The notes below the pieces were generated by a model. The model had not been told where the DNA came from. It made no database searches and worked only from the letters and a program-made list of their open reading frames with translations. A stretch of 63,584 nucleotides of DNA, the filler included, from Candidatus Woesearchaeota archaeon (lineage in GTDB: Archaea > Nanobdellota > Nanobdellia > Woesearchaeales > CAZJJJ01), in the NCBI GenBank assembly GCA_046538795.1. It is 6 parts of 6 records of this genome, joined end to end, with 100 filler letters (N's around TTAATTAATTAA, not from the genome) between each part and the next. Parts side by side here need not be neighbours in the genome. Positions count along the whole stretch, not along the records: positions 1 to 11,360 come from JBKHIF010000046.1; 5 more parts are not named here. One strand, written 5' to 3'. Positions 1 to 63,584 of the stretch are shown here, piece by piece. The first letter of the stretch is position 1. Each line of letters starts with the position of its first letter. The position numbers and the translations under genes were made by a program.

Positions 1-7
1 ATCATAA

Positions 8-733
8 TATGCAGAAAAGATTGGTGTAGATTCAAAAAATATCAAGATGATAAGCATAATGCCATGCACTGCAAAGAAATTTGAAAAGACAAGAAAAGAG
101 ATGTCTGATAATCCTTTCCCTGATGTTGATCAGGTTCTTACGACAAGAGAATTTGGAAAACTTTGCAAGCATCTGGCAATAGATGTAAAAGACCTGGATG
201 ACAGTGAATTTGATCCTTCATTAGGAGAATCATCAGGTGCAGCTGCTCTTTTTGGAAATACTGGCGGGGTCATGGAAGCAGCGCTTAGAACAGCTTATGA
301 AAAAGCAACAGGAAAACGCCTTGAAAAAGTCGAATTTGATCAGGTAAGAGGATACAAATGGATCAAAGAAGGCTCAATTGACATAAACGGAACAGAGATA
401 AGGTTTGCTGTCGCACACGGGCTTGCCAATGCAAGGAAACTTGTCGAAGAAGTCAAAGCAGGTAAAAGCAAATACCATTTCATAGAGATAATGGCATGTC
501 CTGGTGGATGCATCGGAGGAGGAGGACAACCAAGACCAACATCAGTTAAAGTAATAAATAAGCGTCTGGAGGGTCTTTACAAACTTGATTCTATGAAAAC
601 CATCAGAAGAAGCTATGAAAATCCGTCTATAATAAAGCTATATGAAGAATACCTTGGGGAGCCTGGTTCTGATAAATCTCATAATCTCCTCCACACTAAG
701 TATATAAAACGAGACATCTGGAAAATAAACTAA
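8..733 (+). CDS. hydA: [FeFe]-hydrogenase catalytic subunit, C-terminal part (H-cluster domain plus fused small-subunit domain); 5'-truncated
   Basis: H-cluster motifs P2 (SIMPCTAKKFE) and P3 (EIMACPGGCIGGGGQP), FGNTGGVMEAALRT, and a C-terminal small-subunit motif (YENPSIIKLYEEYLGEPGSDKSHNLLHT). Homology continues upstream of the ATG at 47 (YAEKIGVDSKNIK) to an in-frame TAA at 5-7. Confidence 0.93.
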   Translation, partial: YAEKIGVDSKNIKMISIMPCTAKKFEKTRKEMSDNPFPDVDQVLTTREFGKLCKHLAIDVKDLDDSEFDPSLGESSGAAALFGNTGGVMEAALRTAYEKATGKRLEKVEFDQVRGYKWIKEGSIDINGTEIRFAVAHGLANARKLVEEVKAGKSKYHFIEIMACPGGCIGGGGQPRPTSVKVINKRLEGLYKLDSMKTIRRSYENPSIIKLYEEYLGEPGSDKSHNLLHTKYIKRDIWKIN

Positions 734-775
734 AACCGACAACTTTTTTAATGATAATGTGATTTCTCTATCAAT

Positions 776-1738
776 ATGAGTAATGATATCAAAAAGATCC
801 TTATTACAGGATCTAATGGGTGCATCGGAACAAGACTTACAGAAATACTTCTTGACAAAGGATATGACGTTACAGGAATCGATATAAAAGAGAATCAATG
901 GAACAAGCGAGTCAATAATGTAACAAAAATCATAGACATAAGAGACATGCAAAAATTAAAAGCAGAAATAAAAGATAAATATGATCTTATAATTCATCTT
1001 GCAGCAAACCCCTATGTTTTTAATTCTGTCAAGGAACCACGGCTTGCGTATGATAACTTTGTACTGCTTTTCAATACTTTAGAACTTGCAAGAATGAACA
1101 AAATAACAAGATTTATGTTCTCATCAAGCAGAGAGGTATATGGCAATTCCACAAAAGAGATACTTAGTGAAGAAGATTCCTATGTAAAAAACTGCGAAAG
1201 TCCCTATACAGCGACAAAGATTGGGGGAGAGGCACTAGTTCATGCTTACTCAAGATGCTATGAAATGAATCATGTAATACTCAGATTTTCTAATATTTAT
1301 GGCATGTATGATGAAAGCAACAGGCTTATTCCAACTTTCATAAGGAACGCAAAAAAAGGAGAAGATCTTTTTGTGTTTGGAAAAGACAAGCTTCTCGATT
1401 TCACATACATTGATGACCTTATTTCAGGCATGGTTTCGTGTATTGAAAGATACGATGCTGTATATAATAACACTTTTAATCTTTCAGGTGGACAGCCAAC
1501 ACCTATCATGAAGATTGCTGAACTCATAAACAACCACTACAAAAAGAAAAGCGATGTCATACTTCAGGGACCAAGAACAGGAGAGGTAATAAGATATGTT
1601 GCAGACCTTACTAAAGCAAGTCAATTCCTTAATTTTAGCCCCTCGACAGATATTGAAGAAGGCTTGAAAAAATCAATCGATTGGTACGAAGAATTCGGTA
1701 ACTTTGAAAGTAGCTTTGATCCTGAATCAAGATTGTGA
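776..1738 (+). CDS. NAD-dependent nucleotide-sugar epimerase/dehydratase (extended SDR)
   Basis: ILITGSNGCIG Rossmann motif, HLAA, SSSREVYG, catalytic YxxxK (YTATK), LRFSNIYG. Confidence 0.92.
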   Translation: MSNDIKKILITGSNGCIGTRLTEILLDKGYDVTGIDIKENQWNKRVNNVTKIIDIRDMQKLKAEIKDKYDLIIHLAANPYVFNSVKEPRLAYDNFVLLFNTLELARMNKITRFMFSSSREVYGNSTKEILSEEDSYVKNCESPYTATKIGGEALVHAYSRCYEMNHVILRFSNIYGMYDESNRLIPTFIRNAKKGEDLFVFGKDKLLDFTYIDDLISGMVSCIERYDAVYNNTFNLSGGQPTPIMKIAELINNHYKKKSDVILQGPRTGEVIRYVADLTKASQFLNFSPSTDIEEGLKKSIDWYEEFGNFESSFDPESRL

Positions 1739-1805
1739 TTTGTTTTCTTAATTCTAATGTCTAATTAACGAAAGAAATATAAAGAAAAAGAGTAAAAAAG
1801 GTTCT

Positions 1806-2939
1806 ATGGGATTATTTGATGGATTAAAAAAAATACTGGGTAAAAAACATTCTCAGCCCAGTATTTCTTACGAGCATAAAGAGCAAACAGAAAATATTAT
1901 GAACAAATATCATGATGAAAAGTCAAGCCTGTTAGCTGTGCTTGAAGAAACAAAAAAGAAAGCATCTGAATTCCAGCAAAACGAAGATTTTTTCTCAGAA
2001 ACAAAGAAAAAAGAAATATCTGTTCTTGACAAGCTGACAGGACTTCTAAATGAGATCGCTGAAAAGGATAAGATAGACCTGGATAATGAAAATATAAGCT
2101 CAGTCAAGGAATTCTGCAAGCATTTTGATGAGAATATTAAATCATTTATAGATAGCAGCGAGTTTGATTTTTCTCATACAAAACAAATACTTGCAACTGA
2201 AATAAATCACATAAGAAATTCTCTTGAAAAAATTGAAAAATATATTGCAGAACTAAAAGTATTACTTGAAAAATCAGGAAATGATCCTGAAACAAAGAAT
2301 AAAATAACTGATTTTGAAAAAAAGATTGAAAATATCGAAAAAGATGAATTTCCAAAACTTAATGAAAAATTCAGTGTAATCAGTGATGATACAAGCTATG
2401 GTGATCTGCTTAAGAACAAAGATTCTCTCAGGAAAAAACAAAAAGCAATCGAGACTGACTTAAGAAACAGGTTCTTCGCTTTTGAAGATGTATTGAGGGA
2501 ATTTCACAATCAGAATTCTGATATAGGAATAGCAGGACTTTATCTTAATGACCCATTAAGTGCGCTTATGAACGATGAAAACCTTGAAATTTTGGATCAT
2601 ATAAACAAGATTTCTTCTCTTGTAAAAAGAAACAGGATAGAATGCGATAATCCTAAAAAAAGAGTAGAAGCGCTCAAAACAATCTCAAAAGAATATCTTC
2701 TTTCAACAGTTTCAGAACATAAAAAAGCAGACGAAGCAATAGAAAGTATTTCAAACACTATGAAAGAGCACCACATAGATGATTACTCAACACATCTTCA
2801 GGAACGTATAAAGGAACTTGCTTCAAAAACACAAGAGATAACTCAAAATATCCACCGGCTTGAGATCAACATGCAGGAGAAACAGCTAAAAAAAATAGAT
2901 AATTCAATAAAAGAAACAAAAAAAGAATTAGATGAATAA
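1806..2939 (+). CDS. Hypothetical coiled-coil protein
   Basis: 377-aa K/E-rich helical ORF with a TATA-like AAATATAAAG upstream; no recognisable motif. Confidence 0.75.
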   Translation: MGLFDGLKKILGKKHSQPSISYEHKEQTENIMNKYHDEKSSLLAVLEETKKKASEFQQNEDFFSETKKKEISVLDKLTGLLNEIAEKDKIDLDNENISSVKEFCKHFDENIKSFIDSSEFDFSHTKQILATEINHIRNSLEKIEKYIAELKVLLEKSGNDPETKNKITDFEKKIENIEKDEFPKLNEKFSVISDDTSYGDLLKNKDSLRKKQKAIETDLRNRFFAFEDVLREFHNQNSDIGIAGLYLNDPLSALMNDENLEILDHINKISSLVKRNRIECDNPKKRVEALKTISKEYLLSTVSEHKKADEAIESISNTMKEHHIDDYSTHLQERIKELASKTQEITQNIHRLEINMQEKQLKKIDNSIKETKKELDE

Positions 2940-2950
2940 AGACATTTGTT

Positions 2951-3403
2951 TCAATATTGGTTCCTTAATTCCCCAAGGCCATCATCTTTTAAGGGAATAA
3001 CTCTTTTTCCTTCAATAGTTGGATGTTCTCTGACAAGTTCATCAATCCTTTTTTTCACATAGCTGGAATCTCTCTCAGGAAATCGGGATTGCATATTAGA
3101 ATATACCTTTTTCAATGACAACAGATAATCACATAGATCCATTCCATCAAGATTGCTTAAGCATCCTGTGTATTCTTCCAACGGCAATGCAGATTCAATT
3201 CCTGAAATAAGGGTCTGTGCTATCTCGTCCAATACATCATAGCCGCCATCAACAACAGAATCAAGATATGATAAAGAATCTTGAAATCGATTATTTTCTC
3301 TTGCTTCACGAGCACGTGAAAATAAGATATTGTTTTTGCTGAAATAAGAAACAGTTTTTTCCCCTAAACTCAGGTGTTCGTCACTCTCTTCGCTTGTATC
3401 CAT
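2951..3403 (-). CDS. Hypothetical protein
   Basis: 150-aa ORF with a GAGGTG Shine-Dalgarno-like motif upstream. Confidence 0.7.
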   Translation of the reverse strand: MDTSEESDEHLSLGEKTVSYFSKNNILFSRAREARENNRFQDSLSYLDSVVDGGYDVLDEIAQTLISGIESALPLEEYTGCLSNLDGMDLCDYLLSLKKVYSNMQSRFPERDSSYVKKRIDELVREHPTIEGKRVIPLKDDGLGELRNQY

Positions 3404-3509
3404 ATTTACTGCACCTCACATAAACACAGTCAATCTGATTTTCAGAAGCTAAATATTATATAAAATTTTCTGTAAAGCACTGTTTTCTCGTAAACAAGTT
3501 TATCTTTTT

Positions 3510-4496
3510 CTAATATTTGATCTTAAGGTTGCTTTCTGAACTTTCTAGATAGCTTTTTGCTTTTTCAAGCCCTGTTTCCCCATCAATATCACTATCTTCA
3601 TACATAGCGTCAAATATATGTTCTGCTCCTCCAGATCCAAACACTTCTTCAACAAGATCATAATCTGCAACCATTTGTTTGACCAAAGGTCTGTTTTTTC
3701 CAGAGTGTTCTATCACCTCCCTAAGCAAGACAAGAGATTCTTCATATATTGAAGCGCTTCTTTCAAGAGCCCTTGATGCAAGGTCTATTGTTTCAGTTTT
3801 TATCTCATCTAATTTTGATTCTTTGCTTCGAAGTTCATTTATATAATCGTCAATATATAATTTCTGCTGTTCATTGAATGAATCATCAAAAAATTCTCTT
3901 GCATGAGAAACATATTCAAAAAGCTCAGTACATCCCTTTAGATCGCATAAATAATTTTCTAATTGATATACATTTTCCCTGAATACAGTAAGGATGTGAT
4001 AATCAAGGCCTGATGTAAAATCCAGATGTGTTCCAAGATCAGAAACCTTTTTTTCTCTGATTTTTTCATAAAACAGATCAGATTTTTCTTTATTTTCAGA
4101 ATCAGATTCCATTATATCCTTAAGATCCTGAAGCAGTTCCTGATCGCTCATTATCTTGCCATCCAAATCTGCAAATTTAGTACCCTTTCTGAAAAGATCA
4201 TGACACCTGTCCTTTACACCCTCAAGATAATTATCCTCTATGTCTTTCACTCTCTTAAATATGTCACACCCTTCAAAATTTCCCTTTTTTTCACATTCTT
4301 TAAAATCAGAATAGATTTCTTTAAACCCAATATAAGACCTGAAAAAATCCATAGACATCCTTGAGAATTCAAAAAATCGTGTTCTTGTATTGAATTTAAG
4401 ATTAGACCTTCTGATCCAATTAGCATAATCAGACTCAGTTATATTTTCTGACAATGAATTTTCCAGCCCATGAAAATTAGATTTATCTTCTTTCAT
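3510..4496 (-). CDS. Hypothetical helical protein
   Basis: 328-aa ORF with protein-like composition; segments VKDRCHDLFR and FRENVYQLENY look family-conserved but function is not recognised. Confidence 0.75.
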   Translation of the reverse strand: MKEDKSNFHGLENSLSENITESDYANWIRRSNLKFNTRTRFFEFSRMSMDFFRSYIGFKEIYSDFKECEKKGNFEGCDIFKRVKDIEDNYLEGVKDRCHDLFRKGTKFADLDGKIMSDQELLQDLKDIMESDSENKEKSDLFYEKIREKKVSDLGTHLDFTSGLDYHILTVFRENVYQLENYLCDLKGCTELFEYVSHAREFFDDSFNEQQKLYIDDYINELRSKESKLDEIKTETIDLASRALERSASIYEESLVLLREVIEHSGKNRPLVKQMVADYDLVEEVFGSGGAEHIFDAMYEDSDIDGETGLEKAKSYLESSESNLKIKY

Positions 4497-4582
4497 CTAT
4501 ATGAGAAACCCGGAAATTATTTTAAATCTTTCTTATCTAAAGCAACATACTTTTATTAATCAGCATAATTTCTCTATACATA

Positions 4583-6157
4583 ATGGCAAAAGAATCGTCT
4601 AATGATGGTGCATTGGAAGTTGCACTGGTAACCATAAATGAAGGAAGACAAGCTTTGTTATTCGTAAATTCAAAAAGATCTGCTGAGAAGATGGCTGACG
4701 ATATAGCTTCAAAACTAAAGCCAGACGAATCATTTAAAAAAATTTCACAAGAGGCTGAAAATACGCTTTCAAGACCTACAAAACAGTGCCTTAGACTTTC
4801 AAGATGCTTAAAAAAAGGAATAGCATTTCATCATGCAGGACTCCATCAAAAGCAAAAAACGCTTATAGAGGATAATTTCAGGGATGGAAAAATAAAGATA
4901 ATCTGCTGCACACCAACACTTGCCGCAGGGATGGATCTTCCTGCATTCAGGGTCATAATACGTGACCTAAAGAGATATGGAGGACACTGGGGTATGACTC
5001 CTATACCTGTACTTGAATATCTCCAGATGGCAGGAAGAGCAGGAAGGCCCGGGAAAGAGAAACAGGGAGAAGCGATATCCATCGCATCTACTGATTCTGA
5101 AAAAGAAGAAATACATGAAACATATGTAAGAGGAAAACCTGAAGACATCTATTCAAAACTTGCTGTTGAGCCAGTCCTCAGAACATATGTCTTGTCTCTT
5201 GTAGCTTCTGGCTTTATAAGAAATGAAACTGGGCTTAAAGATTTCTTCGGAAAGACATTCTGGGCTCAGCAGTATCAGGACAGGGATAAGCTAAACACTA
5301 TAATCAGCAGGATGATAGATCTTCTTGAAAGATACAGATTCATTGAATCAGCAGAGAATCCCTCTGATTTTGTATCTGCAAACGAGTTTGAAGAAAAAAG
5401 GCTTAAAGCAACACCCTTGGGAAGGCGCGTTGCAGAACTATATCTTGATCCGCTTACTGCAAATCATCTGATCTTAAACATGATAAAGGCTGAAAAAAGA
5501 CTTGATGATGAAAATGAGCATAAAAGAACAGCAGATGAGTTTTCAATACTTCAGATGATATCCCATACAATTGAAATGATGCCTCTTTTAAGAGTGAAGA
5601 CAAAAGAGATAGAGGCAATAAATGATACTTTAGCAGACAAGCAGGATTTCCTCTTAGAAGAAGAGCCTTCTCTTTATGACACCGACTATGATGAATTTCT
5701 TTCAAGTATAAAGACAACACTTTTCTTCATGGACTGGATAGGAGAAAAAGATGACGAGTTTCTTCTTGAAAAATACGACATAAGGCCTGGTGAAACAAGA
5801 TACAAGCTTGATAAGGCCAAATGGCTGTTTTATGCCTGCTCTGAATTCTGCAAACTGCTTTCATTTGAAAAAACAGGAAGACTTGTGAGAAAATGTGAAC
5901 TAAGGGTCAAGTACGGGGTAAAAGAAGAATTGCTTCCACTCCTTAAACTTAGCCGGATTGGAAGGACACGTGCAAGAAAACTTTTCAATAATCAGATCAA
6001 AAGTCTGAAAGATATAAAAAAAGCAGATATGACGACACTATCATTTTTATTAGGGCCATCAATTGCCAGAAATATCAAAATACAGCTTGATCAGGAAGAA
6101 AAACCAGTTAAGAAAGGAACCAGAAAAGGACAGCTTTCTGTTGAGAAATTTAGCTGA
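4583..6157 (+). CDS. hel308: Hel308/Ski2-like SF2 helicase, C-terminal portion only (lacks the RecA1/DExH domain)
   Basis: Motif IV (ALLFVNSKRSAE), IAFHHAGL, TPTLAAGMDLPA, motif VI (QMAGRAGRP), ATPLGRRVAELYLDP, HhH RIGRTRARKLF, C-terminal PIP-like QLSVEKF; no Walker A or DExH motif. Confidence 0.88.
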   Translation: MAKESSNDGALEVALVTINEGRQALLFVNSKRSAEKMADDIASKLKPDESFKKISQEAENTLSRPTKQCLRLSRCLKKGIAFHHAGLHQKQKTLIEDNFRDGKIKIICCTPTLAAGMDLPAFRVIIRDLKRYGGHWGMTPIPVLEYLQMAGRAGRPGKEKQGEAISIASTDSEKEEIHETYVRGKPEDIYSKLAVEPVLRTYVLSLVASGFIRNETGLKDFFGKTFWAQQYQDRDKLNTIISRMIDLLERYRFIESAENPSDFVSANEFEEKRLKATPLGRRVAELYLDPLTANHLILNMIKAEKRLDDENEHKRTADEFSILQMISHTIEMMPLLRVKTKEIEAINDTLADKQDFLLEEEPSLYDTDYDEFLSSIKTTLFFMDWIGEKDDEFLLEKYDIRPGETRYKLDKAKWLFYACSEFCKLLSFEKTGRLVRKCELRVKYGVKEELLPLLKLSRIGRTRARKLFNNQIKSLKDIKKADMTTLSFLLGPSIARNIKIQLDQEEKPVKKGTRKGQLSVEKFS

Positions 6158-6440
6158 ATATCATGCAGCCGACCTTTTTTCCTGCTTCTTCTGAGTGTGG
6201 AAAATTTGCACAAGATTCGGGTCTTGTCTTATATATGAGACATTTTTTATTTTTCCTGTCATAAAATATGCAAAAATCATCTTTTCTACTAATAGTGTGC
6301 CAGATATGATATTTTTCCAATCTTTCTATTATATCATATCTATTTTCTTTTTTCCATCGGGCAATATCAGAATCTCCAACAAGACATGTAGCCTCATTGC
6401 AACACTTTCCGCATCTTTTGCATGAGCTGGAATAGTCCAT
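6150..6440 (-). CDS. YkgJ/FliB-family cysteine-cluster (CxxCxxCC) protein
   Basis: CKRCGKCC...CIFY...CLIYKTRPESCANFP; probable start is the ATG at 6440. Confidence 0.85.
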   Translation of the reverse strand: MDYSSSCKRCGKCCNEATCLVGDSDIARWKKENRYDIIERLEKYHIWHTISRKDDFCIFYDRKNKKCLIYKTRPESCANFPHSEEAGKKVGCMIFS

Positions 6441-6483
6441 ATTATGATTGAAAATGTAAGGAGACATAAAAATCTTTTTGCAA

Positions 6484-6879
6484 TCAATCCCTTTCAACAA
6501 CCTCATACCCCATTTTCTTTATCTTATGGATATAAGGATAAAGCATGTTCATCTTTACTGCAAGACAATTAGAGGATATTATGATTTTTCCTTTTCTGAA
6601 AAAGATTGGATAGTCCTTGCATACATTTGGCCGTTTCTTCAAACGATGGATAGTGCATACATTTCCTTCAAGTCTTGGACATCCTCCTTTCAGTCTTAGA
6701 TAATACATGCCTGAATCTTCAAAAAGAGATTTTTTATCTGTTACAATCACAGGAAATTCATCTACACTCATTGAAAGAAGACCTTGTCTGCAGCAATATG
6801 CATTGCATTCAGTCATGCAGAAATTTGAAATAGAACGGCGTGCCTTCTGAAGAATTTCGCTTATATCCATAGAATTCAT
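6484..6879 (-). CDS. YkgJ/FliB-family cysteine-cluster protein (second paralog)
   Basis: CMTECNAYCC...CPRL...CTIH...RPNVCKDYP. Confidence 0.85.
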   Translation of the reverse strand: MNSMDISEILQKARRSISNFCMTECNAYCCRQGLLSMSVDEFPVIVTDKKSLFEDSGMYYLRLKGGCPRLEGNVCTIHRLKKRPNVCKDYPIFFRKGKIIISSNCLAVKMNMLYPYIHKIKKMGYEVVERD

Positions 6880-7063
6880 CTCATCTTAAGTCATAAATGC
6901 TCTTTTGATCTGTTCTTCAAAAATACAATTTAAAAAATTCTACAACAGTAAGACATTTAACTTATATTTAAGGCATATAGTTTTAACAAAATGAAAAATT
7001 TTATTAAAAAACTAAACATAAGATTTATATTTGATAATATCATGCAATAATTTGGTGATTTAC

Positions 7064-7555
7064 ATGGATATGAAAGATGCAATGCAGACAGCGCTTGATT
7101 TTGAAAAAAAGGGAAAGGATATTTATGTTGATGCTTCACAAAAGACCAAAAACTCATTCATAAAAAAAACATTTGAATATCTTGCAGAACAAGAAGAAAA
7201 ACACATTAGAGAGATTGAAAATTATTTCAAGAACAAGAAATTCGAAACAAACGGAGATGATCCAGTACATGTTAAGGAATTTTTTACAATGACAACAAAA
7301 GAATTCCAGAAAAAGCTTGATCTGACAGAAGATGACATGCAGGCTCACGAACGTGGATTAGAACTTGAAAATGAAAGCTATAAATTTTATGAACAGCAAA
7401 AAAAACATGCTGAAAAGCAGGAAGTAAAGCAATTTTTCGATTTTCTCATGAAACAAGAGATGGCTCATTACGATCTAATCAAAAAAAGCTATGAATATAT
7501 CAATGATCCTGCAAATTTCCACATAGAAAATGAAACCTGGTTTTTTGAAGGATAA
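7064..7555 (+). CDS. Rubrerythrin/ferritin-like di-iron protein
   Basis: Two repeats of the E...Y...ExxH pattern (ALDFEKKG...EQEEKH; LELENES...QEMAH); GGTGA SD before the ATG at 7064. Confidence 0.88.
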   Translation: MDMKDAMQTALDFEKKGKDIYVDASQKTKNSFIKKTFEYLAEQEEKHIREIENYFKNKKFETNGDDPVHVKEFFTMTTKEFQKKLDLTEDDMQAHERGLELENESYKFYEQQKKHAEKQEVKQFFDFLMKQEMAHYDLIKKSYEYINDPANFHIENETWFFEG

Positions 7556-7567
7556 AAAAGACCTTAA

Positions 7568-8059
7568 TCATTTCATCAAAGAAACATAATTTCCATCAAG
7601 ATAGAAAGTATCGACACCATTTCCACATATTTCGCCATCTTCATGAAATGTTATCCCATCTGGCGAAAGAAGAGCATTTGTAAGCTTTTTTGCCAAAAGA
7701 TATGAATGCATGCTTTCCTGCCATTGTCTGATATTATATTTTTCACAGAATCTCTTAATAACTAAAGGATCAACTGTATAAGTCTCTTTCTCGCCTTCAT
7801 TATTTATGGTAATCTGTGTGACATGATCACCTTTGTCATAATCAGACACAACAAATGGTTCTAATCCAGAATCATCGTCTGTATATGACGATTTTTTGGG
7901 TATCCCTATGCTTGAATCATATATGTCTCGAACACGCTTTCGCATTCTGAAGTCATTCTCTTCTTCCTTTGCACTCATAACAGATCTGACTATTTTATCA
8001 AGACCTCTTTCTGTAAGCCCTGATTGTTCTCTTTTTTCGTTATCTGAACTAAAAAACAT
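7568..8059 (-). CDS. Hypothetical protein
   Basis: 163-aa ORF with GAGGT SD upstream. Confidence 0.7.
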   Translation of the reverse strand: MFFSSDNEKREQSGLTERGLDKIVRSVMSAKEEENDFRMRKRVRDIYDSSIGIPKKSSYTDDDSGLEPFVVSDYDKGDHVTQITINNEGEKETYTVDPLVIKRFCEKYNIRQWQESMHSYLLAKKLTNALLSPDGITFHEDGEICGNGVDTFYLDGNYVSLMK

Positions 8060-8164
8060 ATTTTTTATACCTCATTTGAATTAAATCAGTCAAAAGATTT
8101 AGAGGTCATTTAAATACTTTGTGCTTAAATCACCCCAAAAGAGTTGTGAAAATCACTTCATAAC

Positions 8165-8423
8165 AAGACCAGCAGAAACATTTTCAAAAAAATGGGGATG
8201 CTGGGATTAATTTGCTTTGTGAAGCAAAGGAAATTTGCAGCAAAAATCACAAGATTTTTGATAGCACGTTTGAAGACCAGCAGAAACATTTTCAAAAAAA
8301 TGGGGATGCTGGGATTAATTTGCTTTGTGAAGCAAAGGAAATTTGCAGCAAAAATCACAAGATTTTTGATAGCACGTTCGAAGACCAGCAGAAACATTTT
8401 GAAAAAATGGGGATGCTGGGATT
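8165..8423. repeat. 108-bp tandem repeat (about 2.4 copies) that includes the 3' end of tRNA-Trp
   Basis: Units start AAGACCAGCAGAAACATTTT at 8165, 8273 and 8381; each contains TGGGGATGCTGGGATT, the reverse complement of the last 16 nt of the tRNA. Confidence 0.95.
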
Positions 8424-8535
8424 CGAACCCAGATCCGTTGGTATCTCCTCTGGCTTTGAAGTAAATCATTGCCTGAAAAGCTCATCGCTCCAGGAACTGG
8501 AGCCAACTATTCTAGCCAGGTTATACTACACCCCC
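8408..8535 (-). tRNA. trnW: tRNA-Trp(CCA) with a 54-nt intron at 37/38 (intron 8443-8496)
   Basis: Acceptor GGGGGTG/CATCCCC, anticodon stem GTTGG/CCAAC, loop CT-CCA-G^A, T-arm CTGGG-TTCGAAT-CCCAG, BHB helix CTCC/GGAG with 3-nt bulges. Confidence 0.96.
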
Positions 8536-8665
8536 ATTTGAAACAAGGATATTTTTAAGAGAATCCAACTATTATTTAAATATAATGGATGATAGAGAGC
8601 AAATCATTATCTTAAAAACTAAATTTTGATAAAGAAAATAGTAAAAAAAAGAAAAAAACAAAGAC

Positions 8666-9949
8666 TTAGTAATAAGTCTGTGTCTCTTCGTCCTCGTCTT
8701 CGTCCTCGTCATTCTTTGGTCCTGTAAGCTTGTTAAACACAATTACAAGTCCAAGTATAAGGAGGAACACGATTAAAACAACTGCTCCGATTTCAAGAGT
8801 TCTTCTGAATCCACCTGTTTCAGTTTCTTCTTCCTCTTCAGCCGGCATAACATTTGCCTGAAGAGCAACCTGTTTCATGGTGTTTCCGCTTCTTACGTTC
8901 ACTATAAAGACTTTATCGCCTTCTGCGCCTTCGTTAGGAGTCACATACAGATAAACTGTCTTTGATGAACCTGCTTCAACAACAACAAGGTTTGTTGGGT
9001 TGATCTGGAATGTTGCCCAGTTAGCAGGTGAAACAGTGATTGCGTAAGTCTTTGATTCTGAACCGACGTTGCTTATTGTTACTGGATAACTAAGTGTCTC
9101 GCCAACAGTTCCTGTCTGAGGTTCGCTGTCTGCACTTACAAAGGTTGTTTCTGAAGGCTCGTCATCATCATCTTCAACTGCGTCTTCTGCAAGAACAAGA
9201 ATTTCATATTCTTCAACTTCAGTTTCGTCTCCATCATAATATTCAACTTCAACAACTGCTTTGTATGTTCCTGGTTCTGCATTCTGAGGAATTCTTAGGA
9301 AAAGCTCTTCTGATGATTCTGTGTCATCTTCGCTTCCTTCAATTTCATCAATATAATCTGATGCTGAAACGCCTAGTGCAGGGATTCCTACAGTAACCTT
9401 GACATCTTCCTCGTCTTCTCCATAGTTCCTTACTCTTACTGTTGAAAGAAGAGCTCGTCCTGGAAGAACGCCGTTTTGTGGTGAGAAGATAACGTCTCTT
9501 ATAGCAACATTATGGTCATCATCGTCAACCTGAAGCTTTACATATGCAGCAGGAACTATTCCTTCCGGAGCATATACTTCAATTCTCAGATCATAATATC
9601 TTACATCAACTCTCTGAGGAACTTCAAGGCTTAGCCTTTTCCTGTAGGTTGAACCTTCAACCATGTCAAATGGTCCTTCAACATCAACAAGCGAATCTCT
9701 ATCTCTGTGACCATAGCCTCTTAATGAAGCCTCAATCTCTATGTCATCAACACTTTCATTTGCTTCCAGCTCAATAGTTATATCGATCTTGTCGCCTCTC
9801 TTGACGTTGTATGTTGAACCGTCAAAAACATATGATCCATCTATCTGGATACTAACTACATCAACAGGAACAACATCAGCAGCAACTGATGAAGCCATCA
9901 TAACAACAGCCAACATAAAAACCATCAATAATCCAATTTTATTTCTCAT
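8666..9949 (-). CDS. Cell-surface/S-layer-like protein (signal peptide, Ig-like CARDB/NEW3-type domains, C-terminal TM anchor)
   Basis: N-terminal signal peptide (MRNKIGLLMVFML...VAA), acidic beta-rich repeats (VRVRNYG, IPQNAEPGTY, VTISNVG), C-terminal TM helix and acidic tail. Confidence 0.8.
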   Translation of the reverse strand: MRNKIGLLMVFMLAVVMMASSVAADVVPVDVVSIQIDGSYVFDGSTYNVKRGDKIDITIELEANESVDDIEIEASLRGYGHRDRDSLVDVEGPFDMVEGSTYRKRLSLEVPQRVDVRYYDLRIEVYAPEGIVPAAYVKLQVDDDDHNVAIRDVIFSPQNGVLPGRALLSTVRVRNYGEDEEDVKVTVGIPALGVSASDYIDEIEGSEDDTESSEELFLRIPQNAEPGTYKAVVEVEYYDGDETEVEEYEILVLAEDAVEDDDDEPSETTFVSADSEPQTGTVGETLSYPVTISNVGSESKTYAITVSPANWATFQINPTNLVVVEAGSSKTVYLYVTPNEGAEGDKVFIVNVRSGNTMKQVALQANVMPAEEEEETETGGFRRTLEIGAVVLIVFLLILGLVIVFNKLTGPKNDEDEDEDEETQTYY

Positions 9950-10103
9950 TTGGTTAACCCCCACTTTGATTTTTTATAATTAAGATACCGTTGATAGGTA
10001 AAACACGACACCTTTTCATATGAGTAAAACAACTCTGATATTTAAATATTATGGTCGTTTAGTATATCTGAGTAGTTACACCACAAAACCATTTTTCGGT
10101 GAA

Positions 10104-11360
10104 TCATATTACATAAAACATCCTGTGTTTTACTCTTTTCTCATCTCCTTCTGTTATTGAAAATCTTGCATAATATATTCCTGGTGTTGTATCTTCAGGA
10201 ATCTCTATATAAACCATGAAATCCTCGCTTCCTTCAAGATCAAATGGACCAAGAGATCTTGTTGCGATCGCTCCAAATAGTCCCATTATGTTGACATTAA
10301 TCTCAACATCATCAAGATCAACGCCCTTATTTTCCAGACCAAGATTATATTGAAGTGTTTCTCCAGGCTTAACAAACTCATCACCTATCAACTGTAATGT
10401 GCTTACTCCAATCTTTTTAACTTCATGTTCAACAGGTTCAGGTTCATATTTCCTGTAAACATTCACATAATCTGAATCTGAGATATCATCAAAACTCATA
10501 GTGCATGTAACTTTCTCTCCAAATTTAGTGTTTTCAGCACCTATCTTAAGCGAAAGCGTGCAGATTTCATCGCATTCTAAGGTACCATTTGCCTTCTTTA
10601 TACCAGTATCAACATAGTAGTCTACATAAGTGAACTCATCACTTACAATTTCTGCATTACAGTATAGATCTGTTGTGTCATAAGGCCTTTTAGGCGTAAG
10701 TTCAACATTAATAGACTCTGTTATAGGTTTTGGGATGCAAGCGCCGTCTGAGCAAATCTCCTCGTCAGAACACTCATCAGCCAAGACAGGATCATTTCCT
10801 ATAATAACTCCGTTGCAGATTCCAGTATTCACGCCGCAGTACTGATCATATTCAACAAGGAATACATCTCCGTATTCATTATTTGGCATGCAGACATATT
10901 CAGATCCAGAGCTTGTGTCACAAACGGTTGTACCGTCATCATTATCGTATTCATGACATCCGGTCGCATGATTAAATGACCACTCACGGCATATTGTATC
11001 ATCAGGAAGGTTGTCTTCGTTCTCACCGACACATGACTCATCTTCATCATCATCGCAGACGCCGTCATTGTCTGAATCAATGCATCCTTCACAATATGAC
11101 TGGCCTGGAACACAGTATTCTTCCATATTGCAATAATCCTCAACAACAGGGTCTTCCCAGTCGTATGCTCCATCGCATTCGCCTGTATCTACTCCGCAAT
11201 ATTGTATCCTTGTCTGACTAAAGACATCATCTCCAAGATCTGTTCCATCTGAACATACATATCTTTCTCCAGAATCAGAATCACAGATTGTAGATCCATC
11301 ATCATATTGTTCTTCTATGCAACCAGTATTGTAATTGAACCAATTTTTGAAACAGGTTGT
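10104..11360 (-). CDS. Cys/Asp-rich repeat surface protein, 5'-truncated at contig end
   Basis: The frame stays open from 11126 to the contig end at 11360; two Cys-rich repeats about 120 aa apart, a DSDNDGVCDD Ca-binding-like motif and a C-terminal Ig-like domain (IPEDTTPGIY). Confidence 0.82.
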   Translation of the reverse strand, partial: TTCFKNWFNYNTGCIEEQYDDGSTICDSDSGERYVCSDGTDLGDDVFSQTRIQYCGVDTGECDGAYDWEDPVVEDYCNMEEYCVPGQSYCEGCIDSDNDGVCDDDEDESCVGENEDNLPDDTICREWSFNHATGCHEYDNDDGTTVCDTSSGSEYVCMPNNEYGDVFLVEYDQYCGVNTGICNGVIIGNDPVLADECSDEEICSDGACIPKPITESINVELTPKRPYDTTDLYCNAEIVSDEFTYVDYYVDTGIKKANGTLECDEICTLSLKIGAENTKFGEKVTCTMSFDDISDSDYVNVYRKYEPEPVEHEVKKIGVSTLQLIGDEFVKPGETLQYNLGLENKGVDLDDVEINVNIMGLFGAIATRSLGPFDLEGSEDFMVYIEIPEDTTPGIYYARFSITEGDEKRVKHRMFYVI

Positions 11361-11460
11361 NNNNNNNNNNNNNNNNNNNNNNNNNNNNNNNNNNNNNNNN
11401 NNNNTTAATTAATTAANNNNNNNNNNNNNNNNNNNNNNNNNNNNNNNNNNNNNNNNNNNN
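11361..11460. other. Artificial contig linker (N-run + TTAATTAATTAA + N-run)
   Basis: Identical 100-nt spacer with stops in all six frames, recurring five times in the window. Confidence 0.98.
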
Positions 11461-11775
11461 AGTGGTTCCGGGTTTATTTCCCATCATACAATCTACAAGA
11501 TGTTTTGCAGATGCATCATCAAATGCAAATAAAGCTTCACCTTTAAGATCACCATTGACTTCAAGATATATGCTTGAAACAATATTTTCCGGGCCGCCAA
11601 GCTCATCTGCAAATTTTTCAAAAGCAATAAATTTGGTCTCAGGAATATTTATACCCACTCTTTTATTTAGCAATTGAGAAAGCGATGTTGCAGCATTTCC
11701 AATACCAACATTTCCGCATTCTCTCAATGCGTCTTTTTCCACATCACTTAATTTAAGTTTTTCCACGCCAATCAC
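11461..11775 (-). CDS. cheC: Chemotaxis phosphatase CheC, 3'-truncated at contig end
   Basis: DALRECGNVGIGNAATSLSQLLNK carries the CheC D/S-x3-E-x2-N motif. Confidence 0.9.
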
Positions 11776-11817
11776 ATCCGTTATAATACATAAAATATTA
11801 AATAAACATACTTCATG

Positions 11818-12414
11818 TCAGCCTCTCCTCCTTGATTTTAAGGCTATCATAATTTTGTTCAGGGAATTCTCATCAAAAATAAGGAACAAATCTCCACCAA
11901 CCTGTTCTGATTCTACCTTAAGAAAAGTGTCAACCACAAAAAGATCCTCTTCTGTCTTTTGCACAAGAGAATATAGTTCAGAATCCATCTCACTTACGTG
12001 ACTAAGATATGAAGGAGGATTAGGAAGAACTGTGAATTTCAGATCGTCGCCCAAAGTATTAAGGAAGGCTCCTCCGATTATGTTCAGGAATTCAGTAAAT
12101 GCAGATTTTGCATCATCTGTAACTTCTTTAAGAGTGTCAGGAGGCTGCATCATCATCATATCAAGCAGTTTAAGACCATTTATCAGATCATAAGAAATTA
12201 TGAGATTTCCTGAAATATCTCCTGAAATTTTTGATATGCCTATCAAAGACTGCTCTCCGATACGATCCACTATAGGAACGCTTTTTAGTTTTACGCTAGG
12301 AAAATCAACAACTACGTTCTTATTGATCATCTGCTTTAGAGCATCTCCTGCATTTTTTGAAGCATCAATGCAAATCTTACTTAGTATGTTCTTTTCGTTA
12401 TCTTCAAGTTCCAT
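11818..12414 (-). CDS. cheC: CheC-family phosphatase (second copy; first site degenerate)
   Basis: Intact C-terminal motif SAFTEFLNIIGGAFLNTL; N-terminal site reads LSKICIDASKNA; GGAGG SD upstream. Confidence 0.85.
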   Translation of the reverse strand: MELEDNEKNILSKICIDASKNAGDALKQMINKNVVVDFPSVKLKSVPIVDRIGEQSLIGISKISGDISGNLIISYDLINGLKLLDMMMMQPPDTLKEVTDDAKSAFTEFLNIIGGAFLNTLGDDLKFTVLPNPPSYLSHVSEMDSELYSLVQKTEEDLFVVDTFLKVESEQVGGDLFLIFDENSLNKIMIALKSRRRG

Positions 12415-12695
12415 TTTGTTGTCTCCTCCGTTGACAGGATCGATTTTTTTGACCAGATTGTTGCCCTATTACACATAACTTGTGAGAAAAGGACACAAAT
12501 GTATTAAAATAGTCCTTTCCAATATGACAATCAGGATATCATATTTTCAAAACTTTTTTCTTATTAATATGTGTTTGCATAGGTCAGTTGCAGACAATAA
12601 TTTAGCATATAATATCTCTGCAACCAAGTTTTTAAGGCATAACAATTTTATGTATTATTTGTGACTTTTGGATACTTATGTATTATCATGTCTGG

Positions 12696-14672
12696 CTAAT
12701 TATCAAATAGTGTATTTATATCTAATATTAGAGCAACGTTTCCATCTCCCAATATGGTTGCTCCGGAAACTCCTTTTGTTCCTCTAACTACACCTGGAAG
12801 ACTCTTTATTAGTATTTGCTGCTGGCTTTCTATTGTATCAACAACAATTCCTATTTTTTCATTATTCCTGTTGACTATTACAACCGTCAATTTCTGTGAA
12901 ACATCATAATCAGACATGCCCGTAAGCTCATGAAGCCAAAGGACAGGAATTTCTAAATTTCTCAGTATAAAAACAGATTCATTGTTTATCGTCTTTATAT
13001 CAGAAAGGCTTACATCGATAGTCTCATCTACACTTGATAGTGGAATTGCATAAATATCATCCTGAGCTTTCACAAGAAGGGCAGTTATTATAGCAACAGT
13101 CAAAGGAAGCCTCATCTCGACAGAAGATCCCTTGCCAACCTCAGATTTTAGGTTAATATGTCCTCCAAGCTGTTTTATCTTGCTTTCGACAACATCCATG
13201 CCAACACCTCTTCCAGATACTTCAGTTACTACTTTATTTGTACTTACCCCTGCACGAAAAATAAGCATCTGTATCTCTTGTATCGACATTTTCTCTGCTT
13301 CTTCGGCTGTAATAACTCCCTTATTTATGCAGCTTTCTTTAACCTTCTCAGAATCAATACCCGCACCATCATCAACAACTTCCACAATCGCATGGTTTTT
13401 TTCTCTTCTCGCAATAACTTTGACAGATCCTTCCTGTGGCTTTCCAACATTCATCCTTTCTTCTGGAGTCTCAATACCATGATCAATTGAATTTCTAAGA
13501 AGATGAACCATAGGGTCTCCTATCTCGTCAAGAACTGTCCTGTCAAATTCCATCTCAGCTCCTTCAATGGAAAAATTGACTTTTTTGTTCTGCTTGTTTG
13601 CAAGATCCCTGACCATACGGGGAAATCTATTTATTATGTTTCCTATAGGAACCATCCTTACACCCATCACCTCATCCTGAAGATCAAGTATAAGACGATC
13701 TACGCTTGCAAGAACTGTCTTTAATTCAGAAAGATTATGTTTTTTGTTTATGTTCTGCAATCTTATGTTGCTTATAAGAAGCTCACCTACAAGATTCATT
13801 AGCTTGTCAAGTTTTTTCATCTCAACTTTTACACTTTGTATCTGTTTTACAACACCTTTGGTACTTGCAGGTGTTTTTGTGTTATCAGAAGAATCATCCT
13901 GCTTTGCATTATTGATATCTTCAGGAGGAACATATTTTTCTTCAAGCCCAAGAACAAATATTTTTTTGACTCCCGACACTGCATCTGTTATTTTCTTTAT
14001 ATCTTCTTTATTTTTCTTGGAAGCAACAACAAGCTCCACTTCAGAATCAAATTTACCTGCTTTTATATCATCTGACGAAGGAGTGCTTTTTATAATATCA
14101 CTTATATCAACCACGTCTCTCATGACGACAGAAGCCTTTCCGGCCTTGAGAAAATTCTTTGGATCAAAGACCATTATTATTCTCGTTATGTTCATCTTTT
14201 TTTTCTTTAAAGATGCAAGTTTTTTGTTATCCTCATCGCTGAACTCAGCAAATTCTCCAATCTTTATATCAAAACTTTCTTCTTTTGCACCGATTATATT
14301 TTTCAGTTCAGGAATTATTCCTTCAACCTCAAGTGCATCAGCATTGTCCTGGGATATAAGATCAAGTCCCTCTTCCAGAAGATCAACACCGTCAAACAAA
14401 AGATCCATCACTTCCTGTCTTACCTCAAGCTCTTTATCTCTTACCTTTGAAAGCACATCTTCAAGCGAATGGGCAAGCTCAGAAAATTTCATGAAACCCA
14501 TAGCAGCAGAATTTCCTTTCAGGGTATGAAATGCCCTGAAGATCTTATTAATATTATCCATGTCAGATGCATCCTTTTCAAGTACAAGCAGACCCTGATT
14601 AAGAGTATCCATATGATCCTGAGCTTCAGATATGAATTCATTCTTGTATTCTGAGGTGTCCATTTTTATCAT
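12696..14672 (-). CDS. cheA: Chemotaxis histidine kinase CheA
   Basis: HPt FRAFHTLKG, P2 domain, dimerisation LDKLMNLVGEL, N-box HLLRNSIDHGIE, G1 DDGAGID, G2 SGRGVGMDVV, C-terminal CheW-like domain (GATILGDG). Confidence 0.97.
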   Translation of the reverse strand: MIKMDTSEYKNEFISEAQDHMDTLNQGLLVLEKDASDMDNINKIFRAFHTLKGNSAAMGFMKFSELAHSLEDVLSKVRDKELEVRQEVMDLLFDGVDLLEEGLDLISQDNADALEVEGIIPELKNIIGAKEESFDIKIGEFAEFSDEDNKKLASLKKKKMNITRIIMVFDPKNFLKAGKASVVMRDVVDISDIIKSTPSSDDIKAGKFDSEVELVVASKKNKEDIKKITDAVSGVKKIFVLGLEEKYVPPEDINNAKQDDSSDNTKTPASTKGVVKQIQSVKVEMKKLDKLMNLVGELLISNIRLQNINKKHNLSELKTVLASVDRLILDLQDEVMGVRMVPIGNIINRFPRMVRDLANKQNKKVNFSIEGAEMEFDRTVLDEIGDPMVHLLRNSIDHGIETPEERMNVGKPQEGSVKVIARREKNHAIVEVVDDGAGIDSEKVKESCINKGVITAEEAEKMSIQEIQMLIFRAGVSTNKVVTEVSGRGVGMDVVESKIKQLGGHINLKSEVGKGSSVEMRLPLTVAIITALLVKAQDDIYAIPLSSVDETIDVSLSDIKTINNESVFILRNLEIPVLWLHELTGMSDYDVSQKLTVVIVNRNNEKIGIVVDTIESQQQILIKSLPGVVRGTKGVSGATILGDGNVALILDINTLFDN

Positions 14673-14733
14673 CTCTTTTTTTTGCTAATATATATTTCCA
14701 ATGTGCCTGCAACAGCTCAACAAATTGTAAAAA

Positions 14734-15756
14734 TCAAAGGTCAAGCAACTGGACAAGCGATACAGGTATTTTTTCAAGAGGCACGATTTCATCAGCCAGT
14801 CCCGCCACGATAACCTCTTTAGGCATACCATATATGACACATGTTTCTTCTGACTGCGCAATAATAGTCCCATTATGTTCTTTTATTGTCCTTGATCCTT
14901 CCTTGCCATCACTTCCCATACCGGTAAGTACTATGCCTATAGTGTTCTCTCCAAATATTTTTACTACTGAATTAAAAAGCCTGTTGGCATTAGGCCTCAC
15001 ACCAAGTTCAGGCGGAGTTTTGTTATCAAGATATATTGATCCTTCCATTCCTTCAATATCTGATTTCAATTCCATATGATAGCCTCCCGGAGCTATGAGT
15101 ACAAGACCGTTTTTTAATTCATCACCTTGTTTTGCTTCCCTTACTTCCAGATCACAAAGCGTATTTAGTCTTTCTGCAAAAGATTTGGTGAATCCAGGCG
15201 GCATATGCTGGACAATAAGTATAGGCGCAGGAATCTCTTTTGGCAACTGAACAAGCAAAGCCTCCAGAGTCTGAGGACCGCCTGTAGATGAAGCTATAAC
15301 GACAATCTTTTTTCTTGTTGATCCAAAAGTCTTTTTTCTCACTTTTGATATCTTGAATTTAGGAATTTTTGCACGAGCAGCAGCTTTTACTTTGAATTTA
15401 AGCTCATAAGATATTTCATCCATGTTCTGATAAGTGGGCTTGAAAACATAATCAACTGCTCCGGCATTCATTGCTTCAAGCGATTTTTCAGAACCTTTTT
15501 GAGTGTGAGAACTTACTATAACAACAGGTATATTATATTGAGAAACTATTTTCTTTAGAACCTCTATGCCATCCATATCAGGCATCTCGAGATCAAGAGT
15601 TATTACGTCAGGCCTAAGAGTTGATATCTTTTTAAGAGAGTCCCTGCCATCAATTGCAGTTCCAACTACCTGGATACCAGAATCACTTGCAAGTATCTCT
15701 GACAACATCTTTCTCATCAATGCAGAATCATCAACCACTAATACCTTAACCATCAT
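14734..15756 (-). CDS. cheB: Chemotaxis methylesterase CheB
   Basis: Receiver domain (VVDDS, TLDLEMP) plus esterase triad motifs ASSTGGP, VQHMP, LTGMGSDG. Confidence 0.97.
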   Translation of the reverse strand: MMVKVLVVDDSALMRKMLSEILASDSGIQVVGTAIDGRDSLKKISTLRPDVITLDLEMPDMDGIEVLKKIVSQYNIPVVIVSSHTQKGSEKSLEAMNAGAVDYVFKPTYQNMDEISYELKFKVKAAARAKIPKFKISKVRKKTFGSTRKKIVVIASSTGGPQTLEALLVQLPKEIPAPILIVQHMPPGFTKSFAERLNTLCDLEVREAKQGDELKNGLVLIAPGGYHMELKSDIEGMEGSIYLDNKTPPELGVRPNANRLFNSVVKIFGENTIGIVLTGMGSDGKEGSRTIKEHNGTIIAQSEETCVIYGMPKEVIVAGLADEIVPLEKIPVSLVQLLDL

Positions 15757-15824
15757 CTAAACCTTTATTTTTGCACCACAATCAAAAACAGAGTAAAAAC
15801 ACCAAAATCAGAGCAACTGATCAA

Positions 15825-16187
15825 TTATCCGCCATATTTTTTGATCACAGAAAGCACATCATCTTTCTGGAAAGGCTTTACAATAAAATCAGAGGCTCCG
15901 GCTTCAACAGCTTCATTGATTATCTTCTGTTGTCCAACTGAAGTACACATGACGACTTTTGCGCCTTTATTTTTAGCAATGATCCCTTTTAATGCCTCAA
16001 TACCATTTACATTAGGCATCATTATATCCATAAAGACTAAATCTGGATTTGATTCTCCGAACTTATCCATTGCTTCTTGTCCATTGCCTGCTTCAGCAAC
16101 AACCTGAGAGCCTGCCTCAGAAATTATATTCTTAAGCATATTTCTCATGAATGCTGAATCATCAACGACCATAACATTAATACCCAT
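15825..16187 (-). CDS. cheY: Chemotaxis response regulator CheY
   Basis: VVDDSAFMR, FMDIMMP, MCTS, FIVKPF; located next to cheB. Confidence 0.92.
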   Translation of the reverse strand: MGINVMVVDDSAFMRNMLKNIISEAGSQVVAEAGNGQEAMDKFGESNPDLVFMDIMMPNVNGIEALKGIIAKNKGAKVVMCTSVGQQKIINEAVEAGASDFIVKPFQKDDVLSVIKKYGG

Positions 16188-16225
16188 CCAAAATCACCTC
16201 AAGAGCATAAAATTATCAATTAAAC

Positions 16226-16585
16226 TTACAAAAAATTATTCATAGCATCTACTATGTCCTGCCTGTTGAATGGTTTCATTATATAAGCCACACAGCCGGC
16301 AGCCTTTGCCTTTTCTTCCTGTTCAGGTTCCTTAAGAGATGTGCACATTACAACTTTTGCACCAGGATTGCTCTTTTTAATTGTTTCAAGAGCAGTTATG
16401 CCATCCATACCGGGCATCTTGATGTCCATGAAAACAAGGTCAGGCTTATTCTCATTGTATTTCTGAACACCTTCTTCTCCTGTATGAGCTTCAAGTATCT
16501 CTACCTCCTTACCCTCCTTTTTAATAAAATTTCTTATAACTGCAACCATCAGAGAAGAATCCTCTACGATCAATATTTTTTTCAT
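16226..16585 (-). CDS. cheY: Second CheY-like single-domain response regulator
   Basis: IVEDS, FMDIKMP, MCTS, YIMKPF. Confidence 0.85.
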   Translation of the reverse strand: MKKILIVEDSSLMVAVIRNFIKKEGKEVEILEAHTGEEGVQKYNENKPDLVFMDIKMPGMDGITALETIKKSNPGAKVVMCTSLKEPEQEEKAKAAGCVAYIMKPFNRQDIVDAMNNFL

Positions 16586-16635
16586 TTTATCTACCTCGCT
16601 TCATGTTTCAACAATATGATTCCAATAATCTCCAC

Positions 16636-17742
16636 TCATACTATATTATAAAAATTTGTTGCGACATTACAGCAGCCGTAAAGGCTCACATCTTTGTTCT
16701 TTATCGCATAGACAGGTATTTTTCTAAGCACATCTGATCTTTTATCATGTTTTTCAAACTCTTTCATGAAAAGTCCGTCTTTAAAAAGATTGATGTTGTT
16801 CATGACCACATTTCCGGTTATGAAAAGTCCGCTATAGCATTCTGACATAAGCGCAATAATTCTTGCAGCACGTCCGAAATAATTGATTAGCTTTTCAACA
16901 GTCTCTTTACAGACAGGATCTTTATCATAGTTTTTCTCAATCTCCCTTAACTTGGGTATGCCCTTCAGAGTTTTGATTTTTTCGGATACAACTGTCTCAT
17001 TGCGCTTCTTCTTTGATCTTATGAATTCGTAAAGGAGTTCCATACCCTGACCTGATAACACTCTTTCAAATTCAGGATGAACATCTTTTTTTTCAAGATA
17101 ATTTTTCTTTAGATACTCTGCAAATTCCATATCAAACTTATCATGTATGATAAGATCCATGTGACCTCCTTCTGAAGGAAGCGGTGCATGAAGATAAGTA
17201 TCATTGTCATAATATACTACGCTTACGCCAAGCCCTGCTCCAGCACCTAAAACAGCATACACATTCTCACGCGTCCATCCTCCGGTTAAATCTTCACCGA
17301 CGTGATCAATCTTCACAACATCTTTTTCCATATCAATAAGATCAATCCCATATCCAATAGCTTCAAAATCATTTATCAATATGACCTTGTTAAGCATGGT
17401 ATTATCCATAATTTCCTGGACCCTGATCTCAAGATCAATGTTCGTAAGCTTGATATATCCTCTTCTTCTTGAAACCGGACCTGCAGCTCCTATGCAGCAC
17501 CTGTTTACTTCTATATCGTATTCAAGTTTTACATCTCCAAGAATAGTGTTCATAACCTCATACACTTTTCCGACTTTTGATGTTTCTATAGAATATTTTA
17601 CTATGATGTCAAAATCCTTCTTGCTTTTCACACCCAGAACAGCAAAATAAGAATTGCTTCCCCCAACATCTCCCACAATTACAAAAAATTCGTAATCATC
17701 TTTACTGAATCCATTTGAATCAATTGAGTATTGTTTTTCCAT
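16636..17742 (-). CDS. glk: Glucokinase (bacterial Glk family)
   Basis: GDVGGSN, AAGPV, LTN, INDFEA, GAGAGLG, PSEGGH and ERVLSGQG are Glk-family motifs. Confidence 0.88.
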   Translation of the reverse strand: MEKQYSIDSNGFSKDDYEFFVIVGDVGGSNSYFAVLGVKSKKDFDIIVKYSIETSKVGKVYEVMNTILGDVKLEYDIEVNRCCIGAAGPVSRRRGYIKLTNIDLEIRVQEIMDNTMLNKVILINDFEAIGYGIDLIDMEKDVVKIDHVGEDLTGGWTRENVYAVLGAGAGLGVSVVYYDNDTYLHAPLPSEGGHMDLIIHDKFDMEFAEYLKKNYLEKKDVHPEFERVLSGQGMELLYEFIRSKKKRNETVVSEKIKTLKGIPKLREIEKNYDKDPVCKETVEKLINYFGRAARIIALMSECYSGLFITGNVVMNNINLFKDGLFMKEFEKHDKRSDVLRKIPVYAIKNKDVSLYGCCNVATNFYNIV

Positions 17743-17927
17743 TTTAATAACCTTTAATTATTTTAGAGTCCCCTTATTTATATAATTTAACATTATTTAA
17801 CAGGCGGCAAGCAAAAATACATTTTTAAAAACATTCATATCGCCAAACTGAGATCCTATATATAGATAAGCCATATTTATTAATCCCACTGAAAATAGTT
17901 ATAAAAAATCAGTATAATTTATCATGA

Positions 17928-18998
17928 TTAACGCGCCATTCCGAATACATGCAGGAGATTCACCTTTATAGATTCTTTCTTGTTTTCCGATGCTTTTGGG
18001 AAAAAGAACAAAATAAGCTTCTGGCTGAAATTGACAACATCATGGTAGTCAAGATCATGGACTGTTGATTTTTCTATCTGCTGAAGTATGAGATCAACAT
18101 CTTTCGCGCTTAGATGAAGAATCTTAAAAAGCTTCTCTACATCTGCTCTGATATCAGGTGTTTTGTCTACAAGTATCTTTGGCGGCATCTGTTCAAATGG
18201 ATCTTTTTCTCTTGACTCGCCCTGTTCGACAAGGCTTTCGAAACTTGCTTTTGATTCTTTTATAAAAAACACTACATTACATTTTTTTGTCTTGTGCTGC
18301 AAAGTTATCGATAAAGATGATTTTAGGATTTTTTGTGGTTCCATAAACTTATCATCCTGGAAATATTTTTTCTTGAAATCATCATAATACAAAGGAGTAT
18401 AGAATACTTCTGCATTAAGAAGATCTCCTATAACCCTTATGAATTCAGGAAGAAGAATGTTGAAAAATTCATAGACTGCGGAAATTTTCATTTCATCAAG
18501 CTCTCTGCTTTCAGATTTGGTTCCCATCATAGATGTTGTCACAAGATCAGCAAAATCATTAGTAGTTGATTTGTCCATGGTTATCATGAGTAACCCGTCG
18601 ATAAGCTGAGAACATTCAAATCCAAACTGAACCTTATCTTCAGAATCAATCTCTTTGAGTATATCATCAACCTCTGAAAGATCTATATTTACCAAAGGCT
18701 CAACATGAAGTTCAGATTCCACGTTCATCATGTTGTCTACCTTATCACCCGCTTCATTCAGAGAAAATCGCAACATGTAGAGTATTTTCATATTCTGTAC
18801 ACGTTCTGGTGTGAAAAATTTGTTGAATATGCCTTCTATTATCTTTTCACCTATCTTAATCTGATCGTTTACGCCGAGTTTTTCAAAATCAGATATCTTG
18901 AATTTTTTAAGATACTGCTTGAATATAGAACCAGCCATAAGCTTTCCGAACCTATCCTGAAAAAATTCCATGACGATTGTCTCAGCTTTTTTCTTCAT
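17928..18998 (-). CDS. Hypothetical protein with a central divergent CheC/CheX-like domain
   Basis: LDEMKISAVYEFFNILL matches the CheC S-x3-E-x2-N motif; flanked by helical N- and C-terminal segments; co-oriented with the che cluster. Confidence 0.65.
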   Translation of the reverse strand: MKKKAETIVMEFFQDRFGKLMAGSIFKQYLKKFKISDFEKLGVNDQIKIGEKIIEGIFNKFFTPERVQNMKILYMLRFSLNEAGDKVDNMMNVESELHVEPLVNIDLSEVDDILKEIDSEDKVQFGFECSQLIDGLLMITMDKSTTNDFADLVTTSMMGTKSESRELDEMKISAVYEFFNILLPEFIRVIGDLLNAEVFYTPLYYDDFKKKYFQDDKFMEPQKILKSSLSITLQHKTKKCNVVFFIKESKASFESLVEQGESREKDPFEQMPPKILVDKTPDIRADVEKLFKILHLSAKDVDLILQQIEKSTVHDLDYHDVVNFSQKLILFFFPKASENKKESIKVNLLHVFGMAR

Positions 18999-19107
18999 AT
19001 ATCAATAACCTCTTTTAAAACTATTAATCCTATTAATATGACATTAAATCAACTCTTATAAATATCTTATTGATGCAAAATGAAAATCTTTTATTTTTTG
19101 AGAAAAA

Positions 19108-19665
19108 CTAGAATCTTTTTTCAACAAATATTTTTGTTTTTTCAAAGACTTGCTCAGGAGTTAATAGTGTAGTGTCAATCACAAAGTCAAAATTATTACC
19201 ATCATAGCAGTTCTCTATGTTATAATAGTTCCTGTACCTCTTCCTGTCAGATTCTATGCGCTTAAGAAGATTTTTATAGACATCATCTTCTGACAAATAA
19301 ACTTTTTCGTTCCTTTGATCTTTTTCGTCTAAAGAACATCTGTATATTCGTCTTGCTGCTTCCTTTAGATCAACATCAAGAAATATTTTTATAGAATGCG
19401 GGATGAAAAAAAATGATGTTCTTCCTTCAATTACAAAATTATCTTCTTCTTTCCCAAGCTTTTCCTGGTATTCATCAACTTCTTTGTCAGTTGAAGGATC
19501 AGTTTCTCCAAGCGTATTGAATTCATCAAGAGTCATACCTCTTTCTTTTGCCATACTTCGTCTTAATGCTCCAATATAATATCGCTTCATCCCAAGCTTT
19601 TTAGAAATGTTTTCTGCAAGAGTGCTTTTTCCTGCACCAGGCATCCCTGAAATTGAGATTATCAT
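19108..19665 (-). CDS. cmk: Cytidylate kinase (archaeal type)
   Basis: ISISGMPGAGKST P-loop, DKEVD, VIEGR, SDRKRY...Y, FDFVIDTT. Confidence 0.92.
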   Translation of the reverse strand: MIISISGMPGAGKSTLAENISKKLGMKRYYIGALRRSMAKERGMTLDEFNTLGETDPSTDKEVDEYQEKLGKEEDNFVIEGRTSFFFIPHSIKIFLDVDLKEAARRIYRCSLDEKDQRNEKVYLSEDDVYKNLLKRIESDRKRYRNYYNIENCYDGNNFDFVIDTTLLTPEQVFEKTKIFVEKRF

Positions 19666-19740
19666 AGATTATTGGACATGAAAGTGGTATATATAATTAT
19701 TGGAAAAAAACTCATGAAAAATAATAACTCAAACCAATGT

Positions 19741-19780
19741 CTATTCCCCGACCTGCTCGAAGAGTACCCTTTCAGGGCAA
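19741..19780. repeat. 40-bp GC-rich dispersed element, copy 1
   Basis: CTATTCCCCGACCTGCTCGAAGAGTACCCTTTCAGGGCAA is the exact reverse complement of 30186-30225. Confidence 0.95.
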
Positions 19781-19813
19781 ACCCAAAATTTAGAAATAAA
19801 ACAAACTACAGCG

Positions 19814-19978
19814 TAAAAATATGAAATACGCCACAGCGACAGATTCCCACAAGATTTTTACGAAAAATCTTGTAAAAAGTATGCTAGTGAGGTGTTCCTT
19901 AAAGGAAACCTCACGTGATGAGTAAAAAAAGAATATGAAACAAATTAAAAAATAAAAATATGAAATACGCCCCAGCGA
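19814..19978. repeat. Direct repeat of the tRNA-Arg 3' end and trailer (19814-19839 vs 19953-19978) enclosing hairpins
   Basis: TAAAAATATGAAATACGCC(A/C)CAGCGA, 26 nt with one mismatch, offset 139 bp. Confidence 0.88.
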
Positions 19979-20041
19979 GGATTCGAACCCCGGTCGTAGG
20001 CTCCGCAAGCCTATGTTCTATCCAGGCTAAACTACTGGGGC
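19968..20041 (-). tRNA. trnR: tRNA-Arg(GCG)
   Basis: Acceptor GCCCCAG/CTGGGGC, anticodon arm TAGGC-TT-GCG-GA-GCCTA, T-arm CGGGG-TTCGAAT-CCTCG. Confidence 0.96.
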
Positions 20042-20082
20042 ATTTGATCCTGAAAGAAAAAGAAGTTATTCTTAAAACTTAC

Positions 20083-20985
20083 TTAATCATCGTATTCTTT
20101 AAGTTCTTTTTCAGGCACATATTCCATCTCATCTATCACCACATCAGGCTTTTTCTTAAATCCATTTCCTATTCGCTCTATTATCCTCGGATGAAAATAT
20201 GGAGCGTGTTTTCTGAAAATAGATGTGTAAACAACGGGTTTTCTTCTTACCTGGAGCTCTTTTCCTATGACAAAGTTTTTCTGTTTCTTGATCTTATCCA
20301 GAAATTCCTGATAATTATCTGCCCTCGCGCAGGTCAAAACATGACCAACTTCCTTTAGTGTATGAGCATCACTTCCGCCAGTATAGCAAATTCCCAAATT
20401 ATAGTTCCAGACAATAGCATTTTTATTCACTTTTCTGGACATCTCACCATTCATAATCTCAAGCCCATGAAGTTTTTTCAGGTATTCATATGTATTTTCT
20501 TTTTTTACAAGCTTGAATATATTCTTGTAGGCAACCCCTGCAGGATGAGCCCCTACTACAAGACAATCATATTTTCTTGCAGAATCTATTATATCATAGA
20601 AAGAAACAGAAGTCTTTCCGTTTGGATCCAGGCTTCTGTTGTTTTTTATGTAATTCCTGAAATAATCCTCAAGATGAGATGTTTCATAAAAATAAAGAAG
20701 TACATCAGGCCCAGATGATGAATTCACTTCTATCGCAGGTATTACAGGGCTTCTTTGACAAGCATTACTATAAGCATTCAATGATCCTTTTATCTCATTA
20801 TGGTCTGTAAGCGCAATCCCAAAAGAATTCTTTTTTGCCTTTTTCATTATCGCGTTTACAGAGGCAGAGCCATCAGAACACTTTGAATGAAGATGCATAT
20901 CAATACACATAAAGCCCTGATCAAAAAGTTTTCGGGGATCAGGTTTCTCAAAAATTATTTTTCTGCCGTCTATAGGATTATCCAT
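20083..20985 (-). CDS. PHP-domain metal-dependent phosphoesterase
   Basis: IDMHLHSKCSDG, ALTDHNE, AHP and GGSDAH motifs. Confidence 0.9.
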   Translation of the reverse strand: MDNPIDGRKIIFEKPDPRKLFDQGFMCIDMHLHSKCSDGSASVNAIMKKAKKNSFGIALTDHNEIKGSLNAYSNACQRSPVIPAIEVNSSSGPDVLLYFYETSHLEDYFRNYIKNNRSLDPNGKTSVSFYDIIDSARKYDCLVVGAHPAGVAYKNIFKLVKKENTYEYLKKLHGLEIMNGEMSRKVNKNAIVWNYNLGICYTGGSDAHTLKEVGHVLTCARADNYQEFLDKIKKQKNFVIGKELQVRRKPVVYTSIFRKHAPYFHPRIIERIGNGFKKKPDVVIDEMEYVPEKELKEYDD

Positions 20986-21028
20986 ATATGAAAATGAATC
21001 TTTTTAATTTTTATTAAACCTTGCGGTT

Positions 21029-21685
21029 TCAGGGCTTTTTGGCAATAGTCGAAGGTCCTCTCCTGTAAACCTTAGGTCCGTCCTCGACGATAAAATCAGC
21101 ATTTTTGAGATTTTCCCTTACAACTCTTGCGCAGCTGTATGTTGTGAGTATCCCACCTGAATTCATCTTTTCATAGATATTCTTAAAAAAATCTTCTGTC
21201 CAGAGTTCAGGGCATTTTTTTGGAGAGAATGGGTCAAGAAAAACATAATCATATGTTTTTTCAAGTTTTTTTACAGCAATAAGAGCGTCATCATTGATCA
21301 GTTTTAATGAAAAATTCTTTTGCTGAAAACAGGTTTTAACTTCTTTCTCCATAAAAAGTTCTCTAATCAGACGATATTCAGGATTTTTGAGAGTATTATT
21401 CTTGATCTTTTCTAAAATTTCAGGATCAAGTTCAATCGCAGTTATATTTATTTTTTCCAAGTTCTTATTTTTCAATGCTTCTATAATCCCAGCAAGAGAA
21501 TTATATCCAACTCCGAAACAGATGTCAAGTATGGATATCTCTTTTTTTTGCACCGAAGATAATTTAGATGGAATTGCATATTTCAGGAATCCTTCTTCAA
21601 GAGCACCTGTCTTAGAATGGTAATATTCCTGATATTTGTCAGAAAAAAAAGTAAGGGACTCATCCCCTGTCTTAAAAGTATCCAT
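21029..21685 (-). CDS. mnmD: Stand-alone MnmD/MnmC-type tRNA U34 methyltransferase
   Basis: YQEYYHSKTGALEE, ILDICFGVGYN, FLDPFSPKKCPELWT, LTTYS. Confidence 0.85.
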   Translation of the reverse strand: MDTFKTGDESLTFFSDKYQEYYHSKTGALEEGFLKYAIPSKLSSVQKKEISILDICFGVGYNSLAGIIEALKNKNLEKINITAIELDPEILEKIKNNTLKNPEYRLIRELFMEKEVKTCFQQKNFSLKLINDDALIAVKKLEKTYDYVFLDPFSPKKCPELWTEDFFKNIYEKMNSGGILTTYSCARVVRENLKNADFIVEDGPKVYRRGPSTIAKKP

Positions 21686-21687
21686 CT

Positions 21688-22404
21688 TCACATCTCAGGA
21701 GGCATCCCGCCCTGTGGATTTGCTGAACTGTTGTCCTGTTTTCCAGATGCTATAACATCATCGATTCTTAAGATCATGACAGCAACTTCTGAAGCAGAAC
21801 TTATTGCCTGAGTCTTTATCTTGAGTGGCTCAACAATCCCTTCTTTGATGGAATCTATAGTTTTTCCTGAAAATACATCTATTCCTGCCCACATTTCACC
21901 AGAATCATGCGCTGCTTTCAGTTCTGTAAGGACATCTATAGGATCAAGACCCCCATTTTCAGCGAGTGTCCTCGGTATTACTTCAACTGATTCTGCAAAA
22001 GCATTTACTGCCAATTGTTCTCGTCCTGAAAGAGAGCTTGAGAATTTTTTTAGATGTCTTGAAAGCTCAATCTCTATTGAACCTGCTCCGCCCACAATAA
22101 AACCATCTATCAAAGTAGAGGATACATCACCAATCGCGTCTTCTACTGCTCTTTTCACCTCATCAATCACATGCTCAGTGCTTCCTCGTAGGAGGAGAGT
22201 AACGGCTTTAGGATTAGGACATTCTCTTACATAGACCATTTCCTCATCACCAACTATCTTTTCCTCAACTATTCCTGCCTTTCCAAGAAAGTTAGATGAA
22301 AGATCATCAAGATTGGACGTTATTTTTGCACCTGTGGCCTTTGAAAGCTTTTCCATATCAGATTTTTTAAGACGTCTTACTGCAAAAATATTATTCTTTG
22401 AAAG
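21688..22404 (-). CDS. ths: Thermosome (group II chaperonin) subunit, 5'-truncated
   Basis: FAVRRLKKSDMEKLSKATGA, LLRGST, GGAGSIE, IPRTLAENGG, EPLKIKTQAI, ILRIDDVI. Confidence 0.95.
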   Translation of the reverse strand, partial: LSKNNIFAVRRLKKSDMEKLSKATGAKITSNLDDLSSNFLGKAGIVEEKIVGDEEMVYVRECPNPKAVTLLLRGSTEHVIDEVKRAVEDAIGDVSSTLIDGFIVGGAGSIEIELSRHLKKFSSSLSGREQLAVNAFAESVEVIPRTLAENGGLDPIDVLTELKAAHDSGEMWAGIDVFSGKTIDSIKEGIVEPLKIKTQAISSASEVAVMILRIDDVIASGKQDNSSANPQGGMPPEM

Positions 22405-22437
22405 TCTCGAGGTTTGGAAAATATCTGCTAATTACTA

Positions 22438-22537
22438 NNNNNNNNNNNNNNNNNNNNNNNNNNNNNNNNNNNNNNNNNNNNTTAATTAATTAANNNNNNN
22501 NNNNNNNNNNNNNNNNNNNNNNNNNNNNNNNNNNNNN
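22438..22537. other. Artificial contig linker
   Basis: N-run + TTAATTAATTAA + N-run. Confidence 0.98.
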
Positions 22538-22644
22538 CGCAAGCGATAATATAGGGTTTTGCTAAAAAATCTTCACAAAATGATCTATTTCAAAAGATAT
22601 TTAAATGATTAGTCCATAAATTAGTATTGTACATCAACATCAAA

Positions 22645-22977
22645 ATGAAAAAAAAGAGGTTTGATAAGGCTAAGGCACAAAAAAATTCCCGGGATGAGCT
22701 TGAGAACAGGATTCTTGAACTCGAACTTGAGATTTCAAAGATAAACCGGGAAAAATCTGCGATGGTGCTTAACAAGGCAATGTATATGTATTTTGTGTTC
22801 CTTGTTGTCGCAGTTATGAGTGTGCTTAATGGCTATACTTCTTTTTTTAACCTGTTAGTCTTTATGGGGCTTTGCGTGCTTATAATAGGCGCTTTCCCTT
22901 ACATAAAGACCATGCATACAGAGGATCAGAAGCTTAACCTTTTGGTATCAAAACTAAAATCCCAGGTTAAAAACTAA
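22645..22977 (+). CDS. Small membrane protein (2 TM)
   Basis: Coiled-coil N-terminus followed by two hydrophobic helices. Confidence 0.7.
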   Translation: MKKKRFDKAKAQKNSRDELENRILELELEISKINREKSAMVLNKAMYMYFVFLVVAVMSVLNGYTSFFNLLVFMGLCVLIIGAFPYIKTMHTEDQKLNLLVSKLKSQVKN

Positions 22978-23010
22978 ATTAGATCAATTTAACATAAGAA
23001 ACAAGAAAAG

Positions 23011-23553
23011 ATGGCAAGAATCAACAATTCCAGACGATCAAAGATCGGTTTTTTTTCAAAATCAAAGAAAGGTATATCTCCTCTTATAGCAACAGTTCTT
23101 TTAATAGCTTTTGCAGTAGCTCTTGGTGCTGTTGTGATGAACTGGGGAAGAACTTATGTTGAGGATACTGCGGCAAATGCTGAAAAGAGTTCTCAGATAA
23201 AGATTGACTGCTCTTTGGGTGTTAAAATTAATGTCCACGATATAGGAGGAGATCCTCAGATATGCTATGATGAGGATGAAGAAGAATTCGTAGTTTATCT
23301 TAATAACAAAGGCTCGAAAGGTCTTGAAGGCATAAAGACTACAATAATCGGTGCAGAAAATGTTGTCAACTATGATCAGAATGTTTCTCTTGGCGTGAGC
23401 AATGTGAAAAAATTTACGTTTTCTTACGATACCTCAGACAATGGAGATATTATGCAGGTGGTCTTTACCCCTAAGATCAATGTGGCGGGTTCCAGAGTTC
23501 CTGAACTTTGTCCTGATGCAGAGCTTGAAGCAGAAAATATTCAGAACTGCTGA
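23011..23553 (+). CDS. Archaeal type IV pilin (class III signal peptide)
   Basis: SKKG|ISPLIATVLLIAFAVALGAVV prepilin cleavage motif followed by a hydrophobic helix. Confidence 0.9.
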   Translation: MARINNSRRSKIGFFSKSKKGISPLIATVLLIAFAVALGAVVMNWGRTYVEDTAANAEKSSQIKIDCSLGVKINVHDIGGDPQICYDEDEEEFVVYLNNKGSKGLEGIKTTIIGAENVVNYDQNVSLGVSNVKKFTFSYDTSDNGDIMQVVFTPKINVAGSRVPELCPDAELEAENIQNC

Positions 23554-23589
23554 ATTTATTTATATGCAATTTTTGCTTTTTTTCAATAG

Positions 23590-24018
23590 GTGGATCATAT
23601 GAATACAGGTGCTAAAATTTTCCTGATAGTTGGAATTGCCATGGGTGTATTTATGGCTATATATATAGGCACATCTCTTGTATCTATCTATAACAATTCA
23701 AAAGATACTGTTGAGAAGGAATCTGAAGATCAGGACATAGACTGTATGCAGATGTTCTTTGAGGCTTATCTTGAAAATGATAATACATTGATCATCTCTA
23801 ATTCCCGGATCAGCAGTTTTCAGATAAAAAGCATTTTTATCAGATTTGGAGATGGAAATGATTCTTTAAGAGAACATGCTTTTCCGCGATTTGCGCCAGG
23901 CGAGGAAAAAGAGATAGACATATCAGAAATCCCGGTTGAGAATGAATTTGATATTTATCCTTTTGGGTGCGAAGTCCATACAAAATCGTGTGATATATCC
24001 ACAGGAATCTGTGAATAG
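23590..24018 (+). CDS. Pilus-associated membrane-anchored protein
   Basis: N-terminal TM helix and Cys-containing beta domain; lies between two pilin genes. Confidence 0.7.
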   Translation: MDHMNTGAKIFLIVGIAMGVFMAIYIGTSLVSIYNNSKDTVEKESEDQDIDCMQMFFEAYLENDNTLIISNSRISSFQIKSIFIRFGDGNDSLREHAFPRFAPGEEKEIDISEIPVENEFDIYPFGCEVHTKSCDISTGICE

Positions 24019-24037
24019 ATGAGATGACAGGATCGAT

Positions 24038-24814
24038 ATGAAAAAAACAAAAAAAACGCTTAAGGAAAATCTTGTGATGATGTCGAGGGAAAGAGCTTTT
24101 CTTGATAGTTCTGATAAGGGCCAGATTTGGATATCTGCAGTCCTTTACACATTGATTGCTGTTGTTGCTATAGTGTTCATTCTTCAGGCAGGTACACCCA
24201 TAATTGAGGGGATGAGGGACAGGAGCATATTTACAAGGACAAAGAACCAATTTATGACTCTGGATCAGACAATAGAAGAAGTTGCATCACTAGGACCTAG
24301 TTCATCAAGAACTATTCCAATAGAAATCGATAAAGGAAAATTTTACATTTCAGGCGGAGAACTCAAATGGGAATTTGAGACTGCACAAAAGCTTGTTGAG
24401 CCAGGATCATCACAGATGCTTGGAAATATGATAATTTCATCAGAAAGCAATGTGAAATCATCTTCCAATTCTACGCATTTCATACTGGAAAACAACAAGA
24501 TACGTGTTGCTCTTATGAAGATCGGAAGCAAGTCATCTCCTGCGGCTATCGAGACTGACAACATCATTGATTCAGTCTATTTCATAGAGACAAATTCTAC
24601 GATAGATGGTAATTTCACCTTTGTTGTTGCAGGCGATTCAACAACTGCTGCAGGCACAGGTTATACTGAGGTGCTTTCAACAGGAAATTATCTTGGTTCA
24701 GCAGCTTTTATTGCCCACATAGATTCTCTTAATTATGTTTATGATCTGGAGCTCACATTAGATAGCAGCGCTGATTTTCTTAAATCAAGAATATTGAATT
24801 TTGAGGCAAAATAA
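24038..24814 (+). CDS. Minor pilin-like protein (class III signal peptide)
   Basis: DKG|QIWISAVLYTLIAVVAIVFIL motif. Confidence 0.8.
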   Translation: MKKTKKTLKENLVMMSRERAFLDSSDKGQIWISAVLYTLIAVVAIVFILQAGTPIIEGMRDRSIFTRTKNQFMTLDQTIEEVASLGPSSSRTIPIEIDKGKFYISGGELKWEFETAQKLVEPGSSQMLGNMIISSESNVKSSSNSTHFILENNKIRVALMKIGSKSSPAAIETDNIIDSVYFIETNSTIDGNFTFVVAGDSTTAAGTGYTEVLSTGNYLGSAAFIAHIDSLNYVYDLELTLDSSADFLKSRILNFEAK

Positions 24815-24984
24815 GTTTTGCTGATATTTTTAATAAGAGTATTATCAAGTCGCTTTTTTGCAATCTAATCGAAAAATATAAAAACCTCTGGATGAAGAAT
24901 ATAATTGTGTTTTTGAGTGCAGTGTAGGTTAGTCTATCTGACTGAGACGGTTATCTCTATCATATTTTATAAAAGAGGGGTTTT

Positions 24985-26820
24985 ATGGCGCAAAATCAGG
25001 GAAAAAATGAAACGAGTTCTGTAATCGCGCAGGATGGTTCAGGTGCAGCGGGTTCTGATCCAAACCAGTCAGCGAAAGAAAAACAGGATCTTATGCAGAA
25101 ACAAAATATTGTAGATACATCAAATACTTTTTCAAATACACAAGGTACTCAGGGTACAATATCTGAACTTGAAGAATTCAGGAAGACCAAATCGCTTTTT
25201 AATCTTGATCTTAAGCCCAAGATGATCAACCTTCCTTCTGATATTGATTTCAGGCACCTGAATGTGAAATATCCGCTTATTGCTCCTCATGCTTTTGCAC
25301 ATCTATTTTGGGATGAGAAAAATGATGAGCTTGTCTATTATGTCGAAGAGCCGATTTTAAATGAGATTGAGGATGAAATTTTAAGGCTCCTTAAGCTTGG
25401 CATGGAAGAGATGATAAACGTTAGCTATATTTCAGCAACAAAACATAATATCGTCCTTCTTTATCTGGAACAGAATGTACAGTCTATCTTAAATGAACTT
25501 GGCACAAAGGTTTCTATAGATACATATCAAAAGCTTATGTATTATATCTACAGGGATTTTATAGGCATTAATGAAATCGAGCCTCTTATGCGGGATTATT
25601 TTATTGAAGATATCGAATGCAACGGTGTCGGAGCCCCTGTATATATTGTCCACAGGAAATACAGGAATCTGAGAACTAATGTCATCTACAGGCAAAATGA
25701 TGATCTGACAAGCTTTGTAGAAAAGCTTGCCCAGAAATCCGGACGATATGTATCTTATGCACAGCCTCTTCTTGATGGAACTCTTCCTGATGGATCCAGA
25801 ATAAATGCTACATACAGCAGTGATGTTACTACAAGAGGTCCGACTTTTACTATAAGGAAGTTTACTAAAGATCCATGGACCCCTACGCATCTTATCAAGA
25901 TGGGAACTGCTTCTGCAGAAGTGTTTGCATATTGCTGGCTTGCGATAGAGAACAAGTTTAACGTTATCGCTATAGGAGAGACAGGATCAGGAAAGACAAC
26001 ATTTCTTAATAGCATAGTCTCTTTTATTCCAAGTGAGGCAAGGGTGTGTTCAATAGAGGATACACGGGAACTTAATCTTGCACATGAGAACTGGCTTCCT
26101 GCTGTCACAAGAGCAGGGTTTGGCGTTGCCGGTGAAAAATATGGTGAAGTTACATTATTTGATCTTTTAAGAGAAACTTTCAGGCAGAATCCAGACTATG
26201 TGATTGTGGGAGAGGTAAGAGACAAAGAAACTTATGTACTTTTCCAGGGTATGGCATCAGGACACAGTTCTTTTTCAACATTCCACGCATCGTCTGTAGA
26301 TTCTCTTGTAAGAAGGCTTGAAACCCCGCCTATATCACTTCCTGCATCGCTTATAGAATCATTAAATATTATCTGCATAATGTCTCATATAAAAGACCAG
26401 GAGAAAAACATAAGGAGGCTTAAGGAACTTAATGAAGTTATATCTGTAAAACAGGATCTTGGGGAAGTTGACTGCAATCTTCTTTTTGAATATGATCCTG
26501 TTAATGATGAGAACATGGTAAAAAATGCATCTTATATTGTTAATCTTATTCATAAGATGACTGGCATACCTGTTGAGAGGCTTGATTCAGAGATCGCTTT
26601 TCGGACTGCTCTTCTGAAAAAGCTTGTAGAAAAAAATATACAGGATTATAAGGAGTTTGGAGCTATCATAAATTCATATTATAAGAATCCTGATGCGGTC
26701 CTTAAAAGATATGGCATAGACAGGAAGAGCGCTTCTGAAAACAACATGTTGAGGCCTCTTAAGAACTTTTTCAGGAAAGATGATGAAACTGGAAATTTTA
26801 CTGGAAGCGAAAAACTTTGA
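24985..26820 (+). CDS. Type IV pilus assembly ATPase (ArlI/TadA/VirB11 family)
   Basis: IEDIECNG, FTIRKF, Walker A GETGSGKTT, SIEDTREL, RQNPDYVIVGEVR, STFHA. Confidence 0.93.
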   Translation: MAQNQGKNETSSVIAQDGSGAAGSDPNQSAKEKQDLMQKQNIVDTSNTFSNTQGTQGTISELEEFRKTKSLFNLDLKPKMINLPSDIDFRHLNVKYPLIAPHAFAHLFWDEKNDELVYYVEEPILNEIEDEILRLLKLGMEEMINVSYISATKHNIVLLYLEQNVQSILNELGTKVSIDTYQKLMYYIYRDFIGINEIEPLMRDYFIEDIECNGVGAPVYIVHRKYRNLRTNVIYRQNDDLTSFVEKLAQKSGRYVSYAQPLLDGTLPDGSRINATYSSDVTTRGPTFTIRKFTKDPWTPTHLIKMGTASAEVFAYCWLAIENKFNVIAIGETGSGKTTFLNSIVSFIPSEARVCSIEDTRELNLAHENWLPAVTRAGFGVAGEKYGEVTLFDLLRETFRQNPDYVIVGEVRDKETYVLFQGMASGHSSFSTFHASSVDSLVRRLETPPISLPASLIESLNIICIMSHIKDQEKNIRRLKELNEVISVKQDLGEVDCNLLFEYDPVNDENMVKNASYIVNLIHKMTGIPVERLDSEIAFRTALLKKLVEKNIQDYKEFGAIINSYYKNPDAVLKRYGIDRKSASENNMLRPLKNFFRKDDETGNFTGSEKL

Positions 26821-26858
26821 ACCTCTCTTAGTTAAATAATTAATGAAAAGTGATTTTT

Positions 26859-27074
26859 ATGAAAGATAAAATCGATGAGCTTGCAAGGCATGTTAGAAAA
26901 ATGCATGCAGCAATAAATGTATATGGAGATATACTGCATAGTACTGCAAGGTCAGAAGGTGAAAAAGAGAACCAGAAACTGAAAATTGAGATTATGAAAG
27001 ATGAGATACTTCATTCAAACATGGACATAAAAAAACTTGCAAAACATCTTCTTGCAAGGATAGATGATGTATAA
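26859..27074 (+). CDS. Small hypothetical protein in the pilus operon
   Basis: Short helical ORF between the ATPase and platform genes. Confidence 0.55.
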   Translation: MKDKIDELARHVRKMHAAINVYGDILHSTARSEGEKENQKLKIEIMKDEILHSNMDIKKLAKHLLARIDDV

Positions 27075-27124
27075 GATTTGAGAATTTCATAAATTTGTTG
27101 ATATTTAGTTAATAATTGTTTGCT

Positions 27125-29125
27125 ATGGATATAGGAAAGACAAGATCAAAAGAGGTGTATTCTGGAAGATTTGATGTAGATGATCTTATATCAAATTTTA
27201 CAAAGATACGCGAATTCTCAGATGATTCACTTGATGTGCTTAACAAGATTCTTGATCTATATGAGATGAAAATATCTTATGAGGTAAAACTTGGGAAATT
27301 ATATAAGGATTACCTGAAAGGTTTCATGGGCTATGTTGCTTATAATAAGTCGCTAAAAGCATTCTTGGGAGATAAATCTGAAGAAGAGCTTTTTTCTGAG
27401 ATTAAACATAATATAAAAGGTCTTTTGGAAAAGCTTGTCGCAATGAATTCTTTTATTTTTCAGGGCATATATTCTTATGAGCCAAAAATCAATGTCAAAT
27501 CTTATGAGCTTAAGAAAAAGGCTTTGCCTTCTATTGAGAAACCTACTTTCAGCGTAGTCAGGTTACTTGATAAGAGGCAGGATAAGTCTGCACCAAAAGA
27601 AACTCAGAAAACCGATGAAAAACCAATTGTTACAGGTTCTATAAAGAGGTTTGAAAAGGTACAAAAAAAGATACCTGACATTCCTGCTCCTGGCATGCCT
27701 GCTCCTCTTCCTGAGAAAAAAACATTCAGGGTCACTCCTGAAAAGATTGAACAGATCAGAAAATTGAAAAAAGATTCAGGCGATATATGGGATGAAAATC
27801 CTGATGATTTTCTAAAACTCAAAAGCATACCAAAGCCGGTTCCTAATCAGTCAATATCAGATATTGTAGGCAAGTTTGGAGAAAAAAAAGATTCTGTTTT
27901 CACCGATGATTCAAAAGCAGGCAAAAAAAGAAAAAATCATGTGTTCATTGAAGCTATCGGATCTTTTTTCAGAACAAAGAAAAAATCCATATTTGATAAG
28001 AACAGGAAAAATATGAAAAAAGATACGCTTATAGATAATTTCATAAGGAAGAAAAAGAAGGATGAATCTGTTCTTTCTCAAAAGACAGTGCTTTCTGAAA
28101 GGTTCAAAAATATAAGAAAGATAAGATATGATGCAAATCAAGAAAAAGAGCTTAATCTGGGCATGATGTCTGAGCAGATTGGAAATGATGTTTTCAGGAC
28201 TAAGAGAGGCAGTTCAGATATTCCTGCAATGACATATTATGCATCATCTTACGGATCTCTTGCAAATATTCTGGTCAAGGATGCAAGCCTTGAACTTATC
28301 AATTCGTTCCCTGATGTTTTTAAGCAGTTATACAGATCCATACGCCTTGCTAATCTTTCTGTACTTTCAAGCACATATACGAACATGATGGTGTTTTCAT
28401 CTATCATTTGTTTTGCAGGCACATCTCTTGTTGCTTTCATAATATCTCTTGCAGTAGGAGCGTCTGCATTGCCTTCTCTTCTTAATTCACTTTTCTTTGG
28501 AATTCTCGGTGCTGTTGCAGTTATCGCAGGATATATGTATTATCCTCATTACAGGATCAAAAAGAGAGAGCAGGACATAAAGACAAACCTTCCTTTTGCA
28601 ATTGATCATATGTCTGCTGTAGTAAGTTCCGGAGTTGCTCCTACATCTATGTTCAAACTCATAGTGCAGTCCAAAGAGTATGGAGAGATATCAAAAGAGA
28701 TTGAAAAGGTTGTCGAATATGTTGATCTTTTCGGTTATGATATAATAACTGCTATAGATACTGTAGCGCTTCTTTCACCTTCACAGGACCTGAAAGAGTT
28801 TTTTGAGGGTTTTATTTCAACTGTCGAATCAGGAGGAGACCTGAAAAAATATCTTCGTGAGAAAGCAGACGCAATGATGGTGCAGTATAAACTTGAAAGG
28901 CAGAAATATACTGAAGTCATATCTACATTTTCAGATGTATATACAGGAATAATGGTCGCATCTCCATTGTTTTTTGTAGCTGCTCTTTCACTCATAAGCG
29001 TACTTGGAGGCGGCATAGGAGGAGTTGATGTGAATGTTATTGTTGTTGTCGGAACATATATATTCATTCCTTTGCTTAACATCATATTCATGGCATTCAT
29101 TGAGGCTACCCAGCCTAACATATAA
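27125..29125 (+). CDS. Pilus platform protein (T2SSF/TadC/ArlJ family) with long N-terminal extension
   Basis: C-terminal half has IKTNLPFAIDHMSAVVSSG, EYGEISKEI, STVESGGDLKKYL and TM helices; about 370 aa of low-complexity basic/Pro-rich sequence precede it. Confidence 0.88.
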   Translation: MDIGKTRSKEVYSGRFDVDDLISNFTKIREFSDDSLDVLNKILDLYEMKISYEVKLGKLYKDYLKGFMGYVAYNKSLKAFLGDKSEEELFSEIKHNIKGLLEKLVAMNSFIFQGIYSYEPKINVKSYELKKKALPSIEKPTFSVVRLLDKRQDKSAPKETQKTDEKPIVTGSIKRFEKVQKKIPDIPAPGMPAPLPEKKTFRVTPEKIEQIRKLKKDSGDIWDENPDDFLKLKSIPKPVPNQSISDIVGKFGEKKDSVFTDDSKAGKKRKNHVFIEAIGSFFRTKKKSIFDKNRKNMKKDTLIDNFIRKKKKDESVLSQKTVLSERFKNIRKIRYDANQEKELNLGMMSEQIGNDVFRTKRGSSDIPAMTYYASSYGSLANILVKDASLELINSFPDVFKQLYRSIRLANLSVLSSTYTNMMVFSSIICFAGTSLVAFIISLAVGASALPSLLNSLFFGILGAVAVIAGYMYYPHYRIKKREQDIKTNLPFAIDHMSAVVSSGVAPTSMFKLIVQSKEYGEISKEIEKVVEYVDLFGYDIITAIDTVALLSPSQDLKEFFEGFISTVESGGDLKKYLREKADAMMVQYKLERQKYTEVISTFSDVYTGIMVASPLFFVAALSLISVLGGGIGGVDVNVIVVVGTYIFIPLLNIIFMAFIEATQPNI

Positions 29126-29143
29126 GATCATAAGAACTTAAAA

Positions 29144-30094
29144 ATGGCAAAAAAATCTGATTTTGGGATCAGGATAAAGTTTGAGACAAGACATCTTGTA
29201 GCTATATGTATAGGGCTTGGCTTTCTCATGATAGATTTTTTTCTTCTGAGAGGAACTTATCTTTTTGCTCCTGTGATTGTTGTAGCACTTACTATAGGCT
29301 GGCTTCCTTACTGGCTTGATTTTTTCATGGAGATCAGGCGGCAGAAAGCGATCGAATCACAATTCCCTGATTTTGTAAGAAATCTTGTAGGAGCGATAAA
29401 ATCAGGCATGCCTGTATCAAAAGCAATAGTCTATGTCGCAAAAAGCGATTATGGTCATCTTGATAAGTTTGTCAAGAAGATGGCTCATCAGATTGAATGG
29501 AGCATACCTGTGCATAAGGCATTTATCAATTTTTCAAGAGATATAGGAAATCCTCTTATCTCGCGTACTATAACTACGGTTATCGAGGCAGAGAAATCTG
29601 GTGGAAATATAGAGGATGTATTAGGATCAATCACATATTCTTTAATCTCTATCAAGAAACTAAAACAGGAAAGAAAAGCTGCGATACAGGGGCAGATTAC
29701 GCAAAGCTATGTCATATTTTTTATTTTCCTTGCAGTACTTATTACTATCCAGAATCTTCTTATTCCTTATATTTCAAAGATTGAGTCAAGTGATGTCACA
29801 GGATCAGGAGGCATCCAGCAGGAATCTGCGCTCAATAATCTGCAAAAACCAGTGGAATTGGACTTTTCAAGTTTTGCTGCGCTATTTTCTTCTATAGGCA
29901 GCTGGTTTACATCACTAACAGGCGTATTTACAATGCTTGCACTTATACAGGCATTTTTTGCAGGTGTTGTTCTTGGAAAATTGGCAGAAGGTGATTTTAA
30001 ATCAGGGCTTAAGCATAGTTTTATCATGATGACAATTTCACTTTTTATAATGACTATCGCAAACTCTCTTTTGGCTAATTCTGCGATTGTATGA
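29144..30094 (+). CDS. Second pilus platform protein (T2SSF family)
   Basis: IESQFPDFVRNLVGAIKSGM, DYGHL, EAEKSGGNIEDVL, QAFFAGVVLGKLAEG...GLKHS. Confidence 0.9.
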   Translation: MAKKSDFGIRIKFETRHLVAICIGLGFLMIDFFLLRGTYLFAPVIVVALTIGWLPYWLDFFMEIRRQKAIESQFPDFVRNLVGAIKSGMPVSKAIVYVAKSDYGHLDKFVKKMAHQIEWSIPVHKAFINFSRDIGNPLISRTITTVIEAEKSGGNIEDVLGSITYSLISIKKLKQERKAAIQGQITQSYVIFFIFLAVLITIQNLLIPYISKIESSDVTGSGGIQQESALNNLQKPVELDFSSFAALFSSIGSWFTSLTGVFTMLALIQAFFAGVVLGKLAEGDFKSGLKHSFIMMTISLFIMTIANSLLANSAIV

Positions 30095-30185
30095 GGCTTA
30101 TTGAAAATTTCACATGAAACACGATTAAAACAAGGTTTCAATGTGCACAGAAATTTAAAAAATATCTTTTCGTTTTTGTGGGGAG

Positions 30186-30225
30186 TTGCCCTGAAAGGGT
30201 ACTCTTCGAGCAGGTCGGGGAATAG
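30186..30225. repeat. 40-bp GC-rich dispersed element, copy 2
   Basis: TTGCCCTGAAAGGGTACTCTTCGAGCAGGTCGGGGAATAG is the reverse complement of 19741-19780. Confidence 0.95.
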
Positions 30226-30342
30226 CCATCGGTTTGAATTATTTTCAGCTGCTTTGGATTTGAAAATTCTTTATTTTTTTTCTATATTGAAAATAATTAT
30301 TGTAGGGAAATATTAAAAAAGCAGTTCGAATTAATGCTCGTT

Positions 30343-31137
30343 ATGCAGGTCGAAATATTTCTCAACAAAAGTGTGGATGAGAATGCCTCTATGTATTTTG
30401 AGGAGGCAAAAAAGGCCAAGAAAAAGATAGAGGGTGTTGAAAAAGCGATAGCTCATGCTAAATCATCTCTTGAGAAGTCTAAGTACGAAGATGAATTAAA
30501 AGATACCTTTTCAGAAAATGTCTCCAAAGAAAAAAAAGAGGCAAGAAAAACAGACTGGTATGAGAATTTCAGGTGGTTTTTTACATCTGAAGGATTTTTG
30601 GTCATTGGCGGAAGAGATGCAAACACCAATGAAAACATCATAAAAAAGCATACAGATAATCACGATATTGTTTTTCATACAGACATGGCAGGAAGTCCTT
30701 TTGTTGTCATAAAGACAGAAGGAAAAAAGCCTGATGATCTTGACATGGAAGAGGCTGCGCAGTTTACTGCCTGCTATTCTCGTGCATGGAAAAAGGGCCT
30801 TGGTTCATCAGAAGTATTCTATGTTGATCCAGAACAGGTCTCAAAAACAGTAAAAGCAGGAGAATTTATGGGAAAAGGCTCATTTATGATATATGGCAAA
30901 AGGAATTACATGAGTCCTGTACTTAAGCTTGCGATAGGGTATTCAGGTGAACGTATAGAATATGGGCCTCTTTCTTCGGTTAAAAAAAGATGCAAGAAAT
31001 ATGTTGAAATTGTTCAGGGAAGCGAGAAAGCATCAAACCTTGCAAAAAAGATCAAGAAAAAGATAGGCGGAGATCTTGATGAGATTGTAAGAGCAATACC
31101 ATCAGGCGGTGCAAGGCTTGTTAAGGGATATGAATAA
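30343..31137 (+). CDS. NFACT-R (DUF814) protein; C-terminal half of Rqc2/NEMF
   Basis: SVDENASMYFEEAKKAKKK, WYENFRWFFTSEGFLVIGGRDA, FHTDMAGSP, YSRAWK, QVSKT...GEFMGKGSFMIYGKRNY; no NFACT-N or HhH domain. Confidence 0.88.
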   Translation: MQVEIFLNKSVDENASMYFEEAKKAKKKIEGVEKAIAHAKSSLEKSKYEDELKDTFSENVSKEKKEARKTDWYENFRWFFTSEGFLVIGGRDANTNENIIKKHTDNHDIVFHTDMAGSPFVVIKTEGKKPDDLDMEEAAQFTACYSRAWKKGLGSSEVFYVDPEQVSKTVKAGEFMGKGSFMIYGKRNYMSPVLKLAIGYSGERIEYGPLSSVKKRCKKYVEIVQGSEKASNLAKKIKKKIGGDLDEIVRAIPSGGARLVKGYE

Positions 31138-31301
31138 GGTTTATCCAGAACAAACTTTTTTTATCCCCTGCAAATGCATTTGTTATTTTATTGCAGAAAA
31201 CTATATAAATCCTGTTTCTATTAATATCTCATGTACAGATTAATGACCTATATTTGATATTGGTTCTTTATTGCCATCACTGTATCCAGGAGGTAGATTA
31301 A

Positions 31302-31691
31302 ATGAAGCTTAAGCTTATGATTGTAGATGATGATTCTGATCTCAGGACTCTTATCAGCCAGAGCCTTAAGGCTATTGATTTAGAATATGAGATAACAGAG
31401 GCAGAATCAGGCGAGGACTGTCTTAAAAAGATCAGGGAGAACAAGCCTCAGGTCATACTTATGGATCTTATGATGCCTGGAATTGATGGTATGGATACAA
31501 CTATAAGAATCAAGCAGGATCCATCGTTCAAGGACATAAAAATAATCTATCTTACTGCAAAGACTGACAAGCTTAGCAAAGGAATGGGTGCCATATCGGG
31601 CGAGGCATATATAGAAAAACCTGTGGATACACAAGTGCTTGACAAAAAAATAAAGGAAGTTTTCATGGGAAAAAGTAATTCACAGCAGTAA
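31302..31691 (+). CDS. Single-domain response regulator (receiver)
   Basis: IVDDD, LMDLMMPGIDG, YLTA, YIEKP; GGAGG SD upstream. Confidence 0.92.
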   Translation: MKLKLMIVDDDSDLRTLISQSLKAIDLEYEITEAESGEDCLKKIRENKPQVILMDLMMPGIDGMDTTIRIKQDPSFKDIKIIYLTAKTDKLSKGMGAISGEAYIEKPVDTQVLDKKIKEVFMGKSNSQQ

Positions 31692-31730
31692 TTTTTTTGC
31701 ATGTGTTTTTTTCATAATGTGGTAGAACAG

Positions 31731-33395
31731 ATGTCTTCAAAAAAAACAGAAAAAAAGAAATTCAGGAGTCTAAAGACATCTGTAGCATATTTATTGATTT
31801 TTCTAAGCATAATCTTTTTGTTTGTTTTTGGCGGCCTTAATTTCTATATACATTTTAATCTTCAGCAGAGCCTCATAAGCGATCACCAGGCTCTTACAGC
31901 TGAAAAGGCTGCTTATCTGGTAGATGAATTTATACTAGATAAAGGAAAAGAACTAAGAATAACTGCTGACATGGGGAATCTTCTTGAATCAGATTATGAT
32001 GAGCAGAAATTAATTCTTGCAAAACTTTTGTCTTCTGATCAGGCTTTTCGCAGAATCCTTTTTTTTGATGAAAACAATAGCGAATCAATAGATGTTTCAA
32101 GAACCACTGAAACAATAGGCTACAATTATTCAAAAATACTTTCTAATTTTTCAGATAATTCTTTTAATTCTTCTATTATGAGTGATTTTATTTATCTAAG
32201 CCAGATTTACATAGACGAATCATCTAATGAACCTCTTGTGCTTCTTGCTGTTCCTGTAACTGATGTTTTTGATAATTTCAGGGGGTTCCTTGCTTCTGAG
32301 ATAAATCTTAAATTTATGTGGAACCTTATAGACAGCTTAAGTCTTGGTGAAAATGGAATTGCATTTGTTATTGATGAAAAAGGAAATCTTCTGGCTTACA
32401 GGGATATAAGCCGTGTGCTTGCAGGAGAAAACCTTGTTTATCTGGATGAGGTAAATGAGATTGTCAATAATGAAAGGCATCAACATCAAAATAATGCCGA
32501 GATCACCCGGGGAATTGAAGGAAACCTTGTTGTGACTACACATTATCATCTTGATACCTCTGACTGGGCTGTTGTTGTTGAACTCCCTTTTAATGAGGCC
32601 TATGAGAGTGTCATAAGCGGAATGATAGCTTCTTCTGTGACTGTGATTTTTACGCTAACCCTTGCTCTTATCTTGGGTTTGTACATCTCAAGAAAAGTTA
32701 CTAATCCAATTATCGATCTTAGAAATGCAGCAATATCTGTAGGTAAAGGTGATCTTGATACAAAAATAAAAATCAAAGAAAACAATGAGATCGGAGAACT
32801 TACATCTTCATTTAACAATATGATTGATAAGTTGTCATGGTCCCGAAAGAAGATTGAAGAGTATAACAAGACCCTTGAGAAAAAGGTATCTGACAGGACT
32901 TCTCAACTTACTGAAAAGGTAGAACAACTCAAGCATGCTGAAAAAAAGCTTAAGGCTGCGAAGAAACAGATCGAATTATTCAACAGGAATCTTGAGAAAA
33001 AGGTAAAGGAACGAACATCAGAATTAAGTTCTGCAAATATACGGATAAAGAGGCTTCTTGCTGTGAAAAGCCAATTCCTTAACCAGGTTGCGCATGATAT
33101 AAGGACGCCTATATACGCAATCTCTTTGTCTTATGAGCTTATAAGGAAAAATGTCTCTTCTAAAAACAAGGAAAATATGGAGATTATGGGCAGAAATATA
33201 ATCTATCTGACAAATCTTGTGAATGATTTCCTTAATATTGCAAGGATCGATGACGGAAAAGTTGATCTTGTTATGAAAAAACAGGATATACGAAAACTTA
33301 TAGATGATGTGATTGAGAGCAATAAGAGAGTGTTTTCTGAACAGAACGTAAAGATCGAAAAAAATATACCTTCTGACATCCCAGATGTTCTGATA
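31731..33395 (+). CDS. Membrane sensor histidine kinase (TM-Cache-TM-HAMP-HisKA), 3'-truncated
   Basis: Two TM helices flank a Cache-like domain (YLSQIY...VPV...WAVVVE); HAMP (NEIGELTSSFNNM); H-box VAHDIRTP. Confidence 0.9.
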
Positions 33396-33495
33396 NNNNN
33401 NNNNNNNNNNNNNNNNNNNNNNNNNNNNNNNNNNNNNNNTTAATTAATTAANNNNNNNNNNNNNNNNNNNNNNNNNNNNNNNNNNNNNNNNNNNN
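33396..33495. other. Artificial contig linker
   Basis: N-run + TTAATTAATTAA + N-run. Confidence 0.98.
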
Positions 33496-33500
33496 AAAAA

Positions 33501-33637
33501 TGTGGGGAAGGGGATTCGAACCCCCGAACCTACTAAAGGACTGGATTCCTCCTAATAGGCGTGATCACAGCGCAATAGTTGCGCTCACCACTCAATTAAC
33601 TTGAGTCCAGCGGATTTGACCGCTTTCCTATCCCCAC
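33501..33637 (-). tRNA. trnL: tRNA-Leu(CAA) with a 53-nt intron at 37/38 (intron 33547-33599)
   Basis: Acceptor GTGGGGA/TCCCCAC, anticodon stem CTGGA/TCCAG, loop CT-CAA-G^A, long variable arm, T-loop TTCGAAT, relaxed BHB (CTCA/GGAG with a TAAT/ATTA extension). Confidence 0.94.
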
Positions 33638-33763
33638 AATGAGAGTCAATCTGATTTCTTAGCGTAAGCGTGCAATGCATGGGATTCCTTTGGAGATCCC
33701 ATCCGTTTATTGTGTAAACGGAAATTGCCGTTTGCGGACTTGACCGCTTTCCTATCCCCACAA
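33610..33763. repeat. Direct repeat of the tRNA-Leu 5' end (33610-33639 vs 33734-33763) enclosing hairpins
   Basis: GCGGA(T/C)TTGACCGCTTTCCTATCCCCACAA, 30 nt with one mismatch, offset 124 bp. Confidence 0.92.
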
Positions 33764-33880
33764 CCGAAAAATCGGTTGACGCTTTGGTCATGTGCTACGT
33801 AAGCTTTGCTTAGTAGCACGAAAATGCATTAACCGTAGTCTTGAAAGAAATCCGGTTTATTTATAAAATTTATTGAAATT

Positions 33881-34219
33881 TCACATCTGGTCAAATCCAA
33901 TTGACTTAAGAATATCTTTTATATTCTCTATTACTCTTGTTTGATCTTTTTTTTCAGACATCCTTATGAACTTTATGAGTAATTCACTTAATTCATCAGA
34001 ACTTCCAAATTTCAAAATGTGCCCATCTGTTATGAAATAAAATCTGAATTTATTATATTTTAATTCTTTAATAACCGTACCTCCAACATTTCCGATAGCC
34101 TTACCTTTTTGAGGGTTTTTTTCAAGAGTTTTCATCAATTCAAAAATTTCTATTGATTTCTGTTTAAAATTTCTTTGAATTTCCTCTCGTAAAGATTTAG
34201 AAATGATTACTTTGGCCAT
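33881..34219 (-). CDS. Putative RelE/ParE-like toxin
   Basis: Small basic protein with a RelE-like layout (VIISKSL...LEKNPQKGK...ELKYNKFRFYF); overlaps the upstream antitoxin-like gene. Confidence 0.65.
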   Translation of the reverse strand: MAKVIISKSLREEIQRNFKQKSIEIFELMKTLEKNPQKGKAIGNVGGTVIKELKYNKFRFYFITDGHILKFGSSDELSELLIKFIRMSEKKDQTRVIENIKDILKSIGFDQM

Positions 34220-34410
34220 TTTTTCTTAGCATCAGATATGGCTTCATCTATTGGAACAGAATCAGAAGTATCATAGAGATAAGACATAAGAATGTTTTTT
34301 TTAGCGACTTCATACATTTTCCGTATTACATCTTCATAACTATCTCCTGTTCTTCCTAAATTACGTATCTTCTCTTTCAAGTCTTCAGATATTGCAATTG
34401 TTGTTGTCAT
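34207..34410 (-). CDS. Putative ribbon-helix-helix antitoxin
   Basis: MTTTIAISEDLKEKIRNLGRTGDSYEDVIRKM is a typical archaeal RHH antitoxin pattern; overlaps the toxin start. Confidence 0.72.
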   Translation of the reverse strand: MTTTIAISEDLKEKIRNLGRTGDSYEDVIRKMYEVAKKNILMSYLYDTSDSVPIDEAISDAKKKWPK

Positions 34411-34510
34411 AAAAGATATAAGGATTATAATATTTATAAAACTTATGTATTTTATCAAAATCTTATTAACGAAACCTATTTAAAGCTTGATATTTGGTTT
34501 CTTAATTCTA

Positions 34511-35461
34511 ATGACAAATGATATTCTATCTGTCAAAGACCTGAAAAAAACTTATCCTAAAAATTCTATTTTTAGCAAGGAAAAACCAGTAACAGCATTG
34601 AAAGGAATTTCTTTTAGTGCAAAACAAGGAGAGATCTTTGGAATACTTGGTCCTAATGGTGCAGGAAAATCTACAGCAATGAACATTCTAGCAGATCTTC
34701 TGACATCTGATTCAGGTTCAATAAATATCTTCGGTTATGATTTTTTCAAGAACAAAGAAAAAATAAAAGAAAACATGTCGCTGATAAATGGTTATGCTTC
34801 TTATCCAACAAAATTGACTGTTTATGAAAACATGAAAATATATGCAAAGATATATGGAGTAAAAGATTACAATAAAAGAATCTTAGAACTCTTAGAACTT
34901 GTAGGAATTCCTGAGAAAAAAAATAAGAAATTTTCTGAACTATCATCAGGTCAAAGAACAAGAGTTAACATAGTAAAAGGTCTTATACACAGTCCTAAAC
35001 TTGTTCTTATGGATGAACCGACAATAGGACTTGATCCGCATATTGCATTGAAGATAAGAAAGCTTATTCGAAAAATAAGCAAGGTAGAAAACACTACGAT
35101 AATATTTACTTCGCATAACATGCAGGAGGTTGAAGAGCTTTGCAGTAGGATTGCTCTTCTTAAAGATGGCAATATCCTGAAGACTGCTTCACCACATGAA
35201 CTTACAGATCTTGTTGATGCACAGGTCTATGAAATAGATTATTCAGGAAACAGTAAAATAGTTAAAAATATATTTTCAAGTTTTGAGACACTCAACATTT
35301 CTATCACTAAAGAGAAAATAAAATTTGAAGCAACAAGAAATTTTGAACTTAATGATCTTTTGAGATCCTTTGTTAAGAACAATATAAATATCGTCCACAT
35401 AAACATAAAAAAACCAAATCTTGAACATATTTTCATAGAAGTCGCAGAGGGAAGACTATGA
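34511..35461 (+). CDS. ABC transporter ATP-binding protein (ABC-2 type)
   Basis: GPNGAGKST, LSSGQ, MDEPTIGLD, SHNM. Confidence 0.95.
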   Translation: MTNDILSVKDLKKTYPKNSIFSKEKPVTALKGISFSAKQGEIFGILGPNGAGKSTAMNILADLLTSDSGSINIFGYDFFKNKEKIKENMSLINGYASYPTKLTVYENMKIYAKIYGVKDYNKRILELLELVGIPEKKNKKFSELSSGQRTRVNIVKGLIHSPKLVLMDEPTIGLDPHIALKIRKLIRKISKVENTTIIFTSHNMQEVEELCSRIALLKDGNILKTASPHELTDLVDAQVYEIDYSGNSKIVKNIFSSFETLNISITKEKIKFEATRNFELNDLLRSFVKNNINIVHINIKKPNLEHIFIEVAEGRL

Positions 35462-36246
35462 TTTCAATAAGAAGAATTTCGGCATTAATGGAACAATATT
35501 TCTATATAACCATAAAAACTTTAGATCGGCTTTCAGATCTGTTTTTCTGGCCGTTCATGTCTCTTCTTTTATGGGGTTTTATGAGCAGGTTTCTTCAGTC
35601 AGGATTTGAAGTAAATATCATCGGGCTTGTCATTGCAGGCTATATGTTTTATCAGTTTTTTCAAAGATGCCAGACAGATATACCGATGTATCTTCTTGAA
35701 GATTTTTGGTCAGATACTCTGCAAAACATATTCAGTACGCCAGTAACAAAATGGGATAAACTCATGAGTCTAGTATTATTTTCTCTTCTTAAATCAGTGA
35801 TAGTTATGGTATTTATCTATCTTGTTGCACTTTTCATGTTTAATTTTAATTTGCTTTCAATAAATCCATTATATCTTGCATTATTTTTTTTTTCATTAAG
35901 CCTTTTTGCAGTAGGCATAGGCATAATAGTTGCAGGAGTTATCTTTAGGTATGGAACACATGTTCAGATGATTGCATGGGGATTTCCTTTCATGATGCAG
36001 CCATTGATGGCAGTATTCTATCCAGTAAGCATACTTCCTCTTGGTCTTCAGATGCTGGCAAAGATTATACCTGCAACCTATGTTTTTGAAGGGCTAAGAG
36101 CAGTAAGAGAAACAGGTGTATTTGACACAGGAAATTATCTAATCTCTATAGGATTGAATATTATTCTTCTTATGGTTGCATGCATGATCTATGCAGCAGG
36201 ATTTAATTACAATAAAAAGCATGGAAAATTAATACATGCAGAATGA
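35458..36246 (+). CDS. ABC-2 type permease
   Basis: Six TM helices, FYPVSILP, IPATYVFEGLR; translationally coupled to the ATPase gene. Confidence 0.9.
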   Translation: MISIRRISALMEQYFYITIKTLDRLSDLFFWPFMSLLLWGFMSRFLQSGFEVNIIGLVIAGYMFYQFFQRCQTDIPMYLLEDFWSDTLQNIFSTPVTKWDKLMSLVLFSLLKSVIVMVFIYLVALFMFNFNLLSINPLYLALFFFSLSLFAVGIGIIVAGVIFRYGTHVQMIAWGFPFMMQPLMAVFYPVSILPLGLQMLAKIIPATYVFEGLRAVRETGVFDTGNYLISIGLNIILLMVACMIYAAGFNYNKKHGKLIHAE

Positions 36247-36340
36247 TTATTTGAATTTTTGCACGATAATTATCCCATAATTATAGTATCGCTTAAATAT
36301 GATTTTTATCATTGTAAGATTATTTATGGGGTGTGTTAAA

Positions 36341-36895
36341 TTGAACAAAATTATATCTTTTGTAATTTTAGTCTTAGTTGTTTTTGTGGTTGGTTGTAAT
36401 TCTGATAACAAAGCTACGGGAGAATCTGTGAAGTTGGTAAGCCCTATACAGAAATGTAAGGTTGTTGATGTTCCCTATGATGCGCAGGAAGCATATACTG
36501 AACGAGAACCTTATCAAGCGACTGAAGAATATCAAGTTAAAATGAAATTTGAAGTTGTGGATCGCAGTAAATCTACTTTTCTTAGAGGCCTTGACGTTTG
36601 GGCAAAAGGAATTGTTTCTGTTAGAAATGTCGATGATCAAACAGGAAGGTTCAGTGTGAAACAGACATTCAAAACATTAAATGATCAGAGTACACTATCA
36701 TCAACTAAGTATATTATGCCTGGAGAAATTGTTGAATTTGAAGAAATTTATGATATTGATCTTGGAGAAGATTTTTCCCTGAGTTCTATTGTAATAGCTC
36801 CTGAAAAAACTATGACAAGAACAGTTACAAAATACAGAGATATTACAAAGTATAGAACAGTTACAAAATATAAAAAAGAAGAAATTTGTGAATGA
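36341..36895 (+). CDS. Putative lipoprotein with an elongated beta-hairpin
   Basis: Hydrophobic leader ending VVG-C; periodic Tyr repeats at both ends (PYDAQEAYTEREPY; TKYRDITKYRTVTKY). The start codon is uncertain. Confidence 0.7.
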   Translation: MNKIISFVILVLVVFVVGCNSDNKATGESVKLVSPIQKCKVVDVPYDAQEAYTEREPYQATEEYQVKMKFEVVDRSKSTFLRGLDVWAKGIVSVRNVDDQTGRFSVKQTFKTLNDQSTLSSTKYIMPGEIVEFEEIYDIDLGEDFSLSSIVIAPEKTMTRTVTKYRDITKYRTVTKYKKEEICE

Positions 36896-36910
36896 TTTTT
36901 TTTAATTAAT

Positions 36911-37360
36911 TTAAACATTGCCAAGCTTAGCTTCAATTGCAGCAAGTTCTTTCTCTAAAGCTTCAAGATCTGATTTTCCTATTTTTGCAGAAGATTCTTT
37001 TTTAGGTGAAGATTTTTTATTTGGGCTCTTTGCCTCTTCTTCATTTTTCTTTTCTTCTGATTTTACTTTCTTTATGGTTTTTTTGTCAATCAGATCATCA
37101 GATTCAACATCAACGTTAAGATTTGATTTAGGAAGTGATGATTTAAGTTTTGTTACAAGGGCAGTTATCTCCTTGAATATCCTTTTAAGATCATAAACTG
37201 CCTTGTTCTTTTCCATCCTGACCTTAAGAAATTCTTCATATCTTTCCAAAGACATAAGAACAGTCTTCATGGATTCAAGAGTATTTCTCTTAAGATCATC
37301 ATGGTTTCTTATTTCAACATAAAATACATCATCCGGATCGTTGGTGTTCTTATCTGTCAT
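36911..37360 (-). CDS. Hypothetical coiled-coil protein (third member of a paralog trio)
   Basis: VFYVEIRNHDDLKR followed by a coiled coil; weak similarity to the two upstream genes. Confidence 0.75.
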   Translation of the reverse strand: MTDKNTNDPDDVFYVEIRNHDDLKRNTLESMKTVLMSLERYEEFLKVRMEKNKAVYDLKRIFKEITALVTKLKSSLPKSNLNVDVESDDLIDKKTIKKVKSEEKKNEEEAKSPNKKSSPKKESSAKIGKSDLEALEKELAAIEAKLGNV

Positions 37361-37365
37361 GTTAT

Positions 37366-37614
37366 CTATCTCACGTTCTGAGGTTCAAACAAGGTCTTAT
37401 CCACATAAGCGACCTTTCTTTCTACTTCTTCGATATTTGCACTCCATTGCTCAAGCTCAGCATCTTCCTGGCTTTTGAGCTGCCTTATATTATCAAGTAT
37501 CTTGTTTGCTTCGTTGACTTTAGACTTGATAAGTTCCATAATATCAATAACGTCTTTATAATCTTCAATCTTTACAAAAACCGGCATTTCCGGTGCTCTC
37601 ATAGGCTCATCCAT
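37366..37614 (-). CDS. Small coiled-coil protein (PxFxxIxDYK family)
   Basis: PVFVKIEDYKDVID...EQWSANIEEVERKVAYVDKTLFEP. Confidence 0.8.
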   Translation of the reverse strand: MDEPMRAPEMPVFVKIEDYKDVIDIMELIKSKVNEANKILDNIRQLKSQEDAELEQWSANIEEVERKVAYVDKTLFEPQNVR

Positions 37615-37619
37615 CTTTA

Positions 37620-38537
37620 TCACCTAGGTCCTTCAAACAAGGTCTTCTGGATATACACCATCTTTCGTTGTATATCTTCAAGACTGGCCTTCCATTGTTC
37701 GCACTCATAGTGCTTCTGTTCATTGTACTCTTCAAGTTTGAAAATATAATCTCCTGATTTTTTCAAACCATTCTTGATCTCATCAACATTATCTAAAAGA
37801 TGTTTATAATCATTTATCTCTATGAATATGGGTCCTTCATTGTATCTGAAAATCTTGAGTTTTCTCTGTGGAATGCTTGAATAAAATGAATTATCGTGGT
37901 AATCTTGTCTTTCAGCAGAAAATTCATCAGGCATTTTTTCAGGAACATTATTTTCTGGCGCCTGATCATTTTCATCTCCCTGATCAAGCTCGATATTAGG
38001 CAAAGGAAATTGTTCTTCTATTTTTTCTTCAGGTTCAGAAGTTTCCTTGAAATCTTCTGCTTTTGGTTCTTCTATTTTTTCTTCTTTATCTTGAGGAATC
38101 TCTTCTATTTTTTCTTGACTTGCGGGTTCAAGAACATTATCTTCTTCAGGTTTATTTTCCTCAGGAAGAGAGACATTGCTTCCAGGTTCTAACGAATTAT
38201 TTGATTGATCAAAAGAAGGTACTGTAGGGACTTCAGGCTGTGCAAATGAAGAATTTTGCTCATCACCCTGAGACTCATTATCTGAAAACGAAGGTGGTGC
38301 AGGAACATCTATATTTCCGAAAGGATTGCTGTTATTATTTGAATTATTATCATTATTGCCTGTCTGAGGCGATTGGCCATTCATATTATCTTGAGGAGGC
38401 GCCTGTGAAATTCCAGCACTTGGTTGAGGTGTTTCAGGAGAACTTACTACATTTTGATTATTTGGCCCTGGTGCAGGCGGCGGAACATTATTTTCACTAT
38501 TTTCTTTTTTTCCTTTCATCAAGTTAAATAATCCCAT
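37620..38537 (-). CDS. Disordered acidic/Pro-rich protein with a C-terminal PxFxxIxDYK coiled-coil domain
   Basis: C-terminus PIFIEINDYKHLLD...EQWKASLEDIQRKMVYIQKTLFEG aligns with the 37366-37614 protein. Confidence 0.8.
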   Translation of the reverse strand: MGLFNLMKGKKENSENNVPPPAPGPNNQNVVSSPETPQPSAGISQAPPQDNMNGQSPQTGNNDNNSNNNSNPFGNIDVPAPPSFSDNESQGDEQNSSFAQPEVPTVPSFDQSNNSLEPGSNVSLPEENKPEEDNVLEPASQEKIEEIPQDKEEKIEEPKAEDFKETSEPEEKIEEQFPLPNIELDQGDENDQAPENNVPEKMPDEFSAERQDYHDNSFYSSIPQRKLKIFRYNEGPIFIEINDYKHLLDNVDEIKNGLKKSGDYIFKLEEYNEQKHYECEQWKASLEDIQRKMVYIQKTLFEGPR

Positions 38538-38730
38538 TAGTTACCACATCTCCCACTAATAAAATAATTTTATCTTTTGCTTTTATTAAAGTTTTTGAAC
38601 TATTTTGAAATAGTAAATTAACTTTGTGTGGACATATTTTTTCACTATATGCGTAAATTTTTATTTTATCCAGAAATTTTCCGGATTTATCATGGTAACT
38701 CATTTTAAAGATTAAATCTTCTGTGTTTAT

Positions 38731-40167
38731 ATGATGTATAAGATATTGTTTTCATCTTTGATTTTTATGACTTTGATAACAACATCATCTGCAATCGAAT
38801 TTCATGAAGTATTTTATGATCCTCCCGGAGATGATAATAATCGGGAATTCATAGAATTATTAATGGAATTTCCGTTGGATCTTGAAAACTACACTATATC
38901 AGATGAACATTCAAACGACACACTTGAAACCATGAGTTTTGTAAATTCAAACCTGGCTTTGATAGTCGAAGAAGGATTCAATTATAGCTTTCTTAACTGT
39001 TCTGTCTATTCAGCAGGAGCGACTATTGGAAATAACCTGAACAATGATGCAGATTCACTAAAACTTTTTGATCGAAATCATGTATTGGTAGATTCAATAT
39101 CCTATAATAGGACAGTCAAAAACTTTTCTCTTAATGTATATAACAAAACATCTTATTACGCATCTCCTAATCCTTGTGAAATCTTTATTCCTGAAAAAAC
39201 AATTGAAAATACTACACAAAACGAAGATACTGATGAAGATGATATTTGTGATTATTCTTTAGATATCATTACAGATAAATCATTTTATCACAACGAAACG
39301 ATGAAGTTCAGACATGAGGTTTATCCTTCAGAAGATGATATTGATTATGAGATCACATATCGCATAGAAGATCTTTATGGAAATATCAAAAAAGAACCCT
39401 ACACTACAAAAAATACCAACGAAAAATCATTCACATCAAAAGAATATGGCACGAACGTCTATAAGATAATATCATATCTTGAAGTCCTTTCCTGCAACGA
39501 GACAAATATTACTGACAATGAAGCTTCCTTAATTTTTATACATCATTCAGATGAGCCTTTTTCCTGTCCAGAATGTATTTGTGAAGAATGTGAAAACTGC
39601 CCTGATTGCCCCGAAATAATCTGTCCTGATTGCGAGCCATGCATGATAAAAGAAGGACAAATCATGAAAACAAATTTTGATATAATTGAACTAAGGTTTG
39701 AAAACAATACAAATTCAATCTTTTTACGATTCAATGCATCAAAAGGAGATACAAGAAAGACAGCTATTTATATTTATGCAAAATCAGGACGAAACTACAT
39801 TACTGAGAAAAAGACGTTTTATCTCAAAGAAAAGAACAGCTACAATGAATTCACACTTATACTGCCTTTAAAAAAAGATGTTGATCTTGATGAACCCATA
39901 CTTTTCATAGAAGGACTGGACATAAGCATAAATGAAACAATCAATCTGGGAAATGATTTTTCAAAAGAATATGCTATTCCAGAAGCCACTGAAATAATTG
40001 AAACGAAAAATTTAGCTAAAAAAAACAAGATATCATATCAACCAGAACGCCTGACATCAAGAATAATATATGAATCAAGAGATGTCATAAGAAAAGAACT
40101 TATTTCTTATTTCTTTCTTGCAGCATCAATCATACTTAACATAATCTATTTATTCCGCAGGCCATAA
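38731..40167 (+). CDS. Lamin-tail-domain surface protein with Cys-rich linker and C-terminal TM anchor
   Basis: Signal peptide; FHEVFYDPPGDDNNREFIEL...LNNDADSLKL LTD signature; CPECICEECENCPDCPEIICPDCEPC; C-terminal TM helix. Confidence 0.82.
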   Translation: MMYKILFSSLIFMTLITTSSAIEFHEVFYDPPGDDNNREFIELLMEFPLDLENYTISDEHSNDTLETMSFVNSNLALIVEEGFNYSFLNCSVYSAGATIGNNLNNDADSLKLFDRNHVLVDSISYNRTVKNFSLNVYNKTSYYASPNPCEIFIPEKTIENTTQNEDTDEDDICDYSLDIITDKSFYHNETMKFRHEVYPSEDDIDYEITYRIEDLYGNIKKEPYTTKNTNEKSFTSKEYGTNVYKIISYLEVLSCNETNITDNEASLIFIHHSDEPFSCPECICEECENCPDCPEIICPDCEPCMIKEGQIMKTNFDIIELRFENNTNSIFLRFNASKGDTRKTAIYIYAKSGRNYITEKKTFYLKEKNSYNEFTLILPLKKDVDLDEPILFIEGLDISINETINLGNDFSKEYAIPEATEIIETKNLAKKNKISYQPERLTSRIIYESRDVIRKELISYFFLAASIILNIIYLFRRP

Positions 40168-40276
40168 ATATTGATGCATATGAAGATCAGATTGTGTAAT
40201 TTTTATTAATTTACTATATTGAAAATAAATATCAACAAAAATCTTTTTAAATAGTTGTGAAAACCTAACTATTATC

Positions 40277-40870
40277 ATGGCAGAAAAAATCAATGTTTCA
40301 GAAAAACTTGAAGAAGGCTACATCAGCATAAGAACAATAATAGAAATGATGGGACGTCCTAAAGAGCATCTAATGGAAACGCTCAAATCATATGTAAAAA
40401 AGCTATCTGAATCTGATAATTACGAAGTGTTAAATGAGGAATATTCAGAACCTAAAGAAGAAGATGGCATGTTCAATGTATTCGTGGAAGTAGAAATGCT
40501 CGTAAAAAATATTGAAGAGGTTGCTTGGTTCTCTTTTGATTACATGCCTGCATCAATTGAAATACTTGAACCTGAAAAACTTAATTATAAGGCTCCTGAG
40601 TTGACTAATTTCTTAAATGATCTTTTGGGAAGGCTTCATCATCTTGACATGAGTTTCAAGACAAAAGATGCAAGTATAAAGAAACTAAATGCAAATTCAG
40701 AAGCTATACTAAAGAATTTCATCGGATATCTTATAAAAGATGAACCTAAGACAGTAGATGAGCTCTCAGAGCCGTTAGGGATTGGAAAAGAGCAGCTTGA
40801 GCGTCTTCTTGACAGGCTCATCGGAAACAAGTATTTGAGGAAAGAAGATGATAAATATTTTCTTGCATGA
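40277..40870 (+). CDS. Conserved hypothetical protein with C-terminal winged-helix-like region
   Basis: IIEMMGRPKEHL, FDYMPASIEILEP; wHTH-like end (KTVDELSEPLGI...LIGNKYL). Confidence 0.75.
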   Translation: MAEKINVSEKLEEGYISIRTIIEMMGRPKEHLMETLKSYVKKLSESDNYEVLNEEYSEPKEEDGMFNVFVEVEMLVKNIEEVAWFSFDYMPASIEILEPEKLNYKAPELTNFLNDLLGRLHHLDMSFKTKDASIKKLNANSEAILKNFIGYLIKDEPKTVDELSEPLGIGKEQLERLLDRLIGNKYLRKEDDKYFLA

Positions 40871-40917
40871 TTAGATTATCAATAAATATAAATATCACTT
40901 CTTAAGTATCTCTTCAC

Positions 40918-41730
40918 ATGGATAATCTGAATAACATGGTAGAAGCTCTTCTTTTCGCATCAGGAAAGCCTATGTCAGTAGAACAGCTCTCTGAGATAAT
41001 TGATGAATCCTCAAGAAAGATAAAGCCTGCGCTGAAAAAGATAAAGAACAAATACTCGGAAAATAATGGTGCTCTCATGCTTGTGGAAGATGACGGTTTC
41101 TGGAAACTTACTGTAAGAGAAGCATACCTTCCTCTTGTAAGAAAAATCGTTGCAGATACAGAACTTCCTAAATCAGTAATAGAAACGTTGGCTGTTATTG
41201 CTTGGCGTTCGCCAATAACTCAGGCAAGAGTCATAAAAATAAGAACCAATAAGGCATATGATCATATTGCTGAACTTGAACGTCTTGGATTTGTAATAAA
41301 AGAAAAAGAAGGAAGATCATACAGGTTAAAACTTACAGAAAAATTCTTTGAATATTTCGACATTTCAGGAAACAAGGACATAAGAGACATGTTCAAGAAT
41401 GTTAAAGGAATTGAAGAAGAACTTGCATCTGAGCAGGAAAAAAAACTTAATGAAAAGAACAAGCAGCTTGTACTTATTCCTGAAGATTCCGAAGAACATT
41501 TGGGGAAACTTGATATCTATACTCCTGAAAAGCCAAAAGCAGAGGAAGATGTAAAAGAGATAAATCAAATAGTTGATGAGATTGACCAGGAAGAAAAAAG
41601 AGACGAAGCAGTCAAAGAGGAAATAGATGTTGTAAAACCTGAAGGTTCTCAAAAAGAAATAAAAAATGAAATTGAAACCGATGACAGTGTAGAAGATTCT
41701 TTTGTTGATGAACCGAAAAGCAAGGAATAG
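40918..41730 (+). CDS. scpB: SMC-Scp complex subunit ScpB
   Basis: VEALLFASGKPMS, ETLAVIAWRSPITQA, LTEKFFEYFDI. Confidence 0.92.
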   Translation: MDNLNNMVEALLFASGKPMSVEQLSEIIDESSRKIKPALKKIKNKYSENNGALMLVEDDGFWKLTVREAYLPLVRKIVADTELPKSVIETLAVIAWRSPITQARVIKIRTNKAYDHIAELERLGFVIKEKEGRSYRLKLTEKFFEYFDISGNKDIRDMFKNVKGIEEELASEQEKKLNEKNKQLVLIPEDSEEHLGKLDIYTPEKPKAEEDVKEINQIVDEIDQEEKRDEAVKEEIDVVKPEGSQKEIKNEIETDDSVEDSFVDEPKSKE

Positions 41731-41900
41731 GATCAGGATTTCTATCCCATCAGAGCATGCTTTTTGTTGATTTAAACCAAAACATATTTAAAGTGTAAAA
41801 TATTACTTTTTACTATATTTTTACGTCGATAAAATCAAAGAAAAACACTTAAAGATTGCTTATTTCTGGCAATAAAAAAATACTTGTGAAATAGTTAAAA

Positions 41901-44304
41901 ATGTCTGATGAAAATATACCTGATAAGGATCAGGAAATGAATGATGAAAAGCCGCCAATCGCACAAAAGATCATAACACAAGAGATCGAAAGCGAGATGA
42001 AGACTTCTTTCATGGATTATGCCATGTCGGTCATAGTAAGCAGAGCTCTGCCTGATGTAAGAGATGGCCTTAAACCTGTACACAGAAGGATTCTTTATGC
42101 GATGAACGAGCTTGGGATGTCTCATAATAAGCCTTATAAGAAAAGTGCAAGAATAGTAGGAGAAGTGCTTGGAAAATATCATCCTCATGGAGATGTTGCT
42201 GTATATGATACCATGGTAAGGATGGTTCAGAATTTCTCTTTAAGATATCCTCTTATAGATGGGCAGGGAAACTTTGGAAGTGTTGATGGCGACTCAGCCG
42301 CTGCAATGAGGTATACTGAAGCAAGGCTTTCAAAGATCTCTGAAGAGATGCTTTCAGATATAGATAAAGAAACAGTTTCATTCATGGAAAATTTTGACGG
42401 TTCGTTAAAAGAACCTATTGTTCTTCCTTCTAAATTTCCAAATCTTCTTGTAAACGGCTCATCTGGTATTGCTGTCGGAATGGCAACTAACATCCCGCCT
42501 CACAATCTTAAAGAGGTCTGCACAGCAGTTACAAGAGTCATAGATAATCCAGAAATAGAAGTGTCTGAGATCATGACATATCTTCCTGGTCCTGATTTTC
42601 CAACAGGAGCTGAGATCGCAGGAAAAGGTGGGATAATTGAAGCATACAACAGGGGTCGGGGAAGAATAAAGATAAAATCAAAGACCCATTTCGAGCAGAA
42701 AGGAGATAAGGTTTCAATAATCATAGATGAACTTCCATATCAGGTAAATAAGGCTATGCTTATAGAACAGATTGCAGACCTTGTAAAAGACAAAAAAATC
42801 CCTGATATAAGAGATCTTAGAGATGAATCTGACAGGAGAGGAACAAGAGTTGTGATAGAACTCAAGAAAAATGCAAATCAGGAAGTTGTATTAAATCAGC
42901 TTATAAAGCATTCAAGAATGCAGGTTACTTTTGGGATCATCATGCTTTCACTTGTGGAAAACAAGCCAGTCACAATGGGTATAGTACCTCTTCTAAAACA
43001 TTTTATTTCTCACAGGCAGACAGTAATCAAGAAAAGGACAGAATATGATCTTAAAAAAGCTCAGGCCAGATCACATATACTTGAAGGTCTTCTTATAGCC
43101 CTCAACAACATTGATGCAGTCATTGCTCTTATACGTGGTTCTGATTCTGTGCAGGAAGCAAAACAAGGACTTATGTCAAGATATTCACTTTCAGAACATC
43201 AGTCGCAGGCAATACTTGATATGAGACTACAGAAGCTTGCAGCTCTTGAAAGAGAAAAGATAAAAGAAGAGCATAAAGACCTTAAAGAACTTATCGAGGA
43301 GCTTAAAGGAATACTTGCTTCTGAAGACAAGATAAATGATATCCTTAAGTCTGAGATGCAGGAAATAATAGATAAGTATGGTGATGAGAGAAAGACCACA
43401 ATACTAGAGCATGGAGACGAGGACATAGATCTTGAGGATCTTATCGAAGAGCATGATGTTGTTGTAACCATAACAAGAGAAGGATACATAAAAAGACTTC
43501 CTCTTGAAACATACAGGCAGCAAAACCGGGGCGGAAGAGGTATAATCGGAACAGATATGAAAGAAGAAGATATTGTTCAGGATGTATTTGTCACGAGCAG
43601 CCACAATTATATATTATTTTTCACAGATCAGGGTAAGGTATATTGGCAGAAAGTATATCAGATACCTGAAGGTTCAAGGCAATCACGAGGACGGCCTATC
43701 GTAAATCTTGTTCAGATGTCTCCTGATGAAAGAATCAATGCTTGGATATCTGTAAAAGAATTTACTGCAAATTTCAACCTGATGCTTTGCACAAAGAAGG
43801 GAATTGTGAAAAAATCAGCGCTTTCTGACTATTCAAGACCCAGAAAAGGCGGAATTATAGCTATCAATCTTGATGCTGATGATGCATTGGTTAATTCAGT
43901 CATGACAGACGGAGATCAAAATGTTCTGATCGCGACAAAGAAAGGTCTTGCGATAAAATTCCATGAAGAAGATGCGAGAGTTATCGGAAGGACAGCAAGA
44001 GGAGTCAAAGGAATAACATTAAGAGAGGACGACGAAGTAATAGACATGGTCGTCGCCAAAGAGGACATGGATCTTCTGACAATAACTGAAAATGGTTACG
44101 GAAAAAGAACGAAAATATCAGAATATAGGCGTATTGGAAGAGGAGGAAAAGGTGTCATAAACATCCAGTGTACAGAAAGAAACGGCGATGTTGTCGCAGT
44201 AAAACCTGTAATCGATGAGGATGATGTCATATTCATAAGCAAGCATGGAATAATAATAAGAATTCCTATGAGAAGCATATCTGTCATAGGACGAAATACC
44301 CAGG
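41901..44304 (+). CDS. gyrA: DNA gyrase subunit A, 3'-truncated at contig end
   Basis: [22 protein letters not shown], catalytic [10 protein letters not shown], GyrA-box QNRGGRG, beta-pinwheel repeats. Confidence 0.97.
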
Positions 44305-44404
44305 NNNNNNNNNNNNNNNNNNNNNNNNNNNNNNNNNNNNNNNNNNNNTTAATTAATTAANNNNNNNNNNNNNNNNNNNNNNNNNNNNNNNNNNNNNNNN
44401 NNNN
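44305..44404. other. Artificial contig linker
   Basis: N-run + TTAATTAATTAA + N-run. Confidence 0.98.
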
Positions 44405-44448
44405 CCTCGACACGGCAGTGGTCGCCAGTTCAACTCTGGCCGGGCCCA
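44405..44448 (+). tRNA. trnV: tRNA-Val(GAC), 3' half only (cut by contig start)
   Basis: CC-TC-GAC-AC-GGCAG, T-arm GCCAG-TTCAACT-CTGGC, acceptor 3' strand CGGGCCC-A matching the archaeal tRNA-Val 5' GGGCCCG. Confidence 0.8.
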
Positions 44449-44516
44449 TTATATTTCTAAAATTTAACAAATTTATTGAATAAGGTTTAAGAATTATGAA
44501 AATATTCTGAAATTTA

Positions 44517-45101
44517 ATGAATTTCAATCAAGGTTCCATACTGGCCATACTAGAATCTATTTTTTTATTATTGCTAATAACTAACTTAATTTTAATAATA
44601 ACATTAAAAAATAAAAATTCAAAACCCAAATTTGTTTCTGCAGGTGAAGCCCTATTCAACATATTAGATACATTATACAACTTACCGACAAATGAACTTC
44701 TAAATGAAAGAGGAGTCATGAGAATAATAAATAAAAATATAGAGGTTGATCAATCTCATTATGGATTAACTCATGAAGATTTCAAAAGTCTGGAAAAACA
44801 AGAATACATAAGATATTGGGAACCAAACGAAGAAGAAAGAAATCAGCCTGAACATGAAAAAGAGATTATACTTACAGCAAAAGGTTTTGAACTTGTTGAA
44901 ACCAGGCTTAACCGTAAAATCACTTTTTTTGCATTAATTATCGCAATAGCCGCATTAGTTATAAGTTTTTATTTTAATGCTACAAGAATACTATCAGATG
45001 CCACTTTTTCTCCTTTCCCAAAAACCTTAATTTCAATTATAGCTACTTATATTGTCATCGTGATAATAAAAAAAACCTTAGATAAATATTTTTCTAATTA
45101 A
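44517..45101 (+). CDS. Hypothetical membrane protein
   Basis: Three hydrophobic helices around a soluble domain ending ILTAKGFE (wHTH wing-like); visibly AT-rich. Confidence 0.7.
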   Translation: MNFNQGSILAILESIFLLLLITNLILIITLKNKNSKPKFVSAGEALFNILDTLYNLPTNELLNERGVMRIINKNIEVDQSHYGLTHEDFKSLEKQEYIRYWEPNEEERNQPEHEKEIILTAKGFELVETRLNRKITFFALIIAIAALVISFYFNATRILSDATFSPFPKTLISIIATYIVIVIIKKTLDKYFSN

Positions 45102-45123
45102 ATTTATTTAAAATATTCCAAAA

Positions 45124-47319
45124 CTAAAACATCTCCAACTGTTTACCTGGTTTTTTTCTTCTTGCGCCCTTGATCTTTCCAGCCATTTCATAGATCGTTC
45201 TTTTTGGTTCGACTTTCAATATGTCTGGAGAACCCAAATAGATCATATTCGTACCATCAGTATTTATCCTTTTATCAAGGAAAATAACAGAACCATAATT
45301 GCCTAAATATCTTGCATCCTGAGAATCAATATGATCCTTCAATCCATTTAGATTCTGTCGTAGATTTTCTCCCATAACCTCGATCCTGAAACCGTAAGAA
45401 TTCTTTGAATTCATGTAATGTTCTTTAAGCTCGACAAAATCAGATAAGAGATCAACAAATTCTGCATAATCATCATTATCTGAAGAGACAATCCTTGATT
45501 TTCTCTTTATCTTCCTGAAATCATCAAAATCAACCCTTAACCCATACCGATTAAGATTAAGATTGTGGTTTTTTCTTAATCTTGAATGATCCCACCTTCC
45601 TAAATATCGCGCTGCAGAGTTAAGGATGCGACCCATCTCTTTTTTAGGAAGATTCTTATCTTTAATCTTTGAAGAAAGATCATCTGCTCTTCTTTTGTAA
45701 TTATAATAATCAACTACAACAGGCTTAATAAGAGCATTGATTACTCCGTCAATATGCATCTTTCTTAGGGCATTATGCCTGTAATCTTCACAATTTATTG
45801 AATCGCGAAAATCATAAAGCTCAGATATTTTTGGATCTATTGCAGTCATTATATCCCTGAAAGCGTCTGAATAGGAAACAAAATATGCAAAACTATCTTC
45901 ATAAACACCAACTCTTGGAGAACCCATCTCTGAAAAAACATCATTAGAAATTTCTTTCTTGAAATCAAGCTTTGCATTCTCTTCATACCTATAACGTTTC
46001 CAGAATGTCTCTTTACCCTTGATTCTTTCTTCAAGCTTTGGCTCTTTTATTATCCTGCTCATACCTACCTTTTCAATAAAAAGATGATCCCAGTATTCTT
46101 TTATCCAGCTTCGTCTCATCACAGCATCAAGCCCTCTTCCAGACCACTTTGAAAGAAAACAAAGATCTTCTCCAAACCCTATGTCTATCAAAGACTTAAG
46201 AGAAGTTACATCCATGACCTGATACTGGGCGACAAGCCGTGCCAGATCCTGATTATTTTCAGGATCATTTATAAGCTTAAGTTCTATCTCTTCAAGTTCA
46301 TCATATGAGACATCCATCTTTTTCTCATCACCAGAAAGAGCATAAGAAGTAAATGCCTTAAGCCCTTTTGATCCTAAGAAACTTACTGCATATTCTGCAA
46401 TTCTTACTGTATCTATTAGAAGCCTTCTGTGCATCTTTACTGATTTTGGAAAATCAAGACCTGATGATATCCAGTACTTTCTCTTAAAACCATCCCCGCC
46501 CACTGGAAAATCATTAGTATCTCTTAATTCATAAAGATCATGAGGAATGTTTGATGCAACAAGAACCCACGGATCTTCTTTTAATATTTTTTCAGAAACA
46601 TTATCTGCCATTAGCTTTTCATCATCATGGACATTTACTGAAAAACCCTTTACAGATTCATCCCTGAAATCTCTTACTGTGTGATATTCACCAAAAGAAT
46701 CAGAACCAGAATCAAACATTATTCCTAAATGAGAGGTACTTTTCTCAGGTCTTTTGAAAAGAGGCTGTTCTGTGTCAAAATAAGCTATCCCCTCTTTTAA
46801 CACATAATCCCAATCAACAAAACCTTTATGCTCTGGATTGAAATCATCCATCTTTACAGGAACTATTTCATCCTTTATGGAATCATAAAATTCATCATCA
46901 AAAGAAAGAATCTCACCAACATTTGCAATATGCTTAAACTGTGGCCAAAAATATGGATTGAAATAAGGTATCTTTTTCTTTCTCTTTTTTCCTTTCCTGG
47001 TATACTGCACATCTCCATACTTATCTTTTAATGTGCCATAAGAAAAATAATTGTCACGCAAATATTTCCACTTCTCAGCAGGAAGAAGTAATGCAAATAT
47101 ATTATCCTGGCCAGGAAGTATCTTTAGATTTTTATGCAAGAGATTCCTGTCACTGAAAATTTTATCTAAAACATCATGAGCCTTTTTGTATGAATTTGGT
47201 ATCGAAAAGAACCAGTTGTGATAATCTTCTAATAAAACTCCTCCCATGCCTCTGAAAGTAACACACACCTTCTCATCTTCATTTCTAAATACACAATCGA
47301 CAACTGCATCAAGCACCAT
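45124..47319 (-). CDS. Family-B-polymerase-derived protein: DEDDy-like 3'-5' exonuclease domain plus degenerate polymerase region
   Basis: ExoI IAYFDTEQP, ExoII-like LVASNIPHDL, LLIDTVRIA, ExoIII-like YQVMDV; polymerase motifs eroded (PRVGVYEDSFAYFVSY; YLGNYGSVIF). Confidence 0.62.
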   Translation of the reverse strand: MVLDAVVDCVFRNEDEKVCVTFRGMGGVLLEDYHNWFFSIPNSYKKAHDVLDKIFSDRNLLHKNLKILPGQDNIFALLLPAEKWKYLRDNYFSYGTLKDKYGDVQYTRKGKKRKKKIPYFNPYFWPQFKHIANVGEILSFDDEFYDSIKDEIVPVKMDDFNPEHKGFVDWDYVLKEGIAYFDTEQPLFKRPEKSTSHLGIMFDSGSDSFGEYHTVRDFRDESVKGFSVNVHDDEKLMADNVSEKILKEDPWVLVASNIPHDLYELRDTNDFPVGGDGFKRKYWISSGLDFPKSVKMHRRLLIDTVRIAEYAVSFLGSKGLKAFTSYALSGDEKKMDVSYDELEEIELKLINDPENNQDLARLVAQYQVMDVTSLKSLIDIGFGEDLCFLSKWSGRGLDAVMRRSWIKEYWDHLFIEKVGMSRIIKEPKLEERIKGKETFWKRYRYEENAKLDFKKEISNDVFSEMGSPRVGVYEDSFAYFVSYSDAFRDIMTAIDPKISELYDFRDSINCEDYRHNALRKMHIDGVINALIKPVVVDYYNYKRRADDLSSKIKDKNLPKKEMGRILNSAARYLGRWDHSRLRKNHNLNLNRYGLRVDFDDFRKIKRKSRIVSSDNDDYAEFVDLLSDFVELKEHYMNSKNSYGFRIEVMGENLRQNLNGLKDHIDSQDARYLGNYGSVIFLDKRINTDGTNMIYLGSPDILKVEPKRTIYEMAGKIKGARRKKPGKQLEMF

Positions 47320-47368
47320 GATAAACAGAAATAAACCTTAATTAAAAAATATTACTACAAAAAAGTAA

Positions 47369-48052
47369 TCAATCAAGCAAGGTTTTCAATATGTGGAAAG
47401 AATTATCAGCAGCAACAGCCAAAAACGCAGTGAAATCAGCAGCAGCAGAACCATCAGCCTTATCTGAAATAGTTCTTACAACAACATAAGGAATCTTATT
47501 TATCGTGCAGACCATTGCAACAGATGCTCCTTCCATCTCAACAGCATCTCCTTTAAGTTCATCAGTAAGATAAGAATGAGAATTTATGTCTTTACGTGTC
47601 ATGAACTGATCTCCTGTAAGTATCCGTCCTAAAACAATCTTATGTTTCTCAAGTTTACATGAAAGACCCTTTTTTATCAGATCAAAATCAGCAGGGAACT
47701 CCTTGTAATCAGTGTAAAGAATTGCGCCGCGAGGATAACCAAGAGCAGTAACATCAAAATCATGCTGGATACAGTCTCTTGAAACAACAACATCACCAAG
47801 ATCAAGTTCTTTATTAAGAGCTCCTGCAACACCTGTAAATATGATCTCTTTTGGCTTGAATTCAGTGATAAGCTTTTGCGTAACCATTGCAGCCATCACC
47901 TTTCCAACTCCTGATTTGACCATCACAACCTCTTTACCAAAAAGTTTCGCATGATAAAATACAAATTTGTTCCATTCAATATCCTTGATCTTTTCAGAGT
48001 GCTCAATAAACTTATTTATCTCTTCATCCATAGCGCCAATTATTCCTATCAT
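47369..48052 (-). CDS. mtnN: 5'-methylthioadenosine/S-adenosylhomocysteine nucleosidase
   Basis: IGIIGAMDEE, SGVGKVMAA, FTGVAG, TGDQF, AVEMEGASVA, RTISDKAD. Confidence 0.95.
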   Translation of the reverse strand: MIGIIGAMDEEINKFIEHSEKIKDIEWNKFVFYHAKLFGKEVVMVKSGVGKVMAAMVTQKLITEFKPKEIIFTGVAGALNKELDLGDVVVSRDCIQHDFDVTALGYPRGAILYTDYKEFPADFDLIKKGLSCKLEKHKIVLGRILTGDQFMTRKDINSHSYLTDELKGDAVEMEGASVAMVCTINKIPYVVVRTISDKADGSAAADFTAFLAVAADNSFHILKTLLD

Positions 48053-48104
48053 AAAAAACAAGAACTAAATAAAATTTATATAATTAACCATATAATTAAG
48101 ATCA

Positions 48105-48443
48105 ATGGAAAACACAATTACCTGGGATGATTTTGCAAAAGTAGATATCCATGCAGGAACAATACTTGAAGCACAAGATTTTCCTAAAGCACGAAACCCT
48201 GCATACAAATTAAAGATTGATTTTGGATCTTTGGGAATAAAACAATCAAGCGCTCAGATAACAAAACTCTACAAAAAAGAAGATCTGATCGGAAAACAGA
48301 TAGTTGCAGTAACTAATTTTCCAAAAAAACAGATCGCTGATTTCATGTCAGAATGCCTTGTTCTTGGAATTGTACAGGATAATAAAGAAGTAATCCTCCT
48401 GCAACCTGAAAGAAAAGTTGAAAACGGAAAAAGAATAGCATAA
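48105..48443 (+). CDS. csaA: CsaA/Trbp111 tRNA-binding OB-fold chaperone
   Basis: ITWDDFAKVDIHAGTI, PAYKLKIDFG, KQSSAQIT, NFPKKQIADFMSECLVLG. Confidence 0.92.
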   Translation: MENTITWDDFAKVDIHAGTILEAQDFPKARNPAYKLKIDFGSLGIKQSSAQITKLYKKEDLIGKQIVAVTNFPKKQIADFMSECLVLGIVQDNKEVILLQPERKVENGKRIA

Positions 48444-48506
48444 AACACACGTCACATAAAGGTAGTAAACAATGTATTTAAATAACAATATCAAAAAATA
48501 CATTAC

Positions 48507-50201
48507 ATGGAATATTATCTAAAAAACGATCCTAAAGAAAGAAAAATTGCATACTTTTCGCTTGAAATTGGACTTTCACCTGAAGTTCCCACATACTCAG
48601 GAGGACTTGGCATACTTGCAGGCGACACTATAAAATCATTTGCAGATCTTAATCTTCCCTGTGTTGCAGTAACCCTTCTTTATGAAAAAGGATATTTCCA
48701 TCAGGAAATTGATGAACAGGGAAATCAGAAAGAAGTTCCTGTAAACTGGGATAAGTCAAAACACATGAGGCTTCTTCCAAACAAAGTGAACGTAAGGCTT
48801 GAAGGACGCGACATAATGCTTCAGGCCTGGGTATATGAGGTCAAAGGAATAAAAGGAAGCATAGTTCCTGTAATATTTCTTGACTCAAATATAGAAGCAA
48901 ACAATGAAGGGGACCGCTCATTGACAAGCTATCTTTACGGCGGAGACAGAAGATATAGGCTTATGCAGGAAGCACTTTTAGGAATAGGCGGACCAAGGAT
49001 GCTCAGAAGCATAGGACATGACAATCTGGTAAAATTTCACATGAACGAAGGACATGCCGCTCTTCTTACCCTTGAACTGATGAACAGGTTCAAAAATGAC
49101 CTTGAAGAAGTAAGAGAAGCATGCGTATTTACAACACACACTCCTGTTCCGGCAGGTCATGATTCTTTTGAGATCGACCTTGCAAGATCAGTATTAAGAG
49201 ATTTCTGTAATGTTGATGATCTTAATCATGACAATATCATAGATCATGAAAATAAGTTTAACATGACTTATCTTGCTCTTCATCATGCAAATTATGTAAA
49301 TGGTGTTGCAAAAAAGCATGGTGAAGTATCAAGAAAAATGTTCCCTGGTTATTCTATTGAATCAATTACAAACGGAGTTCATGCAGGAACATGGGTCTCA
49401 GAACCTTTTGCAAAATTATTTGACAATTATATTAAAGCCTGGAAAACAGACAATTATAATCTAAGATATGCATTAAATATGCCTTCAGATAAAATATGGG
49501 AAACTCATCAAGCTGCAAAAAAACGCCTGATAGAATTTGTAAACCAAAGAAAAGGAACTAAATTCAAAGAAGACATATTAACTATAGGATTTGCAAGACG
49601 CGCTGCAACATACAAGCGTGCAGATTTAATCTTCAGAGACATAAAACGCCTATTAAAAATCCATGAGAAAGCAGGAAAATTCCATATCATATTTGCAGGA
49701 AAAGCGCACCCGGCTGACGGCGGCGGAAAAGACCTTATAAAAAAGATTCACGAAGACATTAAAGAACTCAAAGGAAAAATAGAAATTGTCTATCTTGAAA
49801 ATTACGAGATGTTTTTAGGAGGACTTCTTACATCAGGAGTTGATGTCTGGCTTAATAATCCTATGAGACCAAGAGAAGCCTCAGGAACATCAGGAATGAA
49901 AGCAGCAATGAACGGTGTTCCAAGTTTTTCAGTTCTTGACGGCTGGTGGCTTGAAGGTCATGTTGAAGAGATGACCGGATGGAGCATAGGTCCACGCCCA
50001 ACAGATGTTGAAGCAGAAGTAGATGAATCAAAAGATATCGAAGACCTTTACGAAAAACTCGAGAAAAAGATAATACCATGCTATTACAGGAATCCTGACA
50101 AATGGAAACAGATAATGAAATATTCTATTGCTTTTAACGGATCTTTCTTCAATACTCAAAGAATGGTAAGCCAATATGTGATGAATGCTTATTTCAAGTG
50201 A
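48507..50201 (+). CDS. glgP: Alpha-glucan (glycogen/maltodextrin) phosphorylase, short form
   Basis: YSGGLGILAGD, HMNEGH, FTTHTPVPAGHD, GFARRAATYKR, PLP site EASGTSGMK. Confidence 0.95.
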   Translation: MEYYLKNDPKERKIAYFSLEIGLSPEVPTYSGGLGILAGDTIKSFADLNLPCVAVTLLYEKGYFHQEIDEQGNQKEVPVNWDKSKHMRLLPNKVNVRLEGRDIMLQAWVYEVKGIKGSIVPVIFLDSNIEANNEGDRSLTSYLYGGDRRYRLMQEALLGIGGPRMLRSIGHDNLVKFHMNEGHAALLTLELMNRFKNDLEEVREACVFTTHTPVPAGHDSFEIDLARSVLRDFCNVDDLNHDNIIDHENKFNMTYLALHHANYVNGVAKKHGEVSRKMFPGYSIESITNGVHAGTWVSEPFAKLFDNYIKAWKTDNYNLRYALNMPSDKIWETHQAAKKRLIEFVNQRKGTKFKEDILTIGFARRAATYKRADLIFRDIKRLLKIHEKAGKFHIIFAGKAHPADGGGKDLIKKIHEDIKELKGKIEIVYLENYEMFLGGLLTSGVDVWLNNPMRPREASGTSGMKAAMNGVPSFSVLDGWWLEGHVEEMTGWSIGPRPTDVEAEVDESKDIEDLYEKLEKKIIPCYYRNPDKWKQIMKYSIAFNGSFFNTQRMVSQYVMNAYFK

Positions 50202-50210
50202 TTTATAATA

Positions 50211-51806
50211 CTACCAAGTGACCATCTTGTGAGCTTTTCTGTAGTTTTTGAAAACCTTTCCTACAACAAGTGAGGAATCTTTTGCTGCCTTTTCCTTTTC
50301 CTGATTTTCCTTATACTGCTGACGATAAGGAGTTTTCTTGCCTCTTTCAAAACTAAATGGTATCAAGGCTCCAAACATCTCCTTAAAACCTCCAAATACA
50401 CTTCCAAATGGCTCATATATTGTTGAAGAATCCGCCTTTTTCTTGTTTTTCTTTGCTTCTTCTTCTTTGATCTCCTTTTCAGCCTGGTTTGAAAGCTCAT
50501 CTTCATTAAGGACAGTAATCTCCATCTCTTCAAGGTATCTCATGAGATCATCTCCAAGCTCTTCCATCGCAGCCTTTAATCCGCCGTCGATCTCTTTCAG
50601 AAATTCAAAATCCTCTTCATCTCTCATCTTCTTGTAATTTTCTATCTGCTCTTCAGTCCAGGCATAGCTTCTCATTGTAACATAAACCTCTCCTGCGTGA
50701 GAAGGACCTCTGTGCTGATAGCTTGGGTCAGTCATCGCAAGTTCAGGTTTTGTAGTGAAATAAAAATTCATCAAAGCAACTGGCTTATACTTTTCATAGC
50801 TCATTTTTGTAGCAAGAAACTCAACTTCCATAATAGATGTCTCAAATGAATTAACCATCTCAGGCCTTGAATTAAAATCCGCATTCTGCTGAAGATGCTT
50901 AAGCTGTTTAAGATAAGGCTTTATCCATCCCATGTACATCTTTATGGAATTAAAATGCTGTCTTAGGTACCTTACTATAAATCGCCTTCTGGTATGGACC
51001 TCTTTTTCAGATTCCTCCCTCCATCTTGTGTACTGGAATAATTTTCTTTTAAGGATATTTCTTACTTCCTTGTTAAAATTCTTGCAATCCTTTTCAACAA
51101 CCTCATCAACCTCATCAGAACTTTTCACAAAGGTATTGAAAAAAAGATCAGGAAGTATTGCAAACCCTACCTTTTGCGAAAGACCATATACACTTCCTGC
51201 ATTTTCAGTTCCACCCTCTACCAGATCAATCCATGTGCCTTTAAGCGTAACATCAGCAGCCTTATCACCATTTTTCATCCTCTGATACCATCCCATTCTC
51301 TCATCCCATATGTGAAGTTCGTGTATCTGAGGAAACATATCTTTTACTAATGCGCCTATTGTCTGAAGTGTGTTTGAAACTCTATCCTGAAGAATACTTA
51401 ATCTTTGAGAACCAGAACCAAAAAATGATGACTGTGATGAACCTGCAAAACTATCTGTTATCTTAAAGACCTGATTAAAACCCCATGATTCAGTAACATG
51501 ACCAAGCATCCAGAAATATGCATTCTCAAGAATACCCTTATTAGGATCCTGTATTCCAAGAACATGCCTTTTATTAGGCTTTGGATAACTCGTAGATCCT
51601 TTCTCGTTCTTAGTTATCTCTGCAACTTCCATGTCTGCGTGCTTAAGGCAAAGATCATCGCTTATCTTCTTGAATTTGACCATCTTTTTCTTAGGGTCTT
51701 TTTCATCATAATAATCCTGAAAAGGAGTCTTGTCTTTCACAAAACCATACTTAACAAGAAGCCTTGCAGCCCTTTTCTTGTCAAAATCAGAATTTAAATA
51801 CATCAT
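50211..51806 (-). CDS. Conserved hypothetical protein
   Basis: 531-aa ORF with conserved-looking blocks (LKGTWIDLVEGG, GFAILPDLFF, KMYMGWIKPYL); no family recognised. Confidence 0.8.
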   Translation of the reverse strand: MMYLNSDFDKKRAARLLVKYGFVKDKTPFQDYYDEKDPKKKMVKFKKISDDLCLKHADMEVAEITKNEKGSTSYPKPNKRHVLGIQDPNKGILENAYFWMLGHVTESWGFNQVFKITDSFAGSSQSSFFGSGSQRLSILQDRVSNTLQTIGALVKDMFPQIHELHIWDERMGWYQRMKNGDKAADVTLKGTWIDLVEGGTENAGSVYGLSQKVGFAILPDLFFNTFVKSSDEVDEVVEKDCKNFNKEVRNILKRKLFQYTRWREESEKEVHTRRRFIVRYLRQHFNSIKMYMGWIKPYLKQLKHLQQNADFNSRPEMVNSFETSIMEVEFLATKMSYEKYKPVALMNFYFTTKPELAMTDPSYQHRGPSHAGEVYVTMRSYAWTEEQIENYKKMRDEEDFEFLKEIDGGLKAAMEELGDDLMRYLEEMEITVLNEDELSNQAEKEIKEEEAKKNKKKADSSTIYEPFGSVFGGFKEMFGALIPFSFERGKKTPYRQQYKENQEKEKAAKDSSLVVGKVFKNYRKAHKMVTW

Positions 51807-51869
51807 CTTGCATCAATCACAAAATCTATTCAGAAAAACAAGTATATAAACGTTATGTCTTATCAGAAT

Positions 51870-52163
51870 CTAATGGTGATCTTTTAGAAGTGCTTTGGGC
51901 TTTCTGTAAACAGTTATTACATAGCCTTTCTGGCTTACAAGATCAGAACCAGTCTTTTTTGTGATTGTTTCAATAGTCTCCCCTATTCCGGTAATATCTG
52001 TGTATGACCTAAGAAGCTTGATCTTTACAAGACCTCTTTTAGAAAGCATCTTATCAATTTCAGATATAACATTATCATTGATTCCGTTCTTTCCAAGCCG
52101 TATCAGAGGGCTTAGTGAAACAGACCTTTTTTTTAGTTCATTAAGTGTCTTTCCTGAAAGCAT
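51870..52163 (-). CDS. yhbY: YhbY/CRM-domain RNA-binding protein
   Basis: LSPLIRLGKNGIND...GLVKIKLL...KGYVITVYR. Confidence 0.9.
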   Translation of the reverse strand: MLSGKTLNELKKRSVSLSPLIRLGKNGINDNVISEIDKMLSKRGLVKIKLLRSYTDITGIGETIETITKKTGSDLVSQKGYVITVYRKPKALLKDHH

Positions 52164-52212
52164 AGCTAACTAAAATGATAACTATATTTTAAATCTTAGG
52201 GTTTAAGAAAAA

Positions 52213-54003
52213 TCAAATGCTGTGATAATACTTATGATGTCCGGAAATTCGTCTTTTATTTAGTTCTTTAATGTGCTTTTCCTTAATGTTTTTGATCTTT
52301 CTCGTAATTATTGAAGAGGCATTCCTTGTAGCATCCTCAAGCATAAGCGAGACGTGATCTCCTCCTAGGAAATGAGGAAGTATAACATAATCTGCGCCTT
52401 CATCATAAAGCTTTAGAGCATCATCAACATGCTGTGCAGTTACAAATACTATTATTCTTTTATTTTCAGCTCTCGCCCGCCTTATAAGTCTCATGCTGCT
52501 TTTTTCACCAGGTGTTGTGCATATAACGAATTTTGCCTTTGAAAAATCTATTCGTTCAAGAACATCAGGATCAGAAATATCTCCGTATATCGAATGCACT
52601 CTTTGTTCTGCAAGTTTTTTTATAACTTCCGGATTGTAATCAATCACAAGAAAACTCTTGTTAACTTTCTTAAGCTTGTTAAAAACACTGTATCCTATCC
52701 TGTCATAACCGATAAGTATGACCTCATACTCATCTTCTTTTTCAGGCACATATTCAATCTGCTCTGCATAGCTTGGTATTTTGTCAATCCATCTGAAATA
52801 CCCTGAAATTTTGCTGTAGAGATTGTCAAGCTTATCTGAATAAGATGTAATTGCTATTGAAACAACTGCGAGAACTACAGTTAGTGAAAATATGTCTGAT
52901 GGAATTTGCCCCAGGCTCATCCCCTGCATGACTATTATCATGGAAAACTCGCTTACCTGAGAAAGATATGCTCCTGTAAAAAATGAAGTCCTTTTCTTGT
53001 AACCAAAAAAAGAACTTATGGCAATTATAATTAAGGGCTTAATTAGAATGACAACAACAAGAAATATTAAAAGCGGGAAGATCATTCTTCCAAGAGCTGA
53101 CACATTTAATTCTATACCAAGTGAGACAAAAAAAAGTATTGCAAAAAAATCCTTAAGGGGTGTTATCTTTCCCTCGATTTCATATTTATAAGGCAATTGT
53201 GCAAGACTCAATCCTGCGATAAATGCTCCTATTGCAATCGAAAAACCAGGGATGAGGATCTGTGCGATATCAGGAGGAACATTGATGAAAAGAGACAGAT
53301 CGATAAGAAGAAACTCTCCAATCTTGTTAAACATTATCGAGAACAGGAAACAAACAGAAAGAGCCATGATAAAAAGAAGCTCCTGTGATTTTGCTGCAAC
53401 CCGAAAGATGAACGGGAATACATAAAGAGTAAGCATAACAACGACAAGCGCAAGAAGAACTCCTTTCAGGATAGATATGAAAAACAAAAGGATACTGAAA
53501 TTATCAAGGCTTGTCATGACAGAAAGCGCAAGTATTGCAAATATATCCTGCATAAGAAGCATTCCTATTATTATTCTTCCATGCAGTGTAGTTAGTTCTT
53601 TTTTGTCTGAAAGTATCTTTATTACGACCATTGTAGATGAGAATGCCAAAACCAGGCCAATATAAAAAGAAGATATCATATCAAAACCCAAAAGAAGACT
53701 AAGACCAAGACCTGCACCTCCTACAAGAACTACCTGGATTGCAGTTCCAAGTGTAGCAACACCTGCAACATCCTTTAGTTTAGATATATCAATCTCAAGC
53801 CCCACCATAAAAAGAAGAAAGGCAATCCCGATCTCTGAAAGTGATACTATAAGATCTCTATTGGTGACTATTGAAAAAATAGGACCCAGCAAAAGCCCTG
53901 TAAGTATGTAAGCAGGAACCATAGGCTGTTTCAGAAGTTTTGTGAAATACGCAATAACAGATGCTGCGATTATAAGTATGCCAAGCTCAAAAAATATCTC
54001 CAT
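52213..54003 (-). CDS. CPA2 cation:proton antiporter with TrkA-N/KTN domain (Kef-like)
   Basis: Many TM helices, FLLFMVGLE, FSSTMVVIKIL, LLMQD, LSQVSEFS; C-terminal IGYDRIG...YGDISD. Confidence 0.92.
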   Translation of the reverse strand: MEIFFELGILIIAASVIAYFTKLLKQPMVPAYILTGLLLGPIFSIVTNRDLIVSLSEIGIAFLLFMVGLEIDISKLKDVAGVATLGTAIQVVLVGGAGLGLSLLLGFDMISSFYIGLVLAFSSTMVVIKILSDKKELTTLHGRIIIGMLLMQDIFAILALSVMTSLDNFSILLFFISILKGVLLALVVVMLTLYVFPFIFRVAAKSQELLFIMALSVCFLFSIMFNKIGEFLLIDLSLFINVPPDIAQILIPGFSIAIGAFIAGLSLAQLPYKYEIEGKITPLKDFFAILFFVSLGIELNVSALGRMIFPLLIFLVVVILIKPLIIIAISSFFGYKKRTSFFTGAYLSQVSEFSMIIVMQGMSLGQIPSDIFSLTVVLAVVSIAITSYSDKLDNLYSKISGYFRWIDKIPSYAEQIEYVPEKEDEYEVILIGYDRIGYSVFNKLKKVNKSFLVIDYNPEVIKKLAEQRVHSIYGDISDPDVLERIDFSKAKFVICTTPGEKSSMRLIRRARAENKRIIVFVTAQHVDDALKLYDEGADYVILPHFLGGDHVSLMLEDATRNASSIITRKIKNIKEKHIKELNKRRISGHHKYYHSI

Positions 54004-54041
54004 GAGACTGTTTTGCGTGATTTTGATTTATAAGATTTTCT

Positions 54042-54332
54042 CTAATCCCAGACCATAAGGCTCTCATCAACACAAGGAAGCTTATACCATTCATCTATGA
54101 TCTCATTATGCTCTTCAATCATAGAATTACATTCCAGAGAATTATATTCTTCTTTGGTTATATTCTCATCATAGCATCCTATATTGTATATCTCTTTCTC
54201 AGACTGCCTGGTCTGATAACTGTAATAGTAAGATCTAAGCTTGCATTGATTAAGAAAGATCACAAGAGCAAGCACCAAAACCAAAAAAGAATAAAATATG
54301 ATCATCCTGAGCACTTTTTTTGATAAAGTCAT
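54042..54332 (-). CDS. Small membrane-anchored hypothetical protein
   Basis: TM helix followed by a Cys-containing domain; likely start is the ATG at 54332. Confidence 0.55.
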   Translation of the reverse strand: MTLSKKVLRMIIFYSFLVLVLALVIFLNQCKLRSYYYSYQTRQSEKEIYNIGCYDENITKEEYNSLECNSMIEEHNEIIDEWYKLPCVDESLMVWD

Positions 54333-54430
54333 AAAACTGATAAATAATTCAGGATTTATAAAATCTGCGGTCAGAACAGTATCTCCGATACGAGAATAAA
54401 AAATCAGTTCTCTGTTGAACAACACTAGAG

Positions 54431-54530
54431 NNNNNNNNNNNNNNNNNNNNNNNNNNNNNNNNNNNNNNNNNNNNTTAATTAATTAANNNNNNNNNNNNNN
54501 NNNNNNNNNNNNNNNNNNNNNNNNNNNNNN
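54431..54530. other. Artificial contig linker
   Basis: N-run + TTAATTAATTAA + N-run. Confidence 0.98.
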
Positions 54531-54532
54531 CA

Positions 54533-55141
54533 AACATGGCTGAATTCATATTATCTCTTCATAAAGATGCAAAAGCAAAGACACAGAAGGTTGTGTTTGA
54601 TACTGATTTCTTAAGAAAATATATTTCATATGCTAAAAAAACAATGAAACCTGAACTTACACGTGATGCAATCGATGAGATAAAAAAATACTATGTAAAG
54701 ATGAGGGGTTCAGGCGGAGATGAAGATGGCGTAAAAGCAATTCCAATTTCTGCAAGACAACTTGAGGCTCTGATAAGGTTAAGTGAAGCATCTGCAAAGC
54801 TCAGGTTCAGTAAATATGTAGAAACAAATGATGCTAAGCGAGCTATAGATCTTGTTCACAACTGTCTAAGCCAGGTTGGAATGGATCCTAAGACAGGAAA
54901 AATAGATATTGACAGAATATCGACAGGAATTACTGCTTCTCAGAGGGGAAATATCTCAAACATAAAAAATATAATAAATGAGCTTGAGAAAAGTGTAGGA
55001 AAAACAATACCTGTTGAAGATATTGTTGAGATGGCAAAACAAAAAGGCATAGAAGAAAGCACTGTTACAGAAGCTGTTGAAAAACTCAAAAGAAGCGGAG
55101 ATATTTTTGAACCAAGAAGAGGATTCATAAGTAAATTATAA
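54533..55141 (+). CDS. mcm: MCM replicative helicase, C-terminal part (5'-truncated)
   Basis: LRKYISYAK, ISARQLEALIRLSEASAKLR (sensor 2), C-terminal wHTH GDIFEPRRG. Confidence 0.95.
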   Translation, partial: NMAEFILSLHKDAKAKTQKVVFDTDFLRKYISYAKKTMKPELTRDAIDEIKKYYVKMRGSGGDEDGVKAIPISARQLEALIRLSEASAKLRFSKYVETNDAKRAIDLVHNCLSQVGMDPKTGKIDIDRISTGITASQRGNISNIKNIINELEKSVGKTIPVEDIVEMAKQKGIEESTVTEAVEKLKRSGDIFEPRRGFISKL

Positions 55142-55199
55142 TTTCAAAGCAGTCATTTCTTTTCAATAAGATTTAAATAAACCTTTCATATACTTTCTT

Positions 55200-55928
55200 A
55201 TGGGGATGGATACTGAAAATATTTCTCAGAATAGTGAAATTAATACAAGAGAAAAAAGGCCTAACAACCGGCAATCTTACAAGAGAGCGACTGCTGTAAA
55301 GATAGATATAGAATCACTCAAAAAAGGGATTTTTGTAAATAAGGATGGATTTGAGCCTAGCTATATAGATACAGAATATGGAGAGATATCAAGAGTAAAC
55401 ATAATTGGCGTGATCATTGCAAAATCAGTTTCAGACGGATACATGGAAATTGATGATTCTACAGCAAAGATACAGCTAAGAACCGGATCAATAGATTATT
55501 CTAATATCACAAATTTTGATAATTATCAATTAGGGCAAGTTGTAAATGTTATAGGTAAAGTAAGAATATTTGGATCTGATATATATCTCATACCAGAGAT
55601 ATTAAGACCTATAAAAAATCTTAAATGGGTAGAATTAAGAAAACTGGAGATAAAAAGCCTAAAAAAAGTAAAATCACTTTCTGATATAAAAGATACACAA
55701 AAAAAAGAGACCATAACAAAACAGGATATTGAAGATAAAAAAGAAGAAAATAATCAAACAGAAATCGTTCTTGATAAATTAAAATCATTAGATATGGGAG
55801 ATGGTGTTGACATAGAATCACTTAGCGATGAACTAAAGATAAATAACAGCAAATCCATAATAAACAAGCTTCTTGAGCAAGGTGAAATTTTTGAAATCAG
55901 GCCGGGAAGAGTAAAGGTTCTTGAATGA
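55200..55928 (+). CDS. RPA32-like OB-fold ssDNA-binding protein with C-terminal winged helix
   Basis: SRVNIIGVI, IDDSTAKI, VIGKVR, PEILR; C-terminal GEIFEIRPG. Confidence 0.82.
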   Translation: MGMDTENISQNSEINTREKRPNNRQSYKRATAVKIDIESLKKGIFVNKDGFEPSYIDTEYGEISRVNIIGVIIAKSVSDGYMEIDDSTAKIQLRTGSIDYSNITNFDNYQLGQVVNVIGKVRIFGSDIYLIPEILRPIKNLKWVELRKLEIKSLKKVKSLSDIKDTQKKETITKQDIEDKKEENNQTEIVLDKLKSLDMGDGVDIESLSDELKINNSKSIINKLLEQGEIFEIRPGRVKVLE

Positions 55929-57137
55929 TTTTATAATCATATATCTTTAGTATTGTGCATAATCAAAGCTTTGGGATAAAAAATATTCATAAAAAATATT
56001 GATGTTAATTTAAGTTTTTAATCATCAAGCTAGCTATAAAAAAGAATAACAACCTATCAGTAAGTGACAAATCTCCACAGGAAACAAGGGGGTGTTGTTT
56101 TCTTTATAAAGAGGGTGGGGAACCTATGTTTCCTATGGAAATAGAAAAAAGATTTTGAATGGTGTTCCAAGCTCTGATATATAGAATGTTAGAAAATATT
56201 TTTGATAAAAAATTTCAAAAAATATTTTATTTAATTTCTACAAATTTTGTTAAAACAATCTGCTTTATACAACAGATCAAAAAAAAGATCAAATTTAGAA
56301 TTTATTATTTAAGAAAAAAATGATTCATAACTTTAGTTTTTTCATAAGAGTTTTTTCCATAAAATAATTATTTTCTTTTTTATAATTGATTTTATATTTA
56401 TCTTATTATATATTTTTTATTATTATATCTTACATTATTATTATATTATTATTAATTAATTATAATTATTATATTATTATATATTATATTATATTATATT
56501 ATTACATATTTATTTACAATATTGAAAATAAATAAAGGGATAAAATGTAAAATTAAAAAACTTGGAAGAAAAAAAATTATTTTTAAAAAATTTATCGACG
56601 AGAAATTAAATTCTTTAGATCAAAATTAATTTGTTTTTTATTTTAACGTGATTATTTTTATAATTATATTTATTTTTAGTTTTCAATAAGTATTATCTAA
56701 TTATTTTTTTTATGATTTTTAGATGTTTTTGTTTATTTGTTTTTATCTATTTTGTTTCTTTTATTTATCTATTTTTTATTTTTTAATTTTATTATTGCCA
56801 TCATTATTTTATTATTTAATATTTATTATAATTATTATTATTTAATATTTATTTTAATTAATTAATATCATATAATGTTTGAAATTATTATTATGGTTTG
56901 TTTTTTATTTCTTGACAATTTTATATTTTTTTATGGTTTTTATATGTAAATTTTATCCATGTTTATTTGTTATCATCATTATTGATTTTTGTAACTGTCA
57001 AGTTAATGAAATTATTTTATATTTGAAAGGGTGCTTCTTTTTTTGATGTTTGTTTCCATAGGAAATAAAGGGGGGAGGGTGTGAAATCGAAAAGTATATA
57101 AACCTCGATTTCTTATGGAAAAATTGGGGAGTGGGAA
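55929..57137. other. Replication origin (oriC): ORB elements flanking an extremely AT-rich unwinding region
   Basis: ORB-like CTCCACAGGAAACAAGGGGG (56073-56092), inverted GTTTCCTATGGAAATAG (56128-56144), GTTTCCATAGGAAATAAAGGGGGG (from 57052) and mini-ORB TTTCTTATGGAAA (about 57109-57121); ATATT tandem array near 56461-56505; directly upstream of cdc6. Confidence 0.9.
57088..57102 (+). promoter_or_regulatory. BRE/TATA promoter of cdc6, lying between ORB motifs
   Basis: CGAAAAGTATATAAA about 35 nt upstream of the cdc6 ATG. Confidence 0.65.
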
Positions 57138-58346
57138 ATGAATAAGAATTCATTATCAGAGTTTTTTGAAAACTACATAAAAAGCGAAAATATTTTTCAT
57201 AACAAGAAGGTTCTGCAGTCTTCTTATATTCCTGAAAACATAATCCACAGGGATGAAGAGATTAAGACTGTCGCAGGCATGCTTGCGCCTGCATTGAAAA
57301 GAGATCTTCCATCAAATATTTTTATTTATGGAAAGACAGGTACAGGAAAGACGCTTACTATCCTTAAGGTTACAAAACAGATGCAGGATATAGCTGAACA
57401 GCAGAATATTCCCTTAAAGGTTCTTTATATGAACTGCAAGCTTAAAAATATAGCAGATACTGAATATCGTCTTGTAGCTGAACTTGCAAGGATGATGGAT
57501 GTTGAAGTTCCCAAGACAGGACTTCCTACTTCAAATATTTATGATATGTTTCAGGAGGCAGCAGACAGTTCTGAACAGATTCTTATATTGATACTTGATG
57601 AGATTGACCAGCTTGTAAAAAAAATAGGAGATGGGATACTTTACAGTCTTACCAGGATGAATTCAGATCTTAAGAAATCACAGATTGCAATTATAGGAAT
57701 ATCAAACAGCCTAACTTTTTCAGAAGAGCTTGAACCAAGAGTGAAAAGCTCACTTTCAGAAGAGGATATGGTTTTTCCTCCATACAATGCGCTTCAGATA
57801 CAGCAGATCTTAAAGAACAGGGCAAAACTTGCTTTTAAGGAAGAAGTTCTTGAACCTGGAGTTATAGAAAAATGCTCAGCTTTTGCTGCGCGTGATCATG
57901 GGGATGCAAGGCGTGCTCTTGATCTTTTGCGTGTGGCTGCAGAGGTTGCTGAAAGAGAGGGTTCAGGAAAGGTAGGAATAAAGCATATTGATGTTGCAGA
58001 AAGAAAGATTGAAAAAGACAAGGTTATGGACATAGTTAAAAGCCAGCCTAAGCAGTTTCAGGTCACTTTGTATTCAATATTGTCAGTTACAAAAGATGAT
58101 TCTTCTTTTTACACAGGAGATGTATATGAATCTTACAAGAAAGTATGTTCTTTATGCGGATTGAGACCGCTTACACAGAGAAGGATATCTGATATAATAG
58201 TTGAATTTGATACTTTAGGTATGATAAATGCTCAGGTTATGTCAAAAGGAAGATATGGGAGGACCCGAAGAATTTCATTGTCTGTCCCTCCTACAGTGAG
58301 TCCGCGGCTTAAAAAGATACTCGAAGAGAGCCTTGGCCTTAATTAG
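57138..58346 (+). CDS. cdc6: Orc1/Cdc6 replication initiator
   Basis: YGKTGTGKT, ILDEID, FPPYNALQI, GDARRALDLL, wHTH SKGRYGRTR. Confidence 0.97.
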   Translation: MNKNSLSEFFENYIKSENIFHNKKVLQSSYIPENIIHRDEEIKTVAGMLAPALKRDLPSNIFIYGKTGTGKTLTILKVTKQMQDIAEQQNIPLKVLYMNCKLKNIADTEYRLVAELARMMDVEVPKTGLPTSNIYDMFQEAADSSEQILILILDEIDQLVKKIGDGILYSLTRMNSDLKKSQIAIIGISNSLTFSEELEPRVKSSLSEEDMVFPPYNALQIQQILKNRAKLAFKEEVLEPGVIEKCSAFAARDHGDARRALDLLRVAAEVAEREGSGKVGIKHIDVAERKIEKDKVMDIVKSQPKQFQVTLYSILSVTKDDSSFYTGDVYESYKKVCSLCGLRPLTQRRISDIIVEFDTLGMINAQVMSKGRYGRTRRISLSVPPTVSPRLKKILEESLGLN

Positions 58347-58391
58347 GCACCATGTTTTTTTTGGTGCATAAATGTCTTGTTATTCTCGAAA

Positions 58392-59942
58392 ATGCAGGCA
58401 GAAATCAAAAAACAAATAATACAGGAATTGATATCAAAAGGGGTTTTGGTAGAGGAAAATATACTCGGAAGGCTTGAATCAGTGGATGATATAGATGTCC
58501 TTGAAAAAATTAAGAATAATAGCTCTCTTATTTTAGAAGAAGGTTCTTTTTCTGAGATTTCTGAAAAGCCTATTTCTTATACAGATTTTGATAATGCCGA
58601 AAGTGAAATTTCTGAAAAAAAAGAAATTATTTCAGAAAGGAAAGTCAAGATTGTGTCTGTGTATGAAAAACCTCCGCACAAGAGGCAGTATAATGATTTT
58701 GTAACGCTTTTCAACAGAAGATACAAGGCTCTTATGAAAATCTTGAGGCAAAGGCAGGAGATGCAGAATGTTATTTCATTGGCAAGGCTTAACACCAAAA
58801 ATGAAAGAGATAGTGTTGCTGTTATCGGCATGATAAGCGAGATATCTGAAACAGTAAATGAAAATATAATCCTTACATTAGAAGATGACACAGGAAATTT
58901 CAAGGTTCTAATATCAAAGAATACTTCAAACAAAGAGCTTGCAAGAATATCAAGGAATCTTGTATTGGATGAAGTTATCGGTGTAACAGGCCAGATGGGA
59001 AATAACATTATCTTTGCAAACAGCATAATATTTCCTGATATACCTTTAAGCAAGGAATTCAAGAAAGGGCCTGTTGAGGAATATGCTGTTTTTATGGGTG
59101 ATATTCATATGGGCTCAAAATATTTTCTTGAAAGAGAATTTAGCAAATTCACAAAATGGCTTAATGCAGAGATAGGGAATCCTGAGCAAAGGAAACTTGC
59201 AAAAAAGATAAGGTATCTTTTTGTGACAGGCGATCTTGTAGAAGGTGTAGGAATATACCCTGATCAGGATAAAGATCTTACTGAAAAAGATATATATGGG
59301 CAATACAAGCTTTTTGCTGAATTTGCAAAAAATATTCCATCATACATAAGCATAATCATATGTCCTGGAAATCACGATGCTTCAAGGATAGCTGAACCCC
59401 AGCCAAAGATAGATCCTCATTTTGCACAGGAGCTTTATGAGATGGATAATGTTTTTATGGTGAGCAGTCCTTCTGTTATCAATATTGCAGCGACAGACAC
59501 TTTTTCAGGTTTTGACGTTCTTATGTATCATGGCTATAGTTTTATCTATTATGCAGATGCAGTTCCTTATATCAGGGAAAAGGGGGGACAGGAAAGAATT
59601 GATCTTGTTATGAAGTTTCTTCTTCAGAGAAGACATCTTGCACCTACCCATGGTTCAACATTATATATCCCTGAAACCACAGAAGATCCTTTGGTTATTT
59701 CAACAATACCTGATTTTTTTATATCAGGGCATATTCACAGAGCAACATATTCAACATATAGAAATATTAGCTTGATAAACACTTCTACCTGGGTAGGAAT
59801 GACTGATTTTCAGGAAAAGCTTGGACTTAAACCTCAACCTGCAAAGATAATAATCGCTAATCTTAAGACAAGAGATATGAGCCTTCTTAATTTTGAAGAG
59901 AAAAAAGAGCATAAGGAAGAACCTAAAGAAACAGATGAATGA
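58392..59942 (+). CDS. polB: DNA polymerase D small (proofreading) subunit DP1
   Basis: OB fold plus calcineurin-like motifs GDIHMGS, GDLVEGVGIYP, PGNHD, YHG, RRHLAPTHG, GHIH. Confidence 0.95.
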   Translation: MQAEIKKQIIQELISKGVLVEENILGRLESVDDIDVLEKIKNNSSLILEEGSFSEISEKPISYTDFDNAESEISEKKEIISERKVKIVSVYEKPPHKRQYNDFVTLFNRRYKALMKILRQRQEMQNVISLARLNTKNERDSVAVIGMISEISETVNENIILTLEDDTGNFKVLISKNTSNKELARISRNLVLDEVIGVTGQMGNNIIFANSIIFPDIPLSKEFKKGPVEEYAVFMGDIHMGSKYFLEREFSKFTKWLNAEIGNPEQRKLAKKIRYLFVTGDLVEGVGIYPDQDKDLTEKDIYGQYKLFAEFAKNIPSYISIIICPGNHDASRIAEPQPKIDPHFAQELYEMDNVFMVSSPSVINIAATDTFSGFDVLMYHGYSFIYYADAVPYIREKGGQERIDLVMKFLLQRRHLAPTHGSTLYIPETTEDPLVISTIPDFFISGHIHRATYSTYRNISLINTSTWVGMTDFQEKLGLKPQPAKIIIANLKTRDMSLLNFEEKKEHKEEPKETDE

Positions 59943-62900
59943 TAAAAATGCCTGAAGATAAAAGAGAAGCTAGCGAAGATATGGAAAATTATTTTGAGAT
60001 TCTTTCAAGCCAGGTTGAAAAAGAAAAAGTGATAGCACAAGCTGCAAGGAAAAAAGGTTATGATCCTGAAAAAGATATTGAGATAAAGCTTGCAAAGAAC
60101 ATGGCTGAAAGGGTAGTAGGGCTTATATCAACTGTCGCTCCTCAGCTTGTAGATTCTAATGCGGTATCAAGGATAATTGAACTTGAAAAAGAATACGGAG
60201 CTCAGAACTGGCGAGTAGCTTTAAAGATTGCTGAAGAGATAGCAAAAGAAAGATTCTGCAAATTTCCTAACAAGAAAGAGGCTATGGAAGTCGGGATAAG
60301 GATGGGTTTTGCATATGTTACTGTAGGGGTTGTTTCAAGTCCACTTGAAGGTTTTACAGAGATAATACTTAAAAAACGAAATGATGATGGAAAAGAATAT
60401 TTCTGTCTTAATTTTTCAGGTCCAATAAGAAATGCAGGAGGAACAGCTGCTTCTGTTGCTGTGCTTATTGCTGATTTTGTAAGAAAAAAAATGGGTTATG
60501 CACAGTGGGATCCAACAGAAGATGAGATAAGAAGAGGTTATACTGAGGTATATGATTATCATGAGCGTGTTACAAATCTGCAGTATAAACCAAGCAGGAA
60601 TGAGATGGAATTTCTGATAAAAAACATGCCTTTGGAAATATCAGGTGATCCTACTGAAGAGATTGAAGTTTCAAACTACAAAGATCTTCCAAGGACAAAA
60701 ACAAACAGGATAAGAGGAGGCATGTGTCTTATCTATTCCAGTTGTATTCCCCTTAAGGCTCCTAAGATTTGGAAGCAGCTTTCCAAATGGGGACATGAGA
60801 TGGATCTGGAGCAGTGGGATTTTCTTGAAGAGTTTGTCCATATTCAAAAAGAGATGAAAGCAAAAGGAAAAACAACATCAAACGAAAATGATGGTCAAAA
60901 GATAAAACCAGATTTCACTTATATAGCTGATCTTGTCGCAGGAAGGCCTGTTTTCGGGCATCCTTTAAGATCAGGAGGTTTTAGGCTGAGATATGGAAGA
61001 ACCAGACTTTCTGGATATAGCGCCCAGGCGATGCATCCTGCAACTATGCATGTTATGAATGACTTTATAGCAATAGGCACACAACTTAAGGTCGAACGCC
61101 CTGGAAAAGCTGCAGCATACACTCCATGCGATTCCTTAGAAGGCCCCATAGTAAGACTGAAAGACGGTTCTGTAGTAAAACTGCAATCTGAAAAAAAAGC
61201 AGTAGAATACAAAAATGACATTGAAAAAATAATTTACAATGGAGACATTCTGATAAATTATGGAGACTTTTTTAACAGAGCTCATATTCTTGCTCCTCCA
61301 GGTTACTGTGAAGAATGGTGGGCGCTTGAACTTGAAAAAAAGATTGTTGATATGTTCGGAAGCCTTGATTTTGACAAAGTGTCTGAATTCATAGACATTC
61401 CTTCAGAAGACATAGAAAGGATTGTAAGAAATCCATTGAGATATAAGCCGTCTGTTTATTTTGCATATAATATATCTTCAAAACTTGAGGTTCCTCTTCA
61501 TCCTAAGTACACATTATTCTGGAAGCTTATTACAAGGGATCAGCTCTTGAGATTTTTTGACTGGATATTTAAGGCAAAGGTGATAAAAGAGAACAACAGA
61601 ATTTCAAGGATTGTGCTTTTGATGAAAGAAGATAAAGAGATACTTGAAAAATTAGGTCTTGAGCATAAGGTTCTCAATAATGAGTATGTCATAATAGAAA
61701 GGGACTTTGCATATCTTTTTATCCGCATGTTTTCTATGGCTAAGAGCAAATTATCTGATATCATAAGAATAATGAATGAAAATCAGGATGATGATTCTTT
61801 GGAGCTTGTGAATAAGATATCGACTCTAAAGATGAGAGATAAGGCAGGAATATTTGTAGGTTCAAGGATGGGAAGACCTGAGAAAGCAAAGATGAGAAAG
61901 TTAACAGGAAGTCCTCATGTTCTTTTCCCTGTCGGAGAGCAGGGAGGAAAATACAGGAGCTTCCAAGGCGCTTTGCAGCAGGGATTTATCGAAGCAGAAT
62001 TTCCTATATACAAATGTCCTTCGACAGGCAAGGATTCTGTGTTTTCAATATCTGAAGATACAGATGAACCTACTATTCAACACTATATTTCGAAAAATGG
62101 AAATCTTGTAAAGGCAGAAGATGCAAAAAAAGACCCTGAGAAATATAAAGATTATTTTAAGTACAGCAAACAGAAGATAAATATAAATGACATATTCAGG
62201 AAATTTCTTTCTAAGCTTGACACAAAGATATATCCTGATCTTATAAAAGGTGTTAGAGGAACTGTAAACAAAGAGCACATACCTGAGCATCTGATAAAAG
62301 GAATACTTCGCGCAAAGCACAATATTTACGTGAATAAGGATGGTACAGTAAGATATGATTGTTCTGAAGTTCCTATAACTCATTTTAAGCCCGGAGAGGT
62401 GGGAGCTTCTGTAGATAAGCTGAGAGCTATGGGTTATACAAAAGACATTAATGGAACAGAGCTTACTAATCCTGATCAGGTTGTTGAGATAAAGCCTCAG
62501 GACATAGTTCTTCCTGCCTGTGTCGAAGCTTTGGAAGAGCCCTCAGATGATGTGCTTTTCAGGGTCACGAAGTTTATAGATGAGCTTTTTATGGGACTTT
62601 ATGGCATGGAGCCTTACTACAATTGTAAAAGCAAAGAAGATCTTATAGGCCAGCTTGTAATTGGACTTGCACCTCATACAAGCGCAGGAATATTATGCAG
62701 GATAGTTGGATTTTCAAAGAGCCAGGGTTTTTTTGCCCATCCTATGATACATGCAGCTATGAGGCGTGATACAGATGGTGATGAATCCTGTTTCTTTTTG
62801 CTCATGGATGGGTTCCTGAATTTCTCTAAAAGATATCTTCCAAGCTCAAGAGGAAGTACGATGGATGCTCCTTTAGTACTTACCACAAAACTTCTTCCTG

Positions 62901-63520
62901 CAGAAGTAGATGACATGGTGTTTGATATGGAGATGGTTTGGCGATATCCTTTAGAATTCTATGAAGCATGTCTTGAATATAAGATGCCATGGGATGTAAA
63001 AATGAAACAGCTTAATGATTGCCTAAACACTCCTTGCCAGTATGAGGGTTTTGGATTCACTCATTCTGTTTCTGACATGAACAAGGGTGTCAAGTGTTCA
63101 GCTTACAAGACACTTCCGTCTATGGAAGATAAACTTAAGAGTCAGATGGATCTTGCAGTCAAACTTTCTTCTGTTGATGAAAGTGATGTAGCAAGGCTTG
63201 TTATAGAAAAACATTTCATGAAAGATCTTAAAGGTAATTTAAGAAAATTTTCACAACAGCAATTTAGGTGCGTACACTGCAACGAAAAATACAGAAGACC
63301 TCCTCTTCTTGGAAAATGCCCTGCTTGTGGAGGAAAAATAATATTTACTATTTCAGAAGGTTCTGTAGGAAAATACCTTGAACCAAGCATATCTCTTGCC
63401 AAGAATTATCATGTAGATTCTTATCTTTCTCAGACAATAGATCTTACAAGAAGAAGATTTGAAGATGTATTTGGACGCGAGAAAGAGAAGCAGAGTTCAC
63501 TTGGTGCCTGGTTTGGATGA
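59939..63520 (+). CDS. polC: DNA polymerase D large subunit DP2
   Basis: GPIRNAGGT, GGFRLRYGR, GSRMGRPEKAK, GLAPHTSAG, catalytic RRDTDGDE, C-terminal Zn finger CVHC...CPAC, PIP box QSSLGAWF. Confidence 0.97.
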   Translation: MIKMPEDKREASEDMENYFEILSSQVEKEKVIAQAARKKGYDPEKDIEIKLAKNMAERVVGLISTVAPQLVDSNAVSRIIELEKEYGAQNWRVALKIAEEIAKERFCKFPNKKEAMEVGIRMGFAYVTVGVVSSPLEGFTEIILKKRNDDGKEYFCLNFSGPIRNAGGTAASVAVLIADFVRKKMGYAQWDPTEDEIRRGYTEVYDYHERVTNLQYKPSRNEMEFLIKNMPLEISGDPTEEIEVSNYKDLPRTKTNRIRGGMCLIYSSCIPLKAPKIWKQLSKWGHEMDLEQWDFLEEFVHIQKEMKAKGKTTSNENDGQKIKPDFTYIADLVAGRPVFGHPLRSGGFRLRYGRTRLSGYSAQAMHPATMHVMNDFIAIGTQLKVERPGKAAAYTPCDSLEGPIVRLKDGSVVKLQSEKKAVEYKNDIEKIIYNGDILINYGDFFNRAHILAPPGYCEEWWALELEKKIVDMFGSLDFDKVSEFIDIPSEDIERIVRNPLRYKPSVYFAYNISSKLEVPLHPKYTLFWKLITRDQLLRFFDWIFKAKVIKENNRISRIVLLMKEDKEILEKLGLEHKVLNNEYVIIERDFAYLFIRMFSMAKSKLSDIIRIMNENQDDDSLELVNKISTLKMRDKAGIFVGSRMGRPEKAKMRKLTGSPHVLFPVGEQGGKYRSFQGALQQGFIEAEFPIYKCPSTGKDSVFSISEDTDEPTIQHYISKNGNLVKAEDAKKDPEKYKDYFKYSKQKININDIFRKFLSKLDTKIYPDLIKGVRGTVNKEHIPEHLIKGILRAKHNIYVNKDGTVRYDCSEVPITHFKPGEVGASVDKLRAMGYTKDINGTELTNPDQVVEIKPQDIVLPACVEALEEPSDDVLFRVTKFIDELFMGLYGMEPYYNCKSKEDLIGQLVIGLAPHTSAGILCRIVGFSKSQGFFAHPMIHAAMRRDTDGDESCFFLLMDGFLNFSKRYLPSSRGSTMDAPLVLTTKLLPAEVDDMVFDMEMVWRYPLEFYEACLEYKMPWDVKMKQLNDCLNTPCQYEGFGFTHSVSDMNKGVKCSAYKTLPSMEDKLKSQMDLAVKLSSVDESDVARLVIEKHFMKDLKGNLRKFSQQQFRCVHCNEKYRRPPLLGKCPACGGKIIFTISEGSVGKYLEPSISLAKNYHVDSYLSQTIDLTRRRFEDVFGREKEKQSSLGAWFG

Positions 63521-63584
63521 ACTAAAAAGAGATAATTTTATAAACTATTTCTAAGATATAGAATTGTTATGGGTAAATCAAGAT

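What the first reader, a model, noticed from the sequence alone, without database searches (positions are those of the whole stretch)
8443..8496. tRNA-Trp intron has the same guide plus covarying K-turn architecture, pointing to a family of anticodon-programmed intron guides
Seen: the intron reads TTC-CTGGAGC-G-ATGA-[GCTT TTC AGGC]-AAT-GA-TT-TACTTCAAAGC-CAGA-GGAGAT. CTGGAGC is complementary to G31-G37 (GCTCCAG), and the G pairing with C34 is again fifth upstream of the D-like box (ATGA). The C'-like box ATGATT has U where the D-like box has A, a compensatory U-A pair. The layout matches the Leu intron (53 vs 54 nt; guide, G, NTGA, stem, 3-nt bulge, GA) despite different sequences, so the guide tracks each host anticodon. 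No box C precedes the guide in the linear intron; one could be absent or formed on circularisation. A possible second guide TACTTCAAAGC before CAGA does not match this tRNA and may have a trans target containing GCUUUGAAGUA.
Basis: partly seen in the sequence, partly recalled or inferred. Interest (0 to 1): 0.8.

Follow-up and report, generated by a model that had tools for sequence, protein, structure and literature searches.

The report
One-kink methylation guide in tRNA-Trp intron
The intron of this small archaeon's tryptophan tRNA gene carries one protein-binding RNA kink next to a short stretch that pairs with the tRNA's own anticodon; the same design sits in its leucine and methionine tRNA introns and most likely tells the cell's RNA-guided methylase to mark the first anticodon base before the intron is cut out.

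Summary
Real. The 54-nt tRNA-Trp(CCA) intron reads: guide complementary to 31-37, one base, box D' (ATGA), stem-loop, 3-nt bulge, box C' (ATGATT). The G facing C34 is fifth from D'. The genome's Leu(CAA) and elongator Met(CAU) introns share the layout; no other intron does. A covariance model finds it (E<1e-3) in 99 of 151 phylum genomes: 97 of 111 with fibrillarin, 2 of 40 without. Some relatives' Cys and Phe introns aim the same module at position 39, pairing across the unspliced junction. Best reading: a single-K-turn box C/D guide for 2'-O-methylation of its own precursor, probably in cis; methylation is inferred, not shown. The proposed second guide (TACTTCAAAGC/CAGA) is not conserved and has no above-chance target. 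Known: the Haloferax/Pyrococcus two-K-turn Trp-intron guide, and the N. equitans Met intron (same layout, no target predicted). This scan already reported the design on other DNA (Trp, Met, Lys, Arg introns). Added here: Leu(CAA), the position-39 modules, co-loss with fibrillarin, and reversed guide order versus Thermoproteota. New variant of a known kind.

The parts
8408..8535 (-). tRNA-Trp(CCA) gene with a 37/38 intron
   Evidence: Rfam RF00005 41.2 bits; ARAGORN with introns
8497..8503 (-). Target: tRNA positions 31-37 (GCTCCAG); C34 at 8500
8443..8496 (-). 54-nt intron
8487..8493 (-). Guide CTGGAGC; the G at 8490 pairs with C34 and is fifth upstream of box D'
   Evidence: C34-G pair invariant in 54 of 54 aligned introns
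8482..8485 (-). Box D' (ATGA)
   Evidence: GA invariant in alignment A1 (the parser required it)
8471..8481 (-). K-turn closing stem-loop GCTT-TTC-AGGC
   Evidence: 98.8% of cells paired, with two-sided changes, in A1
8463..8470 (-). 3-nt bulge (AAT) and box C' (ATGATTT)
   Evidence: TGA invariant in A1; D1-C6 covariation
8453..8462 (-).
8445..8452 (-). CAGA (pairs with the intron's 5' end in the fold model) and GGAG (bulge-helix-bulge strand pairing with 32-35)
33501..33637 (-). tRNA-Leu(CAA) gene with a 53-nt intron (33547-33599), on another contig of the same genome
33562..33595 (-). Leu intron module: guide TTGAGT 33590-33595, D' GTGA 33585-33588, C' GTGATCA 33562-33568
33553..33560 (-). 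Leu intron tail complementary to the tRNA's own variable arm (33528-33535)
   Evidence: 8-bp match; 14 of 20 Leu introns have at least 6 bp, with covariation

Best explanation
The intron holds the internal half (guide, box D', stem-loop, box C') of an archaeal box C/D guide RNA. L7Ae binds the single K-turn and recruits Nop5-fibrillarin (inferred from known box C/D biochemistry). In the unspliced precursor, anticodon-loop positions 31-36/37 leave the bulge-helix-bulge splicing fold and pair with the adjacent guide as a short hairpin. Fibrillarin then 2'-O-methylates C34 by the N+5 rule, and the RNA refolds and is spliced. The Leu(CAA) and elongator Met(CAU) introns do the same for their own C34. 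Shown: sequence, conservation, covariation, register, co-occurrence with fibrillarin. Inferred: protein binding, methylation, cis action, order of events.
For: (1) Register and covariation: the C34-G pair is invariant in 54 of 54 aligned introns; covariation score 0.407 against 0.137 shuffled, and at most 0.092 for slid controls. (2) When the target changes, the N+5 base follows it: A opposite U34 in one Leu(UAA) intron; G, C or A opposite C39, G39 or U39 in Cys and Phe introns. (3) Exactly three strong model hits in the genome: Trp, Met, Leu(CAA). Pyrococcus guides the first anticodon base of Leu(CAA), Leu(UAA), Met and Trp by box C/D RNAs (PMC7994747). (4) Strong module in 97 of 111 fibrillarin-positive and 2 of 40 fibrillarin-negative genomes. 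Six Trp genes recovered from fibrillarin-negative lineages are intronless (3) or lack the boxes (3). (5) The genome encodes adjacent Nop5 and fibrillarin, an L7Ae fragment cut by a contig end, and two canonical stand-alone C/D sRNAs. (6) For cis action on the precursor: the guide starts within 6 nt of the splice site in 103 of 110 introns and extends to position 37 by a Watson-Crick pair in only 19 of 110, whereas trans predictions usually need at least 9 pairs (PMC6009581). Position-39 guides match the unspliced junction: 13 precursor-only against 1 spliced-only among Trp second guides; 11 of 13 Cys guides fit the precursor better and none fits the spliced form better. The guide hairpin is the modelled minimum-energy fold (-46.3 against -41.2 kcal/mol; more stable in 68 of 72 Trp introns). 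(7) Single-motif (halfmer) guides methylate site-specifically in vitro (PMC7229835).
Against: No RNA, modification or binding data exist here. An earlier study found single-motif complexes active but not site-specific (PMC1635284). In Haloferax, in vitro work favours trans action (as cited in PMC2584109). A 6-7 bp guide is shorter than the usual 8-12 nt. The folding model ignores K-turn, tertiary and protein energies, and for Met the C34-guide pairing probability is low (median 0.18). Genomes are related, so the fibrillarin association counts far fewer independent events than 151; two fibrillarin-negative assemblies (G067, G126) keep a full module. Full-length L7Ae is not assembled in this genome. 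Some introns lack the module even where fibrillarin is present (Leu of G031, Trp of G021).
Confidence: 0.65

Rival explanations
1. Same chemistry and target, but in trans: the excised (probably circular) intron, or the intron of another precursor molecule, guides Cm34, as reported in vitro for Haloferax.
For: Trp introns accumulate as stable circles in Sulfolobus and Thermococcus (PMC3326292; PMC9014305), and the N. equitans Met intron is abundant. In the long two-guide introns of relatives, circularisation would give near-canonical spacers of mostly 11-13 nt. One second guide (L017) fits only the spliced junction.
Against: The guide stays at 6 nt, shows no selection to extend to positions 37-38, and is fixed next to the 5' splice site in three isotypes. 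No second box pair forms at this intron's circular junction in orthologs.
Confidence: 0.2
2. The K-turn and anti-anticodon stretch form an L7Ae-dependent folding switch that times or restrains splicing, without methyl transfer.
For: Guide pairing and the splicing helix exclude each other, and the guide fold is the more stable in the model. Intronic K-loop RNAs repress their own splicing in mammals (bioRxiv 10.64898/2026.08.03.742641, passages).
Against: It does not explain the fixed N+5 register on 34 or 39 across at least six isotypes. It also does not explain why the module disappears with fibrillarin while L7Ae stays (G023 has L7Ae, no fibrillarin and no module).
Confidence: 0.08
3. The intron is a two-guide RNA whose second guide (TACTTCAAAGC before CAGA) methylates another RNA in trans.
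For: The spacer is 10-11 nt long, and CAGA is a common D box in N. equitans sRNAs (supplement 2 of PMC3491384). This genome's own 23S rRNA is not assembled, so it could not be searched.
Against: The two family orthologs have different spacers and CAGG. The match in three relatives' 23S rRNA and in the partial own 16S is at chance level. The 11-mer target occurs only once elsewhere in the genome, outside any annotated tRNA or the 16S. CAGA pairs with the intron's 5' end.
Confidence: 0.05
4. A neutral relic: the complementarity comes from the splice-motif geometry or from a decayed ancestral guide.
For: The bulge-helix-bulge strand is also complementary to 32-35, so anti-anticodon words are expected in such introns. 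A relic guide word without boxes exists in G077.
Against: The guide is separate from the splice-motif strand. Boxes, stem and register are conserved with compensatory changes across about 100 genomes and several phyla.
Confidence: 0.02

Closest known systems
Box C/D guide in the pre-tRNA-Trp intron of Haloferax volcanii and Pyrococcus (sR50)
   Same: Host (tRNA-Trp, 37/38 intron), target C34 by the N+5 rule, same proteins (reviews PMC7994747, PMC2584109, PMC4090602; passages read).
   Different: The known RNA has two box pairs (C/D and C'/D') and also guides position 39. This one has one K-turn, one 6-7 nt guide at the intron's 5' end, no upstream box C and no position-39 guide. The primary papers are not held and the alignment supplement was unreadable, so the element order in those species was not compared.
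Nanoarchaeum equitans elongator tRNA-Met intron RNA (Randau 2012, PMC3491384)
   Same: The listed sequence has the same layout (ATGAGC, one base, CTGA, hairpin, GAT-GA); the RNA is stable and abundant (supplement 2).
   Different: It was described only as a potential C/D box sRNA with 'no prediction' of a target. No family across Trp, Leu and Met introns was noted in the passages read.
Trans-acting guides of wobble methylation: Pyrococcus sRNAs for Leu(CAA), Leu(UAA) and Met (sR49); Haloferax sR-tMet
   Same: Same target set at position 34.
   Different: Those are separate genes. PMC2584109 states that the Trp guide is always intronic and the Met guide never is; here the Leu and Met guides lie inside their own targets.
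Halfmer box C/D RNAs (Yang et al. 2020, PMC7229835; Hardin and Batey 2006, PMC1635284)
   Same: One box pair with an open-ended guide.
   Different: Those were engineered constructs or weakly conserved human RNAs, with conflicting results on specificity. This is a natural, widely conserved case.
tRNA-Trp introns of the phylum of a record titled Candidatus Caldarchaeum (Thermoproteota, recalled); compare the Sulfolobus intron in PMC3326292
   Same: An internal D'-stem-C' module with guides for positions 39 and 34.
   Different: The order is reversed: guide-39, D', stem, C', guide-34 in 13 of 16 Trp-like genes recognised by eye. The small archaea have guide-34 before D'.

Membership tests
Archaeal box C/D sRNA (canonical, bipartite) | Terminal box C and box D forming a K-turn | tested here: not met
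   No box C upstream of the guide; CAGA is not conserved as a D box
Archaeal box C/D sRNA (canonical, bipartite) | Internal C'/D' K-turn or K-loop (tandem G.A, flanking pairs, 3-nt bulge, stem) | tested here: met
   By sequence and covariation; structure not probed
Archaeal box C/D sRNA (canonical, bipartite) | Guide of about 8-12 nt | tested here: not met
   7 nt here, 6 nt in most relatives; usual range from PMC6009581
Archaeal box C/D sRNA (canonical, bipartite) | Watson-Crick pair to the target at N+5 from box D/D' | tested here: met
   G8490 with C8500; invariant in 54 of 54; follows the target base at U34 and at position 39
Archaeal box C/D sRNA (canonical, bipartite) | Core proteins fibrillarin, Nop5 and L7Ae encoded | tested here: met
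   Fibrillarin and Nop5 full length; L7Ae only as a fragment at a contig end, full length in 26 of 30 relatives; the hit is L30e
Archaeal box C/D sRNA (canonical, bipartite) | Binds L7Ae and directs 2'-O-methylation | not testable with these tools
   Needs biochemistry or modification mapping
Pre-tRNA-Trp intron guide (sR50 type) | Lies in the 37/38 intron of tRNA-Trp and targets C34 | tested here: met
Pre-tRNA-Trp intron guide (sR50 type) | Second guide for position 39 with a second box pair | tested here: not met
   Absent here; a position-39 guide is present in 23 of 72 related Trp introns, often with a degenerate D box
Pre-tRNA-Trp intron guide (sR50 type) | Excised intron is a stable circle | not testable with these tools
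   No RNA holder listed
Rfam families | Match to a curated snoRNA/sRNA model | tested here: not met
   Only tRNA reaches threshold

The most novel reading that the evidence does not exclude
In these small archaea a portable one-K-turn cassette has been placed in the anticodon introns of at least six tRNA isotypes (Trp, Leu-CAA, Met, Leu-UAA at position 34; Cys, Phe and a second Trp site at position 39) and re-programmed to its host each time. Each precursor then methylates itself in cis through a fold that excludes splicing, sometimes helped by a second antisense element such as the Leu variable-arm anchor. This would give many tRNA introns a direct job, replace separate guide genes, and provide a natural, site-specific halfmer enzyme with a 6-bp guide.
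Probability: 0.5. Interest if true: 0.75.

Novelty: new variant of a known kind. Interest (0 to 1): 0.58.

Why it matters
Reviews call the Trp-intron guide a unique example (PMC4090602) and state that Met guides are never intronic (PMC2584109). A conserved family in Trp, Leu, Met, Cys and Phe introns, lost together with fibrillarin, would give a concrete reason why archaeal tRNA introns are kept. It also supplies natural substrates for two open arguments: cis against trans action of intron guides, and whether a single box pair can methylate specifically. Both can be tested with a precursor of about 130 nt and three recombinant proteins. The principle (an intron guiding its own wobble methylation) has been known since 2001, and this scan has met the design before, which limits the surprise.

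Tried and rejected
Second guide with a trans target: rejected; this genome's 23S rRNA is not assembled, so three relatives' 23S sequences stood in. Box C formed by circularisation of this intron: no conserved candidate in the family orthologs or in the Leu and Met introns. A general extra antisense element in Trp and Met tails: mean best duplex 4.8 against 4.5 shuffled (Trp, 27 introns) and 4.7 against 4.4 (Met, 16), so not supported; only Leu stands out (6.1 against 4.6, 15 introns). The Leu tail as a second N+5 guide: its register shifts by 0-2 nt between genomes, so it is read as an auxiliary pairing. The focal tail AGCCAG against the D-loop (6 bp, mirrored in two family orthologs) is not significant on its own (p 0.18). 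Expression: no RNA holder listed, which is no evidence either way. The free intron folds no better than shuffles (z -0.99), as expected when G.A pairs are not modelled. The hit, first taken for L7Ae, is L30e. The 'no module' lists are mostly non-tRNA false parses, so no frequencies are drawn from them. Bacterial hits of the collection scan are chance matches outside tRNAs. BLAST with an intronless Trp gene did not reach Thermoproteota Trp genes; a pattern did. Model R1 found nothing in G105, G070 or G049 although they have fibrillarin. The bacterial promoter scan was uninformative.

Full report
CONTEXT. The window is several contigs of one 1.34-Mb, 35% GC archaeal assembly joined by N runs. 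Its order holds more than 100 families in the samples drawn. Closely similar tRNA-Trp genes occur mostly in records titled Candidatus Woesearchaeota, and earlier scan notes on this genome use that name, so I take it to be a woesearchaeal (DPANN) genome; this is inference. The finding is the intron of tRNA-Trp(CCA), 8408-8535 on the minus strand.

OBSERVATION. The intron is 8443-8496, 54 nt, at 37/38, and reads as quoted. The guide CTGGAGC complements G31-G37. The G facing C34 is fifth upstream of ATGA. A 4-bp stem with a 3-nt loop, a 3-nt bulge and GA-TT follow, which is the sequence pattern of a C'/D' K-turn (established knowledge; N+5 rule as stated in PMC6009581). 145 of 200,000 dinucleotide shuffles hold such a layout. 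The Leu(CAA) intron in the window and the elongator Met(CAU) intron (G000:C53:6513-6632) have the same layout with their own guides. A covariance model gives exactly these three strong hits in the genome (these three were in its training set). I saw no such layout in the other introns listed (read by eye).

CONSERVATION. Loci from three BLAST searches of 61 genomes and later searches gave 72 Trp, 20 Leu(CAA) and 18 Met(CAU) distinct genes with the module. These were found with module-bearing queries, so they are not frequencies. In a 54-sequence alignment, 84% of cells pair and the covariation score is 0.407, against 0.137 shuffled and at most 0.092 when partners are slid; the structure came from these sequences and much of the guide covariation is between isotypes. 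Within isotypes, position 31 still tracks the guide (G-C 70, A-U 32, C-G 4 of 110). In an even draw of 151 phylum genomes the model hit 107 at E<=0.05 and 99 at E<1e-3 (my cut, dropping eight weak genomes), mostly two or three times per genome. It shows true Trp genes with the module also in records titled Undinarchaeota, Nanohaloarchaea, Altiarchaeales and Micrarchaeia; the bacterial hits are not tRNAs. One Met intron with the module lies in the genome of the Nanohaloarchaea-titled record. Counter-examples: the Leu(CAA) intron of G031 and the short Trp intron of G021 lack the module, and the Leu intron of G052 is degenerate. Leu(UAA) introns lack it in 6 of 6 first seen, but one in G117 has it, with A opposite U34 and one mismatch.

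LINK TO THE ENZYME. The same 151 genomes were searched for fibrillarin. A strong module is in 97 of 111 genomes with fibrillarin and 2 of 40 without; both exceptions belong to a genus in which 7 of 9 have the gene, so assembly gaps are likely. Kinship inflates any test, but loss is seen in at least two families of the order and in other orders. I gave 22 of the fibrillarin-negative genomes to a pattern search and recovered Trp genes from eight. The two exceptions keep the module. Of the other six, three are intronless and three have introns without boxes, one still holding the bare guide word. The window's genome has adjacent Nop5 and fibrillarin. L7Ae is present only as a fragment at a contig end (the hit is L30e). 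It also has two canonical stand-alone C/D sRNAs whose D' guides match a relative's 23S rRNA over 10 and 11 nt.

THE FAMILY IS WIDER. Weak model hits led to Cys(GCA) and Phe(GAA) introns with the same D'-stem-C' module, whose N+5 base faces position 39. Of 30 Cys loci, 28 parsed: 11 are intronless and 17 have introns, of which 13 pass the strict test. The N+5 base follows C39 or G39, and 11 of the 13 guides fit the unspliced junction better than the spliced one; none fits the spliced one better. Seven Phe introns aim at U39; in two, the guide is completed by exon bases 36-37. This genome's Cys gene is intronless and no Phe gene was found. 23 of 72 Trp introns carry a second guide for position 39 after box C' (13 precursor-only, 1 spliced-only, 9 not distinguishable), 12-15 nt from C' in 22 of them, often with a degenerate D box and a terminal GAAG that may be a box C. 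Those long introns look like a bipartite guide opened at the splice junction; the focal intron is the one-module form. In the phylum of a record titled Candidatus Caldarchaeum, the order is reversed (guide-39, D', stem, C', guide-34) in 13 of 16 Trp-like genes that I recognised by eye among the listed matches; six were checked with flanks. Leu(CAA) introns also carry a tail complementary to the tRNA's own variable arm (at least 6 bp in 14 of 20, with compensatory changes including the window's copy). Its register to the next NTGA varies, so I read it as an anchor rather than a second guide.

SECOND GUIDE. Not supported. The two family orthologs differ in the spacer and have CAGG. The best 23S match in three relatives is 7 Watson-Crick pairs, reached by 60 of 100 shuffles. 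The 11-mer target is absent from the partial 16S and from the tRNA genes apart from an 8-nt match in the Arg(CCT) intron. This genome's own 23S is not assembled.

MECHANISM. Most likely L7Ae binds the K-turn, Nop5-fibrillarin load, and C34 of the unspliced precursor is 2'-O-methylated before the RNA refolds into the splicing motif. Cis action is favoured by the 6-nt guide, its fixed place within 6 nt of the splice site (103 of 110), the lack of extension to position 37 (19 of 110 Watson-Crick), and fold models in which the guide hairpin beats the splicing fold (68 of 72 Trp, 15 of 20 Leu, 11 of 17 Met). All steps after the sequence pattern are inferred. Against: trans action was favoured in vitro for Haloferax (cited in PMC2584109), and single-motif complexes were non-specific in one study (PMC1635284) though specific in another (PMC7229835). 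Cm34 is thought to restrict C34 to G-ending codons (PMC7668247), which fits Trp, Met and Leu(CAA).

WHAT IS KNOWN. The Trp-intron guide of Haloferax and Pyrococcus, and separate Pyrococcus guides for Leu(CAA), Leu(UAA) and Met (PMC7994747). The N. equitans Met intron was noted as a possible C/D sRNA; its listed sequence has this layout, with no target predicted (PMC3491384 passages and supplement 2). Sulfolobus has a stable circular Trp intron with two 7-bp complementary stretches (PMC3326292). Eight literature searches listed no paper describing intronic guides in Leu, Cys or Phe introns or the one-K-turn form; the library lacks most subscription papers. I read passages, not whole texts, of PMC7994747, PMC3491384, PMC3326292, PMC7229835, PMC4090602, PMC2584109, PMC4033218, PMC7668247, PMC9014305, PMC1635284, PMC6009581 and two bioRxiv preprints. 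Clouet d'Orval 2001, Bortolin 2003 and Singh 2004 I saw only as cited. The unreadable supplement of PMC2584109 (Trp-intron guides of 29 archaea) and the figure in the PMC3326292 supplement may bear on how unusual the element order is. Earlier notes of this scan describe the same design in Trp, Met, Lys and Arg introns of other genomes; I saw them after my own tests and count them as repeats, not support. A search of those notes for Leu(CAA), Cys and Phe together found none.

VERDICT. Observation confirmed; interpretation right in its core and wrong on the second guide. It works like a box C/D guide but fails the bipartite membership test, so it is a new variant of a known kind. Probability that it guides Cm34 by either route is about 0.85; cis on the precursor about 0.65. 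Interest 0.58.

Noticed in passing
window 8165-8412: Two 108-nt tandem copies (99% identical) plus a partial third lie directly behind tRNA-Trp; each ends in a copy of the tRNA's last 16 bases.
   Followed up: partly
G000:C30:35104-35288; L121, L125, L135: tRNA-Tyr(GUA) introns in this order are long (57-111 nt), and several carry GATGA-type boxes without a 31-36 guide in N+5 register; possibly another intron RNA type.
   Followed up: no
L133 and L461 (G023): This 0.6-Mb genome without fibrillarin has both a Trp(CCA) gene and a Trp-like tRNA with a UCA anticodon, suggesting UGA read as a sense codon.
   Followed up: no
G000:C77 (- strand) and C89 (+ strand): Two canonical stand-alone box C/D sRNAs share an identical D guide; their D' guides match 23S rRNA of a family relative and resemble N. 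equitans sRNA10 and sRNA3 guides.
   Followed up: partly
L116, L124, L134: Intron-bearing tRNAs with a UAU anticodon in three genomes of the order.
   Followed up: no
G052:C9:66706-67344: The fibrillarin match has one in-frame TAG, yet the Trp and Met introns keep the module and the Leu intron is degenerate.
   Followed up: no
L278, L281, L295, L298, L326, L335, L346: Records titled 'uncultured Methanosarcinales archaeon' have tRNA-Trp genes of the woesearchaeal type; the titles are probably placeholders (inference).
   Followed up: no
window 8666-9964 and 7031-7555: Neighbouring genes encode an Ig-like-domain protein and a rubrerythrin-like protein, with no evident link to the intron.
   Followed up: yes

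Follow-up and report, generated by a model that had tools for sequence, protein, structure and literature searches.

A tRNA-Leu(CAA) intron of a Candidatus Woesearchaeota archaeon as a predicted single-kink-turn guide for methylation of its own wobble C34

The tRNA-Leu(CAA) locus and its intron

The window, by which we mean the whole stretch of 63,584 nucleotides (filler included) that was analysed, consists of six contigs of a 1.34-Mb Candidatus Woesearchaeota archaeon assembly (GCA_046538795.1) that is 97.6% complete. At the very start of one of them (C27) lies a tRNA-Leu(CAA) gene with a 37/38 intron (33501..33637, minus strand, as are all features of the gene given here); the intron, of 53 nt, follows G37 (33547..33599). 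The exon stretch A31-A36 (33601..33606), in which C34 is 33603, faces an intronic guide, TTGAGT, at D-7 to D-2 (33590..33595), with the D-5 base, a G at 33593, opposite C34. There follow the D-1 base (33589..33589), a box D-like GUGA (33585..33588), a canonical 6-bp stem with a 3-nt loop, CTA (33570..33584), and a 3-nt bulge with a box C-like GA-U-C that is the kink-turn partner of box D (33563..33569). The initial annotation had described these elements (guide, box GUGA, stem, loop, bulge and GA-U-C) letter for letter correctly; it was also right that TTGAGT is complementary to the tRNA's own A31-A36, with six Watson-Crick pairs (33595-33590 with 33606-33601), and that the G opposite the wobble base is the fifth base upstream of the box (33593, against 33588-33585). 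The kink-turn has both GA steps, a U-U and then G-C at position 4.

The bulge-helix-bulge strand (33549..33552) pairs with C32-A35 in a relaxed splice motif, with two 3-nt bulges, three of four central pairs and an A35-G mismatch, and a gene for EndA lies on contig C77 of the same genome; both the motif at 37/38 and the enzyme that an archaeal bulge-helix-bulge intron calls for are thus present. Positions 32-35 have a complement in the guide and another in the splice strand, and since C32-A35 would be shared, the guide pairing and the splice helix are mutually exclusive within one molecule. The hairpin of guide against anticodon loop is seen in the predicted fold of the whole precursor; for the anticodon region, the best model fold scores -23.5 against -15.6 for the guide conformer, whose kink-turn is unscored. 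An Rfam search of the window returned only tRNA (RF00005) at gathering score and no sRNA family match. The strict module test defined below was passed by 32 of 20,000 dinucleotide shuffles of this intron, a figure that is post hoc on its own, so that the case is carried by the comparative counts.

The surroundings of the gene hold several further features. A 30-nt duplicate of the tRNA-Leu 5′ end (33734..33763, minus; 29 of 30 identical) lies 124 bases upstream, outside the module; it is absent in four family members, and its 95-nt spacer folds no better than shuffles (z -1.55) and has no relative elsewhere in the genome. On contig C20, tandem repeats of about 90 nt that include a tRNA 3′ end follow both tRNA-Gln genes; they are dissimilar to the tRNA-Leu spacer. 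Five ORFs occupy 33881-36895: two small ones, for which no useful NCBIfam name was found, an ABC ATPase-like and a permease-like one, and one for a 198-aa protein. Beyond them lies a gene whose look-alike directly precedes tRNA-Leu(CAA) in four family members, and the five-ORF stretch is probably an insertion.

Recurrence and covariation in the order

A tRNA-exon pattern run over 401 genomes of the same order gave 530 matches, 150 of which were the basis of the follow-up; among the matches listed, 71 CAA-like genes were fetched, together with nine Leu(UAA) controls. Two parser non-matches, two genes too long to parse (the module is visible by eye in both), one mis-parsed gene and two duplicates were dropped, leaving 64 genes, of which 13 have no intron, again among the matches listed. 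Our strict test asks for exact antisense to 32-36, two bases, NNGA, and a box C closed by a stem or a short loop. Among the matches listed, 31 of the 51 unselected Leu(CAA) introns passed, against 0.26 expected by shuffling, and the 20 that failed comprise three with guide and box D, five with antisense only and 12 with none of these. One of the nine Leu(UAA) controls (L203) has the module, with an A opposite U34. In five loci (L129, L144, L169, L179, L189) the kink-turn is kept while the guide decays, and their genomes retain fibrillarin.

An unselected scan of all genomes gave 120 loci, of which 54 have no intron, 53 were parsed with an insert and 13 stayed unparsed; eight pass. In records with the titles Bathyarchaeia, Nitrososphaerales-type, Micrarchaeota or Iainarchaeum, none of 25 introns passed the strict test; named records that do bear the module have the titles Woesearchaeota, Nanoarchaeota/Nanoarchaeia, Aenigmatarchaeota, Undinarchaeota and Ca. 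Haiyanarchaeum, which would place the source of the window among DPANN archaea of the Woesearchaeota type. The title 'Methanosarcinales' also stands on many records with the module; the tRNA bodies of these resemble Woesearchaeota ones, and we suspect the titles. Ten Leu(CAA) introns in Bathyarchaeia-type records (L012, L019, L021, L027, L067, L077, L089, L101, L111, L114) have a conserved 33-41 nt form in common, with the module absent. Four Leu(CAA) genes (L037, L068, L137, L139) have a second insertion, in the T-loop.

Covariation was assessed with a scan in which both guide bases were accepted for both anticodons, and which found at least 120 loci; from the 120 listed, 12 unparsed, three chance or mis-parsed and two duplicate loci were dropped, leaving 103 Leu introns, and the counts treat these sequences as independent although they are related. 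Among the matches listed, D-5 tracks position 34 in 100 of 103 introns (C-G 71, U-A 29, U-G 2, C-A 1), and in 98 of the 99 with a box C, which both U-G cases lack; in 91 of 103, D-2 and position 31 form a Watson-Crick pair (A-U 81, G-C 8, C-G 2). Box C was found in 99 of these 103 listed introns though it was no part of the search pattern. At position 4 of the kink-turn, where box D pairs with box C, 70 of the 99 have a Watson-Crick pair, again among the matches listed, where permutation gives a mean of 35 and a maximum of 54; the compensatory kink-turn pair that the initial annotation had proposed therefore holds across the family, though few members have G-C there. Across many genomes, then, there is conservation and covariation of guide spacing, kink-turn and target, which that annotation had proposed to check in related Leu(CAA) introns.

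Pooling the sets gave 126 distinct Leu modules from the matches listed (99 CAA, 27 UAA), and the following counts hold among those matches. Their introns measure 31-138 nt, 30 of them at most 40 nt, and three or four central bulge-helix-bulge pairs are present in 118. D-1 is G, U or A, never C, and position 30 is always G. That no second C/D pair is evident, as first noted for this intron, proved general among the matches listed: a second D..C pair, linear or circularised, was found in only one of the 126 introns, and none has a full box C upstream of its guide.

The module in other tRNA introns

In the genome of the window, three of 19 parsed introns hold the module: those of Leu(CAA), elongator Met and Trp. 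The tRNA-Trp(CCA) gene (8408-8535, minus, contig C24) has a 54-nt intron (8496..8443) whose module (8464..8493, minus) consists of a 7-bp guide to G31-G37, box D, stem-loop and box C. The module is absent from the 16 other parsed introns of this genome, among them initiator Met, Leu(UAA), Lys(CUU), Arg(CCU), Gln and Ser; Ile(UAU) was left out. A tRNA gene with an intron and the anticodon UAU (Ile), which ARAGORN calls Ser, lies at C76:19046-19161.

Across 41 relatives, scored by eye, 24 Trp loci comprise 21 modules, two introns without and one intronless gene (21 of 23 introns), and 15 Met loci comprise nine modules, three intronless genes, one cut gene and two chance cases. In all nine elongator Met introns the guide, by eye, tracks its own anticodon; three guides mismatch U36. 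In these three (L474, L476, L477) the guide reads like a Leu(CAA) guide, and such sequences could reflect transfer of a cassette between tRNA genes. A phylum-wide Met pattern matched in 14 of 401 genomes and was too strict; two of its matches (L570, L571) have an initiator-type look and lack the module. Of the role that the initial annotation did not recognise as described for tRNA-Leu(CAA), we found neither the intron location nor the single motif in print; the module is not confined to this tRNA, and Trp and Met introns carry it too.

Some introns show related arrangements. In a tRNA-Leu(UAG) intron (L481), bases upstream of a D-hairpin-C motif pair with the 3′ splice junction, with C39 at D-5; this is a single case of a module aimed at 39 and not at 34. 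Four long Trp introns (L490, L496, L502, L509) have a second antisense after box C, with C39 at D-5 of UUGA; this antisense changes with position 41 in L502, the UUGA can pair fully in a hairpin, and a second box C is not evident.

A search for a free-standing Leu guide module elsewhere in the genome of the window found none, and in 13 genomes with an intronless Leu(CAA) a search for free-standing Leu guides gave 10 matches against six in the control, none convincing by eye.

Protein machinery and co-occurrence

Of the core proteins that a kink-turn guide would need, fibrillarin and Nop5 are encoded by adjacent genes on contig C52 of the window's genome, while L7Ae appears as a contig-end fragment only (the C-terminal last third, at the start of contig C80). 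A Pfam L7Ae match on contig C17 is L30e. L7Ae occurs in 37 of 41 relatives, whatever their introns, and as a full gene in three of six family members. Neither TrmL nor an RlmE/Trm7-type enzyme was found in the window's genome, whose sole SpoU match is TrmJ-like and whose sole FtsJ match is an m5C enzyme.

Co-occurrence was assessed on 301 genomes at least 90% complete, using the exact module pattern. This was matched in 88 of 277 fibrillarin-positive genomes (and so unmatched in 189) against one of 24 fibrillarin-less ones; the Fisher p of 0.004 treats kin as independent and, as fibrillarin losses cluster in few families, overstates the case. Four of the 24 were assigned by their absence from the positive list, and five fibrillarin-less genomes are also without Nop5. 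Among 69 genomes with fetched genes, seven are without fibrillarin: four have module-less introns, two no intron, and one, 87% complete, has the module. The tallies of the tRNA-exon pattern and of co-occurrence include genomes marked as unpublished (G112, G132, G206, G208, G210, G304, G316, G336, G338, G371, G375, G609), four of which are among the 89 module-positive genomes, with G112 among the 24 fibrillarin-less; all regions that were fetched come from other genomes.

A probable self-aimed half-guide and its alternatives

We infer that the Leu(CAA) intron guides methylation of C34, and its module most likely works like one half of a C/D sRNA. At the level of sequence it shares with these RNAs the kink-turn and a target at the fifth nucleotide upstream of box D; it has neither their two box pairs nor their guide of about 10-12 nt (6 bp here), and because these two defining features fail we would not class it with the standard C/D sRNAs. 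The reading that we prefer, with a probability of roughly 0.6, is a single-motif guide that makes Cm34 on the unspliced pre-tRNA in cis; taking action in cis and in trans together, a guide of this kind is very probable. The initial annotation's proposal of a single-K-turn guide is therefore supported, as a predicted function, by the conserved and covarying spacing, kink-turn and target and by the encoded core proteins.

In such a scheme the guide of the unspliced precursor would fold back on A31-A36 as a hairpin, as both sequence and covariation show; L7Ae would bind the D/C kink-turn and, by analogy with the known pathway, recruit Nop5-fibrillarin, and fibrillarin would methylate the 2′-OH of C34, base paired to D-5. 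The covalent link could replace the usual 10-12 nt guide and, more speculatively, the place of the missing second motif could be taken by the body of the tRNA or, on the Nop5 dimer, by a second precursor. The RNA would then refold, with C32-A35 and the intron 3′ end forming the bulge-helix-bulge that EndA cuts; as guide and splice pairings use the same bases, the structure implies that methylation would have to precede splicing.

The same chemistry might instead occur in trans, with a second precursor or the excised (circular) intron as guide, perhaps as two half-guides on one Nop5 dimer that together supply two motifs; we hold this to be unlikely. In vitro work on the Haloferax Trp intron favours trans over cis (PMC2584109, PMC7994747), half-mer RNAs have been crystallised on Nop5-fibrillarin (PMC6239191), and the Nanoarchaeum equitans Met intron persists after splicing (PMC3491384). 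The target-guide stretch is self-complementary, so that two precursors could pair, and among the matches listed 24 of the 126 modules could form 9-11 pairs and two have spacers of 1-2 nt, which are tight for a hairpin. Against this, the guide duplex has only 6-8 bp in 102 of the 126 among the matches listed, and as two strands it is worth -5.4 kcal/mol in this copy (median -7.9 over the 126; the Thermococcus Trp guide reaches -18.5), less than an ordinary guide acting in trans would need, which favours action in cis; the intramolecular hairpin would, moreover, compete. D-9 also argues for the precursor: among the matches listed it pairs with intron base 1 in 37 of 53 Leu modules against 18.5 expected, and where precursor and mature tRNA differ it fits the precursor in 16 and the mature form (A38) in six, of 29, so that, with this pairing above chance and above A38, the precursor is the better target.

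It is decidedly improbable, in our judgement, that the kink-turn binds L7Ae only to hold the precursor hairpin, delaying or gating splicing or stabilising the intron without methylation, with the antisense a duplicated strand of the splice helix. The shared complementarity of guide and splice strand to 32-35 would fit such a role, as would the four loci (L334, L359, L431, L433) in which box C lies at the splice strand itself, the presence of L7Ae in relatives regardless of their introns, and the loss of specificity of single motifs in vitro (PMC1635284). For a gate the register would not have to be fixed, yet D-5 lies opposite position 34 and C never occurs at D-1; the tRNAs that host the module are known position-34 targets, and it is absent from the 16 other introns, and it is nearly missing where fibrillarin is missing, five such genomes being without Nop5 as well.

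There is also a slim chance that the family is functional and this copy a weakened or dead member. It belongs to the shortest guide class (6 bp), has a D-8 mismatch, and carries a box D, GUGA, that is rare among the matches listed (three of 103 Leu introns); in this copy GUGA can also pair Watson-Crick with UCAC (33561..33564, minus; 33564-33561 in pairing order), hiding both boxes, and folds of this type are favoured by the nearest-neighbour model, which does not score kink-turns. Decaying guides are known in other lineages. The register, both GA steps, U-U and position-4 pair are intact, however; box D and box C have changed together to G-C, where four family members have C-U, A-U, U-A and U-C, and no free-standing Leu guide module was found elsewhere in the genome of the window.

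Chance resemblance is negligible as an explanation: in the 596-Gb collection, where most listed records are bacterial, chance alone often produces loose forms of the motif, and a loose scan without tRNA context gave mostly chance matches, three of which were parsed further and none entered into our counts, but chance origin is rejected by the unselected strict passes and the covariation counts, and is at odds with the Trp and Met guides and the 16 introns without a module.

Comparison with known systems

Among the known systems closest to the cis-acting half-guide that we favour is the euryarchaeal pre-tRNA-Trp intron guide (Pyrococcus sR50 and Haloferax volcanii; PMC7994747, PMC2584109), likewise a 37/38 intron directed at its own C34 in the N+5 register and paired to the precursor. 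The Thermococcus Trp introns (L549-L569; 21 loci, nine distinct) fit two guides and two box pairs into 62-63 nt, arranged as C, guide 39, D′, C′, guide 34, D, and form a 10-11 bp duplex, whereas the order here is guide 34, D, hairpin, C, with one pair, 6 bp and introns down to 31 nt; the sR50-type order with two targets is not found in the Leu(CAA) intron. The box C′/D′ label of the initial annotation is apt in that D stands before C and is closed by a hairpin, and inapt in that the Thermococcus C34 guide belongs to box D at the intron 3′ end; from these layouts, the module is better called a permuted half of a Thermococcus-type Trp intron guide.

C34 of tRNA-Leu(CAA) is itself a familiar target. 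Pyrococcus abyssi sR47 guides its Cm34, as shown in vitro (PMC3413156, PMC5558902), and differs from the intron in being free-standing, with a 12-nt guide, the usual archaeal length (PMC3413156), and in acting in trans. Position-34 C/D guides are predicted in Pyrococcus for four tRNAs, Leu(CAA), Leu(UAA), Met and Trp (PMC7994747), and the hosts of the one-motif module are Leu(CAA), Leu(UAA), Met and Trp. In reviews, the Trp intron figures as the only tRNA intron that contains a guide (PMC4090602, PMC11408192), and a literature search, with most subscription papers outside its reach, found no tRNA-Leu intron guide and no one-motif intron guide in these archaea.

The elongator tRNA-Met intron of N. 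equitans was reported as stable and abundant (31,500 reads) and as a potential C/D sRNA (Randau 2012, PMC3491384), with 'no prediction' of a target in the table and with the other three introns much shorter. By eye it has the same layout, with ATGAG at D-7 to D-3, CTGA, a 3-bp hairpin and GATGA, a comparison made on the intron sequence alone; the parts of that paper covered do not describe self-targeting, Leu introns or a family.

The strongest result against a self-aimed half-guide is the loss of site specificity in one-motif RNPs: engineered single-motif particles are active but without N+5 specificity, for which two motifs are needed (Hardin and Batey 2006, PMC1635284). These hemi-complexes resemble the module in having one box motif and one guide, with the target covalently attached in one design, and they assemble with L7Ae, Nop5 and fibrillarin and methylate; they are synthetic and not site-specific, whereas in the natural modules of different lineages it is always position 34 that D-5 is set to face. 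More than 100 natural one-motif introns with a fixed, covarying register bring two questions within reach of tests with short RNAs: if a single kink-turn is enough to define a site, and if a guide in an intron works in cis or in trans, a point regarded as open in vivo (PMC2584109).

We tentatively suggest, and hold it somewhat less likely than not to be right in full, that small archaea use natural one-motif C/D RNPs whose site specificity comes from tying the substrate to the guide, and that the guide-D-hairpin-C cassette is portable: it would have passed from one tRNA gene to another, adapting its guide to each new anticodon and obliging methylation to come ahead of splicing. If so, this cassette, 31 nt at its smallest and with a box C that is sometimes the splice strand, would be one half of the symmetric C/D RNA, able to work alone and perhaps the unit from which that RNA was built. 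Many tRNA introns of these archaea would gain a function through the module, and the Met intron of N. equitans a putative target.
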